A DNA stretch of 64,000 nucleotides, from the NCBI GenBank assembly GCA_963665235.2, contig CAXXLX010000002.1, forward strand, positions 352,001-416,000, read 5' to 3'. The stretch's first letter is position 1. Each line of letters starts with the position of its first letter. This DNA is from Candidatus Poribacteria bacterium. GTDB taxonomy: Bacteria; Poribacteria; WGA-4E; WGA-3G. Made by a program: the position numbers and the translations under genes. Below the pieces are notes generated by a model. It was not told where the DNA came from, did no database searches, and worked only from the letters and a program-made list of their open reading frames with translations. Positions 1 to 64,000 of this stretch are shown piece after piece.

Positions 1-816
1 TTCCACCCATTCCATCCAGGCGCAGCCTCGGTGAAGTTTAAGTTCTTCTGCTGCGGGCAGTGTTACTTTTAGATATTGGGCTATATCTTTTGTCACGTGT
101 TGTCCACCGACAGGAAACACTGCAGTGTGTTCAATAGCGTCTTCCTTATAGACAACGATTTCGGTCGTCTGGTCCCCGATATCGACGAGGGCACTGCCGA
201 CTTTAATTTCATCGCGTGTCAGCACGCCATAAGCCGAGGCTAACGGGGCAACGGCGAGGGCTTCCACATTTGGGATTTCCGCTTTTTCCACGCTATTCAG
301 TAGATTTTGGATGGCACTGATGCTCCCTGTTATGATATACGCATAGGCTTCCAGACGGGAACCGGACATACCAATAGGTTCCTTAATCTTGTTCTGCTTG
401 TCAATGACGAAGTTTTGTTCAATGACGTGCAGAATGTGTTGATTATCTGGGATAATGGCATGTGCTTCAGCTGCAGTCATCGCCCTTTCGACATCGCCGT
501 TGGTAATCTCTGTCGGGTTAGCCACCCTTACCATCCCGTGTGCAGTTTGTCCGACGACATGGTCCCCTGATATACCTACACACACCGCTTCTATTTTGAT
601 ACCTGCCATCAATTCAGCATCCGAAATCGCTTCTCGGATTGCCTCGGCTGTTGAATTAATGTCAACGATAACGCCTTTCTGCAACCCTTCCGAGTTTGCA
701 GTGCCAACCCCGATGATTTCCATCTGTGTATTCATGTTAGGCGTAGTGTGACCGACAACGACCGAAATCTTGCTTGAGCCGATATCTAACCCGGCGATGA
801 TTGTTCCTTTTGCCAT
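1..816 (-). CDS. ftsA: Cell division protein FtsA (5' part; runs off the window start)
   Basis: Hand translation from ATG at 816 gives MAKGTIIAGLDIGSSKISVVVG...LVDIGDQTTE...VGGQHVTKDI, the FtsA actin-like motifs. Directly downstream of ftsQ. Confidence 0.93.
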   Translation of the reverse strand, partial: MAKGTIIAGLDIGSSKISVVVGHTTPNMNTQMEIIGVGTANSEGLQKGVIVDINSTAEAIREAISDAELMAGIKIEAVCVGISGDHVVGQTAHGMVRVANPTEITNGDVERAMTAAEAHAIIPDNQHILHVIEQNFVIDKQNKIKEPIGMSGSRLEAYAYIITGSISAIQNLLNSVEKAEIPNVEALAVAPLASAYGVLTRDEIKVGSALVDIGDQTTEIVVYKEDAIEHTAVFPVGGQHVTKDIAQYLKVTLPAAEELKLHRGCAWMEWVE

Positions 817-1908
817 TTATCTGTTTTCACCTCCTAAATAAAGTGTATCTTCATATCGGGCATCTAAGTACTTGTAGTTCCTGAATGGGAACGGTGCTCT
901 GTGGCTCGCTTGTTTTTTGTAGGCGGTGTCCTCCGCTTGTCGGGGGTCTCTGTTTTGAACCCGAACTACGGCGGTATTCGCTTGGGGGTGCTGCTTTGGG
1001 GCGTTTTCCGCTGCAGGCTCTTCTTCGGTTTGTAACAGGAGATGTGCACCCTGTTCCACAAATATAGCGATATGATGGACCCCTACCTCAATTAAATCTG
1101 CTGCAAGCCACACGGGCATCGACAAGGGGACCACCTGAATTTCAATTTTCTGCGGGACTCGTGCGTCAATCTGCTTAACCCGGCTTAGAAGTTCAGGCTC
1201 CTGCAACATCATGATATGTAAGACGCGCAGGCCGAGCTGCGTCGCCTCCGTTTCAATCTGTTCACCAATTTTCAGTACCCCTTTGCCTTCCTCCTGAATT
1301 AGCGGGAATCTATCTTGAAATTGGTCAGGTTCGATAGACTCTAATACATACCCTTTACCGTCTATCAGAAAGAAGTCGGTGCGCTTTTTGCGTGCTCGGG
1401 CACTTGTGCCGACTTGCTGTTGCACGTAAGCTAAGCGTGCAAAACGGCTCCGCTCCGTAATTTGGATAGTTAGCTGCCGTTTTGCCAAATTTTTAGAAAT
1501 CCGCGCCGATTTAATGTAGCTGAGATTTTCCTGTAAATATGCAGCAGCGCGTGTCTCCGAGTCGGTGACAATATTCTCCAGATTGGCCCCTAACACATCG
1601 TAGATTTGCCCTTCTGTATAGTGCACATTTCCGGAAAGTGCCAGGGATACATTTTCAACGTTGAAAAATCCGAGGACGATTTTCGATACGAACAGCAATG
1701 TGACCAAAACAGCCCCTAAGACTGCGATGCGTCGGGCTCGGTATTTATCGGATTTTTTCCTTTTGAGCACAACATGCATCGGACGCGTGTTCTGCGTTGA
1801 GGGCGTTTGAGATTTTTTCACACCTCTGGCTCGCCTGCGCTGTTGTTGCAGGCGGATTTCTGACGAGGATAAGACGGTCTGTCGCGAACGAGAGGCAACG
1901 TTTTTCAT
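817..1908 (-). CDS. ftsQ: Cell division protein FtsQ/DivIB
   Basis: Basic N-tail, single TM helix, POTRA-like segment (SGNVHYT...I.ITER), C-terminal YLDARY. Lies between murC and ftsA. Confidence 0.8.
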   Translation of the reverse strand: MKNVASRSRQTVLSSSEIRLQQQRRRARGVKKSQTPSTQNTRPMHVVLKRKKSDKYRARRIAVLGAVLVTLLFVSKIVLGFFNVENVSLALSGNVHYTEGQIYDVLGANLENIVTDSETRAAAYLQENLSYIKSARISKNLAKRQLTIQITERSRFARLAYVQQQVGTSARARKKRTDFFLIDGKGYVLESIEPDQFQDRFPLIQEEGKGVLKIGEQIETEATQLGLRVLHIMMLQEPELLSRVKQIDARVPQKIEIQVVPLSMPVWLAADLIEVGVHHIAIFVEQGAHLLLQTEEEPAAENAPKQHPQANTAVVRVQNRDPRQAEDTAYKKQASHRAPFPFRNYKYLDARYEDTLYLGGENR

Positions 1909-3275
1909 TTTTCTCTTTTCCTTAAAAATTCGTGTCCAACGTTCACGATGTCCCCAGCACCTAGTGTGATGACTAAGTCATTCGGGCGCGTAATTTCCAT
2001 CAATATGTCTACTATCTTATCCATATCCGCTGCGTAAATTACATTCGGATGCCCATGTGCCTCTATTGCCCGCGCCAAATTTTCGCCAGTCACATTCTCT
2101 ATCGGTTGCTCACCGGCCCCATAGATTGATGTCACAATTAGGACATCTGCCTGATAAAAAGCACGCGAAAACTCTTCAGCTAAATCTCTGACTCGGGCAT
2201 ATCGGTGGGGTTGGAAAACAGCGACAATTCGCCGGTTGTATCCATCCCGTGCTCCCTGGAGGGCTGCTCTCAGTTTGGCTGGATTATGTGCGTAATCATC
2301 CACGACAATAATATCATCCTGATCTTCAAGCACCTCAAAACGGCGATGCACCCCCTGAAACCTCTCAAGTTCCTGCCGAATCAGGTCAAACGGAAGCTCC
2401 AATTCAAGACCGACCGCAATTGCGGCTAACGAATTGGCAATGTTGTGCCGCCCTGGCATCTTAAGATGAACCTCGCCGTAGGCATCACCATTTTTCTTAA
2501 CCTGATACCGTGAGGTGGGCCCCTCAATCCGAATGTTATCGGCTATGATGTCTGCGCGCGTTTCCAAACCGTACGTCACAAATTTTTTCCTTATCTCCGG
2601 GATAAACTTTTGAATGTTTTCCTGGTCAAGGCACAAAACGGCTGTTCCGTAAAACGGAACCTTATTAATAAAGTTCAGAAACGTTTTGCCGATTTCATCG
2701 ATATCGTTGTAATAGTCTAGATGGTCAGCATCTACAGAGGTTACGACAGCAATAGTGGGATAGAACATCTCTATTGAGCCGTACGCTTCGTCTGCTTCAA
2801 CGACCATGACTTCTCCGTGTCCACTGCGAGCGTTACTCCCTCCCATCAGTTTACCGCCTACGACTACTGTCGGATCAAGTGAGGCTAAAACGGCGGATGT
2901 CATTGCGGTTGTAGTTGTTTTTCCGTGCGTTCCACTTACAGCGATGCTGTAACTCATCCGCGTAATCTCGTTCAACATCTCCGCCCCCCGGACGATGGGG
3001 ATTTTTTCATGAATGGCTGTTTGTAATTCCGGATTGTCCGAGGGAATAGCGGGCGACATGACAACGACATCGGCACCTTCAACCTGGCATGCAGTGTGCC
3101 TGTACCATATCTTTGCGCCATGTGCTTCGAGATTCTCTGTTGTGCTCGAACGCTGCAGGTCAGAGCCTGTCACATGAAAACCTTGGTCTATAAGCACTTT
3201 GGCAATTCCGCTCAAACCTGCCCCGCCTATGCCTATAATATGAATGTGTCGCGTCTTTCCAAATTTTTGAATCAT
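1905..3275 (-). CDS. murC: UDP-N-acetylmuramate--L-alanine ligase
   Basis: HIIGIGGAGLSG, GTHGKTTTT, EADE, DHLD, DDYAHNP and FQPHRY motifs. Confidence 0.97.
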   Translation of the reverse strand: MIQKFGKTRHIHIIGIGGAGLSGIAKVLIDQGFHVTGSDLQRSSTTENLEAHGAKIWYRHTACQVEGADVVVMSPAIPSDNPELQTAIHEKIPIVRGAEMLNEITRMSYSIAVSGTHGKTTTTAMTSAVLASLDPTVVVGGKLMGGSNARSGHGEVMVVEADEAYGSIEMFYPTIAVVTSVDADHLDYYNDIDEIGKTFLNFINKVPFYGTAVLCLDQENIQKFIPEIRKKFVTYGLETRADIIADNIRIEGPTSRYQVKKNGDAYGEVHLKMPGRHNIANSLAAIAVGLELELPFDLIRQELERFQGVHRRFEVLEDQDDIIVVDDYAHNPAKLRAALQGARDGYNRRIVAVFQPHRYARVRDLAEEFSRAFYQADVLIVTSIYGAGEQPIENVTGENLARAIEAHGHPNVIYAADMDKIVDILMEITRPNDLVITLGAGDIVNVGHEFLRKREK

Positions 3276-4456
3276 GAAGCCTCCGTTTGCCTACCACTGC
3301 GGACTGCCGATGAAGGGTGTGCCGCTGCGAGCCGATAAATTGATTCAGCAATTGTATCGCTTGCAAATGGGCGGCCGAGCCCTTCGCTCGCTGTTTTCAT
3401 CTGCCGATAGGTCTCTTCATCTGTAACAATATGTATCAGCTTTGACACAAGTGCTTCAACTGTCAATTGCTCCTGTTCAAAAACGATGGCGGCTCCAGCA
3501 CTTGCAACAGTCTCCGCGTTCCTGACCTGATTATTGCCAACAGCCGCAGGTAAGGGTATAAAAATTGCAGGAATACCGCACGCGGTCACTTCCGAAACGG
3601 TCATGCCCCCTGCCCTACAAATCATGACATCTGTAATGCTATAAATTTCCTCAACCTGCTCGAAAAAGGGCTGCACGTGATGCCGTATCCCCCACTTCTC
3701 GTAGGCCGCCCGAACTCGCTCGGCATCTGTCTTCCCAGTTTGATGCACGACTTGTAGCAGAGACGCTGCAGCTTCAGCAAGCAGCGGACTCGCTTCTATC
3801 ATTGCGTCATTAACAGCACGGGCACCTTGGCTCCCGCCCATCACAAACACCGTTTTAACCCCTGCCAGGTCTCCGTCGCTGGTGAGGGAGATGGGGGGTA
3901 TCAGGTTCAGCTTCCGATAGGTCTCTGCACGCCGCGGGTAGCTTGTTATCCCGGGACGAATCGGGTTGCCTGTTACCTCTACAATATTCTCCGGGAAACG
4001 TTGTGCCTCCGGGGTTAATGCAAGATATGCCGCCTTGGCCCTTCTTGCAAGCAGGCAATTTGTTAAACCGGGTGAGGCGTTTTGCTCCTGTATCGCTGTC
4101 GGTATACCCAGTAGGGACGCAGCAAACAGCACCGGGCCTGATACATACCCACCCGTACCGATAACAACATCCGGACGAAGTTGTCTCAGATACTTCAAAG
4201 ACTGTAAGAGCCCCAGGCAGCTTTTGGAGATAACCGGAAACCACCGCCATGTCACTCGACGCGGGAAACCTTCAACGGTAATAGGTAAAAACTGAAAACC
4301 TACTTGCGGGACCAACGTTGCCTCTAAACGTCCTTTGCCTCCGATAAAAACGATATCCACGTTCGGATTGCGCCGCTGAAGGGCTTGTGCAATACCGATA
4401 GCAGGATAAATATGCCCGCCTGTCCCGCCGCCTGCCAAAACAAATTTTTGAATCAT
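3272..4456 (-). CDS. murG: Lipid II GlcNAc transferase MurG
   Basis: GGGTGGHIYP, GTGGYVSGP, EQN, TGNPIR, GGSQGA and CRAGG motifs. Confidence 0.97.
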   Translation of the reverse strand: MIQKFVLAGGGTGGHIYPAIGIAQALQRRNPNVDIVFIGGKGRLEATLVPQVGFQFLPITVEGFPRRVTWRWFPVISKSCLGLLQSLKYLRQLRPDVVIGTGGYVSGPVLFAASLLGIPTAIQEQNASPGLTNCLLARRAKAAYLALTPEAQRFPENIVEVTGNPIRPGITSYPRRAETYRKLNLIPPISLTSDGDLAGVKTVFVMGGSQGARAVNDAMIEASPLLAEAAASLLQVVHQTGKTDAERVRAAYEKWGIRHHVQPFFEQVEEIYSITDVMICRAGGMTVSEVTACGIPAIFIPLPAAVGNNQVRNAETVASAGAAIVFEQEQLTVEALVSKLIHIVTDEETYRQMKTASEGLGRPFASDTIAESIYRLAAAHPSSAVRSGRQTEAS

Positions 4457-4557
4457 GTGGCCTCCGTTCGCCTGCTGCCGTTGTTGCAGGCGGGGTTGTT
4501 CCTAAAAAATCTCACAATCATGAGATGAGGTGTTGTGAATTTGACATGTACTGTCTG

Positions 4558-5745
4558 TCAACGTTGTGTTTTCTGTACATGACGGGAAACGTTCAAAAGC
4601 ATCCCAACGCTTACCAAACTAACTACCAGGGATGAACCGCCGTAACTCAGAAACGGAAGTGTAATCCCCTTTGTGGGCAACAGTCCTGTTACAACGCCAA
4701 TATTGATGAACGCTTGTAGCCCAATAACGATTGTCAGTCCTGTTGCAAATAGTGCCCCAAACCGGTCCTCTGTGTGCATCGCGATAGAGATGCCACGCCA
4801 AATAAAAATCATAAAGATAAGCGTGACACTCCCTGTTCCGATAAATCCGAATTCTTCTGCCAGTACCGAGAAAATAAAATCTGTATGCGGATACGGCAAA
4901 TAATTTATTTTCGCAACGCTCTCGTCAATGCCGACCCCGAATAGGCCTCCCCATCTCAGCGCATTTAGGGAACGTTCCAACTGATAGCCAATCTCACCTG
5001 TTGATTGTAAGGATGCCCAATAATCTGTTAAACGTTTCAAACGGTAAGGGTCCATCATAATAAACACTGCTAATACCGCCACGCCAACGCCTGCCAATAT
5101 AAGGGTTTGTGAGAAGCGAATCCCCCCTACGAAAAGCAGAAACCCCACCGTTGCAGCTAGCAGCACAGCGGAACCGAAATCCGGTTGGGCGGCTACTAGG
5201 GCAAATGCTGACCCCAGCACGATGACGTTCGGCAGAACGCCGTTGAAAAAACTCTTGATACGTTCCGGATTTCGTGCTAAAAAACGCGCCGTGTGGATAA
5301 TCAACGCAATTTTCGCAAATTCCACCGGTTGAAACCGGAGCCCTCCTCTTTCTATCCAGCGATTAAATCTTCCGCCCGCCGCCCCCTGAACAGCACTCCC
5401 GAACCAAGGCGTGAATACCAAAATTAACCCTACAAACGCCAGAATAAGCAATTTCGTACTGTGTCTTTCATAAAATCGATACGGAATATAGGAAGCCACT
5501 CCCATCCCTATCAAGCCGATGATGCACGCGATTACCTGCACCTTTAAATAGCGGTAACTATCACCGTCATACTTTATCGCCGATAGCAGGTGACCGGCAC
5601 TGTAAACCATCAAAATACCTATCCCAACTGAGCATAGCGTGACGGCAAGTAGGACAGCATCAGCTTTGCCTGACCCAGCACTTGGTGCCTCTGTTCTCTC
5701 AATTTGCTGCGTGCGCGAATACGAATGATTAAGGGTTTGAATCAT
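4558..5745 (-). CDS. ftsW: SEDS peptidoglycan polymerase FtsW
   Basis: RW..G..FQPVEFAK, QPDFG, PYPHTDFIF, LPTKGITLPFLSYGGSS. Start moved to the MIQTL ATG, which has a GGAGG SD. Confidence 0.95.
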   Translation of the reverse strand: MIQTLNHSYSRTQQIERTEAPSAGSGKADAVLLAVTLCSVGIGILMVYSAGHLLSAIKYDGDSYRYLKVQVIACIIGLIGMGVASYIPYRFYERHSTKLLILAFVGLILVFTPWFGSAVQGAAGGRFNRWIERGGLRFQPVEFAKIALIIHTARFLARNPERIKSFFNGVLPNVIVLGSAFALVAAQPDFGSAVLLAATVGFLLFVGGIRFSQTLILAGVGVAVLAVFIMMDPYRLKRLTDYWASLQSTGEIGYQLERSLNALRWGGLFGVGIDESVAKINYLPYPHTDFIFSVLAEEFGFIGTGSVTLIFMIFIWRGISIAMHTEDRFGALFATGLTIVIGLQAFINIGVVTGLLPTKGITLPFLSYGGSSLVVSLVSVGMLLNVSRHVQKTQR

Positions 5746-7285
5746 TTGACCTCCCCTCGCCTGCTTTGAGTGCATTCACAGCCTTTTTAAAGGCATCTCC
5801 ACGTGCTTTATAGTCCGTATACATATCAAAACTTGCGTTCGCCGGTGATAAAAGGACGATATCCCCGGGGATTGCATGCCGATACGCAACACTAACGGCA
5901 TCTTCCATCGTCGCAGCATGCCACATATCGCTGCATCCAGCAAGTGTCTGCTCTATGTACTGTGTATGTTCCCCAAGTAAGACTAAGCCTTTAACAGTCG
6001 TCCCAACAAGTTCAGTGAGTGCTGCGTAATCGTTCCCTTTATCGTAACCGCCTATGATTAAAAGCACGCGTTTCGAGGTGCTAGCTTGTGTGAACATGCC
6101 TGCGACCGATTCAAGTGCTGCAGCTGTTGCTATGACGTTCGTTGCCTTAGAATCGTTTATAAATTCTACATCGTTGATGAGGGTTACCTTTTCAAAAGCG
6201 TGCTCTAGTGCAGGGTGCCCTCTATTAAATTCTATGAGGGCCTGTCGCATCGCCGCGGGGGTTACCTCAAAAATCGTTCCGACGGTTATGGCTGCAAGCG
6301 CGTTTCGCACATTATGTGCTCCTGCCAACGGCATATCGGTTATATCACAAACCCACTGCTCTCGGTTGTTCCTATTCGCGTAGATGCCAATCGTGTTTCC
6401 ATTCTTTTTAAGTCGTGTGTCTGTCCTGCTGGTCTGCCTATGCGTTTCCTCTGCTAACCCTGCTGTTTGCGTTTCTTCTGCTAACCCCCCTGCTTGTGTT
6501 TCCTCTGCTAACCCCCCTGCTTGTGGGGGGGATATGGGGGGGCCGCAGCCCGTATCTGTGAAGTATGCTTTTTGAGCAGCTGTCACCTGCCCAAAGCTTC
6601 TCACTGTTGCATCATCGGCATTTAGGACTATCCACTCCGCGTCTGTCTGGTTAGCATATATCTTCCGCTTAGCGTTACAGTAAGCCTCCATGGTACGGTG
6701 TCGGTCAAGATGGTCGCGTGAGAAATTCAGCACAACACTCACCGCAGGCCGAAAAGTTTCAGTAGTTTCTAACTGAAAACTGCTCGTCTCAACGACTGCT
6801 ATATCGTCGGGGGTGAGCGTTAAAACCTCGTTCGCTAATGGAACCCCAATATTTCCGGCAACCGCAACCTTACCAAACATGTTGCTTTCCTTCAGAATCG
6901 CTGCTGTCAACAGCGTCGTCGTTGATTTCCCTTTTGTCCCTGTGATAGCGACAATAGGGGCTTGACAGAGACTTGCCGATACCTCTAACTCACCCAAAAT
7001 CGGGATGCCGTTTTGCTGTGCTTCGTGCAGAATCGGAATATCCAACGGGACCCCAGGAGATACCACAATTAACGCAGCGTTGGCGATACACGCGGCTTCA
7101 TGCCCACCCAGGTGAAATTGAACCGCGGTCCCCTTCAACTGTGCTATCTCTGCGGACAATGCATCGGCATCACGCATATCCGTAACGGAAACAGATGCAC
7201 CGAATTTATTTAGCAGCTTCGCAATTGCAATCCCACTTCGGTTCGCCCCGAAAACAGTGATAGGTAATTGGTAATCGGTTTTCAT
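5729..7285 (-). CDS. murD: UDP-MurNAc-L-Ala--D-Glu ligase
   Basis: SPGVP, ITGTKGKSTT, ETSSFQL, DHLDRH, NDSKATN, LSPANASFD. Contains a repeat-derived insertion at about 6443-6545. Confidence 0.96.
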   Translation of the reverse strand: MKTDYQLPITVFGANRSGIAIAKLLNKFGASVSVTDMRDADALSAEIAQLKGTAVQFHLGGHEAACIANAALIVVSPGVPLDIPILHEAQQNGIPILGELEVSASLCQAPIVAITGTKGKSTTTLLTAAILKESNMFGKVAVAGNIGVPLANEVLTLTPDDIAVVETSSFQLETTETFRPAVSVVLNFSRDHLDRHRTMEAYCNAKRKIYANQTDAEWIVLNADDATVRSFGQVTAAQKAYFTDTGCGPPISPPQAGGLAEETQAGGLAEETQTAGLAEETHRQTSRTDTRLKKNGNTIGIYANRNNREQWVCDITDMPLAGAHNVRNALAAITVGTIFEVTPAAMRQALIEFNRGHPALEHAFEKVTLINDVEFINDSKATNVIATAAALESVAGMFTQASTSKRVLLIIGGYDKGNDYAALTELVGTTVKGLVLLGEHTQYIEQTLAGCSDMWHAATMEDAVSVAYRHAIPGDIVLLSPANASFDMYTDYKARGDAFKKAVNALKAGEGRSNDSNP

Positions 7286-7305
7286 GAGCCATTAACCATT
7301 TCCCT

Positions 7306-8436
7306 TTATCTCAATTTTAGCGTACTTAACGCAAGCAGCATCAAAATCAGCCCAACAATCCAAAAACGGATAACGACTTTAGATTCCTTCCAGCCCGAAA
7401 GCAAAAAATGATAATGAAGCGGAGACATCTTGATAACACGTTTCCCAAATGTTCTGTAAGACCATACCTGAATGATAACCGATAACGCCTCCGCTACAAA
7501 GATACCGCCAACGATGATGAGGAGAAATTCCTGTTTTACCAATAGGGCAGCAGTCCCAAGCGTCGCGCCGAGCGTTAAGGAGCCTGTATCTCCCATAAAA
7601 AGTTGAGCGGGGTGCCCATTGTACCATAAAAACCCTAACCCTGCCCCTACTAAGGCCGCACAAAAAACCGTTGCAACTTCTCCTGCAATAGGTAGGTGAA
7701 AAATATTCAGGTAGTCTGCCCCGATACTGTGACTCGTCATATACCCTAACACACTGAAGGTGACGGCAACTAAGAGGGTGCATCCAATAGCTAGGCCATC
7801 CATACCATCTGTCAGATTAACCGCGTTTGAAGTTCCAACAATCACCAAGGTTGCAAAAGGGATAAATAGAATGCCGAGATTCGGCTGCAAATCCTTGAAA
7901 AACGGGAGACTCAGCGAGGTCCGGACGGCAATATCGCTTGCCTCCGCTGCTGCTATAGGCGGGCCCCACTTATAAAGATAGAAGGCAATAGCTAAGCCGC
8001 CTACAGTTTGCAGTGCTATTTTATGCCACCCGCGTAACCCGAGTGATTGCCCTTTGCTGATTTTGCTTATATCGTCCAGGAAACCCAACCCGCCAAAGTA
8101 CAGTGTCGTGAAAAGCATAAGATAGATATACGGCTGATCGAGACGGGCCCAGAAGAGCACAGATATAAGCACCGAAACAATGATAAGGATACCGCCCATT
8201 GTTGGCGTGCCTGCTTTACCCTGCTTCTCGCTACTCTCTTGTGCCTTTTCCACCTCCTCCTGAATATGCTCCCCGATACGTAGCTGTTTCAACCGAGCTA
8301 TCATAAACGGGCCCAGGACGAGGGAGATAATCAGCGCGGTCGCGGTTGCATAAATTGCGCGGAAGCTGATATAACGAAAAATATTGAAAGGCGAAAACAG
8401 CTCTAGGAGGTTTTCAAAAAACAGATGATAAAACAA
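7306..8436 (-). CDS. mraY: Phospho-N-acetylmuramoyl-pentapeptide transferase
   Basis: GTPTMGG, GFLDD, SNAVNLTDGMDGL, FMGDTGS, SPLHYHF. Start set at TTG 8436 (LFYHLF) because the ORF extension to 8643 is repeat DNA. Confidence 0.95.
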   Translation of the reverse strand: MFYHLFFENLLELFSPFNIFRYISFRAIYATATALIISLVLGPFMIARLKQLRIGEHIQEEVEKAQESSEKQGKAGTPTMGGILIIVSVLISVLFWARLDQPYIYLMLFTTLYFGGLGFLDDISKISKGQSLGLRGWHKIALQTVGGLAIAFYLYKWGPPIAAAEASDIAVRTSLSLPFFKDLQPNLGILFIPFATLVIVGTSNAVNLTDGMDGLAIGCTLLVAVTFSVLGYMTSHSIGADYLNIFHLPIAGEVATVFCAALVGAGLGFLWYNGHPAQLFMGDTGSLTLGATLGTAALLVKQEFLLIIVGGIFVAEALSVIIQVWSYRTFGKRVIKMSPLHYHFLLSGWKESKVVIRFWIVGLILMLLALSTLKLR

Positions 8437-8479
8437 TTGAATCGTAGCCTCCGCTCGCCTGCGACCTGACTGTTGACTT

Positions 8480-8645
8480 CGCTGGCTATTGGCTTCGCTG
8501 GTTATTGGCTTGTGGCTTGTGGCTATTAGCAAGAGAAAGAGGACTCTAAAGCGCGTCAGAAACCTATTTAGAATCTGAAACTCTTGCCAATTGCCAATCG
8601 CTAATCGCCAATGAGCTAATCGCCATACTACAACAAACCGCAAGG
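8480..8645. repeat. Heptamer-flanked palindromic repeat ((GGCAATT/GCTATTG)n-GCAAGAG-core-CTCTTGC-(CAATCGC)n) ending in AAACCGCAAGG
   Basis: Same architecture at 19120-19223 and in the 59.3-60.0 kb units. Fragments near 47115 and 51455. Confidence 0.75.
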
Positions 8646-8647
8646 AA

Positions 8648-9856
8648 CTATGAAAGCTTCCCTAAATTTGCCTCCACCTGATTAAGCAAGTTCGTTGCGT
8701 AAGAATAGACTAATCTATTCTTCTGTTCATGTGTTTCAACAGCAAGTTCAATCAGTTGTGACACTAACTCCGGAAACGAAATCCCAACGGGATCCCACAG
8801 GTAAAAACTGAAGGAGCCAGGGATAGTATTGATTTCATTCACGTAAACTTCTTCATCGCTATCGAGCAAAAAATCGATTCGTGCAACGCCTGCACAATTA
8901 ATTGCCTGAAATGTTGCCGTAGCGAGTTTCTGTATATGTAACGTCAATTCTTCCGAAATCGGTGCAGGAATTTCACGTTGCGCCCCTGCCATCCCGGAAG
9001 ATACCCCCCCAATGTCCTCTGTAGTAGTGGGAGGACTATCGGTTGTTTCCTCCCTCTGATGGATATATTTATCGTCGAAACTGAGGAAATTGTTACTACT
9101 AATCGGTTTTTCACAGACAGAAGCGGTCGGCGTGTGTGTTCCCATCACGGCGCAGTTAATTTCAGAAGCGTTTTCTATACCCTGTTCAACGAGCACGCGA
9201 TGGCAATATCGGCAGGCAAGCTCGATAGCCTGCCGAAGCGTGTCCGTATCTGTTGCTTGACTTACCCCAATACTTGACCCGCTGACTGCTGGCTTAACGA
9301 ACACTGGATACGACAACCGCGATTCAACTTCTTTTAGGATAGCCACATCTGCTGTATTCCAGCCGTGCTTTGTCACAGGGAGATAGGGGAGTATCGGCAG
9401 TCCGTTCTCACTGAGGGCTGCTTTCATCATGATTTTATCCATGCCGACACTAGACCCTAGGACACCTGCGCCGATGTATGGGATATTCATGAGTTCAAGT
9501 AACCCTTGGAGAGACCCATCTTCTCCGTGTACGCCGTGAATTGCTGGAAATGCTACGTCGACCGGAAGTTCCGTTTTTTTACGCCGCCAGCCGGGCCGAC
9601 TCGGTGCTGCAACGAATTTCGGTGTCCCCTTAAACTCCACAGTGACCCTATTAAAATCGGAGGCGCGAGGGAGCGTTCCGCTGGTGAATGTGCTCAGTTC
9701 ATTGAGACCATCCCCTGTTAACCATTCCCCCGTTTTGGTAATATAAATCGGGATAACCTCATAATTTTCCGCCAATGCAGTATTGACCTGATGTGCCGTA
9801 ACGATGGAGACTTCGTGTTCAGGCGAGCGTCCGCCAAATATGAGAGCCACCTTCAT
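8648..9856 (-). CDS. ddl: D-alanine--D-alanine ligase
   Basis: FGGRSPEHEVS, HGVHGEDGSLQG, MDK, KP..SGSSIG, RIDF, NEINTIPG. Omega loop FLSFDDKY. Confidence 0.96.
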   Translation of the reverse strand: MKVALIFGGRSPEHEVSIVTAHQVNTALAENYEVIPIYITKTGEWLTGDGLNELSTFTSGTLPRASDFNRVTVEFKGTPKFVAAPSRPGWRRKKTELPVDVAFPAIHGVHGEDGSLQGLLELMNIPYIGAGVLGSSVGMDKIMMKAALSENGLPILPYLPVTKHGWNTADVAILKEVESRLSYPVFVKPAVSGSSIGVSQATDTDTLRQAIELACRYCHRVLVEQGIENASEINCAVMGTHTPTASVCEKPISSNNFLSFDDKYIHQREETTDSPPTTTEDIGGVSSGMAGAQREIPAPISEELTLHIQKLATATFQAINCAGVARIDFLLDSDEEVYVNEINTIPGSFSFYLWDPVGISFPELVSQLIELAVETHEQKNRLVYSYATNLLNQVEANLGKLS

Positions 9857-10011
9857 CAAATTCTTCGGGCAGAAAAACCTCACCTTTTAAGGCGGAGAGG
9901 AGTGCCCGCTCCTTTGCATCCGCATTGTCGGACGCTAGTTTTTTTGACCTTTTTGTTTTCTTCACATCTAAATAGTAGCAGTCGGAATGGGTTGTAGTTG
10001 CCTGAGAAGCA

Positions 10012-10284
10012 GGCTTGATGAAGATTAATTTTTAAAATTCGGAACGGATGATAAATCACCTACTACGAGCCCTTACTGAACTATTTATTTAAACTTTATA
10101 CAGATTATGTTACAAAAGTGGTGCCTTAGATTAACGCGAGTTTGAAAAAAGTTTTGACCTAGAGTATTCTCTGGTAGTTTTAGGAAAAACCCGCACAAAC
10201 TAAAAGTTTATGCTACAATTACACCGCTTTTTTCGCGGTGAAAAGGTTTGGAGCAAACGGATATTTATTATCAAGTTCACGTTA
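10012..10284. mobile_element. Cluster of MITE-like elements in the murF-ddl gap, including a TAACGCGAGTTTGA...TCAAGTTCACGTTA element that carries one REP
   Basis: Imperfect terminal inverted repeats at about 10132-10284. Internal CACAAACTAAAAGTTTATGCTAC matches the 43 kb array unit. Other ends match 18830, 19090 and 48843. Confidence 0.6.
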
Positions 10285-10294
10285 GATTAGTAAG

Positions 10295-10342
10295 AAACCG
10301 CCTGCAACACCGGCGCAGGCGAGCGGAGGCCAATGATTCAAA
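10295..10342 (+). repeat. Hairpin-SD-ATGATTCAA repeat, antisense copy providing the murF stop codon
   Basis: AAACCGCCTGCAACACCGGCGCAGGCGAGCGGAGGCCAATGATTCAAA. Homologous copies near 1823, 3264, 4445, 5736, 8436, 11971, 47138 and 59105. Confidence 0.75.
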
Positions 10343-11978
10343 GACCTGTTTCGTTGTAGTTATCGGGTAAATCGTTCTCAAAAAGGACCACATCGCCCGG
10401 TTTTACGCGTTTTTCCAGCTGCTGCTGTGCCTCAGCAAAGTCAGCAGCAACAAAAACTTGCTGCTGCGGATAATTAGCGGCCTTGAGCCCATCTATAATG
10501 GGCACCGTTCTCATTTTCCCTACCAAAATAATAAAATCGCACACCCTTGCAGCTTCCGAACCGAAATGCTTATTTTCATCATATTCACGTTCACCTAATT
10601 CTACCATCCCGGGGGTTACCAGAATCTTTTTCCGGTGCTTCTCACTCGTAAAGTCGTTAAGAACGTCGAGAGCTGTTTTCGCTCCCAAGGGATTTGCATT
10701 GAAACTGTCGTCAATAACGGTCACACCTGCCTCGCCATCTATCAACTGTAAACGGTGCGGTACCGATTGTAAGGTTTCAACTGCCTCCCGAATTTCATGC
10801 AGCGTCATGCCGCACGTCAACGCAACACCTACTGCAGCGAGGATATTGGAGACGTTATGCTGACCCAACAACCGGGTTGTCATCACAACACTCCCAGCAA
10901 CATCGTCTATCACGGTAAACGTTAACCCTTTGTAGCTCTGCTCAATCTGGGATGCTCTCAATTTCACTACCGTGTCGTCAGCCGATGTGGGCGACATGCT
11001 CTGGATACCGTACCGGATAACTGGCACATGTTCAGTCTTATCGGCAAGTTTTGCACAGATTTCGTTATCTACATTGATGACAGCGAGCCCATCTGGGGGG
11101 AGCGATTCGATTAGCTCATATTTCGCACGGGTGGTATTTTCAATGCTCTTAAATCGCTCTAAATGTTGCGGCCCGACGGCGGTAAGTATGCCGATAGATG
11201 GCGATGCAAGATTACACAGCTGCCGGATATCACCACGTTTATAGGCACCCATCTCAACGATAAACAGCTCGTGCTCCTCTGACAAATCACCCCGAATCAC
11301 CTTACAAATGCCCATCGGCGTGTTATAACTATCCGGTGTCATCAACGTGTTAAACTTTCGTGACAAAATCTGGTGTAGAATATATTTCGTGCTCGTCTTT
11401 CCGTAGCTGCCTGTGATTCCGATAACTTTAGGTTGAAGTGTCTTAAGTCTCCGTTTTGCATCGCGTAAATACGCACCGTTTATGAGACGTTCCAACGGCC
11501 AAATTAAAAGGTTGCTCACAACTAGATTCAACGTTGTCAGTTCACTGAAAAGAAAAAGCGATACGCGCCACCTATTCTCTCTTAAACCGAGAGCTAACCC
11601 GATGGCGAGTACTGATAGCAGTGCAAGGGACAGACCGAAAACCCGTTTTGCCCGGGCGGTATAAACGAGCGGTTTTTTCGCAGGAGGCTTCTTCTTACCA
11701 ACAATTTGATAGGTTTGAAACGCAATCCAAGCGAGACAGACTGCCGGAAAAACCCAATTCGTTTGACCCGCAGGATATCCCCACGTTAGTAGAATCAGGA
11801 AACCTGCTCCAAGGCAAATATCTTCAATCGCGAAGCAGCGCCTCGGATGCATCCAAATCCATTTCAGATAACGTCCCGTTTTATAGCCATCCAATTGGAG
11901 TATGTGGAGTCCGTGTGTTGTTCTAAAAACTGCCCTTACGAAACAGGCAAAAACTACGAGATAGAAAAATAGAATCAT
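10338..11978 (-). CDS. murF: MurF (tripeptide--D-Ala-D-Ala ligase) with an N-terminal multi-TM domain
   Basis: ITGSYGKTSTK, SYNTPMG, EMGA, QHLERF, DDSFNANP, PGMVELG, ENDLPD. About 170 aa of membrane N-terminus. Confidence 0.93.
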   Translation of the reverse strand: MILFFYLVVFACFVRAVFRTTHGLHILQLDGYKTGRYLKWIWMHPRRCFAIEDICLGAGFLILLTWGYPAGQTNWVFPAVCLAWIAFQTYQIVGKKKPPAKKPLVYTARAKRVFGLSLALLSVLAIGLALGLRENRWRVSLFLFSELTTLNLVVSNLLIWPLERLINGAYLRDAKRRLKTLQPKVIGITGSYGKTSTKYILHQILSRKFNTLMTPDSYNTPMGICKVIRGDLSEEHELFIVEMGAYKRGDIRQLCNLASPSIGILTAVGPQHLERFKSIENTTRAKYELIESLPPDGLAVINVDNEICAKLADKTEHVPVIRYGIQSMSPTSADDTVVKLRASQIEQSYKGLTFTVIDDVAGSVVMTTRLLGQHNVSNILAAVGVALTCGMTLHEIREAVETLQSVPHRLQLIDGEAGVTVIDDSFNANPLGAKTALDVLNDFTSEKHRKKILVTPGMVELGEREYDENKHFGSEAARVCDFIILVGKMRTVPIIDGLKAANYPQQQVFVAADFAEAQQQLEKRVKPGDVVLFENDLPDNYNETGL

Positions 11979-11995
11979 GTGGCCTCTGTGCATCG

Positions 11996-12772
11996 CTATT
12001 GTGTTGATGCTAAAAAGGTTGTTACGTGTTGTCGAAACTGGGGAAATTGGTCGAGATAAGAGAAATGCCCAGCATCTTTAAGGATGACCAATTCGGTGTC
12101 CGGTATTTCCTTCTCCATTATTTTTCCGAAGGAGACAGGGGTATCCTTATCGTTTTCTCCCCAAATTAATAACGTAGATGCCCTGATTTTTGGGAGAAGC
12201 GGTCGCAAATCCTGCTTAACAGACTTGACAAGCGTTGCTCGCATCGTCCCCGCATTCCGATAATCTGTCGAACCTGCCCGTTCTGACAGGATATCCGCCC
12301 AGTTGTTACCGAAGGTGCCGCAACGTCTCAGCAAGCGTCCAATTTTTGAAAGGCTCACCCGCATATAGTATTTCGCGTTTCTGCGTTTGAGCCCGGCACT
12401 ATTCACTAAAATTAGTTTATCTACGTTTTCCGGTGCCTCGGCTGCCATCACTATGGAAATTCTGCCGCCGTAAGAATGGCCGATGAGATGTGCCTTGTCA
12501 ATACCAATTTTGTCAAAAAAGGCTGAAAGACATCGGGCATAGTCGGTTGCATTCCAGCCTGTCAAAGGCGGTTCGCTCAACCCGAAACCGGGGAGGTCAA
12601 GTGCATAAACCTTGTATGAAGGCGAAAGCCACTCAAAAATAGGCGTAAAACTGTTCGATTCTGCACCCCACCCGTGTAGCAGCACAACAGTTTCACCTTC
12701 CCCCGCAACCTGATATGAAATCTTTAACCCATTAATTTCTATGAACAAATTCTGAGGCGACTTTTCGGTCAT
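11996..12772 (-). CDS. Alpha/beta fold hydrolase
   Basis: LLHGWG, DLPGFG, GHSYGG nucleophile elbow, WGEND, AGH. Start uncertain; overlaps the murE 3' end. Confidence 0.9.
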   Translation of the reverse strand: MTEKSPQNLFIEINGLKISYQVAGEGETVVLLHGWGAESNSFTPIFEWLSPSYKVYALDLPGFGLSEPPLTGWNATDYARCLSAFFDKIGIDKAHLIGHSYGGRISIVMAAEAPENVDKLILVNSAGLKRRNAKYYMRVSLSKIGRLLRRCGTFGNNWADILSERAGSTDYRNAGTMRATLVKSVKQDLRPLLPKIRASTLLIWGENDKDTPVSFGKIMEKEIPDTELVILKDAGHFSYLDQFPQFRQHVTTFLASTQ

Positions 12773-14252
12773 CGAATGGGAACCGTTCGCCATGAATTTC
12801 CTGGTAGTCCTCATGTCCTTTTCCTGCAATGACGACGATATCCCCTGGATTTGCATGCGCGATTGCATATTGAATCGCTTCGCGTCTCTCCGGGATACAC
12901 AAATATGCTGCACCATGTGGTAAATTTGATACAATTTCTTTAATGATTTCATTAGGGTTTTCCGTGCGCGGATTGTCGGAGGTAATCACACTTAAATCAG
13001 CCAATTCGAGGGAAATTTTCCCCATTTTGGGTCTTTTTTTCCTATCTCGGTCCCCGCCACAGCCGAAAACGGCGATTAATTTTCCATCTGTGATATTGCG
13101 TGCGGCGGTCAGTACATTTTCCAAACCATCAGGGGTGTGTGCATAATCTACGATGACAGCGAAATCCTGTTCCATCTTATTCGCGGCGGTAACAAGCTCA
13201 AAACGCCCAGGGACGACAGTTGCAGCGAGCCCGTGGCGAATCGCTGCCGGGCTACAATTGTAACGCATCCCCACCCCTATTGCAGCAAGGGCATTGTAAA
13301 CATTATAATTCCCGAGTAGATGAATAGTCGCCTGAATCTTCCGGCTTACGTTGTTTTTTAAAGCTTTATTACCGTTCTCGCTCTGCACCACTGTAAACGC
13401 TAGCTCCTTCAGGGATACTGCTATATCGCGCGCCTGCAAATCGGCATCCGTTTCAATGCCGTACCGTAAAATGTTTGCATGTGGCAAGTGCTTCGCTATG
13501 CGTGGTGTAGCTGGTGAATCGGCGTTTAAGATTGCTACGCCTTCCGGACTGAGTTGTGAGAACAGCATTAGTTTAGCAGCGAAGTAGTTCTCCATTGTGC
13601 CGTGGTAGTCTAAATGGTCTTGCGTTAGGTTGGTAAAGACAGCTGTATGATATGTGAGCCCTGTCAATCGGTGTTGTGCAAGTCCCTGGGAGGAGGTTTC
13701 CATAACGACATATTCAATGCCTGCATCAGCCATCTGTTTTAGCAGTGCGTGAAGTTGAAATGCATCGGGGGTCGTCAGTTGTGCGGGAATATCAATTTTT
13801 GTCGGGGATTTTGCGTCTGTTTCATAGGTATGTCCAACTGTTCCGAGTACAGCGGTTTTCAGCCCGTGTGCCTTCAGAATGCCGTATGTCAGATGTGCTG
13901 TTGAAGTTTTTCCGTTTGTGCCAGTGATACCGATGAGTTTCAATCGTCTTGCGGGGTTCCCATGCCAATTAGCGGCACTTAAGGCTTGAGCACACCGGCC
14001 GTTAGCGGTCCTAATGTATGTTACACCTATAGGCACCTCGGATGTGTGCTTTTCTGCGATGATTGCTCGCGCCCCGTTTTGAATCGCCCCGGCAATAAAG
14101 CGGTGTCCATCAACGTTTAAACCTTCATAGCAGATAAAGGCGTATCCGGGCTTGACTTTCCGGTGGTCGCTGACAACCCCTGTGATTTCTACATTGTGTT
14201 CCCCTGTGATGTCTATGATTTCAATACCGTTCAGAAGCTCCTGGAGTTTCAT
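12732..14252 (-). CDS. murE: UDP-MurNAc-dipeptide--meso-DAP ligase
   Basis: ITGTNGKTS, TTPD, ETSS, NLTQDHLDYH, DYAHTPDG, DNPR (the meso-DAP signature) and AGKGHE. Confidence 0.97.
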   Translation of the reverse strand: MKLQELLNGIEIIDITGEHNVEITGVVSDHRKVKPGYAFICYEGLNVDGHRFIAGAIQNGARAIIAEKHTSEVPIGVTYIRTANGRCAQALSAANWHGNPARRLKLIGITGTNGKTSTAHLTYGILKAHGLKTAVLGTVGHTYETDAKSPTKIDIPAQLTTPDAFQLHALLKQMADAGIEYVVMETSSQGLAQHRLTGLTYHTAVFTNLTQDHLDYHGTMENYFAAKLMLFSQLSPEGVAILNADSPATPRIAKHLPHANILRYGIETDADLQARDIAVSLKELAFTVVQSENGNKALKNNVSRKIQATIHLLGNYNVYNALAAIGVGMRYNCSPAAIRHGLAATVVPGRFELVTAANKMEQDFAVIVDYAHTPDGLENVLTAARNITDGKLIAVFGCGGDRDRKKRPKMGKISLELADLSVITSDNPRTENPNEIIKEIVSNLPHGAAYLCIPERREAIQYAIAHANPGDIVVIAGKGHEDYQEIHGERFPFDDRKVASEFVHRN

Positions 14253-16147
14253 AAACCGCCTCCCTGCTCCAACGCGGCATTTGATAACACTGTCGTCTGC
14301 GAATCGTCTCTGCGCGTCAACCCCTCTCTAACCCCACCGTTTTGTGGCTCGCTCCGAAGGCTAAGCGCGTTGGCATCTGAGGTTTTTACCTTACGTCTAC
14401 TTATGGCATCTTCCTTTGTTGAGTAGTCAGGCTCGTCCTCAAAAAAGTCTGTCTGTTCAATATACTGAATAGCTTGGGTGGCAATTTGTTTGAAAATTGG
14501 TGCGGCAACTTGACTGCTGTACCGTGCGCCTTTCGGTTCGTCAATAGTGACAATAATCGCAATTTGTGGGTTATCGGCTGGCAGGAATCCCATAAATGAC
14601 ATGACCTCCTTACCCGCGGCGTAACCTTTTCCTCTTTCAGCCTTCTGTGCTGTTCCTGTTTTCCCTGCGACGAGATACCCCTCTATTTTGGCACGTCTGC
14701 CGCTTCCATTTTCTACAACCCCTGTCAGGATGTCAGTCATCTGTCTGGCTACTTCCGGACGCAACACCCGTTGCATTTCAATCGGATAAACCCTTTTGAT
14801 AAGGTTACCTTGTGCATCGCGAATTTCTTTGGTAATATAGGGGCGGCGGAGAATACCGCCATTCGCAATTACGTTCAAGGCGTTCACCATTTGCAAAGGC
14901 GTAACCGCAATACCCTGCCCATAAGGAATGGACCCGAGTGAGTTCGCATCCCAATGCCGCAACGCATAGAGGTTGCCAATCTGTTCGTATGGCAGGTCAA
15001 CGCCTGTCAATTTTCCGAAACCGAAACGTTTTATGTACGCTTGAAATTGCTTATGCCCTAACCGCTCCACAATTTTTATCATGCCGATATTGCTCGATTT
15101 GTGTAGCACCTCGGCAAGCGTTAGCCACCCTTTCGCAGAAACATCTTTAACAGTCCGCCCATTGGGAAGACGATATCGGCCATTTTGACAAAAAATGCTT
15201 GAACTTGGGCTCATGATGCCTTCGTTCAGGACAGCAGCAGCACCGACAATTTTGAAAATGGAGCCAGGCTCATAGGTATACCAAATTCCGAGATTCCGCT
15301 TCGTTTCCTCGTCCCCGTGTGCGTAATTGTTCAGGTCGTAAGATGGATAACTTGCCATCGCTAAAATCTCTGAGGTTGACACGGACAAAACAATTGCGGT
15401 CCCCCGAGGCGCGTTCCACTCTCGACACCCAACTGATAATGCCTTTTCGGTAATATCCTGGATATACTCATCAATCGTTAGAACGACATTACATGCATAA
15501 TTTCCGAGCATGTCTGAACCGACTTGTCCGTTGGCTCCGGGCGCGCCTACGTTTGCGCTCCTATGAACTGAGCCTCTATGCTGCTTCTGAAGATAGTTGT
15601 TGTAGTAAAATTCAACGCCTTCTCCTTCTTCAGCATCGTTGAGGTATCCGATAACTTGTGCAGCGAGGTCCCCCTTCGGATAGATGCGTCTCTGTTTCAC
15701 CTTATAGCGAATCCCGCTATATTTTTCGGCAAGATTTTGGATTGCATCTAACGCTTCATAATCAACGTTCTTCTGTAGGGAAACGAACTCTCTCTGCTTA
15801 CGCCGCAGTTGTGCCAGCAATTGCGTTTTATCAGCGCCTAAAATCTCAGCCAATTCGGCGGCGACACGGGTCGGATTAACATTTTTCGCATTCAGATACC
15901 TCGGATCGGCGGAAACCCAAAGCCGGTCTTGACTGATACCTAGCACGTGGCCATGCCTGTCTAAAATTTTGCCGCGTTTAACCTGCTGTTTGTCCCGAGA
16001 ACGCCAATCCGCGCGTGTTTCCGTGGCAGCCTCACGTTCTAAAAACTGAAGAGTGAACAGCTTGCCCATCAATAATAGAAAGCCGCCCTGTAAGACTACC
16101 AAAATAAGGATAAGACGGATAACTGAAATACGTAGGGTTTTTTTCAT
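14249..16147 (-). CDS. ftsI: Penicillin-binding protein 3 / FtsI
   Basis: RGKILDR, RIYP.G, LTID, EPGSIFK (SxxK), SSN, KTGT. Confidence 0.93.
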   Translation of the reverse strand: MKKTLRISVIRLILILVVLQGGFLLLMGKLFTLQFLEREAATETRADWRSRDKQQVKRGKILDRHGHVLGISQDRLWVSADPRYLNAKNVNPTRVAAELAEILGADKTQLLAQLRRKQREFVSLQKNVDYEALDAIQNLAEKYSGIRYKVKQRRIYPKGDLAAQVIGYLNDAEEGEGVEFYYNNYLQKQHRGSVHRSANVGAPGANGQVGSDMLGNYACNVVLTIDEYIQDITEKALSVGCREWNAPRGTAIVLSVSTSEILAMASYPSYDLNNYAHGDEETKRNLGIWYTYEPGSIFKIVGAAAVLNEGIMSPSSSIFCQNGRYRLPNGRTVKDVSAKGWLTLAEVLHKSSNIGMIKIVERLGHKQFQAYIKRFGFGKLTGVDLPYEQIGNLYALRHWDANSLGSIPYGQGIAVTPLQMVNALNVIANGGILRRPYITKEIRDAQGNLIKRVYPIEMQRVLRPEVARQMTDILTGVVENGSGRRAKIEGYLVAGKTGTAQKAERGKGYAAGKEVMSFMGFLPADNPQIAIIVTIDEPKGARYSSQVAAPIFKQIATQAIQYIEQTDFFEDEPDYSTKEDAISRRKVKTSDANALSLRSEPQNGGVREGLTRRDDSQTTVLSNAALEQGGGL

Positions 16148-16215
16148 GATTCTCCTTACAACTGTTTACAAGTACCGGACACTGCTACCTTAGTGGGAAC
16201 GTCAAGAGAAAAGGG

Positions 16216-16539
16216 TTATTTATCCTGGAGCCGCTGTGTTTCGCCAGTCCATTCCTCCATCCCCAACTCTTTCGCAATTTGACGCACCCGCTTCACTTCA
16301 GTTAATGTTTCCACCACCAGCTCCAACTTATGAATTTCATGTTGAGTTTGGCTGCGTTGCTTCTGAAACACTGGCCCCTGCCGAAGCACAACCCGCTTTG
16401 CATAAGATGAAAACCAGACGCTGGCACTAAAAACACATAAAGCTAGTGCTAACACTACGTAGACAATCGAAATTGTCAATTTCGGTTTGCGTTCCTCTTT
16501 TTCTTCAGTTTGTGTTGTGTACTTGTTTGAATTCCGCAT
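16216..16539 (-). CDS. ftsL: Probable FtsL-like cell division protein
   Basis: Small protein with one TM and a coiled coil, RVRQIAKELGM motif. Position between rsmH and ftsI. Confidence 0.65.
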   Translation of the reverse strand: MRNSNKYTTQTEEKEERKPKLTISIVYVVLALALCVFSASVWFSSYAKRVVLRQGPVFQKQRSQTQHEIHKLELVVETLTEVKRVRQIAKELGMEEWTGETQRLQDK

Positions 16540-16567
16540 CTTTAAATCTATACGTTCAATTTCAAGG

Positions 16568-17572
16568 TTAAGATACACTTTTTTGACTATCACGTCCGGG
16601 CTCGGATAACTTGACTGCAACACGCAACTTTGCACTCCGGGCCCGCGGGTTTGCTGCAACTTCGTTCGCTGATGGCTGCACGGGGGTCTTCGTTACAACA
16701 CGCAGCAACTGACGATGTTCACAAATACAGATAGGTGTTTTCGGCGGACAGATACAAGACTTCGCTAAATCACGAAACCGCCGCTTCACTAAACGGTCCT
16801 CTAACGAATGGAAACTAATAACACACAGGGATGCCCCCGGTTTCAATACTGAAACGACTGTATCTAATCCAATCGACAAATTCTCCAACTCCCCGTTTAC
16901 CTGAATTCGGAGTGCCTGAAACACCCGCGTGGCGGGATGTAATCGCACCCCTTTCCGATGGGAAGACGAAGAGACTTTACCTCCTCCGACCTTATGGCGG
17001 TAAGCACGTTTTACTATTTCTGCCAATTCTATAGTTGTTGTTATCGGTTTCTCCGTGCGTCGTGCAACGATGTCCCGAGCAATTCGTCTGGCAAACCGTT
17101 CCTCGCCATATTCCTTGAATATATTCACCAATTCCTCAGGTGTGCTTTCGTTAACAAGGTCTGCAGCGGAAACCCTATCGCGCAAATCCATCCGCATATC
17201 TAAAGCCCCAAGGTGTTGAAAACTGAACCCTCTGCTAGGTGTATCTAACTGCAACGAGGATACCCCGAGGTCAAGCAGGACACCGTCTACCTCACTAACG
17301 GTGTGCGTTTGTAGCAGTTGCTGAAGATGTGCAAAGTTCCCGTGAATCAAGGAAACTCGGTCCTTGAAAGCGTGCAAACGCGTGCTTGCAATTCCGAGAG
17401 CTTCTGCATCTCTATCAATACCAATGACGCGACCGGTCGGACTGGATTTTTTCAAAATTCGGAGACTGTGTCCGCCTAAACCAATTGTCGCATCTATATA
17501 AATGCCTTCCGGTTCCGGTTTAAGAAAATCGAGTACTTCATCACATAAAACGGGTATGTGCATTTCCTGCAT
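16568..17572 (-). CDS. rsmH: 16S rRNA m4C1402 methyltransferase
   Basis: HIPVL, DATIGLGGHS, DLGVSSLQLD..RGFSF, LDMRMD, HPATRVFQALRI, FHSLEDR, NPRARSAKLR. Confidence 0.97.
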   Translation of the reverse strand: MQEMHIPVLCDEVLDFLKPEPEGIYIDATIGLGGHSLRILKKSSPTGRVIGIDRDAEALGIASTRLHAFKDRVSLIHGNFAHLQQLLQTHTVSEVDGVLLDLGVSSLQLDTPSRGFSFQHLGALDMRMDLRDRVSAADLVNESTPEELVNIFKEYGEERFARRIARDIVARRTEKPITTTIELAEIVKRAYRHKVGGGKVSSSSHRKGVRLHPATRVFQALRIQVNGELENLSIGLDTVVSVLKPGASLCVISFHSLEDRLVKRRFRDLAKSCICPPKTPICICEHRQLLRVVTKTPVQPSANEVAANPRARSAKLRVAVKLSEPGRDSQKSVS

Positions 17573-17596
17573 AGTGTTACCTCAAACATAATTTTA

Positions 17597-17613
17597 TAGC
17601 AAGAACCGTGCCA
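17597..17613 (-). promoter_or_regulatory. Putative sigma54 (-24/-12) promoter of the dcw cluster
   Basis: TGGCACGGTTCTTGCTA matches TGGCAC-N5-TTGCW, about 25 nt upstream of the rsmH ATG and SD. Confidence 0.7.
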
Positions 17614-17709
17614 AAATTTTGGGGTAATCAGGATTATGCTCTTTAATAAGAAAAATCTTGCACTTTTCTCCTTAATATGCTAATTTAACCTAAGGTGCCA
17701 CCTTTGTAA

Positions 17710-19089
17710 TACCATTTTTATTAATTATTCTATCATTACCGGTTGTTAGAAATGAGACGGAGAACGGAAGACCCAAACTGGAAGTTTATGCTACGATAAA
17801 GGGCACAAACTGGAAGTTTATGCTACGATAAAGGGCACAAACTGGAAGTTTATGCTACGATAAAGGGCACAAACATTCCTATTGTCCCAGGAGGTATTGT
17901 CTTATGTCAAAACGCCATGAACTTGAACTCAGTAAAGATGAACGCCAAAGACATTGAACGATACAGGGGAACCCGCTTATCTTCGGGAACGTGCGGCTGC
18001 CCTGCTAAAGATAGCCGCGGGAACTTCTCCACACAAAGTCGCCCTCAAAGGGCTGCTAAAGAAGCGAGATCCGGACACTGTTTATGCCTGGCTTCGCCGA
18101 TACCAAGAAGAGGGCATTCAAGGATTGTTTCATAGACCGGGCCGTGGCCGCAAACCCGCGTTCGCCCCCTGGATCCCCCGAAGAAGCAGAAACCGAGGCG
18201 TTGACGGCTATAGGACAAGACCCGGGACAAGTCAAGGCACATCAAACGCGCTGGACGCTTCGCACCGAGGTTGTGCCGTGGCTTGCTAAATCTCTGTGCC
18301 GGGTATCCATCAAATCTTCTCACGCCTGGGCATCAGCTATAAGCGTGCTAGACTTATGCTACAGACTATGCCAAGAAAATAATACAGCAAGTTTTAGAAG
18401 AAATCAAAACCCACAGAACACGGCTGTGCTTTATCAAGATTTCTCTACCGAAACCCCACTATAACTGGGCACAGACAGGGACAAAAACGCCATTAGCATC
18501 AGAGTTATCAATCGGATAAAACTAATCGGTGCTATGCCCCCATACAGGAGACGTTGTTTATCAGCAAGTGCCAAGCTGCACAGTTGTAGCCCTCCATACA
18601 TTTTATACCGATTTGCCAACGCTAGACAAGCAACGGAATCTTACAAGATAATCGGGCGGCCAAGATGGAGGCACTGCTGCCGCAATCGGTCTCCTTTGTG
18701 AAACCGACGATTGGACCGGAAAACTTTCCGAGAAAATCGGTGAACTGACAAACTGATTGAAGTTTATGCTACGGATAAAGCCTCTGCACAAACTTGGACA
18801 AGTTTATTGCTACGCTATCGGATTATTACCGAATTAATAAATTAATCTTCATGAAGTTTATGCTACGATAAAGGGCACAAACTGGAAGTTTATGCTACGA
18901 TAAAGGGCACAAACTGGAAGTTTATGCTACGATAAAGGGCACAAACTGGAAGTTTATGCTACGATAAAGGGCACAAACTGGAAGTTTATGCTACGATAAA
19001 GGGCACAAACTGGAAGTTTATGCTACGATAAAGCGCACAAACTGGAAGTTTATGCTACAAGAAAGAGCCATTTTCAATTAGAAATGGTA
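17710..19089. mobile_element. MITE with TACCATTT/AAATGGTA ends and TAA duplication, holding a split 32-bp REP array and an IS630 remnant
   Basis: Ends nearly identical to the 43055-43327 element. Array ACTGGAAGTTTATGCTACGATAAAGGGCACAA has 3 units at 17775-17874 and about 7 at 18853-19058. Confidence 0.75.
17904..18600 (+). pseudogene. IS630-family transposase remnant
   Basis: Across frameshifts: MSKRHELELS..., PAYLRERAAALL...DTVYAWLRRYQEEGIQGL..RPGRGRKP (HTH), RWTL, GISYKRAR, VLYQD, LIGA. Confidence 0.8.
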
Positions 19090-19236
19090 TAAGGTGCCGC
19101 CTTTGTAACATAATCTACCGGAATTGGCAAATTGGCAAGATGTTGTGATTCTAATACGCGGTCTGACGCGCGTCAGAGGGTTTAGATTCATCTCTTGCTA
19201 ACAGCCAACAGCCAATAGCCAATTTAGGAAAACCTT

Positions 19237-20505
19237 ATGCCGAACCAACGCGAAACAACTATTACAAACGAACTCGTCAACATCCTTCGACACATGCGAC
19301 ACGGATGGGATATTGAAATAGAGGTCAGAGCCTTCATAAAGGGCAGCAGTGAACTTGACGCGCTCGTGATTGAACACGGGAGAGAGCCGGTCGGCATTGA
19401 AGCAAAATTCGCCACTACCACTAACGCCAAAAAACTGCTCGAGCAGGCGGAAACACGACTTGTACTCGAACTTGAAACTGGATACCAGACCACCAGCAAA
19501 ACCCTTGATAACGTCATGGCAATTCTCTATCCCGACCGCTTTAAGACGGTGCCGGGACGCGATATTCAGGCAAAATTACGCGAGGCAGCCGACCTACAGT
19601 ATAAACTCGTCAATGCTGTCGGCGACACCGTGGGACACTTCCCGAAAAACGGATGGGCAACAGGCACAGCAGGCGACATTGCAAACGCACTCCACATCGG
19701 CGCAATGCCTACCTCTCAACTTGAAGAAGCTGCCGAAGAGATGAAGAAAAGTATCAACAAGGCGGCTTACCTACTTCAAGATGCTATTGTTGACCACCCT
19801 GCCATCGGCACAAAAATTGAGACGATTCTGCACCAAGCGGTTTTCTCTGAGTCGGCAGATAACACAGAAGAAAAACCGAACATCCAGACACTCCGCATGG
19901 CAGCCTTGATTATCACCGATGCCTTTGTCTTCCAAAGTTCCCTCGCGGGTAAACCGGAAATGAAAGCTGTCCGGTCCCTTCGCCAGCTCCTGCCCACAAT
20001 TGATTACGCCGATGTTATCACGGACTGGAACGCTATCCTTAAGGTTAACTACCGTCCAATCTTTGAGGATGCCCGGAACATAGTCGAGGCACTCGCTACG
20101 GATGATAGACTCGTCAACCCTATCTTAAAACTTCTATGTGAAGCTGCCAGAGACCTTGTGGATACCGATATTGCCCAAATCCATGAACTCGCGGGGATAG
20201 TGTTTCAAAAACTCATCACCGACCGGAAATATGTGAAGGCAAACTACACGTTACCGGAAAGTGCCGTGCTGCTCTCCAGCCTTGTAATGCCTGAACTGCC
20301 TGAAGGTAAACTTCCAAAAGTGGCAGACTTTGCATGTGGGACAGGCGCGCTGCTCAATGGGGTATACCAACGGACTCTGTCGCTGTATGAACAATCGGGT
20401 GGTAACGGTAGGGACATCCATCAGCGTATGTTAGAGAAGAATATCGGAGGGGTAGATATCATGCCGAATGCGACACACCTTACAGCCGCTGCGCTTGCCA
20501 AATGA
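19237..20505 (+). pseudogene. Truncated type IIG-like restriction-modification / N6-adenine methyltransferase protein
   Basis: N-terminal D..EAK nuclease-like motif, HELAG.VFQKLI.DRK..ANYT and motif I DFACGTGALL. The ORF stops before any NPP(Y/F) motif IV or TRD. Confidence 0.7.
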
Positions 20506-20662
20506 CGGGTTCGTTTTTTGGGTGTATGCCTCCGTTATAGGCCCCGCCTAAGTTTCGACCCAAATAGCACTACGTCATTTTAGAAACGGCGGAGAACTAC
20601 ATGGTCCATTGACCCATAAGTACAAAATATTTACACACCCTCCAAAAACTTTACACACCCCC

Positions 20663-20691
20663 TTGCAATCCCAAACAAAATATGATATACT
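20663..20691 (+). promoter_or_regulatory. Putative sigma70 promoter for nadD
   Basis: TTGCAA-17-TATACT with extended -10 TG. Confidence 0.6.
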
Positions 20692-20742
20692 TAAAACAGT
20701 GTAGACCGCGTAACAATATCTTACCCCGTTGGGGAGCAACAG

Positions 20743-21324
20743 ATGAAAATCGCCATTATGGGGGGAACTTTCAACCCAATCCATTACGCCCATTTGCTCA
20801 GTGCCGAACAGGTACGGGAAGGATTAGGTTACGACAAAATTTTGTTTATCCCCGCAGCACGACCACCGCATAAATCGCAACCGGATATGGTGTCCGCTGA
20901 GCATCGGTACCAGATGGTGCTGTTAGCAACAGCGGAGAATCCATATTTTGAGGTGTCTCGGATTGAACTAGACCGCGCGGGACCCTCCTACACAATTCAG
21001 ACGATAAAAGCGTTACAGCAGCTGTATGATGAAACAACGAAGCTTGCATGGATTATCGGGGCAGATTCGTTGATTGAATATGAAATTTGGAAGGATTTTG
21101 ACGAACTATTAACACAGTGCACTATGATTGCCACAACACGCCCCAATTACGACCTAACGAGTGTTCCCCCAGAAGTCCGAAACCGAGTTACAACGTTTCA
21201 GATAACAGGGTTTGATATGTCCGCAACCTACATTCGGGACCGCATCCGCAAAGGTGTTTCCATCCGATACCTTGTACCTGAAGCGGTTGCTGCCTATATC
21301 TACGAGCATCGGTTATACCAGTAA
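20743..21324 (+). CDS. nadD: Nicotinate-nucleotide adenylyltransferase
   Basis: GGTFNPIHYAH, PPHK, SYTIQT, IIGAD, W, MSATYIR. Confidence 0.96.
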   Translation: MKIAIMGGTFNPIHYAHLLSAEQVREGLGYDKILFIPAARPPHKSQPDMVSAEHRYQMVLLATAENPYFEVSRIELDRAGPSYTIQTIKALQQLYDETTKLAWIIGADSLIEYEIWKDFDELLTQCTMIATTRPNYDLTSVPPEVRNRVTTFQITGFDMSATYIRDRIRKGVSIRYLVPEAVAAYIYEHRLYQ

Positions 21325-21357
21325 AGAGAAAGTCGACAACTTTGGAAAGGAGACAAT

Positions 21358-21597
21358 ATGGAACATAAATGTAGCATCTGCAACACAGTCTACGAATTTA
21401 ATTACCAAAAAGGGATACCGTTACCCTCACACTTCCCGTTCTGTAGCGACCGGTGCAAGACAATAGATTTAGGAAAATGGCTCAACGAGGAATACTGTAT
21501 CAGCACGCCGCTGCCTGAAGCTGAGATATTAACAGACATGGACCGAAAAATTCTAGCGGAACTGCTTGGAGACGACACCGAATCCGAGGAAGCTTAA
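21358..21597 (+). CDS. yacG: DNA gyrase inhibitor YacG-like zinc finger
   Basis: CxxC...PFCSDRCKTIDLGKWL. Confidence 0.88.
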   Translation: MEHKCSICNTVYEFNYQKGIPLPSHFPFCSDRCKTIDLGKWLNEEYCISTPLPEAEILTDMDRKILAELLGDDTESEEA

Positions 21598-21624
21598 CTA
21601 ACAACCAATCGCTAAAAGAGATAC

Positions 21625-22272
21625 ATGACAATGCACAACCCTTTTTCATCAGCTCAGCGTGACGATGGACAGCGTCCCGTTCCTACTGCTTTAGCGGAAC
21701 TCCGAGAACACCCAAAATCGATAGAAATCCAGCAATATCTGTCAGAAAAATTGACTCCGAAACGTTACACGCATGTCCTTGCTGTTCAGGAAACGGCTGT
21801 CGCATTAGCACAGCGACATGATGCCGACATATCTAAAGCCAATTTGGCTGCCCTACTGCACGACGTTGCAAAATGGATGAACAAGACGCAGCTATACACT
21901 GCCGTGGCAGATTATCAGATTCAACTCGATGCAATTGAAAGAATTACGCCTGCGTTGTTACATCCAATTATCGGGGTCAAGCTAGCTATTGAACGTTTCG
22001 ATATAACCAACCTTGAAGTGCTTGAAGCAATCCGCAACCACACAACGGGTAACGCCTCAATGGGTTTAATAGCGCAAGTAGTATACGTAGCTGATTTTAT
22101 TGAGCCGACCCGCATCCATGAAGGTGTCACACATGTAAGAGAAGTGGCGGAGACGGACCTGTCGCTTGCGGTGCATCACGTTGCTCGCTATAAAATTGTT
22201 CATCTCCTTCAAGAGGGAAGGATAATTCATCCCAACACTTTGCACACCTACAACAGCACCTTGGCGGAATAG
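21625..22272 (+). CDS. yqeK: HD-domain bis(5'-nucleosyl)-tetraphosphatase YqeK
   Basis: RYTH, LLHDVAK, LLH, NHTTG, YVADFIEP. Linked to nadD. Confidence 0.88.
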   Translation: MTMHNPFSSAQRDDGQRPVPTALAELREHPKSIEIQQYLSEKLTPKRYTHVLAVQETAVALAQRHDADISKANLAALLHDVAKWMNKTQLYTAVADYQIQLDAIERITPALLHPIIGVKLAIERFDITNLEVLEAIRNHTTGNASMGLIAQVVYVADFIEPTRIHEGVTHVREVAETDLSLAVHHVARYKIVHLLQEGRIIHPNTLHTYNSTLAE

Positions 22273-22393
22273 CAAGCCGAATTTTGAAAAAAACTTGCAA
22301 TTTTCCTGAAAATTGGGTACGATTATTGATATGGAAAACGCGCCAAAATTTGCGGTTTGATAAAGCGGGCTCCTTAAAGAGAGGACTAGAAAC

Positions 22394-23056
22394 ATGCAGA
22401 CTTACACACTCTCACAGTTCAATGAAGAAACACTCAAGACTCTCGTCACACTAAGCGAAGTGGACGGCACAGCAGAAACCTGGGAGAAGATGCGGATAGC
22501 CTTAACCGCCGAGGAAAACGCGATAATTGACTACTCCATCAGGTCAGATGCCCAACAACGCCATCTGCCAATTTTGAATGAGGCGACACTCTGGGGACGA
22601 GCAATTTATCCACTGTTACAGCTGGCAGAACAGGGGCATATTCAAGCGTGGGCAGATGTTCCGCTCAAAGCCACCTATCCCACATTTACGCTTGAAGGCG
22701 AAGTGGCTGGCGCGCTTGCACCCTCCGTAGGCGGTAGAATTCAACTTCCCTATCTACAAATTGTGCATCAAGCCAAGCGGGGTATCAATGCTCCTAATCC
22801 GCAATTCCAACTCTACGGCGAAATACTCGCCGCTGCATGGCTTAACTGGCAAAGCGATACTAAGCCGAAACAAAGGATTTTTGGGTGCTACACGCTCATT
22901 GACCGATGGCATTTCGCTCGCTGCGTTGTTGAGGGTATTGAAACAGAAAAACCGATGCTCAACATTGAATTTGCACCTGTATATAACGGCATCACTGACG
23001 CGGAACGCATCGTGCAATTGCTAAAATTTATCGTCGCGGAACAGAGCAATAACTAA
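22394..23056 (+). CDS. Hypothetical protein, degenerate PD-(D/E)xK-like fold
   Basis: NEATLW..AIYPLL, HQAKRG...QLYGEILAA, IFGCYT..D.W.F resemble a family common in cyanobacteria (recalled, not searched). Confidence 0.55.
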   Translation: MQTYTLSQFNEETLKTLVTLSEVDGTAETWEKMRIALTAEENAIIDYSIRSDAQQRHLPILNEATLWGRAIYPLLQLAEQGHIQAWADVPLKATYPTFTLEGEVAGALAPSVGGRIQLPYLQIVHQAKRGINAPNPQFQLYGEILAAAWLNWQSDTKPKQRIFGCYTLIDRWHFARCVVEGIETEKPMLNIEFAPVYNGITDAERIVQLLKFIVAEQSNN

Positions 23057-23070
23057 TTGGGGAGATTACT

Positions 23071-23919
23071 ATGGCAACTTTTGGAACCGGGGACTATCGG
23101 TATGAGGTCGTAGAGGGGTGGGGCATGATTCCGCAACTCGGCCTCGTTTCAGGGGTAGCGTGCGACTCAAATAATCGGGTCTATGTTTACAATCGCAGCC
23201 CGCAACCCGCCATGCTCGTTTTTGAAGCGGATGGCACTTTCGTCACAGAATGGGGCAAGGATATTTTCAAAAAACCCCACGGAATTTGGATAAGTCCAGA
23301 TGATGAAATCTATACCACAGACACCATTGACCACACTGTCCGGAAATTCTCGCTTGATGGCGAGCTGTTGCAAACGTTCGGCACCGTCGAGCAGCCGGGT
23401 GCCCCAGGCACACCGTTTAATCAACCGACGCGTGCTGTCCTTTCTGCCACCGGAGAGATGTATGTCTCTGATGGCTATGGACAATCGCGCGTTCACCGCC
23501 TAACCCCCGATGGCGAAGTTATCGTCTCATGGGGAGCACCCGGAACTGGGCCCGGTGAATTCAACCTGCCCCACGATGTTACAGTAGACGCAAACGACAC
23601 TGTGTATATACTCGACCGGGGCAACCTTCGATGTCAAATATTTAACAACGATGGCGAATTTCTGACCGAGTGGACAGACCTCCGCTCCCCTAATGACCTA
23701 TTCATCGACACCGATAATATCATTCACATTGCCGAAGCGAGGCAAAGCATCTGTATCATGACACTACAGGGCGATATCATCGGACGCTGGGGAGAAAAGG
23801 GAACGGCACCAGGACAATTCAGCGATTCACCACACGGAATCTGGATTGACTCAACAGGAGACATCTATGTCAGCGAAGTCATCGCTGAAAGACGTTTCCA
23901 AAAATTTGTGAGGATATAA
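23071..23919 (+). CDS. NHL-repeat beta-propeller (peptidyl-alpha-hydroxyglycine lyase family)
   Basis: Repeated F..PHG/PT, YVSDGYG, WG..G..PG.F..PH motifs. Confidence 0.9.
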   Translation: MATFGTGDYRYEVVEGWGMIPQLGLVSGVACDSNNRVYVYNRSPQPAMLVFEADGTFVTEWGKDIFKKPHGIWISPDDEIYTTDTIDHTVRKFSLDGELLQTFGTVEQPGAPGTPFNQPTRAVLSATGEMYVSDGYGQSRVHRLTPDGEVIVSWGAPGTGPGEFNLPHDVTVDANDTVYILDRGNLRCQIFNNDGEFLTEWTDLRSPNDLFIDTDNIIHIAEARQSICIMTLQGDIIGRWGEKGTAPGQFSDSPHGIWIDSTGDIYVSEVIAERRFQKFVRI

Positions 23920-23925
23920 CCTGTT

Positions 23926-24960
23926 TTGAAGAAATGTTATCTCTATATTTTTAGTATCGTTTTTATCGGTTTTGTAGCAGGCACAACCGCTTTTGCTGAT
24001 GGCGGACATGAACATTCAGGGGACTGGTTTAAAAACTTTATCACACAACCGATGACGTTCCAATTGGCAATCGCCGCGCTAGTTGTCTCGTTTGTGCTAG
24101 GCGGATTACACGCCTTGACCCCCGGACACGGAAAAGCGGTTGTCGCAGCGTATCTCGTTGGCTCTAAAGGTCGCGTAATTGATGCGATTTTCTTGGGACT
24201 TGTCGTCACCTTCACCCACACCTTCAGCGTTATTGTGCTGGGGGTCATCATGCTGTTAGCAGAGGAGCATTTTGTCCCAGATGATATTGTTCCGTGGCTG
24301 AGTTTGGTTTCCGGGGTTTTGATTGCTGGCATTGGAGCGTGGCTGCTCGTCAGAAATGTGAAAGGGGCTGCCCACGGACATACACACAGCCATGGACCTG
24401 GGCATCATCATCATCCGCACGACCATTCCCATAGTCATGAGCACGACCATTCTCACGACTCTGAACATACCCATTCTCATGACCCGGAGGATGCTCATTC
24501 TCACAGTCATGAACATGGGCATTCTCACGACCCGGAGGATGCTCATTCTCACAGTCATGAACATGGACATTCTCACGACCCGGAGGATGCCCATTCCCAC
24601 AGTCATAGCCATGGACATGGGCATTCACATAGTCATGTGCCATCAGAGCGCCCTGGTTTCTGGGGATTGTTATCGCTCGGCATCTCTGGCGGCATCGTGC
24701 CGTGCGTTGACGCGCTTATCGGTCTGCTGTTTGCTATCAGCCTTAATAAAATTGCGCTGGGGTTGATTATCCTCTGTGCCTTCTCTTTAGGACTTGCCGC
24801 CGTACTAGTTGCTATTGGCATTCTGATGGTTTTAGCGAAACCGATTATTGAACGTTTCACAGGTGAAGGTGTTTGGCTACGCCGCTTACCAATTATCAGT
24901 GCCGCCGTCGTTATCCTACTTGGAGGCTTATTGGTAATCAAAGCAATCAACACTATTTGA
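23926..24960 (+). CDS. RcnA/NiCoT-family Ni/Co transporter with a long His-rich loop
   Basis: GGLHALTPGHGK, TFTHT, GGIVPC, FSLGLA. The loop contains three HSHDPEDAHSHS units (48-bp period, about 24470-24610). Confidence 0.88.
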   Translation: MKKCYLYIFSIVFIGFVAGTTAFADGGHEHSGDWFKNFITQPMTFQLAIAALVVSFVLGGLHALTPGHGKAVVAAYLVGSKGRVIDAIFLGLVVTFTHTFSVIVLGVIMLLAEEHFVPDDIVPWLSLVSGVLIAGIGAWLLVRNVKGAAHGHTHSHGPGHHHHPHDHSHSHEHDHSHDSEHTHSHDPEDAHSHSHEHGHSHDPEDAHSHSHEHGHSHDPEDAHSHSHSHGHGHSHSHVPSERPGFWGLLSLGISGGIVPCVDALIGLLFAISLNKIALGLIILCAFSLGLAAVLVAIGILMVLAKPIIERFTGEGVWLRRLPIISAAVVILLGGLLVIKAINTI

Positions 24961-25076
24961 ATCATGTTATTAGGCCGCTGCACCTATTACCTAAGAGTTG
25001 TGGGGTTGTGTATTTCTATAAAAACTGTACACACTCCGAACGCAACATCGGGCATCAGGAGACAGTTAAATATTTT

Positions 25077-25965
25077 ATGCTAAAGACTGTAGGTATTTTG
25101 AGCCCTGGCGATATGGGACACACCGTCGGCACTGTTCTCAGTCAAAATGGTTTACGCGTTATTACCTGCTTGGCGGGACGCAGCCAGCGCACCCGGCAGC
25201 TTGCGGAAAAAGCGGGCATTGTGGATGTACCGACGTATTCGCAACTTGTCATCGACGCTGAGCTGATTCTCTCAATTATGGTACCAGCACAGGCGATGTC
25301 TGCTGCAAGTGAAGTCGCGGAAGCCTTGCAACAAACAGGGACATCCTTGACCTATGTCGATTGTAATGCCATTGCACCGCAAACAACGCGCCAATTAGGG
25401 GAGCAGATTACATCAGCAGGGGGTGTATTTGTCGACGCGTCTATCATAGGACCGCCCCCACGCAGACCAGGGACCGGGGGCGACGCGTTTCTATGCATCG
25501 GGCCCCAACCTTGACATTTTCTCCCAGCTCAACGATTACGGCTTAGAGGTACGCACGCTCGGTAACGAGATAGGGCAGGCCTCTGCAATTAAGATGTGTT
25601 ATGCCGCATTGACGAAAGGACTAACCGCGCTCTGCACCGAATTACTGACCGCTGCAAAACGCCTCGGCGTAGCGGACGCACTAACAGCAGAATTTCAATT
25701 GAGTCAAGCGGCTCTTTTTGCACGGATGGAAAACGGACTGCCCGGCATGCCACCCAAAGCCAGACGTTGGATTGGAGAGATGGAGGAAATCTCGGCAACA
25801 TTTGCACACGTTGGATTGACACCGGACCTCTTGGCAGGCGCAGCGGATATGTACCGACTGGTAGGTGAAACCCATCTCGCTGACCTACCCCCGGAGGCAC
25901 GGGACCAGTTCCCGACATTGACAGAGTTAATCGCAGTCCTAGCAGAACAGCTTGAGAAGATGTAG
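25077..25965 (+). pseudogene. 6-phosphogluconate-dehydrogenase-like NAD(P)-binding / DUF1932 protein, frameshifted
   Basis: GILSPGDMG N-domain and ASAIKMCYAALTKG...RRWIGEMEEI C-domain lie in different frames. Removing the 7-bp duplication ACCGGGG (25473-25479) restores RPGATRFYASGP. Confidence 0.85.
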
Positions 25966-25990
25966 ACGAACGGACCGCTTACCTACATTG

Positions 25991-26779
25991 TTATTCTGCT
26001 TCGTCCACGGGCTGTTTGACTTCAGGCTCCGCAAGAATCCATTCTTGGAATGCCGGCGCGTCTACAAAAAATGAACGCATCAGCGCAAATTCATCGGGTG
26101 TTGCAATTGCACATCGCAGCATACCTTCCCTGGCCCCGTGCGTCTCGATACGCTCCCGCCATGCCTGCTGAAACACCTTCGTGTCATCTATTATGAGCTT
26201 GGAAAACATACCCATCTGCACCATTTGAGAACTCAGACCGGAGGTATCCGAAACGTGTTCCATTAGCGGTTCTATCAGATGCTCCTGCTGGAGTTTGGTC
26301 ATTTCTCCTATTTCCTCACGCGGTTCTGGCACTGTCGTGCACCACTCCCAGATTCTGAAGTAGTAATCCAGCCAATGTTGTAATTCTGCAGCGTCCTTCT
26401 CATCCCCCACAACCGCTTTAAGCCGGGACGATACAGCGGTTCTATGGTTTTCCGTGGGCATCGCGGCGACATAAGCCGAAAAATCTGTATACGCCTCCCC
26501 ATCGCGCATTTTTAAATAAGAGAGATAGGGTTCACTGGACAAAACGTCTTCTAAATCAATTTCTTCAGCTTGTAGAAGTTGGTTGAGCAGGTTTTCTTGG
26601 TCTTCAGTTAAGGGGGCATGTGCAAACGTCTTTAATTTTTGTGTGTAGATACGATGCTGCGCGGATACCTCTTTCATCTCCTGCGTTATTTTGCCAATCC
26701 ACTTTACCACAAAAATTATTCCGCCAGCGAGAAGCACAACAAATATGCCGATAAGAATCAGAACAATAGGTTTTTTCAT
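25991..26779 (-). CDS. Hypothetical membrane-anchored protein
   Basis: 262 aa ORF, N-terminal TM, HG..EGMLR motif. Coupled to the upstream gene through a TAATG overlap. Confidence 0.8.
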   Translation of the reverse strand: MKKPIVLILIGIFVVLLAGGIIFVVKWIGKITQEMKEVSAQHRIYTQKLKTFAHAPLTEDQENLLNQLLQAEEIDLEDVLSSEPYLSYLKMRDGEAYTDFSAYVAAMPTENHRTAVSSRLKAVVGDEKDAAELQHWLDYYFRIWEWCTTVPEPREEIGEMTKLQQEHLIEPLMEHVSDTSGLSSQMVQMGMFSKLIIDDTKVFQQAWRERIETHGAREGMLRCAIATPDEFALMRSFFVDAPAFQEWILAEPEVKQPVDEAE

Positions 26780-27927
26780 TATTTTCTCCCCGGTTTCGGC
26801 GCGGGTTGACGCGCAGGCGGTTTAGCAGGGGGGCTCCCAGCCGTTTGTCCAGAAAGCCACGCCTCTATTTTTGCAGGTGTGTCGAACTGCTTCAAAATCC
26901 AACCTGCAGCCTCCTTATCGGTTTCAAGCAGACGTAACATACCTGCCTCTGTGCCGTGGAGCAACAAAACCTCCCGAATCTTCGCTACGCGCGCAGGCGA
27001 TAGCGGTGCAGGTGCCGCTGTGGCAGGGTTCGGGGCATGCCCACTATCACTGTTTGTAGACGTAGGCGAAGCATTAACAGTGTCTGTCTGTGGGACTGTG
27101 TCTTGGGGGTTAAGTGCAGGCATTGCTGGTCCCTGTGTCATGGTTCCGGCAAAACTTTTTATGAATTCGGACATGTCCTCAGTATCAGAATATTCAACGC
27201 CTTCCAATGCCCCCGCAGCGATGATTTCGCCACGCATCCACTCTATTTGTTGACCGATTTTACCTTGAAACTGAGCAAGTGTCCATGCGGTAAAATCCTG
27301 TTCTTTATGGAGTTTCACCGCAACAGCTGTCATTACCTCATGAAAGTCGCCTGGCGTAGCGGCGACTATCTCGTGAATGCGCGTTGCCATTTGTGCCTCG
27401 TAATCGGCAGGCGTGCCTTCAGGAAAATGCTGGCGGAACACCTTCATCCCGATTTCCGCAAAATTAATGGGCAGCCCCATAATATCATAGAGTTCCTGCA
27501 TATCAATATCCGGTACTTCCCCTGGCGTAATTCCATCAAATTTTTCAGAGAACCACTTTTCAGCTGCTTCCATTCGCTCCAAAGCTTCTGCACTCATAAG
27601 GGATTTAAGTTTATCAGTGAACTCCTGAGCGTCTTCAGGATTTTCAAACCCCTTAAAGTTTTCAAGGTCGTTCGTTTTCAGCAGCTCTTTGAGTTTGTTT
27701 GCATCTATGCCGAAGGTGGATGCTTGCGGGGGTACACCTGTTTCAGTAGTTGGGGCAACATCGTCCACGGCCTCGGTTTCGGACATCTCAGTGGGTTCGT
27801 CTGTCTCCTGTTCCTGAACCGATTCCATTTCGACCGGCGTATCGGTTTGGGGCCCTGATGTCAGGAAAACCACCACGCCGAGGAGAAAGCATATACCCAT
27901 GAAAACGGGAAATAAACGCTCTTTCAT
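26779..27927 (-). CDS. Hypothetical membrane-anchored protein
   Basis: 382 aa ORF with SD, N-terminal TM, acidic and Pro-rich linkers, HGTEAGMLRL motif. Confidence 0.8.
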   Translation of the reverse strand: MKERLFPVFMGICFLLGVVVFLTSGPQTDTPVEMESVQEQETDEPTEMSETEAVDDVAPTTETGVPPQASTFGIDANKLKELLKTNDLENFKGFENPEDAQEFTDKLKSLMSAEALERMEAAEKWFSEKFDGITPGEVPDIDMQELYDIMGLPINFAEIGMKVFRQHFPEGTPADYEAQMATRIHEIVAATPGDFHEVMTAVAVKLHKEQDFTAWTLAQFQGKIGQQIEWMRGEIIAAGALEGVEYSDTEDMSEFIKSFAGTMTQGPAMPALNPQDTVPQTDTVNASPTSTNSDSGHAPNPATAAPAPLSPARVAKIREVLLLHGTEAGMLRLLETDKEAAGWILKQFDTPAKIEAWLSGQTAGSPPAKPPARQPAPKPGRK

Positions 27928-28018
27928 TGGAAACCTCTTTCTTCTGTAGGAGCGAGCTCCTTCCTACGGTTATCAATGTCATAGTCACATCAGTTCTTGA
28001 TTAATCTATCATTCCTGC

Positions 28019-28048
28019 ATTATACTACATGCTCACTAAACTTGTCAA
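28019..28048 (-). promoter_or_regulatory. Putative sigma70 promoter
   Basis: TTGACA-18-TATAAT upstream of the gene starting at 27927. Confidence 0.65.
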
Positions 28049-28426
28049 TAGGAAAGAATCAACAACGGCATAAAACTGCCCTGATTTCCGTTCTTGTATG
28101 TATGCTGTAGCACTACTGCCATCTGTGGCTACAGCGGTGCCGAGCAGTGTATATGCGGATTCTCGCTGGGGTGGTTGCCAGTTGAGCCGTCTAAAGATGT
28201 TATTGTCAATAATCGCTTGATAGAACGCCTCAGGGTCTACCCCCTGAGACTCCTCGCCTTTTGAAAGTGTCGGCAGAGGACGAGCTCGAGTCACCGATAC
28301 TATGTCCGCGTCCGAGATTTGAGGGGACGCGGGTGTATCAGGCCTGTGCCCACCCCAAAATAGGAGTAGCAGCCCACATGCACACACAGTTGCGAAAATA
28401 CCAGCAATCATTAGGATACGCCGCAT
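28025..28426 (-). CDS. Hypothetical GspC/PilP-like protein, probably C-terminally truncated
   Basis: TM helix, then FYQAIIDNNIFR.L.W.PP...YTLLGT...A.I.E. Similarity appears to end abruptly. Confidence 0.5.
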   Translation of the reverse strand: MRRILMIAGIFATVCACGLLLLFWGGHRPDTPASPQISDADIVSVTRARPLPTLSKGEESQGVDPEAFYQAIIDNNIFRRLNWQPPQRESAYTLLGTAVATDGSSATAYIQERKSGQFYAVVDSFLLTSLVSM

Positions 28427-28463
28427 TGTCCCTCCATTGATTACAGCACACAAGGGGGTTTCC

Positions 28464-29843
28464 CTACTCCTGCGCCGCCGGTAATTCCGAGGGGGTGGGT
28501 GCTTTGGGTTTTGAACGTTCTGGGGAACGGTGCCCTGGAGGAGTCCCCTTCGGTTGCATCCTTTCTTCGCCTGCCTGTCGTATCGCGTCAAGCTCCTTTA
28601 TCACTTGTTGTAGCTCCCGGAGATCTCTCGGCAAATCACCTCCATGCCATTCCTGCAGAATCTCAAACCACAGCTGGATGTTGTGCGGGCCAGGAGGTTC
28701 AGGAGGCAGTATGTCAAAGGGGAACTCCCGCTTCGATTCGGGTCCACCGGGGCGTTGTGAGGGGCGTTGCGCGTTCTCTTGTCCATCCGACTTGTCGTGT
28801 GGATGTGGATGCAGGCGTTCATCCTGTGAGGGCGTTGTGAGGGGCGGGACGATTTTCTGTGTTTTCTCAGATTGTGATTTGAAGAGTGCCTCGTGGTCAG
28901 CTATCAGCTTTTCAACATGTTCCTCTACTGCCTCGAGTGCTGCCATCTGGCGTTCATAAAACCTCGGCGGGGGAAGGCCAGATGGCATTGGATTGCCATT
29001 TTCATCTGTATAGATAACGGTGACCCCCTTCGGTGCAACACCATACATCGTTATATCGTTTTTCTGTTCTTCGGATAACATCGCACCTGTAAACGTCGAC
29101 AGCGGTTTATCTTCAGACACATGGACATACACAGTGTTGGGGGAAAAAGGGGTATAGACACCATTTAGATCGGTGATGCCCCCGGCTATGGACGGATCCC
29201 GATCCACTGCACGCTGCGTGTTGAGCCTTGCAACAATACTAAACTTAATCCTGACTTCTTCAAGTTCTTCCCAAGTTGCGTCCTCAGGTAACCTGTAACC
29301 CTTAAGAATATTTAATCTTGTTTCTGGGTTATCGAATTCGGACTTATCCTGTAACATTTGAAATCTTAGATCCGATGCCATTTTATACTGCCCAAATATA
29401 AGAAACGGGTACCCATTATCCAAGAGGTGTTGAAGCCATGCCTCTTTTGGCCAGTAATCCTCTCCGCGCGCCACCAATCCACGTGATGGGTTCTCAAAAG
29501 TCTTATACTCTTCTTCCCATTTTTCTATCATTTCTGGGACAGTGTGGGGTTGATAGTCTCTTTTGATGGCTGCAAGGTCAAGGTTATCCCATACACGGAG
29601 AATAGAATGTTCTGCTATAGTATCCGGCGTGGTTGTTTTAGATGGAGCTGCAGGCGGCAAAATAGGTGGATGGGTATGCTCAACCACCTCACCCTCCGGG
29701 ACCACATGCTGATGCGGTTTAGAAATAGGGATCCGGTCAAGTATCGACTTTTCCTCTTTCTTTTGTAGGATACCTACATAGGATGCAACACCGACAATAA
29801 CAATAACAATAGAAATAAGTAGAAAACGAACCTGTTTTTTCAT
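28464..29843 (-). CDS. Hypothetical exported/anchored protein
   Basis: Long ORF, AAGGAG SD before MKKQVR, N-terminal TM, HxH motifs, Pro-rich C-terminus. Confidence 0.8.
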   Translation of the reverse strand: MKKQVRFLLISIVIVIVGVASYVGILQKKEEKSILDRIPISKPHQHVVPEGEVVEHTHPPILPPAAPSKTTTPDTIAEHSILRVWDNLDLAAIKRDYQPHTVPEMIEKWEEEYKTFENPSRGLVARGEDYWPKEAWLQHLLDNGYPFLIFGQYKMASDLRFQMLQDKSEFDNPETRLNILKGYRLPEDATWEELEEVRIKFSIVARLNTQRAVDRDPSIAGGITDLNGVYTPFSPNTVYVHVSEDKPLSTFTGAMLSEEQKNDITMYGVAPKGVTVIYTDENGNPMPSGLPPPRFYERQMAALEAVEEHVEKLIADHEALFKSQSEKTQKIVPPLTTPSQDERLHPHPHDKSDGQENAQRPSQRPGGPESKREFPFDILPPEPPGPHNIQLWFEILQEWHGGDLPRDLRELQQVIKELDAIRQAGEERMQPKGTPPGHRSPERSKPKAPTPSELPAAQE

Positions 29844-30068
29844 AGCAATCTCTCTCCTTTTAAATCCTTCGTCAGGGCGTGGAGGAGAAGTATCTCCCTT
29901 TTCATGTTTCAGAAAATACGCGCTCCTTACTTTTGATGCTTGTTGGATAATAGAGCGGGCAACGACCAATATGTCTCTAATCCCAATTAGTTGGACAACG
30001 CTCGCTCTTCCGATAGATGCAATGCAGTAGGAATCCGCATAACGTTAGAGCGTTAGGTTTAATGTCCT

Positions 30069-30331
30069 TAGTGGTTCACTCGCTAAACATTTATCATATC
30101 TAAAACTCACATAATCGCTCAAAAAACCCATTCCCCCCGCCTGCGGGGGGTTAGGGGGGGGCGATTCGGAACGGGCAAAAGCACATCTAATTACCGAGTA
30201 AACCACTTAGTGGTCTGCTCGCTAAGTTTATATGGTAATATGGACACGCCATTGTTGTAAGCACAATAGTATGTCCCGGCTATTATCTGGAAACTTAAAT
30301 GACATAAGAATTTACCGAGTGAACCACTTAG
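30069..30331. mobile_element. Two tandem MITE-like elements with TAGTGGTTCACTCG/CGAGTGAACCACT ends
   Basis: Inverted ends at about 30069/30211 and 30209/30331. The first contains a CCCCCCGCCTGCGGGGGG palindrome. Confidence 0.65.
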
Positions 30332-32080
30332 TTAGCGCAGTGGCATTTGAAAATAACACTCATGATTGCCTATAAATACTGCATAGATGTCTGGTGCTTT
30401 TATAGTAGTACCTAATTCTCCGGTGACTGTTGCAGATTTATCCTGTTGGGAGTCTAGACCTCTGAACCGGTCCCAAGAAGGTGACTCCAATGTAAATGAA
30501 AATCCGTAGGGGTATGCGTGAACCTCATCAAAATCTTCGGTGTGGAGACCCCGTTGCTTTAGCACGGGGAGGAAACACCGCTCCTATATTGAAAGTTCAA
30601 GCGTGTGAGGACTTGAAAATCTGTGCGTTTCGCACCCGTTGTGAGGCGTTGACCTTCTAAGCTATAGATAGAAAACACCCCTTTCGCATTAATCCGTGTG
30701 ATACCGTGTTTGCCGTGCTTTATCAGCGTGTTTTTCACAAGTCCTTCGCCTAACACAGTTCCGCCATATCTTGACCGCATTCCGCCCTTTGAGGTTGTTC
30801 TCGGTGCAAGTTCCGCCTTGCTACGGGTATCGGGGATATGCAAAAAACGGCTGTATTGTCGGGTTTCAGTGCCATGGCTTTCTTTGTGTTGCCATTGACA
30901 ACCGAATGTGCCATCACCCAACTATCAACACAATGTGCATAGAAGTCATCAGAGAGTTTGTCTTGGCTCTTCTCTAATCCTAATGCCTTCCTCCGCGCAG
31001 CAGTCCACCTGCCTTTATAGCAAAACACATTTCCAACGCCAATTCCCCCAGACTTCTTGTACCCGGTTTTGGTGATTGTTGAGTCTGATACCCTAATCTC
31101 AATTTCCCGTCTCCCGCTGTCATAACTGGATCCATCATGGGCCTCAGATTTTAAAACTTCCCGGATCCACACCGACAACGACACACTCGGTTCTTTGTTG
31201 ACACAATAGACACCGTTGTTCAATAAGGCGTTGCCTCACCGCGTTTGACAAGTTTCCTGCACGCCAATGAGCGTCCATCTTTCATAAGTTTGTTGTTCTC
31301 CTTTCGGGTATATATTGCCCCATCCAGATCAGGGGTTCGTTGGGATCAGACTTGGGGAGCATCCGAAACATACTTGCCACGCCCAGAACCCCCGATATAT
31401 TACTGTAGTCCAAGTTACCCTTGTCTCTGTGATAGCCTTGGCGGGCATCAAAGACAAGCCCCCATGCTTTAGCTGGGGGTTATTGAGATTTCTGACCCTA
31501 CAGTCCATTTACCGGTGACCTTTCCCAGCCCGCGCCCAACTTCTACATCAATTCCCCCAGACTTCTTGTTGGTGAGTTGAGTCTGATACCCTAATCTCAA
31601 TTTCCCGGCTGTAGTCAACCCCATCTCCAATGAGCGGGTAACATTAGGGGTAACACTTCCACTACAAGAACTATTACCCGCAGAGGCAGAGAGATCCACT
31701 CTCACTCCAAAAACCATTTGGGCTTCCCTAGTCCTTTTGGCATTAATCTGTTCAGCATTAGCTTCGTTAGGGTCGTACACTTGCCCACCATAACCGTTAT
31801 AGAGTGGTGAGGCATAATATCTGAGTGCCCAGGAAGAAGCGGAGCCGGTACCGTTACCGCTGGAACCAGAATAGTCTGTATTGCTCCTTGGATCCACAGA
31901 ATATATAAAAGGAGGACACGGTCTCCCTGTCCAATAATCAACCTCGAACTGCGGAGGGTGATCCATATTTGTATGATCTCCTCCAAGACCATGCCCAAAT
32001 CCATTCGGTGCTTGTGCCATAAAGACGATAGTCATCACAAAAACCAATAAAGTTGCACATTGAATCAGTTTGGATTTCAT
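30332..32080 (-). pseudogene. Secreted hypothetical protein gene interrupted by an IS200/IS605-type element
   Basis: 5' part (signal peptide MKSKLIQCATLLVF...WTVGSEI) at about 31487-32080 and 3' part (EVHAYPYGFSF...MPLR*) at 30332-30529 can be rejoined in frame. Confidence 0.7.
30529..31487 (-). mobile_element. Decayed IS200/IS605 OMEGA element (IsrB/IscB RRXRR family) with an omegaRNA-like leader
   Basis: Left end TCAATAACCCCCAGCTAAAGCATGGGG; right end TTCCTCCCCGTGCTAAAGCAACGGGGTCTCC, then ATGA. Protein fragments RKLVKRGEA..VVGVDPGS (RuvC-I), LGLEK..KLS..FYAHCVDSWV (RuvC-III), RRNLH..QP.KGG.R..YGGT. No HNH seen. Confidence 0.8.
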
Positions 32081-32157
32081 TTTTATCCTCCAAATTGCCA
32101 CTCAACCGTGGCGTTCAGATGTGGCAGTTTTGTGCACACATCCTATTGTTTTTACTA

Positions 32158-32297
32158 CAGGACTTACGCAGCACGTTGCTAAAGTCCATAGATAATGGGA
32201 TTTAGAGATTGACTTAGCGGGCTGGGGGACCCAGCCCTAGAGGAGCGGGCTGTTTGCCCGAATACTGAGCTTATGTTCTAAATTTGCGTAAGTCCTG
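32158..32297. mobile_element. MITE with 13-bp CAGGACTTACGCA terminal inverted repeats
   Basis: CAGGACTTACGCA...TGCGTAAGTCCTG. Second copy at 63299-63412. Confidence 0.75.
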
Positions 32298-32588
32298 GTA
32301 ATATTAAAATCCCTTCAATTTTTCGCAAAAATCTTATATTATGATTTTTAGCACTTTTTCGTAATATGTAATTTTATATTACGATTTTTAGCACTTTTTC
32401 ATAATATGGAATAATAACGGTTTTCGGTCAGTGTGCAGCTTCCTTCCTTCCAATCTTTCACCCTTCCCTTTGACTGGACGCACCCCTAAAATTGTCCAAA
32501 GTTTAGTAACTTGTACAGAAACTTTACACACTCTCTTATCAACGCACAAAACACGGGGGTTAGACCCAAGCATAAATGCTTGGGATTG

Positions 32589-33509
32589 TTAAGGTTTATC
32601 CGTCAACAGGAAAGAATCATCAGTAAATTCCTTATTATATTTGTCCCACACTTCATCAGAAATGGGGGTTGTGGCAGCCACGAAATTTTGCTCCACCTCT
32701 ATTGCATTCTTGGAGCCTGTCAATGTTGTAGCAATTAACGGTTGACGGAGGCAAAATTGAATAGCGAGATTCAGCAGGTTCAAATTGTTATCAGTTGCCC
32801 ACTGCCAAAGTTGATGCGCTTTTTCTGCCTCAGGAGCTCTTGTTGCAATATCCGGCTCAAGTCCTGTCAGTAGTGCCATTCCCAAAGGGCTGCCGTTGAT
32901 GACACCGATGTCGTTTTCAGAAGCAAAGAGTAATAACCACTCATTTGCGGTTTGGCTAAGTAATGTGTAATCCAGATGGGTTAGGATGACATCAACTATG
33001 CCGGTTTCTATAGCAATTTTATGGAATTCATGTTCTCGGACACCGAGTCCGATAAATTTAACCAATCCTTCCTCATGCATCCGCTGTAGTTCATCCAACG
33101 CGCCACCTTTTGCCACAACCGGTTCCATGCTTGACGGGTCATGCACTAAGCAGACATCAAGGTAATCAGTGCCCAACAAGTGAAGACTATTTTCGACGCT
33201 TCGTCGCGTGCCGGACGCGCTATAATCACCTCGCCATTTTGGGTGTGTGCCTGTTTTTGTCGCAAGAAAAATCTTCTCACGCCACCCATCAGCAAGTGCT
33301 AACCCTACGCGTCTTTCGCTTTCGCCATATAGCGGTGAAGTATCGAGATAATTCATTCCCAATGTAATTGCACGGCGGACCGCTTCAATCGCTTCATCAT
33401 CGGTGACTTCACCCCTGCCGATGCCTGCACCGCCCATACTAAGGCATGTGACTTGCAATTCGGTCCGTCCCAATCTCTGTTTTGGTAACGGATTTGTTTG
33501 TGTTGACAT
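32589..33509 (-). CDS. Aldo/keto reductase
   Basis: RLGRT.L.V..L.MG, DTSPLYG.SE, TKTG, SL..LGTDYLD..LVH. Confidence 0.93.
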   Translation of the reverse strand: MSTQTNPLPKQRLGRTELQVTCLSMGGAGIGRGEVTDDEAIEAVRRAITLGMNYLDTSPLYGESERRVGLALADGWREKIFLATKTGTHPKWRGDYSASGTRRSVENSLHLLGTDYLDVCLVHDPSSMEPVVAKGGALDELQRMHEEGLVKFIGLGVREHEFHKIAIETGIVDVILTHLDYTLLSQTANEWLLLFASENDIGVINGSPLGMALLTGLEPDIATRAPEAEKAHQLWQWATDNNLNLLNLAIQFCLRQPLIATTLTGSKNAIEVEQNFVAATTPISDEVWDKYNKEFTDDSFLLTDKP

Positions 33510-33524
33510 AGTGCTCCTCATTTA

Positions 33525-34388
33525 CTATTGTTGGTCCGCAATTTCTTGAAGTCGTGTTAAAATTCGCAATGCAGCTTGACGCGATAGCTGTTCATTAAAA
33601 TCCTCCGCCGCTTTCCCCGCGTGATAGAAGTTTCCCTGATAATATCGGAGGAAAATCGTCGCACCCAACAAAACCGCATCCACATAATATCCATCTAGTG
33701 CCGTATTGACGGTAACGAAACCGAGGCCCCCGTTTAGCATAAGCGCGTTTAAGCCATCCCCCCAATCCCCCGCATAGACCTGACCTGCTCCCGGTAAAAT
33801 TGCCGAAAGGATTTTGGCAACCTTGACAGATTTCCGAGAGGAGCGGATAGCTGAATCGAAAAGCGTGTTAAGTTCAGCGTCGTCGGTGTAGTGTTGCAAG
33901 GCTTCCTGGGCTTCTTGCCATCGGAACTGGTAAAGATAGGCAACCCCTTTCAAGAACGCCGCGCGCCGCAGCAAACCTGCCGAGGGGGAACGTAGTGTCA
34001 CTTTTATCAATTCCAATTGGGCGAGCTCGTAGTTTTGACCAGCAATTAGCATAACGGCAAGTTCCAATTGATATGTCGATTTCGTTTCGCTATCTGTGGC
34101 GTGAAGCATCGCAGCACGCATCGCGACAATTGCTGCTGACCACTGCGCTTGGGCGCGGTAAGCACGGCCGATGTTATAATAGGTTTCTGCTGCACGCACA
34201 TCGTCCGGGTAAAAAAAGAGGAAACGTTTATACTCCGTGATAGCAGCATCATAGTTGCCAACCGAGAAGAGATGGTCCCCGAGGGACAATAGGGTGTTCT
34301 CCGCCTTCACAGTCAAACCGCAGCAGAGGACAAATGCTATTAACAGAAAGGAAAATGCCACATGTTTCAAATTCATAAGGGTTGCCAT
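33525..34388 (-). CDS. Exported TPR protein with a C-terminal membrane hairpin
   Basis: Signal peptide, YDAAITEYKRFLF TPRs, LSAILPGAGQVYAG motif. Confidence 0.8.
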   Translation of the reverse strand: MATLMNLKHVAFSFLLIAFVLCCGLTVKAENTLLSLGDHLFSVGNYDAAITEYKRFLFFYPDDVRAAETYYNIGRAYRAQAQWSAAIVAMRAAMLHATDSETKSTYQLELAVMLIAGQNYELAQLELIKVTLRSPSAGLLRRAAFLKGVAYLYQFRWQEAQEALQHYTDDAELNTLFDSAIRSSRKSVKVAKILSAILPGAGQVYAGDWGDGLNALMLNGGLGFVTVNTALDGYYVDAVLLGATIFLRYYQGNFYHAGKAAEDFNEQLSRQAALRILTRLQEIADQQ

Positions 34389-34705
34389 TCACAGAAATAG
34401 AATTCGAGGTCATCGACGGAGGGAGATAACGTTATCTTATCGGCTGGTACTGCTACTCGAAGGCGCAGCTTCACAATTAGCATCGCGTCACCGATGTCCA
34501 GCGTCGCTTGTGCGCGAGATACCTCAATTGGCACATCCGCTATTTCTTCAATAAGGCGAGCTGTCTCCGGATAACCGATATAGCTTTGAAAGTTTTCCGC
34601 TTCGGCAGCTTCCCGCAGCCGTGCTCGGAATTCTGATAGTGGAATCTGCCGCAGTGTATACTGCCCCTCATTGGGCATGACAGCGGCATTCAGCAAATGA
34701 ATCAT
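34373..34705 (-). CDS. DUF1874 (STIV B116 / AcrIII-1 / Crn2 / YddF-like) protein
   Basis: 110 aa. LLNAAVM...SYIGYPETARLI....SR...L..GD..LIVKL..R...LEF follows the DUF1874 pattern (S.IGH..TA, NR, KL..R). Confidence 0.75.
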   Translation of the reverse strand: MIHLLNAAVMPNEGQYTLRQIPLSEFRARLREAAEAENFQSYIGYPETARLIEEIADVPIEVSRAQATLDIGDAMLIVKLRLRVAVPADKITLSPSVDDLEFYFCEWQPL

Positions 34706-34794
34706 AGTTGCTCCAAATAGGCGCAGGGTTAAAAACTTTTCTTGTCAAATATATTTTAGTTTACCATATTTGGCGAAATTGTGCCAATTCTTTA

Positions 34795-34950
34795 TCGCGA
34801 GCGGAGCTCGCTCCTACAGAAGAGAACTTTCATAAATCGCGAGCGGAGCTCGCTCCTACAGAAGAGAACTTTCATAAATCGCGAGCGGAGCTCGCTCCTA
34901 CAGAAGAGAACTTTCATAAATCGCGAGCGGAGCTCGCTCCTACAGAAGAG
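34795..34950. repeat. Tandem 42-bp GTAG-family REP array (4 palindromes)
   Basis: TCGCGAGCGGAGCTCGCTCCTACAGAAGAG(AACTTTCATAAA) repeated. Solitary relatives at 27940, 37876, 40706 and 59129. Confidence 0.9.
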
Positions 34951-35056
34951 GACTTACCGAGTGTTCAGAATCTGAACAAGTGCATTCCACTACCGGAAAG
35001 ACAGGAGTTGCGATAGTTCTATGCTATTCGTGTGTTTTCGGCGTTTGCGATGAGAT

Positions 35057-35071
35057 TGGCACGGAATTTGC
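35057..35071 (+). promoter_or_regulatory. Putative sigma54 promoter
   Basis: TGGCACGGAATTTGC (GG-N10-GC) upstream of the gene at 35137. Confidence 0.55.
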
Positions 35072-35136
35072 CCAACAATTTATTATTGGGTGAGGATTTC
35101 CCTGTCCCTGTAAGAAGACAAAGAAGGAGATTAACC

Positions 35137-35355
35137 ATGCGTCTACTAATAGCAAGCCTCAGTGTCCTCATTTTCCTCTTCTTTGCAATGGAGGCAAGTG
35201 CCAAAATCGTTTTTGACTCGACCCGTGAGGGCGTAAACGGCATCTATGTCATGGACGATGATGGTGGCAACGTCGCACTCTTGACAGATACGTTGGAACT
35301 GGATTTACCACGTTGGTCGTCCGATGGCAAGTATATTGTGTTTTCGTGTTTTTGA
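35137..35355 (+). pseudogene. 5' fragment of a TolB-like PD40 propeller gene
   Basis: Signal peptide plus AKIVFDSTR..IYVMDDDG...PRWSSDGKYIVF, then a stop. Paralogous to the gene at 35769. Confidence 0.8.
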
Positions 35356-35768
35356 GACAAACGGATAAGTGAAATAAATAGATTGTTTTGATGAGGATAA
35401 ACGCTTTCAAAATATTAGGCAATCAAAAATCCTATATTTTTTCTTGATACTTTGGACGAAATATGGTATCATTTTATTCGTTATGATGCAATGCTGTTGA
35501 GGGCTGCATTTTTGTGCATCATTCCGAGGGAAGGTTTTATCGCTCCAACATCAACGAATACGGAACATTCGGAGGATTTCCCTGTCAATCTAAATGGACA
35601 AGGACGGGGTATCTACGAGTCCTGGGCATATACTCGAATTGAAGTCGAGGGTGAGGGAACCACGGCAACAAGCACTGAGGAGTTTCATCACGAGGATGAT
35701 TAAGTAAACCCGGTTTTCCGAGGGGTTTTCCGCTCTGGGAGACCCCTCTCTGCTAAAGGAGGACTCCA

Positions 35769-36917
35769 ATGCGGATATTAACAACCTTATGTCTCACCTT
35801 ACTCCTCACATCGATGGTGAACGCAAAAATCGTTTTTCGATCCAAACGCGATGGGAATTACGAAATCTACGTGATGGATGATGATGGCAGCAACCTCCAG
35901 AGATTAACAAATAACCCGCTCTCAGACAGTGGACCTCGCTGGTCGCCAGATGGTAAACATATTGTTTTTATGCGGCAAGTGGATATAAGAGATAACCAAC
36001 GATCTCACCTTTTCATCATGAATGCGGATGGCACAAATGAACGTCAACTCACAGAACCACATCCATTTGTTGGGGCAGATCTAGATCCTGTGTTCTCACC
36101 GGATGGGAAGTCCATCCTCTTTTATAGGCTTCGCGGTAACGAGGACGACGGTCTTTATGTGATGGACCTTGAAAGCGGTGTGGTGAAAAGGATATCCGAC
36201 AGACTTATGAACGATGCTGAGTTTACGCCTGATGGCAGACATATCACCTTTTCAAATGTTACGGTCGCTCAGAACGCAGATGCTGCGAATGTCTTCATTA
36301 TGCGTGCGGATGGCAAGGATGTGCGTCCACTCCTACCGCGGATACCTGATGGCATACATCAGACCCGCCGTTTCGCAAGTTTCTCACCGAACGGTAAGAA
36401 AATTTTGTATGCGGAATCTACATTTGAGAATGAACTCAAACAGTTGGATAATGGTGGGTGGGCGTTTTTCCCGATAGCATATCGGACCTTTATATGTGAT
36501 AGCAACGGGAACAACCCATCGAAGCTGAATATTCCGACAAATTGGTTGAAGTATTCATTGGTGTGGATGGATAACGGTAAGGCGGCACTTTTTAGTGCGG
36601 ACAAAGATTTTGATATTCAACAAGCATGGGACGATCCGGAAAGGACGTTTGATATTTATAGATACGATATTGTGAAGCGGCAAATTACACCCCTCACAAC
36701 CCATCCTGCAAGTGACCAAGCAGCGCATTGGATAAGCGACGATGTCCTATCCGTATCGCCTATAGGGAAGCAGCCCGTGCAATGGGGGGAACTCAAGACG
36801 TTTGTACCTGCATATCGTGTAGTCTCCAAAGCGGTTTCAGCAAGCATTAAGAATCTAATGGAAGTCCGGCGATTTATCAAGTGTCGCCCACTCCGGAGCT
36901 TGGCTTGTATTTTTTGA
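35769..36917 (+). CDS. Secreted TolB-like PD40 beta-propeller protein with a VSPIGK..WGELK motif
   Basis: Signal peptide, repeated P.WSPDG..I.F and IFIMNADG motifs. Confidence 0.88.
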   Translation: MRILTTLCLTLLLTSMVNAKIVFRSKRDGNYEIYVMDDDGSNLQRLTNNPLSDSGPRWSPDGKHIVFMRQVDIRDNQRSHLFIMNADGTNERQLTEPHPFVGADLDPVFSPDGKSILFYRLRGNEDDGLYVMDLESGVVKRISDRLMNDAEFTPDGRHITFSNVTVAQNADAANVFIMRADGKDVRPLLPRIPDGIHQTRRFASFSPNGKKILYAESTFENELKQLDNGGWAFFPIAYRTFICDSNGNNPSKLNIPTNWLKYSLVWMDNGKAALFSADKDFDIQQAWDDPERTFDIYRYDIVKRQITPLTTHPASDQAAHWISDDVLSVSPIGKQPVQWGELKTFVPAYRVVSKAVSASIKNLMEVRRFIKCRPLRSLACIF

Positions 36918-37156
36918 TTTTCATCAAAGCGCGCCTCCCAAGGCGCGCTTCCTCTAAAAGTTATGTTATCTGCAATTCAGTCAATTTCTGCCGACCTCCT
37001 TTCCCACTAACCTCTCAATGTTACGAAAACCTTCGGAGCATGCCTACGATTTTCACCCTCGCGAACCTTTTGTACGTTAACATGTCTAATAAGCTCGATA
37101 GCAGCTCCAAATTTTAAATCAACAAACACATTTTTTCCGTAAAAGAGAGAAATTAC

Positions 37157-37783
37157 ATGATGATAACGGACATAGGTAAGAATTCAGAAACTCTCATCAA
37201 CACACGCATGAAAGCACTCTTTGTTGCACAAGACGATAAACCTGCAACGTTAAAAAAAATCAACCTTGCACGACTAACACCGTTCCAACGGGGGCTCCTC
37301 GTCACGGATGGAACGGTTACACGGTTTATTGAAGCGTATACGTTCATGCCGGTCGCAGTCGTGCTGCTACAGCAAACGAAACGGACACTCATCACCGAAC
37401 ATGCCTGGCTTGAACTGCCAGCAGGGGAAGAGGTTATCTCACGTCAGGTAGTCCTCCAAAGTCAGCGACAAGACGAACCGTTGCCGATAATTCATACTTA
37501 TGCAGACTCGTTGATTGTGCCGAAACGTCTACCGAAATCGCTTTTGATGGGTTTGGAATCTGACAAGCAGGGGTTAGGTGGGCTTTTGCGGCGTAGCGGT
37601 CTGGAGACGCGGCGTGAACTCTTATGGTGCGGTATTGAAACCTTAACCGAGCTCCCGCCCGAAATTGGACACCTTGAAGGTGAGCCGTTTATCAGTCGTG
37701 CCTATCGGGTGTTCGCTAATCAAGAGCCGCTTATACTGATTAATGAGAAGTTCCCGTTCTTCAGTGATTGGCATGAAGCATAA
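37157..37783 (+). CDS. Chorismate pyruvate-lyase family (DUF98/UbiC-like)
   Basis: QR.LL.TDGTVT..IEA, R.V.L, YA.S, LG.LL...LETRRE, RAY, INEKFP. Confidence 0.8.
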   Translation: MMITDIGKNSETLINTRMKALFVAQDDKPATLKKINLARLTPFQRGLLVTDGTVTRFIEAYTFMPVAVVLLQQTKRTLITEHAWLELPAGEEVISRQVVLQSQRQDEPLPIIHTYADSLIVPKRLPKSLLMGLESDKQGLGGLLRRSGLETRRELLWCGIETLTELPPEIGHLEGEPFISRAYRVFANQEPLILINEKFPFFSDWHEA

Positions 37784-37807
37784 AGTCGAAAGCCATAAAA
37801 CGGCAGG

Positions 37808-37905
37808 GCCATTTAGTTTTGAGGTTTTTATAGCATTTTGAACCGAACTCGGACAAGCAGTCTGCTCTTCTCGGTCGCGTGCACAGCACGCTCCTACAGA
37901 AGAGG
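37808..37905 (-). repeat. About 98-bp REP-headed element, inverted partner of 40706-40804
   Basis: Reverse complement aligns end to end with 40706-40804 (CTCTTCTGTAGGAGCGTGCTGTGCACGCGA...GTTCAAAATGCTATAAAA...AAAACTAAAT). Confidence 0.8.
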
Positions 37906-37975
37906 GGTGGTGAACAAACAACGGAAAATATGGTGAACGAAATAGCCCCGCATAAAACGAAACGAAAGGATTTTC

Positions 37976-39082
37976 ATGTTACGCAAAATATTACTCACAC
38001 TTATTGTAATGGCAATGGCGTGCGTCGTTGCACTTACGCTTAATGTTTTTGAATCTGCAGACGTTGAAGCAGAAAAACCGGCAGAAATCGCCGAAATCTC
38101 TACCAACCCCACAATTGTCGCCTTGGCAACCGCCATGAAAAGTTTCCGCGAATCGCTAAGCGATGAACTACTGACAGAAGCCTCTTTTCCACTCGGTCAT
38201 AAGGAATCCTATTCCTGGACAAATGTTCCAGCAAGGGCAAGCGACAATCCCGGCGGCATCCATTTTGGTCGGTTATCTGAAGAACAATTGACACGTTTCT
38301 ATAAAGTTTTGGATGTGTTTTTAAGCGATGAGGGTTATACCAAAGTCTCCCTTATTACGAAAGCCGTTGGCGCAGAGCTGGGCAGCGTCGCCCCCGGCTC
38401 CTTGAAGCCGAACTACTATATCGCACTGTTTGGCAACCCGGAGACAGATGGGTCTTGGGGTTTTCAGTTAGATGGACATCATTTGGCACTTAACTTTTTG
38501 GTGCATGGCGATGAGGTCACTATCGTCCCCGCTTTTATCGGCACTTCACCTGCAAGCGTCGATGGCACCGCAGTACTTGGCAAAGAGAGAGCCAACGCTC
38601 TAACTGTGCTGAACAGTCTCAATGCAACACAAAAGGAGAAAGCAATTCAGACAGACGGCCGCCGCGGACTTAAAGTCGGCCCTGGCAGGACAACCGACCC
38701 CTATCTGAATTACGATTATTCCGATTTTGTCGGTATCGGTTTGAAGGCATCGGAGATGACCAACTCCCAAAAAGAGAATCTTCGGAAGTTGATTAAAACA
38801 TACATCTACAATCTCGAGACCAAGTTTGCAGATGTCTGGATGAAGGATATCGAGGCTGGATTTGACGACACCTATTTCGTTTGGATGGGGGGTAATACCG
38901 AAAACGATTCAATTTATTACCGCGTCTTCAATCCCGCTGTCTGGATTGAATTCAATGACGAAGGCAGAAACAATAGGGGGCCGAACCATATCCACACAAT
39001 TACCCGCTCACCGAGTGGAAAAGATTACGGCATTTTTGCACTGAATAGCGGACCGAAGACGCTTTTGGAACATTGGTTTTAG
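37976..39082 (+). CDS. DUF3500 domain protein
   Basis: WTNVP, LSDEGY, YYIALFG.P, WGFQLDGHHLALN, YYR...PAVWIEF, NHIHTI.R.P...DYG. Confidence 0.85.
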   Translation: MLRKILLTLIVMAMACVVALTLNVFESADVEAEKPAEIAEISTNPTIVALATAMKSFRESLSDELLTEASFPLGHKESYSWTNVPARASDNPGGIHFGRLSEEQLTRFYKVLDVFLSDEGYTKVSLITKAVGAELGSVAPGSLKPNYYIALFGNPETDGSWGFQLDGHHLALNFLVHGDEVTIVPAFIGTSPASVDGTAVLGKERANALTVLNSLNATQKEKAIQTDGRRGLKVGPGRTTDPYLNYDYSDFVGIGLKASEMTNSQKENLRKLIKTYIYNLETKFADVWMKDIEAGFDDTYFVWMGGNTENDSIYYRVFNPAVWIEFNDEGRNNRGPNHIHTITRSPSGKDYGIFALNSGPKTLLEHWF

Positions 39083-39122
39083 TGAGCTCCCAAAACTGAA
39101 TATCTCTGATGGAGGTGCACGC

Positions 39123-39725
39123 ATGTTTGAAAAAGTTTTAGAAGAGGTTGAGGCGCAATGCCGCGAAGAACGGATTCCGATGTTGGGCCCTGAAAAAGCG
39201 AAACTTCTCGCGAGTTGTGTTGAAAACGCAAAACCATCCCTTATCGTGGAGTGTGGAACTGCTATCGGCTACTCCGGGTTATGGATGCTACGCGTCCTGA
39301 AAACTTTAGGCACGGGACGGTTGATAACGGTAGAGATAAATCCTGATAGCGCACACCGAGCCCGCGAAAATTTTGAAAACGCAGGTGTCGCTGACCTTGT
39401 CGACTCACGTATCGGGGATGCGGCGGAAGTGCTTAAAACCATTCAAGACCCGGTCGATTTTCTATTCCTTGACAACAACAAGGACGGTTATTTTGCATGC
39501 TTCCAAGCAATTAAATCGCGGTTAACCGACCCAGCAACGCTTGTCGCTGACAACGTCGGTAGAGCAGAGCAGATGGCAGAATATCTGGAACATGTCCGTT
39601 CACACTACGACTCCGAAACCCATTGGTTTGAAAGTCGACGGCGACGAAGACGCGGCGGTGGCGAAGATGGCGATCGGGGACAGCGAAGACGCGACGGCAT
39701 GGAGGTTAGCATCTACCGCCGTTGA
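39123..39725 (+). CDS. Class I SAM-dependent O-methyltransferase
   Basis: VECGTAIGYSGLW, GDA, FLD, VADN, DG. Confidence 0.9.
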   Translation: MFEKVLEEVEAQCREERIPMLGPEKAKLLASCVENAKPSLIVECGTAIGYSGLWMLRVLKTLGTGRLITVEINPDSAHRARENFENAGVADLVDSRIGDAAEVLKTIQDPVDFLFLDNNKDGYFACFQAIKSRLTDPATLVADNVGRAEQMAEYLEHVRSHYDSETHWFESRRRRRRGGGEDGDRGQRRRDGMEVSIYRR

Positions 39726-39757
39726 GCTGAAACCTGTTCTGCTTTTTGGAACTTAGG

Positions 39758-40618
39758 CTATAGTAAAAATTGATGAACTCTGTTCTTTGCGGTTTGGCAA
39801 TATTCGGGTGAGATGTCTATTCCCAGGAAGCGGCGTTGACTCTTTTTAGCGACAACACACGTCGTGCCGGTCCCCGCAAACGGGTCGAGGATAACATCGC
39901 CTCTGAAACTGAACAATTTCAGGACACGATATGCCAATTCTTCCGGGAACATCGCGGGATGGCCGAATTTGTGCATGTGTCGCTCCGGTGCAATTGTCCA
40001 CTTAGCCGAGACCCAGTTTTTGAAAGATTCCGCGTCAATATCGGCATCCTTTGAGTCGCCCGCCTTTTTCAACGTGCCTTTGCAAAAGATTTCCAAAAAC
40101 TCCCAGGTGTATTTGAGATAAGGACTTGAGGGACTTTTCCAACTCCCCCATGCAGTATATTTGCAATTGTAATGATTTTTTTCCCACAAAATCTCGCCTT
40201 TCCATATCAGTTTATTCCGCATAAAGTACTGTGAGATAACATGGTGCGTCGGGATATAATCCGAAAACAGCGGTTGAACGTTAACAATGATACGTCCGCC
40301 ATATTTCAGAACTCGTATACATTCATCGAAAATGTCGAACAACGTTTTGAAGTAGGTGTCCCATGCAAGGGCATCCTCGGTTTGCTGATAATCCAGTCCG
40401 AAGTTGTAAGGCGGTGAAGTGAAGATAAGGTCGATGCAATTATTGGGCAACGCTTTGAGGACTACCTGTGATTCCCCGCAGATAATTTTATCCGTGTATT
40501 CTTCGGGCAGCGGATTATTTTCGCGACTAAAATTATGGTTTGCAGCGTAATAATGTTTTCCGCGTTGCGCTTCTTTCTGTTTTCTATTTGCAACCTTTCG
40601 CTCTTTTGTCCTGTCCAT
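39758..40618 (-). CDS. Orphan beta-class N4-C/N6-A DNA methyltransferase
   Basis: Motif IV TSPPY precedes HPAMFP and motif I LDPFAGTGT. TTGACA-17-TATTCT promoter at 40661-40689. No adjacent endonuclease. Confidence 0.92.
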   Translation of the reverse strand: MDRTKERKVANRKQKEAQRGKHYYAANHNFSRENNPLPEEYTDKIICGESQVVLKALPNNCIDLIFTSPPYNFGLDYQQTEDALAWDTYFKTLFDIFDECIRVLKYGGRIIVNVQPLFSDYIPTHHVISQYFMRNKLIWKGEILWEKNHYNCKYTAWGSWKSPSSPYLKYTWEFLEIFCKGTLKKAGDSKDADIDAESFKNWVSAKWTIAPERHMHKFGHPAMFPEELAYRVLKLFSFRGDVILDPFAGTGTTCVVAKKSQRRFLGIDISPEYCQTAKNRVHQFLL

Positions 40619-40705
40619 TTTTTTATTCTCTCTAAATGATAGATATGCACATATCAATTTAGAATATCATATTTTGCGAAAGGTGTCAAATGAATTTTTA
40701 GCCGC

Positions 40706-40804
40706 TCTCTTCTGTAGGAGCGTGCTGTGCACGCGACTAAGCGGAGCGGACTGCTCGTCCGAGTTCCGTTCAAAATGCTATAAAAGACCGAAAACTAAAT
40801 AGCC
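40706..40804 (+). repeat. About 98-bp REP-headed element
   Basis: Partner of 37808-37905. Partial relative at 59129-59235. Confidence 0.8.
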
Positions 40805-40826
40805 TTGTTTACAGTGAAATAAGCAC

Positions 40827-40856
40827 TTGACAACCCATCAAGGAACGTGTTATACT
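40827..40856 (+). promoter_or_regulatory. Putative sigma70 promoter for sulfatase-mobA
   Basis: TTGACA-18-TATACT with extended -10 TG. Confidence 0.65.
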
Positions 40857-40960
40857 TACCTTAAGAATTGGAGCCAAACGCTATTTTAGGGTGTTGAACG
40901 GAGAGAATCTAAGCGAATCAACTATTTTTTACGTTTTAGTACAAAACGGAGTGACCAATA

Positions 40961-42349
40961 ATGGCCCGAAAAACCGATAAACCGAACGTTCTCTTTATCA
41001 TGTCAGACCAGCACAGATACGATTATTTGGAAACGGTTGAAAACGCACCGCCTGCGCTCAACACGCCGAACTTACGCCGGTTGACAGAAATGGGGGTAAG
41101 TTTTCCCTACTGCACCACGAATGCCCCTGTCTGCGCGCCCGCACGAATCGGACTCGCCACCGGAATACAACCCGCTCGATTAGGGGCATTAGACAACAGA
41201 TGCTTTCTCCCTTCAACCGTGCCAACCTATTATCAGCAGCTGCGTGACCACGGTTATCGCGTCGGATGCGTTGGCAAACTTGACCTCGCTAAACCTGATG
41301 GTTATAATGGCCGATACGGCGACCGGCCCCGAAGCTACAGCTGGGGATTCACGCATCCAGAGGAGTGTGAAGGAAAGATGCACGCCGGCCGCTCCGCAAC
41401 ACCTATTGGGCCCTACACACATTATCTTCAGGAAAAAGGACTTTTAGAGACGTTCCATCAGGATTATCGCAAACGTTCCTCCGGCGGCGGCTGGATTAAA
41501 GGCGGCTCCTACGATTCTGTCCTTGCAACCGAGGATTTTGAGGATACGTATATCGGAAGGCGCGCGACCGAATTTATTGAAAATATCCCTGACGATTTCC
41601 CGTGGCACCTATTCGTCAGTTTCGTCGGCCCACACGACCCGTTCGACCCGCCTACTGAATACGGTGATAAATATCGGCAAGCGGAGATGCCCCCGCCTAT
41701 CGACGATAATATGGAAGGAAAACCGGTATCCGCACGCAAACGCGTGGTTAATCTCACCCCTGAAGAGGTTACAATAACGCGACGACAATACTGCGCAGCA
41801 ACCGAACTGATTGACTATCAAATCGGCAACATGCTGCACGCCTTAGAACAGCGCGGCATGCTTGACAATACCTATATAATCTATTCAAGCGACCACGGCG
41901 AAATGCTCGGCGACCACGGGCTTTACACCAAAAGCGTCGCTTATGAGGCATCGCTGCGGGTTCCGCTCATCGTGGCAGGCCCAGGAATAGAGGGCAATCG
42001 TACGGAAACGGGGTTAGTCGAACTCATCGACGTGAACCCAACGATATGCGAATTGGTTGACGTGCCAGCCGCTGAGAATATGGATGCACGCTCAATTGTA
42101 CCGGTCCTGCAAGGCAAAACGGAAACACATCGGACAGAAACGGTGAGCCGACTCCGAAACTTCAGTTGCATACGGACAGAAACACATAAACTCATCGAAA
42201 ACAGCGACGGTTTCACCGAATTGTATAACCTAATAGATGACCCGGATGAATTGCACAATATTGCCGAGACAGACCAGGAATTGGTGACAGAATTGCGGTC
42301 GCGCATGGAGAGTCGATATGGGCCGATGCTTGTCGAGGAAAACGAATGA
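40961..42349 (+). CDS. Cys-type sulfatase
   Basis: PNVLFIMSDQHR, TPNL, CAPAR (CxPxR), PHDP, SDHGEMLGDHG. Confidence 0.93.
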   Translation: MARKTDKPNVLFIMSDQHRYDYLETVENAPPALNTPNLRRLTEMGVSFPYCTTNAPVCAPARIGLATGIQPARLGALDNRCFLPSTVPTYYQQLRDHGYRVGCVGKLDLAKPDGYNGRYGDRPRSYSWGFTHPEECEGKMHAGRSATPIGPYTHYLQEKGLLETFHQDYRKRSSGGGWIKGGSYDSVLATEDFEDTYIGRRATEFIENIPDDFPWHLFVSFVGPHDPFDPPTEYGDKYRQAEMPPPIDDNMEGKPVSARKRVVNLTPEEVTITRRQYCAATELIDYQIGNMLHALEQRGMLDNTYIIYSSDHGEMLGDHGLYTKSVAYEASLRVPLIVAGPGIEGNRTETGLVELIDVNPTICELVDVPAAENMDARSIVPVLQGKTETHRTETVSRLRNFSCIRTETHKLIENSDGFTELYNLIDDPDELHNIAETDQELVTELRSRMESRYGPMLVEENE

Positions 42350-42954
42350 AACCGCCGGTAACAGGTATTATCTTAGCAGGCGGAAAAAGCAAGCGGATGG
42401 GGAAGAATAAGGCGTTGCTAAAACTTGGCAACGATACACTCATCGGGCATGTGATTCGTCGGGTACGGCCCATCACGGATGAGCTCCTGCTTATCACGAA
42501 GAGCCCTGATGAATATGCACATCTCGGTCTCACGATGCATGAGGATATCGTTCCGCATGCGGGCGCGTTAGGGGGCATTCATGCGGGATTAACATACGCG
42601 TCACATGAGACCGTTCTCTGCGTCGGCTGCGATACTCCGTTTTTGGTGCCAAATCTGCTCACCTATCTCATCACCGTTTTGGGGCAATATGATGCTGTAA
42701 TGCCTTATACGGAGGGCTCTGATGACAATAAGTCAACGCTTCAGACGTTATGTGCTGTGTATGCCAAACATTGTCTGCCGATTATTACGCAGATGCTCAA
42801 AGAATCGGAGTTGCGTGTCCACGCGCTACACGAACGTGCAAACGTGCTGTGTCTATCACCTGAAATTTGGAACGTGTTTGATTCGGAGGGGGTATCTTTT
42901 TTCAACGTCAACACCCCCGCAGATTTTGAGAAGGCACAAAGTCTTTTTAGTTGA
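42346..42954 (+). CDS. mobA: Molybdenum cofactor guanylyltransferase
   Basis: ILAGGKSKRMG.NKA, GALGGI, CDTPF, FFNVNTP. Confidence 0.92.
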   Translation: MKPPVTGIILAGGKSKRMGKNKALLKLGNDTLIGHVIRRVRPITDELLLITKSPDEYAHLGLTMHEDIVPHAGALGGIHAGLTYASHETVLCVGCDTPFLVPNLLTYLITVLGQYDAVMPYTEGSDDNKSTLQTLCAVYAKHCLPIITQMLKESELRVHALHERANVLCLSPEIWNVFDSEGVSFFNVNTPADFEKAQSLFS

Positions 42955-43054
42955 CCCTATTGCGTTATCTAGAAAGAGAATGAAGACAACTATTGGCAAA
43001 AAGGTATAAGTAGCAGTGATATAAGCGAAACATTCTGATACGTTTTTCATATTA

Positions 43055-43327
43055 TACCATTTTTATTAATTATTCTATCATTACCGGTTGTTAGAAATCA
43101 AACGGAGAACGGAAGACCCAAACTAAAAGTTTATGCTACAAGAAAGCACAAACTGGAAGTTTATGCTACAAAAAACACACAAACTGGAAGTTTATGCTAC
43201 AAAAAACAACACAAACTGGAAGTTTATGCTACAAAAAACAACACAAACTGGAAGTTTATGCTACAAAAAACAACACAAACTGGAAGTTTATGCTACAAGA
43301 AAGAGACATTTTCAATTAGAAATGGTA
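43055..43327. mobile_element. MITE with TACCATTT/AAATGGTA ends and TTA duplication, holding 6 tandem REPs
   Basis: Same ends as 17710-19089. Unit CACAAACTGGAAGTTTATGCTAC is the reverse complement of GTAG+palindrome. Confidence 0.8.
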
Positions 43328-43380
43328 TTACTATAGACCAACTAAAATGAACAATTAAATCATTATAATGTCTAATATTC

Positions 43381-43409
43381 TTGCTATTTTTAGGAGCATT
43401 TGTTATACT
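43381..43409 (+). promoter_or_regulatory. Putative sigma70 promoter
   Basis: TTGCTA-17-TATACT with extended -10 TG. Confidence 0.55.
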
Positions 43410-43544
43410 AATTTAAAGAGTGCATCTCTATCAGCTGTTTTTTCAGAGTTTCTTTAATCCGGTCTTTTACAAAAACATTCGGTTATTAGCTACCATTCCG
43501 AAGGTAGTAGGCACACGTCGCTGTGCCGTTTCGCGGAGGATAAT

Positions 43545-46500
43545 ATGAATACAAGGGAAGGTTACGCGGAATTACAAGCAAAAATTTTAGCTGCACGACG
43601 CTTATGGAAACGGAGTCTGTTCTGGACAGGCTTCGCCATCGTGATGATAGGAATTTTGGTGCTGTTAATTGGCGAATCGGTCGTTGATGTGCTGATGCCG
43701 CTGCCAAGTCCTGTGCGCGTGGTACTCCTTGCAGCCGTTATCGGTGCAACTGTCTACCTACTTTATAAACACCTAATTCTACCGGTGCGAGCATCGCTCA
43801 CACTTCGGGATGTCGCGCTCAACGTTGAACAAAGCCACCCGAACCTTGAAGATAGGTTAGTGAGTGCAGTGCAATTCGGGGACCGCGAGTCGGATGACCC
43901 TATTGAGGCGCACATGCTACAACGCCTCCTTGAAGATACCACAGAACGGGTTAAGGGTATCGACTTCAAAGCGACAATTGACCACAGCCGCGCCCGAAAA
44001 TATATAGGCATAATGACCTTAGTCATCGCAGCGTGTGGGCTGCTCGCTGTCCTGTTTCCCACTGAAATTCAGACGAGTCTTATGCGATTGCTTGTTCCGT
44101 GGGAAAAAACCGAGCCGGTTTTGACGACCAAGGTAACCGTCGAGCCGGGGAATGCACGCATTCTACGCGGTAAAAGCCTGCCTATTAATGTCATCGTCAC
44201 CGGCAAATCTGCCGAAAAGGTCGTCCTCACGTATCACGATAAGGATGCACCGCCGCCTACGGAAACGGAAGGCACGGAAAGCAGTGCACAACAGATTAAC
44301 ATGGTGCAGAACCCGGACGATAAACGCGGGTTTACCTATGAAATCTTCAATATTGACGCGGATATGGAATACTACGTCGTAGCGAATGAGACAACATCCG
44401 AACGTTACACGGTGGAGGTTTTCGAGATGCCGCGCCTAGTGGACATCTCTGTCTCGTATACCTATCCTGAATATACAAACCTTAAGCCGGTTGTGCAACG
44501 GGGCAGCGGAGACATTAAGGCGGTCGTCGGTACAACTGCCGAGATAAGAATCACGACCAATAAAACTGTCCAGAAAGCGACTTTCACGCATCACAGTTCA
44601 GAAACGGCCCCTGAAACAGCGAACGGAGACGCAGTAGCCCAAGATGACCAAAGTGAAACTGAACAAGCAGCTGCACCCAGCTCTTCAGAGATGATTATTG
44701 CTGATGGAAATGTCCTGACAACAACTGTAGCGGTTCGTGAAGATGGGAAATACGCCGTTGAACTGCTCTGTATTGATGGGTTCAACAACGAAGTCCCGAT
44801 TGAGTATGCTATTAAAGCCATCCCGGATGCTGCGCCCAAAGTTGTTATCAAAGAACCCGGGCGCGATGTCAAGGTCACAAAATTAGAAGAGGTAAAAATT
44901 GTCGCTGAAGCCACAGACGACTACGGTGTAGAAAAACTAAACCTGATGTATCGCATCGGGGCAGGCGAATTAAAGGAGCTCGTTCTAGAGGCTACAGGTG
45001 AACCTGTATCGGCCGACGCGAATTTGGAATTGGGTAAACACCTCCGCTCCGGCACTTATACCTTCTACTTGGAGGAATTTGATATTGAACCGGGGGAGGT
45101 CATCTCCTATTATGCACACGCTGTAGACAATAACACGCTTACAGGACCGGGGGAAGCGAGCAGTGAGATTTATTTCATAGAGATTAAACCTTTTAATCAG
45201 CGGCTTGAACAGGGGGAGCCCTCCGAAAACGGAATGCCGAATCCATTTTTGGAGTTAATCGCTTCCCAGAAGGAAATTATTCGGGAAACCTGGAAGCACA
45301 TTAACATGCAACCGCCTACGGTTACAGAAGAGTACAGCGCGGCAGTTAAAAGCACCGGTAAGAAGCAATCTGACCTGAAGGATAGAACGCAGCAACTAAC
45401 CGATCAGCTCAGTATGGCGATGCAAGAAGCACAAATCGCTCCAGAAATTCTGATGAACCTTGAAGAGGCAATTGATAAAATGGGAGAGGCGACTGACGAA
45501 TTGAATGCTATCCAACCTGGGGATGCTATCCCACCGGAACAAGCTGCCCTTGAACTGCTCAATAAAGTCAACATTGAATTTCCGAAAATGCTTAGCCAAG
45601 CTAGAGCGTCACAACCGCAACTCGCTGAAAACTTCGAGTTGGAGATGGAAGAGCTGCAAAACGAACTGGAGCAGAATCAGGAAGAGCTTGACCAGCAGAT
45701 GCAGGAACAGACGCAGCAGATGTTAGATCAGGCACGTCAGATGCTGGAACAACAGCAAAATCTGAATGAACAGAGCCAACAATTGGGCAGAGAAGAGCAG
45801 CCATCCCAGAGCGACATGCAACAGAACAGTCAGCAGCAGGGGCAGTTGTCGCAGCAGGCACAGCAGATGTCAGAACAGCTCGGTCAAATGCAAGGCAGCG
45901 CGCAGGGCAACCAAGGACAACGCCTAGAACAGGCTGGACAAGCGATGCAACAGGCGGGTGAACAGATGCAGCAAGCCTCACAAGGGATGCAACAGCAGCA
46001 ACCGCAACTCAGTGCTGCTAAAGGACAAAAGGCAGAGGAGCGGCTTGAAGAGGCTATTGAACAGCTCGAAAGAGCCTCCGCAGAATTCACGGAGGATGCG
46101 TTGGCACGTGCCACCGAACAACTTCAGCAGTTGACGGCAGAGCAATTTGATGTCCAACAGCAAACGCAGGAACTGCGAGATAACGCGCAGCAATCCGGCG
46201 GAATGCGTGACGAGGATTACCAAAGAGCCTCTGAACTTGCCAATGAGCAACGGGACCTTCAACAGGACCTTGAATCGCTTGAAAACGCATTGAGCAACCT
46301 TCAGGAACAGCTTGACCAAAACAATCCTGAAGCTGCCCAAAATGTCGCCGATGCATCAAACCGACTCTCGGAGGAACAGACCTCAGAGGATATGTCAACA
46401 GCACAACGTGCGTTGCAATGGCGGAGCTTACAGGCTGCTGACCTAAATCAGCAAGAGGTCATCGATACGCTAGAGGAGGCACAAGCCGATTTACAGCAGG

Positions 46501-47102
46501 CAAGAGCCAATATGGCAAATACTGAAGAGGAACAGCTTGAAGCCGCTCTCGAACAGGTCCAAAGCTTTGAAGAGCAGGCGCAGGACATCCAACGCGAACT
46601 CGAAGCGATGGAAGGGCAGGAGCAGACTGAAGCGCAACAGGAACGCCAACAGCAGCTTGCTGAACAGCAACAGCAGCTTCAGGAACGGATGCAGCAGGCA
46701 CAGCAAGCTATGCAAAATGCACAGGAGGGACAACAACCCGGACAGGAAGGGCAGCAACCCGGACAAGGGCAGCAACCCGGACAAGAAGGACAACAGCCCG
46801 GACAGGAGGGACAACAGGAGGGTGAAAGTGAACTCGCGCGAGGCGGAGCTGAATCCAACCAGCGAATTCAGGAATTGTGGCTCGGAATGCTTGATACGAT
46901 GCAGCATCGCCCCGGAAATCGTACACGGCACTTCCCAAACTACGAACTCGTCATCCGAGACCTCCAGAAATTGGAATCCGCCCTAGAAGACCGACTCAAT
47001 ACGCTTCAAGAGAAAAAACGGTTGGCACAAGTTGCTAAGGAGGATGTCCCTCCTGAATACCGTAGATTCGTTGATAATTATTATGAGTCGTTATCCAAAT
47101 AG
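43545..47102 (+). CDS. DUF4175-family large membrane protein with a Gln-rich coiled coil
   Basis: Three TMs, LEDRLVSA, Y.YP.YT, D..P.V.I..PG.D, ATDDYG, Gln-rich repeats, C-terminal VPPEYR..V..YY..L. Confidence 0.85.
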   Translation: MNTREGYAELQAKILAARRLWKRSLFWTGFAIVMIGILVLLIGESVVDVLMPLPSPVRVVLLAAVIGATVYLLYKHLILPVRASLTLRDVALNVEQSHPNLEDRLVSAVQFGDRESDDPIEAHMLQRLLEDTTERVKGIDFKATIDHSRARKYIGIMTLVIAACGLLAVLFPTEIQTSLMRLLVPWEKTEPVLTTKVTVEPGNARILRGKSLPINVIVTGKSAEKVVLTYHDKDAPPPTETEGTESSAQQINMVQNPDDKRGFTYEIFNIDADMEYYVVANETTSERYTVEVFEMPRLVDISVSYTYPEYTNLKPVVQRGSGDIKAVVGTTAEIRITTNKTVQKATFTHHSSETAPETANGDAVAQDDQSETEQAAAPSSSEMIIADGNVLTTTVAVREDGKYAVELLCIDGFNNEVPIEYAIKAIPDAAPKVVIKEPGRDVKVTKLEEVKIVAEATDDYGVEKLNLMYRIGAGELKELVLEATGEPVSADANLELGKHLRSGTYTFYLEEFDIEPGEVISYYAHAVDNNTLTGPGEASSEIYFIEIKPFNQRLEQGEPSENGMPNPFLELIASQKEIIRETWKHINMQPPTVTEEYSAAVKSTGKKQSDLKDRTQQLTDQLSMAMQEAQIAPEILMNLEEAIDKMGEATDELNAIQPGDAIPPEQAALELLNKVNIEFPKMLSQARASQPQLAENFELEMEELQNELEQNQEELDQQMQEQTQQMLDQARQMLEQQQNLNEQSQQLGREEQPSQSDMQQNSQQQGQLSQQAQQMSEQLGQMQGSAQGNQGQRLEQAGQAMQQAGEQMQQASQGMQQQQPQLSAAKGQKAEERLEEAIEQLERASAEFTEDALARATEQLQQLTAEQFDVQQQTQELRDNAQQSGGMRDEDYQRASELANEQRDLQQDLESLENALSNLQEQLDQNNPEAAQNVADASNRLSEEQTSEDMSTAQRALQWRSLQAADLNQQEVIDTLEEAQADLQQARANMANTEEEQLEAALEQVQSFEEQAQDIQRELEAMEGQEQTEAQQERQQQLAEQQQQLQERMQQAQQAMQNAQEGQQPGQEGQQPGQGQQPGQEGQQPGQEGQQEGESELARGGAESNQRIQELWLGMLDTMQHRPGNRTRHFPNYELVIRDLQKLESALEDRLNTLQEKKRLAQVAKEDVPPEYRRFVDNYYESLSK

Positions 47103-47162
47103 TTCAAGGGTTATATGGCCTAATCGCCATTAGCCAGAAACTTGCCTGCAAGCGGAGGGACA

Positions 47163-47963
47163 ATGATTCAAAATATTGTTAAACCCGGTGATAGTATCTG
47201 CTTGAAAGAGTATGATGCGGACTACACGGGGGTTTATCAAAAAAAGGGTGAAGTGAAACGCCCGTTGAAAGAACTACAGAAGCAGCTACTGGAACTTCAG
47301 GAGCTGCTTTACGCCGAAAACAAGCATGCCCTTCTCATTATCCTGCAAGGCATGGATACATGCGGAAAGGATGGCACCATCCGGAAGGTAATGGCCGGTG
47401 TTAATGTACAGGGATGTGATGTCGTGAGCTTTAAAGTGCCTACATCACAGGAGAAGGCGCGCGACTTCTTATGGCGTGCACACAGAGTCGTGCCCCGGAA
47501 GGGGCATATCGGCATTTTCAACCGTTCACATTATGAAGATGTACTCGTCGTAAGGGTGCATAGCTTGACAGAAAAATCGGTCTGGGAGCAACGATACCAG
47601 CAGATTAACGATTTCGAGAAGATGCTGGTCGAAAACGGCACGGTCGTACTGAAATTTTTTCTCAATATCTCAAAAGACGAACAGAAAGAACGGCTTGAAG
47701 CCCGAATTAACGACCCGACAAAACATTGGAAAATCACCGAAGCGGACATTCGCGAGCGCGCCTATTGGAATGATTACATAGAAGCTTACGAAGCAATGTT
47801 CCGTAAGTGCAGTACCGACTGGGCCCCCTGGTATATTATTCCAGCGAATAAGAAGTGGTATCGAAACCTACTCATTACCGAATGCATTGTTGAAACCCTT
47901 AAGAAGTTGGACATGCAATACCCGAAACCTGCTTTTGATATTTCAAAGCTTGTCGTGGAATGA
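47163..47963 (+). CDS. ppk2: Polyphosphate kinase 2 family (probably class III)
   Basis: QGMDTCGKDG, DFLWR, FNRSHYEDVL, KFFL.ISK.EQ, APWYIIPANKKW. Confidence 0.94.
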   Translation: MIQNIVKPGDSICLKEYDADYTGVYQKKGEVKRPLKELQKQLLELQELLYAENKHALLIILQGMDTCGKDGTIRKVMAGVNVQGCDVVSFKVPTSQEKARDFLWRAHRVVPRKGHIGIFNRSHYEDVLVVRVHSLTEKSVWEQRYQQINDFEKMLVENGTVVLKFFLNISKDEQKERLEARINDPTKHWKITEADIRERAYWNDYIEAYEAMFRKCSTDWAPWYIIPANKKWYRNLLITECIVETLKKLDMQYPKPAFDISKLVVE

Positions 47964-47981
47964 AACGATGGGGTACATCTG

Positions 47982-48761
47982 ATGCTTTCAACCGAACAGT
48001 TAAAACAATTTGAGGAGATGGGGTATCTGCTCCTTTCCGATTTAATTCCGAAGGAGCTCACCGTAAAAGCGGAGGAAGCGATGTGGCATCAGATGGGTAT
48101 GGATGCAGAAGACCCCGCCTCCTGGGAACATTTCAAACGTCCACATCTTGCCGGTTTCTACATAGACAAATTGGCAAACGGCAAACGGCTCGAACTTTTC
48201 GGCGTAACGCATCCGGATGTGTTAGCGTGTTGTACGCCAGAATATCTCGCTGTTCTCAAGCAGCTTGCCGAAATATATCCGGCTATTCTGCACTGTAAAA
48301 GCCAATTTCCTGATGGCATTTGGGCGATGAATCAATTCCCTGTTGCCGCGGAATGGAAAACCCCATCGCCTCACCTGGATGGAGACTTTAGGGATTTCCG
48401 ATTAGACCCCGGTACATTTCGTGCAACGAGCATCACATACCTCACCGATGCCAATTCGCATCAAGGTACAACGGTGATATGGCCCGAGGGGCCGCAGCGG
48501 ATTCGAAAGTTCCGCAAAAAGAATCCTAAGTTCTCCAATCACGTTCGCGACATTCGTGCCCTGTTTCCAGAGATGGATTTAGGCGAACCGATGGAGGTCG
48601 TTGCAAGACAGGGAGATACCCTGTTTTTCCATCATCTATTACCGCATTCCGGTACGATAAATGCGGGAACGTACCCGCGTTTTGCAATACGTTACATGTG
48701 TTTGTGTCTCAATTGCCGCGCTTGGCAGAAAAAGGGGGAGTGGAATATCTGGATGCCTTAG
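47982..48761 (+). CDS. PhyH-family Fe(II)/2-oxoglutarate dioxygenase
   Basis: F.E.GYL, PHLDG (HxD), GDTLFFHHLLPHS...R. Confidence 0.85.
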   Translation: MLSTEQLKQFEEMGYLLLSDLIPKELTVKAEEAMWHQMGMDAEDPASWEHFKRPHLAGFYIDKLANGKRLELFGVTHPDVLACCTPEYLAVLKQLAEIYPAILHCKSQFPDGIWAMNQFPVAAEWKTPSPHLDGDFRDFRLDPGTFRATSITYLTDANSHQGTTVIWPEGPQRIRKFRKKNPKFSNHVRDIRALFPEMDLGEPMEVVARQGDTLFFHHLLPHSGTINAGTYPRFAIRYMCLCLNCRAWQKKGEWNIWMP

Positions 48762-48888
48762 CAAGCAAAGACACACCAGCATTCCGTAACCCCTTACAGG
48801 CGGGCTCGTAGTAGGGAAACCATTCAGGGTTCCCCTCGATTACCGAAATATTTATTTAAACTTCATTAAACCCTTCGAGGAGGAAACA

Positions 48889-49668
48889 GTGAATCAAAAC
48901 CAATATCGAACGAAATTAGAATGCGCAACGATGCGCCTGTCATTTATGATTATCATGCTATCCCTTGTTACCGGTCTCTTTTCTGGACAAACCGCGGTAG
49001 CACAGAATATTTTAGTCCAAACCGGCTTTGAGGAATTCACGCTCGGTGAACCGCCAAAAGATTGGTCGGTAAGAGGCAACGGGTTTCAGGTCACCGATGA
49101 CACTGTCAAAACCGATGAAAAATCGCTCGCTATCCTCGGCGGTGCCAACGACGACAGGGTCGGGGTTGCTATTGAGACTGAAAATCCCATCATCTCGGTT
49201 GAATTCTGGGTTTATATTAAGGGAGAAGGACGTGCTTTCAACCTCAAAGTTGTCTCGGATGACAACATCGCACAAAACGATGGGGGGGTTTATGTCAATT
49301 GGAACGCAAACGCTATTCGCCTCTACAATGGCTCCGCTTGGGTGGCAATTGATGACTTTCAATTTGAAACATGGAAATACGTCCGGGTTGTCGCTGATGT
49401 TAGCAAAAGCACATTTGATTACTATGTCGGAGACGACAGGGACAAAGCACTGCTCGCTGACCCCAAAACGGACCTCGCTTTTCGAAAAGCAGCCGTAAAT
49501 CCGGTCGCGAAATGGGTTGTGTTTCACGTGTATTCGTCTGTCGCGCAGGGGTACGTAGATGATTTGCTTATCTATGAAGGCGGAGAACCGCCAGCCGTTA
49601 CACCTGTGAACCCGAAGGGAAAACTTGCAACGTTCTGGGGGCAGGTTAAGAAACACGGCGCGTTTTGA
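48889..49668 (+). CDS. Secreted jelly-roll protein with a C-terminal VNPKGKLATFWGQVK motif
   Basis: Signal peptide, beta-rich, GFE...YVDDL. Tandem paralog of the next gene. Confidence 0.8.
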   Translation: MNQNQYRTKLECATMRLSFMIIMLSLVTGLFSGQTAVAQNILVQTGFEEFTLGEPPKDWSVRGNGFQVTDDTVKTDEKSLAILGGANDDRVGVAIETENPIISVEFWVYIKGEGRAFNLKVVSDDNIAQNDGGVYVNWNANAIRLYNGSAWVAIDDFQFETWKYVRVVADVSKSTFDYYVGDDRDKALLADPKTDLAFRKAAVNPVAKWVVFHVYSSVAQGYVDDLLIYEGGEPPAVTPVNPKGKLATFWGQVKKHGAF

Positions 49669-50489
49669 TAGAGTCGAAACGCCCTAAGGAGTGTATAATG
49701 AACCAAAATGGATGTCGCCGCACGTTAAAATCAGCAACCAGCCGTACGACGAATTGTTTTAGACATGTGCTCTTAGGCATCGCGCTTGTTCTCAGCCTCA
49801 TTTCAGTAGAAACGACACGTGCACAAGAGGTGTTTATTCAAACCGGCTTTGAGAAATTCGCGCTCGGTAAACCCCCAAAGGATTGGGAGGTCAGAGGCGG
49901 CGGGTTTGAAGTCACAGACGATATTGTCAAGACCGACAAAAAATCGCTCGCTATCCTTGGCGGTGCCAACGACGATAGGGTTGGAGTCGCCATCAAAACC
50001 CAAAATCCTGTCATCTCAGTTGAATTCTGGGTTTACATTAAGAGCGGCGGCAGGTCCTTCAATCTCAAAATTGTCTCCTCTGACAACATCGCACAAAATG
50101 ATGGGGGGGTTTATATCAATTGGAATGCAGACGCTGTCCGCCTCTTCGATGGCGCAGCCTGGCAGCCGATTGACGATTTTGATACGGATACATGGAGATA
50201 CGTCCGGGTTGTCGCTAATGTTGAGGAAAGTACATTTGATTTCTATGCAGGAGACGATAGAAACAAAGCATTAGCGGATAGAGGCAAAAAAGGGCTCCCT
50301 TTTCGGAGAGCTGCTGTGGCACCTGTTGCCAGATGGGTCGTTTTCCATGTGTATTCCATATCTGCCCCCGGATATGTAGATGATTTGTTCATCTACGAAG
50401 GGGACGACCCCATAAACCTTGCCGTCGCGCCTACCGGAAAACTCACGACCGCCTGGGGACATATCAAAAGATATTCCTCATTTCGGTAA
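49665..50489 (+). CDS. Secreted jelly-roll protein with a C-terminal VAPTGKLTTAWGHIK motif
   Basis: Long identical blocks shared with 48889-49668 (e.g. KSLAILGGANDDRVGVAI). True start may be the ATG at 49698. Confidence 0.8.
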   Translation: MIESKRPKECIMNQNGCRRTLKSATSRTTNCFRHVLLGIALVLSLISVETTRAQEVFIQTGFEKFALGKPPKDWEVRGGGFEVTDDIVKTDKKSLAILGGANDDRVGVAIKTQNPVISVEFWVYIKSGGRSFNLKIVSSDNIAQNDGGVYINWNADAVRLFDGAAWQPIDDFDTDTWRYVRVVANVEESTFDFYAGDDRNKALADRGKKGLPFRRAAVAPVARWVVFHVYSISAPGYVDDLFIYEGDDPINLAVAPTGKLTTAWGHIKRYSSFR

Positions 50490-50502
50490 AAGGAGAGTCA
50501 TT

Positions 50503-51318
50503 GTGGACAACGGAACAGTTCATCTAACACCTGCACAACGGTTGCACTTCGATATCTACGGTTTCGTCTTATTAGAGAACGTTCTCAATAACGACGAAAT
50601 CCACCGGATGAAAGATGCACTCTACAGAATCAAAGCCGATGAAAACCTTGATGATAAAAGGGTCTATGCCCGTTGGCACGGTGAACACCATGTGCAATTA
50701 GGGAATCTTGTTGAATACGATTCCGCACTGTTGGACTATGCGGTGCATCCCAAACTTGTGCCACTCGTTGAGGAAGTTGTCGGCGGCGGGGTACGACTCG
50801 AGGAAACCGAAGCCATCATTAACAGACGAAATCCGGACGTAGATGTGGGAGCACTTCACAAACGCCGCTATAATCCAACCGGCTTCCACCGCGGAACAAA
50901 ACACGGTTGGGGCACCTATATGGAACAGAACAAATTTCACTGCATCTTTGTGAAGACGCTCGCCTACCTAACAGATGTCGGCCCCGATGATGGCGGCACA
51001 TGCGTCATACCGGGGAGTCACCGCTTAACGTGGAATCAAAACGAAATGATCGAAGCGGCCTTAGCCGATGATAAACTTATCCATCAAGTTGAAACATCAG
51101 CAGGCTCCGTCCTACTTTTCGCAGAATCCCTCGTTCACAGTACAACTGCTATCCGTAGCGATAAGGAACGGGTCATTCTCATTGCAGGCTATACGCCGCC
51201 AATGGTGCGTGAATGGCCAGGTTGCGAGATTAGTCCTGAATTCATTGAGACGCTCCCCGAAGAAATCCGTCCCCTTGTCTCTGGAAGCGACAGTTGGCAT
51301 TGGAAACGACGCTATTAA
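50503..51318 (+). CDS. PhyH-family Fe(II)/2OG enzyme with an HxG motif
   Basis: FDIYGF, FHRG, YLTDVGPDDGGT.VIPGSH, GSVLLF.ESLVH...R. AAGGAG SD before GTG. Confidence 0.85.
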   Translation: MDNGTVHLTPAQRLHFDIYGFVLLENVLNNDEIHRMKDALYRIKADENLDDKRVYARWHGEHHVQLGNLVEYDSALLDYAVHPKLVPLVEEVVGGGVRLEETEAIINRRNPDVDVGALHKRRYNPTGFHRGTKHGWGTYMEQNKFHCIFVKTLAYLTDVGPDDGGTCVIPGSHRLTWNQNEMIEAALADDKLIHQVETSAGSVLLFAESLVHSTTAIRSDKERVILIAGYTPPMVREWPGCEISPEFIETLPEEIRPLVSGSDSWHWKRRY

Positions 51319-51496
51319 AGAGCTACAAAACTGGGGTGGGTAAAGTTTTTGTCAAAAGGATGGGGTGGAAGAGTGGAAGAGTGGAAGCGGAAGAAGTTGT
51401 CTAAATTGCAGATTGGCGTGGATTGCGCAGATTTTGCGGATTTTTCAGAGCCCTCTTTCTCTTGCTAATGGTTTCCAACAGCCAACAGCCATATTT

Positions 51497-52285
51497 ATGA
51501 ACCAGCATTTATCGGTCGAAACACCAGAACAGATTGAACTCAACTTCCAGCGAGCAGGTATAGGGACGCGGTTTTATGCGGCACTCATAGATACGGCTTT
51601 GCTGTCTCTCATTATATTTGGGGGTGCCTATATAATTCGGGTGATAATAATTGACCTTGATGGTTTCATTGGGAATTGGCTCGGTGCGGTGAGTGCTGTC
51701 ATTGTTTTCGCACTGACTTGGGGCTACTATATGGTATTTGAAATTACAACGAATGGCCAGTCGCCCGGGAAAATGGCATTGGGCATCCGAGTTATCAAAG
51801 AGGGTGGGTATCCTATCAATTTCTCCGACTCGGCAGTCCGAAATTTGGTCCGAATCGTCGATTTTCTACCGTTCTGTTACGGAATCGGTCTGTTTTGCAT
51901 GTTGCTAAATAAAAACTGGCAGCGGTTAGGCGACTTAGCTGCTGGCACGCTCCTTGTGAAGGTGACGCGCTCAGAAATTGGCACTACCGTTTCCGAAGCC
52001 ACAGCAAACGTCCAGGTCAGCGACAGTCAGCCCAGGACGTATCTCTATGCAGAATGGATACAACCCGCGCTCGTCACCGACACTGAATTCGGGGTGATAC
52101 GCGAATATCTCGCTCGACGCCCGAAGCTTTCAACAATTCGCCGCACAGAACTCGCCCGAACTATCGGCAGTCCCCTTGCTCAAAAGATGGGCGGCACCGG
52201 CAGCAATTGGATACGACAAATTCTTAGAGGAGGTCTATGCACTAAAGGTAGCAGAGACCTCCTAACGCTGTTAAGGAATAATTAG
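51497..52285 (+). CDS. RDD-family membrane protein
   Basis: ETPEQ, AGIGTRFYAALID, GQSPGK..LGIRV, RNLVRIVD, QRLGDLAAGT. Possible frameshift near the C-terminus. Confidence 0.9.
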   Translation: MNQHLSVETPEQIELNFQRAGIGTRFYAALIDTALLSLIIFGGAYIIRVIIIDLDGFIGNWLGAVSAVIVFALTWGYYMVFEITTNGQSPGKMALGIRVIKEGGYPINFSDSAVRNLVRIVDFLPFCYGIGLFCMLLNKNWQRLGDLAAGTLLVKVTRSEIGTTVSEATANVQVSDSQPRTYLYAEWIQPALVTDTEFGVIREYLARRPKLSTIRRTELARTIGSPLAQKMGGTGSNWIRQILRGGLCTKGSRDLLTLLRNN

Positions 52286-53203
52286 GTGGAAACCGGTATC
52301 CAAAATCAACCGACTACGCTGCGGCCTCTAGGGTTCGGGGAACTGCTTGATACGACCCTCACTCTATATCGGACGCATCTCCTACGATTTCTCGGTATTG
52401 CCTCCTCCTATTTTACCACTATCGTTGTTGGGTCAGCAATTAGTGTCTTCAAAAGCTCAGGAGGTCAAGATGGGGGGCAAGCAATTTGGATTCCAACAAT
52501 AATCACAATCTTCGGGATTACCGTTATCGTGATTGGGGGACTTATATCGGCAACGTCGCAAGCCTATCTTGAGAACACTATTAGAACGGGGGCTGCACTC
52601 AAGCCGGGAATACGTCGATTTTTTAGTTGTGTTTTCGGTGCCGTCCTTTATGGCTCGCTTGCAATTATCGCCACATTTCTCACTGGGGCATCTTTAGGGG
52701 TTTTCTTTCAAGCCATTCCGATTTTTTTTCTGCTTGCATTCCCAATTTTCGTTTTCATAGTGGTCTATTTCGTAACCGATTGGTTTTTCTTTACCGCTGC
52801 CATTTTAATAGAAGGAAAATCGATGCGGAATGCAGTAAAACGCGGACGCGACTTAATCAGAGGGCGGACGTTTCAAATCGGCGGCACAATGATAGCTATT
52901 TTCCTACTCTATATCGGCATCGGTTTCATCTTCCGTTTCTCCTTAGGCATTTCGCTCACCTTTACCGGACTCACGAACATGACGAATTTGATGCAGGAAT
53001 TTAACTCGCTAATGTTCATCCGACCCCCAGTCATTCAAGGCGAGTTGAGCCTCTCAAATATAGTGTTGTACCTAATTTACTTAAGTGTTGATACCATCAC
53101 GATGCCAATTTGGATTATTGGAGCGACACTTCTCTATTTTGACCAACGTATTCGGAAAGAGGGATTTGATATTGAAATAATGGCGACGCGCCAAGGCGGA
53201 TAG
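52286..53203 (+). CDS. Multi-pass membrane protein (GDPD-membrane-domain-like)
   Basis: LRPLGFGELLD...YR..., LLYFDQRIRKEGFDIE. Confidence 0.75.
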   Translation: METGIQNQPTTLRPLGFGELLDTTLTLYRTHLLRFLGIASSYFTTIVVGSAISVFKSSGGQDGGQAIWIPTIITIFGITVIVIGGLISATSQAYLENTIRTGAALKPGIRRFFSCVFGAVLYGSLAIIATFLTGASLGVFFQAIPIFFLLAFPIFVFIVVYFVTDWFFFTAAILIEGKSMRNAVKRGRDLIRGRTFQIGGTMIAIFLLYIGIGFIFRFSLGISLTFTGLTNMTNLMQEFNSLMFIRPPVIQGELSLSNIVLYLIYLSVDTITMPIWIIGATLLYFDQRIRKEGFDIEIMATRQGG

Positions 53204-53228
53204 AAAAATGTAGAAACACCCTCCTCAG

Positions 53229-54377
53229 TCAGGAACGCTCCTTATTGCTGATAACCTGTAGCGCGTCCTGAATTTCCGTTATGACTGCCGCATCGGTTTC
53301 ACATGTTAATCGGGTTCGCAAACTCTGTTCAGCCGTTTTCCCACCGATTTGTCCTAATGCCCACGCCGTGTGGCTACGAATTAGCGGTTCATCGTCAGTC
53401 AATGTCTTTTGAAGGGCGGGGACAGCGGCGCGCCCCCTCCAATTTCCGATAGCAACGATAACATTGCGTAAAAACCCGCGCCGTTTTGCACGTTTGATAG
53501 GGCTCCCCTTAAACCTTTTGCTAAACTCAGGCTGCGTCATACCGACCAGCGTCAGCAATTCGGGGGCGAGATTCCCGCTTCGCGGGTAAAATGCCGGTTC
53601 ATTTGTAGGGGAAGCTTTGCTGTTCCAAGGACAGACCTCTTGACAGATGTCACATCCAAAAATGAGGTTGCCCATTTTCGAACGGAGGTGCTGCGGAATA
53701 CTATCCTTCAATTCAATAGTGAGATAGGAGATGCACAGCCTGGAATCCAGTACGTTCGGTTTAATAAACGCATCGGTAGGGCATGCCTCAATACATTTTG
53801 TACACGTACCACAACTGCCCCGAAGCGGTTCCGCTTCAGGCTCCAATTCAATACTCACCAGTACTTCCGCTATAAAGTACCAGGAGCCGGAACGCCAATT
53901 AATCAGGTTGGTATTTTTTCCTATCCAACCGAGTTTCGCTTTCTGGGCATATTCCCTTTCCAAGATGGGGCCCGAATCTACAAAGACACGGCTCTTGAGT
54001 CTACTTTCAGCGGTGTGCTTAATGAATTCAACAAGACGATTGAGACGTTCACGGATAACGTCGTGATAGTCGTCACCCCAGGCGTATCGAGAAATCTGGC
54101 CTCGAGCCGGGTCGCTTGCGTCAGCTGCCGATGGGTCAACGGTATAATAGTTCATTGCGAGACTAATAACAGATTTCGCCTCTTGTAAGAGTCGCCGCGG
54201 GTCGACTTTGAGGGGGAGATGCTTTTCAAGATACCCCATCTTTCCCGCGTATCCATCTTCAATCCACTGTCGGTAAAGTTGAATTGTTTGGCTCTGTTCT
54301 GCTGGTGTAATTCCGACAAGTTCAAAACCGAGCGCGTGTGCGCGATTCTGAATTTGTTCGGTTAACGTGTCGCCCAT
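53229..54377 (-). CDS. queG: Epoxyqueuosine reductase
   Basis: SRYAWGDDYH, DSGPILER, GWIGKN, CGTCTKCIEACPT, CISYLTIE, FGCDICQEVCPWN, HEAT tail. Confidence 0.96.
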   Translation of the reverse strand: MGDTLTEQIQNRAHALGFELVGITPAEQSQTIQLYRQWIEDGYAGKMGYLEKHLPLKVDPRRLLQEAKSVISLAMNYYTVDPSAADASDPARGQISRYAWGDDYHDVIRERLNRLVEFIKHTAESRLKSRVFVDSGPILEREYAQKAKLGWIGKNTNLINWRSGSWYFIAEVLVSIELEPEAEPLRGSCGTCTKCIEACPTDAFIKPNVLDSRLCISYLTIELKDSIPQHLRSKMGNLIFGCDICQEVCPWNSKASPTNEPAFYPRSGNLAPELLTLVGMTQPEFSKRFKGSPIKRAKRRGFLRNVIVAIGNWRGRAAVPALQKTLTDDEPLIRSHTAWALGQIGGKTAEQSLRTRLTCETDAAVITEIQDALQVISNKERS

Positions 54378-54420
54378 TTTTTCCTTTGTTACGGGGTATA
54401 TCAGAGTATGCCTACTCCTT

Positions 54421-55491
54421 TTAACGGCTTTTTGTTCCACGGGGATAAGAGCCCAGAACTTTAACGCTCTGGCAAACCGTCTTAAGTTGGGCGAGCGCGG
54501 CATCCACAGGTTCATCTGCAATATGCCCATCCATATCGGCGAAAAAGATATACTCCCACGCCTTAGAACGCGAAGGGAGGGATTCAATATAGCTGAGGTT
54601 TCGCTGATATTTCTCTAATATGCCCAACACTTCGTATAACGCGCCGACTTTGTCTTTCACAGAAAAAAAGAAGGAGGTGCAATCATCCCCACTTCTGTCG
54701 ACGGTTTCCGTGCCAATCACGAGAAAACGGGTCGTATTATTCGGATTATCCATAATGGAGTCTGCTACTACCGGTACGTGATAAATATCACTTGCGAGTT
54801 TGCTAGCGATTGCTGCAGCATTCGCTTCATTTGCTGCACGTTGTGCTGCCTCTGACGTACTCACAACTTCAACCTGCTCCACCGTTTTCACAAACTGATT
54901 TAGCCACATTCTGCATTGTGCAAAAGGCTGTCGATGTGAGTAGATACGTTGGATTTCTGTGAGAGAAACCCTTGATATCAGGTGGTGCCGAATAGGTTGA
55001 AAAATCTCAGCGCAGATTTTCAGCGGGGTATCTTGAAAACGTTCTAAAACATCCCGGACAGTCCCGTGTATAGAATTTTCTATGGCTACCACGCCGTAGT
55101 CAGCACGTCCAGTTTCCACCTCGGTAAAGATATCGGTCTGCGGCGTAATCGGCAGCATCTGAGCGGAGGTGCCGAAATGGACTAAGCTTGCAGTGTGTCC
55201 GAAACTTCCAGCAGGACCGAGGAAGGCAACCCGTTCGGGGGCTTGCAAAGCACGAGATGCCGAGAAAATTTCGGTCCAGATTTTCTCCAGGGCAGCGTCG
55301 GGAAATTTACCGCCGTTCTGCGCTTTCAATCGGTTGCGAATTTCGGTTTCACGCTGCGGCGAGTAGATTTCTATACCTGTCCCCGCTTTTACAGAACCGA
55401 CCTGTTTGGCAATATCCGCCCGTTTGTGAAGCAGTGCCAAAATTTCGTCATCTATCTCGTTAAGTTGGTCTCGATATTTCTTAAGTTCCAA
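54421..55491 (-). CDS. pheA: Chorismate mutase / prephenate dehydratase
   Basis: N-terminal CM (R..L.EID..I..L..R), FLGP.GS, ENS..G.V, SH.Q..QC, N.TRF, IES.PS, LGSYP. Confidence 0.95.
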   Translation of the reverse strand: MELKKYRDQLNEIDDEILALLHKRADIAKQVGSVKAGTGIEIYSPQRETEIRNRLKAQNGGKFPDAALEKIWTEIFSASRALQAPERVAFLGPAGSFGHTASLVHFGTSAQMLPITPQTDIFTEVETGRADYGVVAIENSIHGTVRDVLERFQDTPLKICAEIFQPIRHHLISRVSLTEIQRIYSHRQPFAQCRMWLNQFVKTVEQVEVVSTSEAAQRAANEANAAAIASKLASDIYHVPVVADSIMDNPNNTTRFLVIGTETVDRSGDDCTSFFFSVKDKVGALYEVLGILEKYQRNLSYIESLPSRSKAWEYIFFADMDGHIADEPVDAALAQLKTVCQSVKVLGSYPRGTKSR

Positions 55492-55574
55492 ATCTTTGAT
55501 GTTCCTTGCCGTTTTGATTGTGACGCATCTTATAGTAGCTCTTATAATTATTTATACACGCGGTGAGAATCGCA

Positions 55575-55666
55575 CGGGCGGGGAGACCCCGCCCCTACAA
55601 GTAATTTATGAGATACGCTCTAATAGCGTAACGGCTCGTACACGACGGGCGATGAATCGCCCTACT
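55575..55666. repeat. Two GTAG-family REPs
   Basis: CGGGCGGGGAGACCCCGCCCCTAC and CGGGCGATGAATCGCCCTAC. The first has an inverted copy at 63329. Confidence 0.7.
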
Positions 55667-55675
55667 ACGAACCGA

Positions 55676-55924
55676 CTACTCCCCGTTCAATTCCCTCATA
55701 GCGGCAATCATCTCATCATCTGAGGGATTGTCTTTCACCATCTGAACGAATTCGTCAGGCGTTAGCTTATGTTCCTCCAGGAACATTCTGTCCTGCGGTC
55801 ACGGGTAAATATATTCCCCGATGATGCCAGCCATCTTCGCGTTCGCTTTGTCCGAAATTCTGGCTAACCAAGGAATGCCGCCGATAATCATATCACGGTG
55901 CCGCGGTTTCCAATCGAGAGACAT
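55676..55924 (-). CDS. DUF5069-like small protein with an in-frame UGA (putative selenocysteine at codon 42)
   Basis: AAGGAGG SD. MSLDWKPR...GGIPWLARISDKANA...GEYIYP-UGA-PQDRMFL...TPDEF......SDDEM continues in frame. Hairpin 12 nt after the UGA. Confidence 0.75.
55769..55786 (-). promoter_or_regulatory. Putative bacterial SECIS stem-loop
   Basis: AUGUUCC-UGGA-GGAACAU, a perfect 7-bp stem with a G-containing loop, starting 12 nt 3' of the UGA. Confidence 0.6.
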
Positions 55925-55973
55925 CTTTTTCACCTCCTTTAGTAATAGCATAGCAGCATTCGGAGCATGCCTG

Positions 55974-58900
55974 CTATTGGATATTTTCCTCAAGTTGCCC
56001 CAAGGTTTTCCCTAACAATTCAATGTTTCGTCCGTATTCCGCCCAGTCTCCGTTGCGTTGTGCGTTCTGCGCGCTATTATAGTAGACGCTCGCCTGTTTA
56101 ATTAATCCCTGAAACGATGTTTCACCTTCGCTAGGCTCGGTTACCTCAACGGTATCACCGGCGGTAGATGTAGTGGATTCAATTTGGGCACCCGCCCTCT
56201 TCATGAACATCGTTTTAAGTGCCTCATCGAGACTTTCGCCCCAGACGACATCCTCCTCATATCCGATGACAACGCGGCGGAGTTCCGGTATCGCGGTTTC
56301 TTCATCTTCGGACTGAATATAGATGGGTTCCACATAAAGCAGCGAGTTGTTCATTGGCATAATTAAGAGGTTGCCGCGCAGAACACGTGTGCCTTCTGTG
56401 TTCCATAAACTGATTTGCTGCGAAATCTCAGGTTTTTGACTAATAAAGTTTTCAACCTGCATCGGCCCGGGCACCAATTTCCGTTTAGGAAATCGGTAGA
56501 CAAGCAGCTGACCATATTGTGGTAAATCGCATCGAGCGGCGAGCCACGCGATGAGATTCGGTTTGTTCCGAGGGGTATACGGAATCATCAACATAAACTC
56601 TGCCTTCTCTTCCCCCGGAAGCCTGAGCACAACGTAGTAAGGCTCTACTGGCTGCACGTTGCTCGGTGATTTTTGAACAATTGGACGCCGTTGCGCGAAC
56701 GGTGTCGTTGGCTGCGCTGTAACGGGCTGAGTGCTTTGTGCATCCGTGTTGTCATACAGTTCAGTCCCGATTTCCCACTGGTCCTCACCTGCATAAAAGG
56801 TTACCGGGTCTTTCATGTGATAATCTTGATAGATACGTGCCTGTATAAGGAACATTGTCGTTGGATAGCGGATATGCGCTTTCAGTTCAGCGGGCATCTC
56901 CTCGAACGTCTTGAAAAGCTTCGGAAAAATTTTGCGATAGCACTCCGCAATTGGATCTTGTTCCTGTTCAATGAGATAAAAATCAACTGTACCATCGTAA
57001 GCATCAACAACAACCTTCACAGAATTTCGGATGTAATTTCCCCACGATTGGTTATCCCTCCGCTGCATGAATTCCTCCGTAGAAACAGCATACGGGTACC
57101 GGTGCGTGACGGTATACGCATCAATCATCCAGACAAGTTTGCCGTTATAGATAACAGCGTACGGGTCGCCATCGTACCGCAAGAACGGGGCAATTTTAAG
57201 GATGCGCTCCTTGATATTTCGCTTGTAAAGCACACGGCTTTTTGACGTAATTTCACCCGGCAACACAAATTTGATTTCGTTATTAAACTTCAGCATGTAC
57301 ACCAGCTTCCGCCAGAAAGAGGATAGCACAACACCACCTTTACCTTGATAGGCGTAGTCAACGTACTGTTGTCCCTCCTTCGGATAATCAAACTCAAGCT
57401 TTAGCTCGGTACGTTCCGGGTGCACAATGACATACCGATTCGTCCGTTCACCGTAGTAGACACGGGGCCCCGGTTTATCCGGCTCGCCATCAAACCTAAA
57501 CGGCCATTCTGATTCATACTCAATCGGGGGCAATCCTTTAATGTACATATAAGGTTTACCGTTATCGATTTCGTTTACTGGACTGACCACAGCCCCATAA
57601 CCGTGTGTATAGGTATAAGTCTGCTTATACCAATCATTTCTCACAGCCGGCGGGAGGTCCTCTATATTTAGTTCTCGTACAGAGAGCATCACCTGCTGCG
57701 GATCATCTTCAAGCGTATATCTATCAATATCAACATCGAAAAAATCGTACTGTGAACGTAACTCTTGGAGTTGTCTGAAGGTTCGGCGTAGCGGTCGCCA
57801 ATCCCAAAGACGGATACTATTAATGACAGGCTCGTTCTCGGGACTCATTATGTCAGTATATGCAAGCTCCTCTGTCAGTGGATATTCCTCTTCCGTCACA
57901 GTATTATCCTCTAAACCGTAAGCGTGAAGCGTCGCCTTGATATTGTAATTGATATATTTTTCCTCTAACACCTGTTTATTCGGTTCAACCCGCCACGTCT
58001 GTATCAGTTTCGGGTACATCTGACCGAGCAAACCAGCGGCTATAAATATACCCAATGCCCCGAAAGCAAACGTGTTGCGTTTCAGGAAAATGCTCACAAT
58101 CAGAACTATGGCACACACCAAGGTTAGCCAGAAGAGAATATGTAGCACTGGCAGCCGTGCCTGTATTGCAGCGTAACCCCCACCGCCACGCACAACATCG
58201 TTTGAGGTATAGAGAAGGTCATACATTGCAAAGCGGTAGTTCCACATTCGGAAAAGAAGCGTCACACCGCCTAAAGCGAACAGATGTGCTTTCACAGCAG
58301 GGGGGGGTTGAAACCGGAACTCATTTGTGTCGCCTGTTATTAACCCGTGGAAAAAGTAGATAATCAACGCAAAAACTGTCACTAATAGGAACAGACCGAA
58401 AAGCGTTCCGCAGATATATCGCTCCATCGGCATTTTAAACACATAATAGGCAACATCCTTATTAAAAACTGGGTCGCGAGCTGGAGATGTGAAAAACGCT
58501 TTCTGCCCCACCTCTATCTGAACCGGTGTACTCAAACGGATACCGTTTGGCAACATTGCTTCCACACTCCCTGTTTGTTCATTCCCATCAACGTGAACGG
58601 TCACTTCGTCACCGACCTGTATCTTTTTCGCCGCTAATTCTAACGTTGAGACAGGTATTTCAGGGGAATCGAGGTTGTTTTCTACAACAATAGGCGTGGC
58701 AGTGCGGAACATAAGTTCATCGGTATGGGTGTAACGTAAATAGACCTCCCAGCGGGCACTTGCAGCGTAACCCATCAAGATACTATATAAAATAGCAAGA
58801 AGCGCGAGACCCCCATAAATCAGTCTTCGCGTGTCCGGTTGGTCGCCTGTAAACTCTGTCCCTCCCATAAAGGTAGGGCTGAGATGTGCCGGTGTGAACC

Positions 58901-59117
58901 GATAGACCAAGTAGAGGTTAACCGAAAGGATTAGCAGATAGATTACCCCAACAATGGCCCCGACGAAGATTTTGGTCGACAGAATCTTGGTATAAACCCC
59001 AAGGTAGTTCACCATGTCGAACCATAAAAAATCTGGATAAATATTAATCCAAGCGGCAACAATACCAACAAGTACCGCTAAGATTGCGATAGTAATAATA
59101 AAACGTTTTTGAATCAT
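55974..59117 (-). CDS. UPF0182 family membrane protein
   Basis: D.LWF, DPVF.KD..YYVF..P, IRLWD, Y.F.DVDIDRY, YTHGYG, NYIRNSVK.VVDAYDG, PYY, GNLL..P..LLYVEP.Y, GDWAEYG. Confidence 0.95.
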   Translation of the reverse strand: MIQKRFIITIAILAVLVGIVAAWINIYPDFLWFDMVNYLGVYTKILSTKIFVGAIVGVIYLLILSVNLYLVYRFTPAHLSPTFMGGTEFTGDQPDTRRLIYGGLALLAILYSILMGYAASARWEVYLRYTHTDELMFRTATPIVVENNLDSPEIPVSTLELAAKKIQVGDEVTVHVDGNEQTGSVEAMLPNGIRLSTPVQIEVGQKAFFTSPARDPVFNKDVAYYVFKMPMERYICGTLFGLFLLVTVFALIIYFFHGLITGDTNEFRFQPPPAVKAHLFALGGVTLLFRMWNYRFAMYDLLYTSNDVVRGGGGYAAIQARLPVLHILFWLTLVCAIVLIVSIFLKRNTFAFGALGIFIAAGLLGQMYPKLIQTWRVEPNKQVLEEKYINYNIKATLHAYGLEDNTVTEEEYPLTEELAYTDIMSPENEPVINSIRLWDWRPLRRTFRQLQELRSQYDFFDVDIDRYTLEDDPQQVMLSVRELNIEDLPPAVRNDWYKQTYTYTHGYGAVVSPVNEIDNGKPYMYIKGLPPIEYESEWPFRFDGEPDKPGPRVYYGERTNRYVIVHPERTELKLEFDYPKEGQQYVDYAYQGKGGVVLSSFWRKLVYMLKFNNEIKFVLPGEITSKSRVLYKRNIKERILKIAPFLRYDGDPYAVIYNGKLVWMIDAYTVTHRYPYAVSTEEFMQRRDNQSWGNYIRNSVKVVVDAYDGTVDFYLIEQEQDPIAECYRKIFPKLFKTFEEMPAELKAHIRYPTTMFLIQARIYQDYHMKDPVTFYAGEDQWEIGTELYDNTDAQSTQPVTAQPTTPFAQRRPIVQKSPSNVQPVEPYYVVLRLPGEEKAEFMLMIPYTPRNKPNLIAWLAARCDLPQYGQLLVYRFPKRKLVPGPMQVENFISQKPEISQQISLWNTEGTRVLRGNLLIMPMNNSLLYVEPIYIQSEDEETAIPELRRVVIGYEEDVVWGESLDEALKTMFMKRAGAQIESTTSTAGDTVEVTEPSEGETSFQGLIKQASVYYNSAQNAQRNGDWAEYGRNIELLGKTLGQLEENIQ

Positions 59118-59254
59118 GAAGCCTCCGCCTCTTCTGTAGGAGCGAGCTGTGCTCGCGATTCCTTTTATGTTAGGAGCGAGCTGTGCTCGCGACCTCCACT
59201 GTTCCCAAAATGCAAAAATGCCGAAAACTAAATAAATAACTCCGATCTGTGTCT

Positions 59255-60092
59255 AACGCACCCGTAAGTCCGAACAACGTGAAGGGCTGGATATATGGCG
59301 CGTTGGCGATTAGCGATTGGCAATTAGCAATTAGCAAGAGGTTTGTGATGCTAAGAACATATCTGAAGCACGTCAGAGTCCACTTCCGCTTGCTATAGGT
59401 TTCAAATGTGTCCAACACACCCGTAAGCCCGAACAACGTGAAGGATTGGATATATGGCAATTTGGCAATTGGCAATTAGCAATTGGCAATTGGCAAGCGT
59501 TTTTGAAGCAAAACAGGTTTCTGATGTGCTTCAGAGCCCTCTTCCTCTTGCTATAGTTTTCCACTTTGTTTAACGCACCCGTAAGTCCGAACAACGTGAA
59601 GGACTGGGTATATGGCAATTTGGCAATTGGCAATTAGCAATTGGCAATTGGCAAGCGTTTTTGAAGCAAAACAGGTTTCTGATGTGCTTCAGAGCCCTCT
59701 TCCTCTTGCTATAGTTTTCCACTTTGTTTAACGCACCCGTAAGTCCGAACAACGTGAAGGACTGGGTATATGGCGCGTTGGCGATTAGCGATTGGCAATT
59801 AGCAATTAGCAAGAGGTTTGTGATGCTAAGAACATATCTGAAGCACGTCAGAGTCCACTTCCGCTTGCTATAGGTTTCAAATGTGTCCAACACACCCGTA
59901 AGTCCGAACAACGTGAAGGATTGGATATATGGCAATTTGGCAATTTGGCAATTAGCAATTGGCAATTGGCAAGCGTTTTTGAAGCAAAACAGGTTTCTGA
60001 TGTGCTTCAGAGCCCTCTTCCTCTTGCTATAGTTTTCCACTTTGTTTAACGCACCCGTAAGTCCGAACAACGTGAAGGACTGGGTATATGGC
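59255..60092. repeat. Tandem array of 158-159-bp composite units: a 45-bp hairpin core x6 plus heptamer-element linkers in order A-B-B-A-B
   Basis: Core AACGCACCCGTAAGTCCGAACAACGTGAAGGACTGGGTATATGGC at 59255, 59414, 59572, 59730, 59889 and 60048. Confidence 0.92.
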
Positions 60093-60167
60093 GAAAAACC
60101 TATGCAATCCACTACCCCTTATCAAACCGCAAGGAAATATTAAAAAATCAAACCGCAAGGAAATATT
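60048..60167 (+). repeat. Left 120-bp inverted repeat flanking the Omp85 gene
   Basis: About 90% identical (hand alignment) to the reverse complement of 63100-63219. Confidence 0.88.
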
Positions 60168-63093
60168 AAAAAGCCTGGCCTAGGCCTAAGTGGTATTTGA
60201 CTCCTGGTTTGATACTAGTTAAATCTGTGTGACGTGCAGCAGCGAAATCTATAGAGAACAGACCGAGCCGCAGTCTAAGACCGACACCTATTGAGCCTTT
60301 GACATCCGCAAGTCGGATACGATTATTTTCACGTTCAAATATGCGGAACGGCGTATCCGAATCGAACCGCCAATCTGCCCAGGCACCCCCAAAATCAGCG
60401 AAAAATATACCTCGAATTCCCCCAATCGACCAGCGGATGGGCCAACCGAAATAGAGAACGTCTATGAACGGGATGCGTAGCTCAAGGTTGAGTAATCCGA
60501 TACGAGACCCAACGAAATCTTCGTAGTTATATCCCCGGAGCGTATCAATGCCGCCGAGATAAAACAGCGATTTATCTGCACCGAAACTGCCACCGAGTAA
60601 TAACCGAGTCGCAATAGTGGAGCGTCGCCCTAAACCGATATAACCACGCACATCAAAAATGGCATTGGTCAAGGCTAACTTGCTACCGAGCGGTTTAAAG
60701 GAACGTTCAACCTCAAAACGGTACCGTGCACCTCTATAAGGGGCCCACTCCCGCCACATCGTGGTATCCCCTACAAACGCTAAGCTGCCGAGACTCAGCA
60801 GCCCCCGTTCCGCATAATTGTAGGGTTGCTGTGTCTGATAATTGTAAGAGAACGGGGTTGAATACATCGCAACTTGAAAATCAAGCCGGTGATACCGGTT
60901 AAACGGATAGCTCAGATAACCGCCGATTCCTGTGATACGTTGTAAAATCCCGCGTTGATTACGCAGCGTACCCAGCAGATGGTATTGATGATAGTTGTAA
61001 ATTGACGCACCGATATCCGCGCGATGCGTCAAAAAACCGTACTGGGCAACAAAATCCGGAATAAGATAACCCGCCGACTGATTGATGACGCTCACTTCAA
61101 CCCGATGATTGCCTAACATATCGCTAGCACTCATCTGAATCTGACTCCGAAGCAAACCGTCGGCACCATAACTGAACTCCGGAAAAATCGCATCAAACCG
61201 GAAAGAGGATTTCGTACTATACTTCCGTTTCGCAATCCGAAGATTCGGTTCCGGCACCTCTCTATTTAAAGCGATAGGCACCGGTTCTGTTTCCAACGGA
61301 GGTGTCTCAATTTCCTCATGAATTGTCTTTGTAGCATCCATAACACAGACATCATATTTACCAGCCTGATAAGCACTAAACAGCAGACGTTTCCCATCCG
61401 GCGAAAAGCTCGGATTGAAACACCCTGTCATGAAGTTAGTTAGCCGCGTCAATGCCATCTCATCAAGCTGCAGTTTGTAAACGTCAAATACACCTGTCCG
61501 GTCAGAACAGAATAGCACAGACTTCCCATCAGACATCCAAACCGGACTGATAGCGTTTGCTACGTTATCGGTCAGCACACGTTGGGTTTGCTGGTTCACA
61601 TCTAGTAAGATCAGCCTATTTTTACGCTCCCGTTCCGAAGCGTAAACGATGGTCCCGTTTGTCGGATGCCAAGACGGATGCGTATCGTTAAATGGGTCGT
61701 GTGTTAATCGGGTAATCGTGCCTGTCTCCAGTTCCATTACATATAGGTCAGTTTGTCCCTCTTTTAGCGCGGAGAAAACTATCCGTTCACCGCTGCCATC
61801 GTAATCTGGGGAGGTAACGTTATCAAAGTCGAGTTTAAAGTAATGCGTCAGTTCGCGTGTTAAAATATTGACAACGAGCAGATAATTCGCAGCGTGATGT
61901 TTGCCGATAAAGGCGATGTTATCCCCATCAGGGGCCCAAGCGAGGCTTTTTCCGAACCCCCCGAAATCGGTACGGATTTCCTCATACCGATTACGGAAAA
62001 AACGTTCTGTGATACGCTCAAGCCGTTCACCGGTTTTGGAAGACATCAGGACAATCTCTAAAAATCCCTCATTTCCCGTAACATAAGCCACAATATCGCC
62101 ACTCGGAGACCATATAGGTTTAATGTTGTGGGAGTATTTTGAGCTTTCTGTGAGATTTTTTGCAACAAGGTCAGGTAATTCCATATCGGCTATTAGGGGC
62201 CAATAACGTTGCCGCACTGTCTGCCGCCATGCTTTATCAAAATCCTTTAGATTAACGCCCAACACATTTTTAAAGACGACATCTAGGTTTTTCGTACGGC
62301 TTTGTCGTAAACCTTGCAAGATTTCAGCAATCTTTTCCCGGCCGTACGTCTGAACGAGATAGGCGACTGCCAATTGCCCCATCTTATAACCGACATAAGG
62401 CGAGCTAAGGCGATTGAAGTTCTGTAATTCTGTTAGCGGCACGATATTGTTATTGATACTTGCATCGCGTAACACCATCTCACCCATAGCATCGTTATCC
62501 TCAGCGAAGTAATCCGCCATCCCCTCCATAAACCATATCGGCGGCGAATACAGAAACTCTCCGCTATAGATGCTCGCGTGCGGTTTATGGTAGAGAATAT
62601 CATACTGAAAAATATGGATAAGCTCATGGTAAATCACCTCTCGAAACGCCTCAAGCGACCCGGTAAACGGTATGACGATGCGATGTTTAAAGAGCTCCGC
62701 GAAACCGCCTATCCCTTCGTGTAGTTCTTGAAGGATAATATTCGTCTCCTGAAAATCCTTATGTGATTTATAGAGAATCAGCGGAGTCCGCTCTTTAAGT
62801 TCGTGCTCAAAGTCTTCGCTATGTCTTTCGTAAGCCTCCTCAGCGATAGCCGCCATCACCGGTACCAGCTTCACTTCACTCGGATAGTAGTGAATATCGA
62901 AGTGTTCTGTCCGATGGATGTGCCAATCGAAACGTTGGGCAGTAATCTTATTCTTCCCGAAACCTTGTGCAAAAACACCGGTAACACCTAAGAGTGTCAA
63001 TCCCAAGGAGAGGAGAATGCCCACAATCTTTTTGTAGGTCGGCCTAAACATCCTAATAGAGGTAAGAAAACGTCCTGCTGTAATTTTTTTCAA
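60166..63093 (-). CDS. Omp85/BamA-TamA family outer-membrane protein with peptidase-MA-like and PD40 domains
   Basis: Signal peptide, FGKNK..TEHFDI, HELIH...WFMEGMA, WSP.G repeats, LRGY barrel motif, terminal Phe. Start may be the ATG at 63051. Confidence 0.88.
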   Translation of the reverse strand: MKKITAGRFLTSIRMFRPTYKKIVGILLSLGLTLLGVTGVFAQGFGKNKITAQRFDWHIHRTEHFDIHYYPSEVKLVPVMAAIAEEAYERHSEDFEHELKERTPLILYKSHKDFQETNIILQELHEGIGGFAELFKHRIVIPFTGSLEAFREVIYHELIHIFQYDILYHKPHASIYSGEFLYSPPIWFMEGMADYFAEDNDAMGEMVLRDASINNNIVPLTELQNFNRLSSPYVGYKMGQLAVAYLVQTYGREKIAEILQGLRQSRTKNLDVVFKNVLGVNLKDFDKAWRQTVRQRYWPLIADMELPDLVAKNLTESSKYSHNIKPIWSPSGDIVAYVTGNEGFLEIVLMSSKTGERLERITERFFRNRYEEIRTDFGGFGKSLAWAPDGDNIAFIGKHHAANYLLVVNILTRELTHYFKLDFDNVTSPDYDGSGERIVFSALKEGQTDLYVMELETGTITRLTHDPFNDTHPSWHPTNGTIVYASERERKNRLILLDVNQQTQRVLTDNVANAISPVWMSDGKSVLFCSDRTGVFDVYKLQLDEMALTRLTNFMTGCFNPSFSPDGKRLLFSAYQAGKYDVCVMDATKTIHEEIETPPLETEPVPIALNREVPEPNLRIAKRKYSTKSSFRFDAIFPEFSYGADGLLRSQIQMSASDMLGNHRVEVSVINQSAGYLIPDFVAQYGFLTHRADIGASIYNYHQYHLLGTLRNQRGILQRITGIGGYLSYPFNRYHRLDFQVAMYSTPFSYNYQTQQPYNYAERGLLSLGSLAFVGDTTMWREWAPYRGARYRFEVERSFKPLGSKLALTNAIFDVRGYIGLGRRSTIATRLLLGGSFGADKSLFYLGGIDTLRGYNYEDFVGSRIGLLNLELRIPFIDVLYFGWPIRWSIGGIRGIFFADFGGAWADWRFDSDTPFRIFERENNRIRLADVKGSIGVGLRLRLGLFSIDFAAARHTDLTSIKPGVKYHLGLGQAF

Positions 63094-63099
63094 AGCTTT

Positions 63100-63219
63100 G
63101 ATATTTCCTTGCGGTTTGATTTTTTAATATTTCCTTGCGGTTTGATAAGGGTTATTGGATTAGACAGGTTTTTGTCCATATATCCAGCCCTTCACGTTGT
63201 TCGGGCTTACAGGTGTGTT
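63100..63219 (-). repeat. Right 120-bp inverted repeat flanking the Omp85 gene
   Basis: Partner of 60048-60167. Confidence 0.88.
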
Positions 63220-63220
63220 A

Positions 63221-63424
63221 TACCAAAATTAACACAATTCGTCTCGTTCCACTCTTCCGCTCCAGCGGAGCGTCCGTGAAGACGCTAAATCAAATGAACA
63301 GGACTTACGCAAATTTATCAGGAGTCTCGTAGGGGCGGGGTCTCCCCGCCCGCTATGTCTCGCTCTAGATGCCACTATCATAAGGGTTTATCAACGCGCT
63401 GCGTAAGTCCTGATGAATTTGGTA
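63221..63424. mobile_element. Three-level nest: TACCAAA/TTTGGTA MITE containing a CAGGACTTACGCA MITE containing a GTAG REP
   Basis: Outer TTA duplication. Inner element 63299-63412 flanked by an ATGAA duplication. REP at 63329-63351. Confidence 0.75.
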
Positions 63425-63578
63425 TTAGCTCCATCCGGGTGAAATGTTTCATGCGCGGAAACCTCTTTTTTCCGCGTTCTCCGCGTTCTCCGCGCCTTCC
63501 GCGATTCAGACAATAAACATAAACATACCAAAAACCTTCCCGTTAGCCTCCGACATCGCGGGATGAATTTGGTATTAG

Positions 63579-64000
63579 TTAATCGTTCTGTGGTGGTATC
63601 GGCGGGGGTTCGGTGAATTGTTCGCCGCGTTCTTCCGCATTGATTCTTCGGTTATTCCATTCAGCTATCTCGCGATAAGCCTCGGCTCTGCCTTCGGTTA
63701 TTCCCTCGGCTCTGCCTTCTGCTCTGCCTTCGGTTATTCCCTCGGCTCTGCCTTCTGCTCTGCCTTCGGTTATTCCCTCGGCTCTGCCTTCTGCTATTCC
63801 CTCGGCTCTGCCTTCTGCTATTCCCTCGGCTCTGCCTTCGGCTTTAGCTTCTGCGCTGACTTGTGCTTTAAGTTCTCTTTCCTTTTTCAGCGTATCTCTA
63901 ATGCGTTGAAACATGATGTCGGTTGCCTCCTCAAATATCGTAAACATTGTTGCTGCTGACATGATTTTCGAGATGTTCCATCCAACGCTATAAAGCGCGT
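63579..64000 (-). CDS. Hypothetical protein with (EGRAEGI)n repeats and a W..RR..AE..G..F.EPPP tail (5' end outside the window)
   Basis: Frame is open to the window edge. 12/24-bp tandem repeats at about 63680-63840. Confidence 0.75.
   Translation of the reverse strand, partial: ALYSVGWNISKIMSAATMFTIFEEATDIMFQRIRDTLKKERELKAQVSAEAKAEGRAEGIAEGRAEGIAEGRAEGITEGRAEGRAEGITEGRAEGRAEGITEGRAEAYREIAEWNNRRINAEERGEQFTEPPPIPPQND

Follow-up and report, generated by a model that had tools for sequence, protein, structure and literature searches.

A short DUF5069 gene of Candidatus Poribacteria with a conserved in-frame UGA: a very probable selenoprotein with a small SECIS-like hairpin

Does the in-frame UGA of a small gene in a Candidatus Poribacteria genome end translation, or is it a codon for selenocysteine? 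The gene lies on the minus strand of the window, by which we mean the whole 64,000-nucleotide stretch of DNA that was analysed, and belongs to a MAG of 5.3 Mb in 4 contigs. The open reading frame list, compiled with translation table 11, closes the upstream half of the gene at ...YIYP. The first-pass annotation had claimed that the frame goes on for 40 codons beyond that point and hides a selenoprotein. The frame does go on as claimed: it opens with the ATG at 55924-55922, passes through the TGA, adds 40 further sense codons down to 55676 and closes with a TAG stop at 55675-55673. The features that define the gene are the following.

55676..55924, minus strand: coding sequence of the short DUF5069 protein, a predicted selenoprotein; 82 sense codons, with the TGA read through
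55799..55801, minus strand: in-frame UGA, codon 42, predicted selenocysteine codon; TGA in 117 of 117 unique Sec-form coding sequences
55933..55937, minus strand: Shine-Dalgarno motif GGAGG, 5' of the ATG at 55924, as read in the sequence

Of 61 orthologous loci inspected, most have a GGAGG-type motif at the corresponding position, and a few deep-branching ones differ. In a scan of positions 55300-56200 nothing resembled a terminator, and sites resembling promoters were no more frequent than expected by chance.

A UGA at the cysteine column of DUF5069

Homology is not interrupted by the UGA. The read-through product aligns with the Pfam profile DUF5069 (PF16798) at 52.8 bits (gathering cut-off 27, E 5.9e-14), and the match is a single continuous one, in which residues 7-78 fall on profile positions 4-75 of 133, so that the homology extends straight across the TGA. 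When the genome was searched with PF16798, the score was 47.1 bits and one TGA lay within the match. The full 133-position domain is absent, as the protein stops after profile position ~75. The first-pass description of an 82-aa selenocysteine protein of the DUF5069 family is therefore right in its 82 codons and in its family, but what the gene specifies is a short form that covers the N-terminal 75 of 133 positions only.

Which residue do relatives carry where this gene has TGA? A search of 1.84 billion representative proteins yielded 246 relatives at E <= 0.001, and 164 proteins aligned to the query gave 180 domain rows for counting. The TGA column holds C in 114 rows, S in 25, W in 12, other residues in 13 and a gap in 16; cysteine thus accounts for 114 of the 164 aligned residues. 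Eight orthologs, moreover, carry TGC or TGT at this codon. The proposal that the UGA sits at the conserved cysteine is borne out by both observations. The motif had been given as EY.Y.CP.D..FL, and here the cysteine column was correct but the exact wording was not, the conserved motif being Y-x-Y-P-C/U-P-x-D. Besides the Cys-form orthologs of the phylum and the metagenome loci described below, two public protein relatives have Cys at the UGA position. The serine rows are mostly repeats in multi-domain proteins, the gaps are mostly gene calls that stop at ...YIYP, and the 12 tryptophans are short metagenome gene calls, evidently with TGA read as Trp (code 4).

For finer comparison we used alignment A1, made up of 73 sequences no longer than about 160 aa and chosen without any row that has S at the column. 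Three of its residues never vary (K26, C42 and D45), and another three, R22, D25 and D69, reach 90% conservation or more. The way the set was chosen accounts in part for the invariance of C42, for which the unselected count is the 114 of 164 given above.

Gene callers had been expected to truncate the protein, and so they do: NCBI and ENA gene calls stop at ...YIYP in 4 relatives. In 12 further public gene calls, on short metagenome contigs, the TGA codon is given as Trp, apparently under code 4. Wherever public data were checked, the annotation of the gene is wrong, either cut at the TGA or read as Trp by code-4 calling, and in consequence a small protein that ranks among the most conserved in a sponge-symbiont phylum is effectively invisible.

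Distribution of the two forms and selection on both sides of the UGA

The arrangement is found throughout the phylum. An ortholog with exactly one in-frame TGA is the best match in all 61 genomes sampled from the order (4 families, 13 genera), at 59-84% identity. Across the phylum an ortholog is present in 168 of 176 genomes (E <= 1e-12), 160 of which have TGA at codon 42 and 8 a Cys codon (TGC in 7, TGT in 1). All eight Cys forms belong to one family, f8, in which they span 5 genera. The alternation of UGA and Cys among related genomes, which the first-pass annotation had proposed looking for, is thus present as 160 TGA vs 8 TGC/TGT. Of the 8 genomes without an ortholog, two are incomplete genomes from the window's family and the rest belong to three deeper families, in one of which selA is missing from 3 of 3 genomes.

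Outside the genome collection, a scan of JGI metagenome contigs recovered 80 marine loci, 65 with TGA and 15 with Cys. The alignment used for the scan gave more weight to truncated relatives, those of the Sec type, so this ratio is biased as an estimate of frequency. The TGA is accordingly far from private to one assembly. Among the metagenome loci are two more clades, whose identity to the Poribacteria protein is only about 45-55%. The short DUF5069 protein is near-universal in Poribacteria and is also found in other marine bacteria.

The Cys form does not go with loss of the selenocysteine machinery. In 7 of the 8 Cys-form genomes selA is still present, so there is no correlation between the two in this set, and the Sec/Cys switch is gene-specific rather than a consequence of machinery loss.

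If the codons past the UGA are translated as part of the same protein, they should be under protein-level constraint. The loci yielded 117 unique coding sequences of the Sec form and 8 of the Cys form, and selection was measured on 800 random pairs drawn from the 97 of commonest length. Before the UGA (codons 2-41) pS is 0.657 and pN 0.068, which gives a pN/pS of 0.10 (0.104); after the UGA (codons 43-80) pS is 0.614 and pN 0.099, for a pN/pS of 0.16 (0.162). Both halves are therefore protein-coding and constrained.

These figures bear directly on the simplest alternative, in which translation truly stops at the TGA after a 41-residue peptide, and what follows, 36-40 codons, is either a small ORF of its own, a remnant or a pseudogene. 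Table-11 calling and the NCBI and ENA calls do end at ...YIYP, and an in-frame ATG lies 4 codons past the TGA. But Met-47 is poorly conserved (75 of 117), the part after the TGA is under purifying selection in the same frame, both halves lie in one continuous match to the same Pfam domain, they are contiguous in all Cys-form orthologs, and exactly the same arrangement recurs in 160 genomes. We consider a true stop extremely improbable, and continue with a UGA that is read through as selenocysteine.

One short segment of the post-UGA part departs from the general pattern. At codons 48-51 pS is 0.015, vs 0.685 in the remainder of the part after the UGA. Counts of codons in the Sec forms (n=117) are as follows.

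Codon 48, Phe: TTC 117
Codon 49, Leu: CTG 116, TTG 1
Codon 50, Glu: GAG 117
Codon 51, Glu: GAA 116, GAG 1
Codon 38, Tyr (neighbour): TAT 70, TAC 47
Codon 45, Asp (neighbour): GAT 69, GAC 48
Codon 59, Phe (neighbour): TTT 65, TTC 52

The lone exceptions at codons 49 and 51 are changes that preserve a wobble pair. In the Cys forms (n=8) codons 48-51 are variable, and even the amino acids differ. F-L-E-E is also invariant as protein in the Sec forms, and part of the nucleotide conservation could be at the protein level. The frozen third positions, however, are not explained by protein-level conservation of F-L-E-E. Codons 48-51 are under RNA-level constraint, in Sec forms only.

The hairpin and the selenocysteine machinery

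The constrained codons encode the core of a hairpin that the first-pass annotation had described as perfect and as beginning 12 nt past the UGA, and the description is exact.

55769..55786, minus strand: SECIS-like hairpin AUGUUCC-UGGA-GGAACAU, perfect 7-bp stem, 12-nt spacer after the UGA

Its first arm AUGUUCC occupies 55786-55780, the loop UGGA 55779-55776 and the second arm GGAACAU 55775-55769; the conserved core, GUUCC-UGGA-GGAAC, is the part encoded by the F-L-E-E codons 48-51. In a single-sequence fold of 71 nt the structure is not beyond chance (MFE -14.6 kcal/mol, z = -0.75, 38 of 200 shuffles equal or better), and since the lone sequence folds no better than its shuffles, the significance of the hairpin comes only from comparison. 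A search against Rfam release 15 gave no match to a SECIS family and 4 chance-level matches only (E 2.7-6.5, 10-14 bits).

Comparison is informative. In 107 distinct 75-nt orthologous segments the five inner base pairs are formed without exception, with the closing pair of the core GC in 104, AU in 2 and GU in 1, and the two outer pairs of the 7-bp stem are formed in 68 and 92 of the 107. Shifting the partner by 1-3 columns makes pairing fall from 92.8% to 30-71%. When all distinct Sec-form sequences are taken, a stem of at least 5 bp is found in the same place in 166 of 166 (5 pairs in 22, 6 in 57, 7 in 87), and the UGGA loop is present in 161 of them. Among 20 distinct Cys forms the hairpin occurs in none. 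The conservation of the hairpin among relatives, another point that had been marked for checking, thus follows the UGA, and a hairpin that occurs strictly together with the TGA is as expected of a SECIS element. Six of the 20 Cys forms reach 5-6 pairs somewhere in a permissive range, with unrelated arms and loops.

The arms also change in concert. Compensatory changes are seen in divergent metagenome clades (AAGUUCC/GGAACUU, CGCUUCC/GGAAGUG, CGCUUCC/GGGAGCG and AGCUUC/GAAGCU), and within the core itself GUUCC/GGAAC becomes CUUCC/GGAAG, and also AUUCC/GGAAU. On these grounds we interpret the hairpin as a putative SECIS element, with a G in the apical loop and a conserved structure as predicted for such elements. 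A longer SECIS with a CAGG/CCUG lower stem, suggested by RNAfold, is not conserved, and the alifold consensus of 103 sequences keeps the 5-bp core only.

How does this hairpin compare with a known element? In the fdhF-type SECIS of E. coli, a minimal upper stem-loop ~11 nt from the UGA suffices in that organism. The Poribacteria hairpin resembles it in lying within the coding sequence soon after the UGA, with a spacer of about 11-12 nt and a G in the apical loop. It differs in being much smaller, with a 5-bp conserved core and a UGGA tetraloop, and in having neither a conserved bulged U nor a GU loop step that could be seen. If the reading is true, the 5-bp core with its UGGA tetraloop would be one of the smallest functional bacterial SECIS elements.

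A SECIS element requires its machinery, and a look-up of selA, selB, selC and selD had been proposed in the first-pass annotation. All the components are in the same genome: selA at 601 bits, selB at 357 bits, selD at 359 bits, itself with one in-frame TGA, and, directly after selB, a tRNA-Sec at 78 bits that ARAGORN calls tRNA-SeC with anticodon tca (UCA). Each of the four matches is above its curated cut-off. The first-pass annotation had named three findings that would speak against its proposal, namely a genome without this machinery, a UGA private to one assembly and an aligned column other than Cys; what we found is a genome with the machinery, a widespread TGA and a Cys column.

The machinery and the hairpin also weigh on a second alternative, that the UGA is read through but with no part played by selenium, either because the code is reassigned to Trp or Gly or by near-cognate suppression. 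The public gene calls that put Trp at the codon, on short metagenome contigs and apparently under code 4, speak for it. Yet TGA is an ordinary stop in these genomes, as in the extended orthologs of family f2, homologs have Cys at the column and neither Trp nor Gly, a dedicated hairpin strictly co-occurs with the TGA, and the genome has the full Sec machinery. We give this alternative hardly any credence.

We therefore consider it very likely that this is a genuine selenoprotein gene, encoding a selenocysteine protein by predicted Sec insertion, because the UGA is conserved, Sec and Cys form a pair at one column, selection acts on both sides of the codon, the hairpin covaries in Sec forms only and the machinery is present. 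Translation would start at the ATG at 55924. At UGA-42, SelB-GTP with Sec-tRNA(Sec, anticodon UCA) would be recruited by the small SECIS hairpin 12-14 nt downstream, with its 5-7 bp stem and UGGA loop. Sec would be inserted at codon 42 and 40 more codons translated. The predicted product, 81-82 residues long with four helices, corresponds to the N-terminal half of the fold that DUF5069 shows in PDB 3omd; its Sec caps the N-terminus of helix 2 and belongs to the motif Y-x-Y-P-U-P-x-D. There, Sec-42 might act on, or be recycled by, an external thiol or substrate. The insertion of Sec itself, the binding of SelB to the hairpin and a redox or nucleophile role are what we infer from the comparisons as a whole.

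Which of the two forms came first? The same hairpin and codons occur in three divergent clades, each with nested Cys forms. In addition, TGA becomes TGY by one substitution, and the reverse change also needs a SECIS element. Both points, which draw on the distribution of the forms rather than on a rooted tree, suggest that Sec is probably the ancestral state of the short subfamily and that the Cys forms are reversions.

Fold, novelty and genomic setting

What could a selenocysteine do in this protein? An AlphaFold2 model built with A1 (pLDDT 94.4, pTM 0.83) has helices at residues 20-32, 43-51, 56-65 and 69-79, and Sec-42 stands immediately ahead of helix 2. Foldseek against the PDB found one structure, 3omd, an uncharacterised protein of Leptospirillum rubarum (TM 0.84, rmsd 1.1 A, 74 columns), and nothing besides it, the other 7 rows having E > 4 and TM < 0.35. 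The profile of A1 matches 3omd at E 7.8e-41 with the Cys of 3omd in the aligned column, and at the model's pLDDT of 94.4 the two have the same fold. They share the Y-x-Y-P/N-C-P-x-D motif and an R-x-x-D-K motif. They differ in that the Poribacteria protein carries Sec where 3omd has Cys, and in length, 81-82 aa vs about 145 aa. Membership of DUF5069 explains nothing mechanistically, because the family is without an assigned function.

The residue content of the protein restricts the possibilities. Cys is absent from the Poribacteria protein, so an intramolecular selenenylsulfide is impossible and Sec is most likely the lone nucleophilic or redox residue. The Poribacteria protein has no CxxC, CxxU or UxxC motif, no characterised homolog and no thioredoxin-like fold. 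Some divergent metagenome clades have a Cys three residues ahead of the conserved D69. A helix N-cap followed by Pro resembles nucleophilic Cys sites. Where proteins are known to use selenocysteine, the position is nearly always a catalytic one, redox or nucleophilic. A Sec at a helix N-cap, followed by Pro and placed beside invariant Asp, Lys and Arg, suggests a nucleophilic or redox residue by analogy with Cys and Sec enzymes in general. From this analogy we regard the chances as evenly balanced that Sec-42 would prove to be a redox or nucleophilic catalytic residue.

A different role for a real selenoprotein would be that of a metal or metalloid ligand, or of a selenium or sulfur carrier, with Sec-42 not a redox catalyst. 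The single Sec with no partner Cys in the Poribacteria proteins, the lack of a thioredoxin-like fold and the Cys three residues before D69 in some divergent clades would agree with this, and metal binding is listed for several of the catalogued selenoprotein families (PMC13188914, Table 1). A lone Sec with carboxylates and Lys/Arg is, however, atypical of a soft-metal site, neither a transporter nor a metallochaperone is found among the neighbours, and the helix N-cap followed by Pro again resembles a nucleophilic Cys site. We judge a ligand or carrier role to be unlikely. A catalytic Sec-42 is the reading that we carry forward.

Is the family new? No NCBIfam family model matches the protein at E <= 1. 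A 2026 review that describes itself as the most comprehensive inventory (PMC13188914) lists 119 selenoprotein families in its Table 1, and DUF5069 or PF16798 is not among them, although its supplements, or older families that were dropped (e.g. GOS_A), could differ. In the searchable literature no mention of DUF5069 or PF16798 was found, and no paper on structure 3omd, the string 3OMD standing for 3-O-methyldopa. The consulted parts of the literature on Poribacteria with selenoproteins or selenocysteine contain nothing on a short DUF5069 protein. Nor is the family mentioned in the portions consulted of the deep-Sep, BSepDB, GOS and later GOS papers (PMC12013277, PMC13326102, PMC2398784, PMC9402790), where BSepDB Table S2 and the GOS supplements may name it otherwise.

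The gene resembles the computationally predicted bacterial selenoprotein families with Cys homologs, of the Zhang and Gladyshev type, in each of their defining characters: a conserved in-frame UGA, a Sec/Cys pair with conserved flanks, a stem-loop with a G in the apical loop soon after the UGA, and a host that utilises Sec. It differs from the inventory of predicted families in having a single Sec, no CxxU or UxxC and no thioredoxin-like fold. That this is a new selenoprotein family within a well-known kind is well supported. A larger proposal combines several elements: that the short Y-P-U-P DUF5069 family is absent from every published inventory, that Sec is ancestral with repeated reversions to Cys, that the hairpin is among the smallest functional bacterial SECIS elements, and that the conserved Cys of DUF5069 is the active-site nucleophile of a new redox or transferase class without the thioredoxin fold. 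We offer this combination tentatively, as one whose chances may fall a little short of even.

What are the implications? The bacterial selenoproteome gains a family, and Poribacteria would depend on selenium. Given that Sec is used almost only at catalytic positions, the Sec/Cys pair is the first functional pointer for DUF5069, and it points to the Cys of the Y-x-Y-P-C-P-x-D motif. The 166 distinct covarying sequences constitute a very small and very well sampled natural SECIS, which could widen bacterial SECIS models; the field itself calls these models incomplete, in the part of PMC12013277 consulted.

The genomic setting offers a further approach to function. The gene is flanked by two genes on the same strand.

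55974..59117, minus strand: upstream neighbour, UPF0182 membrane protein of 1047 aa (PF03699, E 3.1e-241)
54421..55491, minus strand: downstream neighbour, pheA, with chorismate mutase, prephenate dehydratase and ACT domains (PF01817, PF00800, PF01842)

The stop codon of the UPF0182 gene ends 49 nt ahead of the ATG at 55924, and at the window locus the selenoprotein gene does lie directly downstream of it, as first reported. The most deeply conserved neighbour is nevertheless pheA. Of 172 Poribacteria-type loci, 161 have it downstream in the same orientation, all 8 Cys-form loci included, vs 155 of 172 for UPF0182 upstream on the same strand; the latter is absent from the deeper-branching families and does not precede the gene in f4, f6 and f8. 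At four loci of one Poribacteria genus pheA is missing. Neither pheA nor UPF0182 is nearby in the divergent metagenome clades outside the Poribacteria type, where the neighbours include an HDOD/HD response regulator, SBP_bac_5, an RsmD-like Cons_hypoth95 protein, an NAD-binding oxidoreductase and a short-chain dehydrogenase. These are mutually unrelated, and no neighbour common to all clades emerges as a functional clue. Three further neighbour ORFs in other clades are without a Pfam match.

The pair with pheA invites the suggestion that the selenoprotein works with PheA, for example as a redox-sensitive regulator of aromatic amino-acid synthesis. The pairing at 161 of 172 loci extends to the 8 Cys forms and to families without UPF0182 upstream, and one RNA-library contig of a related strain links the 5' part of pheA to the 3' end of the gene. 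On the other hand, pheA is not found near the gene in the two divergent metagenome clades of this short family, nor at the four loci of one Poribacteria genus, and gene order that is conserved inside one phylum is weak evidence. A working partnership with PheA seems quite improbable, and a link of any kind to pheA is unlikely at best; a selenoprotein whose Sec may be catalytic remains our preferred reading.

Is the whole frame transcribed? One study supplied RNA libraries from three metatranscriptome runs, and contigs assembled from them span 55697-56452, 55696-56020 and 55685-56108. They include sequence on both sides of the UGA and extend past the ATG into the 3' end of UPF0182, and the contig of the related strain joins the 5' region of pheA to the 3' end of the gene with a different spacer. 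The contigs fit transcription of the whole frame and co-transcription, as assembled sequences from one study in which DNA carry-over is possible. The first-pass suggestion of co-transcription with UPF0182 is supported in that contigs bridge both genes, but assembled contigs cannot prove a single transcript. Beyond 56452 most of UPF0182 has no RNA contig cover, and the same holds for parts of pheA in two of the runs. The TGA codon is identical across the RNA-contig rows, among the matches listed.

Public calls and lineage-specific forms of the selenoprotein gene

The short DUF5069 selenoprotein gene appears in public gene calls in two wrong forms. In the first (P0014-P0017, from NCBI and ENA), the call is cut at the in-frame TGA. 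In the second (P0001-P0011 and P0021), derived from short metagenome contigs, the product is full length but carries Trp at the position of the TGA; these calls were apparently made with genetic code 4.

The orthologs of one Poribacteria family, f2, are extended at the C-terminus by about 12-17 residues rich in Lys, Arg and Ser (L057, L062, L064, L065, L067, L072, L073, L079 and L080). Since the terminal stop of most of these extended orthologs is itself TGA, a single f2 mRNA would use UGA both ways, the first as Sec and the second as stop.

Among the loci from marine metagenome contigs, in a clade with a ...DFKPRARG... N-terminus, two ORFs form a conserved pair on the same strand as the selenoprotein gene and upstream of it (L259, L263, L275, L276, L278 and L280). 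One ORF is about 128 aa long and the other about 350-415 aa, and a Pfam search of both returned no match for either. The pair could be a clade-specific operon partner of the selenoprotein gene.

Palindromic elements downstream of the gene

Two palindromes lie on the downstream side of the selenoprotein gene, the second before its same-strand neighbour pheA:

55641-55675 (pattern match 55647-55665), minus strand: palindromic element with core GGGCGATTCATCGCCC, directly 3' of the selenoprotein gene stop codon
About 55576-55600: second palindrome, GC-rich, GGGGCGGGG..CCCCGCCC, in the intergenic stretch separating pheA from the selenoprotein gene

The first element is scattered genome-wide: a search that allowed up to 2 mismatches gave 42 matches, versus 0 for the reversed control, and in some genomic copies both arms are altered (GGGCAATTCATTGCCC). 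In the read mapping, depth spikes 50- to 100-fold at the bin that holds this element, where loose ends are also numerous; the element looks like a REP-type repeat.

RNA-library contigs end at the second palindrome, and a similar palindrome is found on their loose ends. It may represent another repeat family or a terminator lacking a T-run; a terminator scan of 55300-56200, a region that spans it, found no terminator.

selD and other DUF5069 proteins in Poribacteria

The selD gene of the window's genome (G000:C1:3841015-3841941, L001) has one in-frame TGA of its own. It is thus a Sec-type SelD, and the genome contains at least two selenoprotein genes.

The same genome encodes, on the minus strand, a 433-aa protein made of three full-length DUF5069 repeats without stops (L052-L054, G000:C1:2527535-2528782), and this three-repeat protein is found across the order. 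In multi-repeat relatives the Cys column that aligns with the TGA is mostly occupied by Ser, Asp or another residue, so that their repeats probably have no reactive residue. Some Poribacteria genomes harbour a single full-length DUF5069 protein in addition to the short Sec form. Two such loci, with the lengths of their open frames, which have no stop, are:

G080:C60:44124-44522: 151 aa
G083:C372:10028-10423: 182 aa
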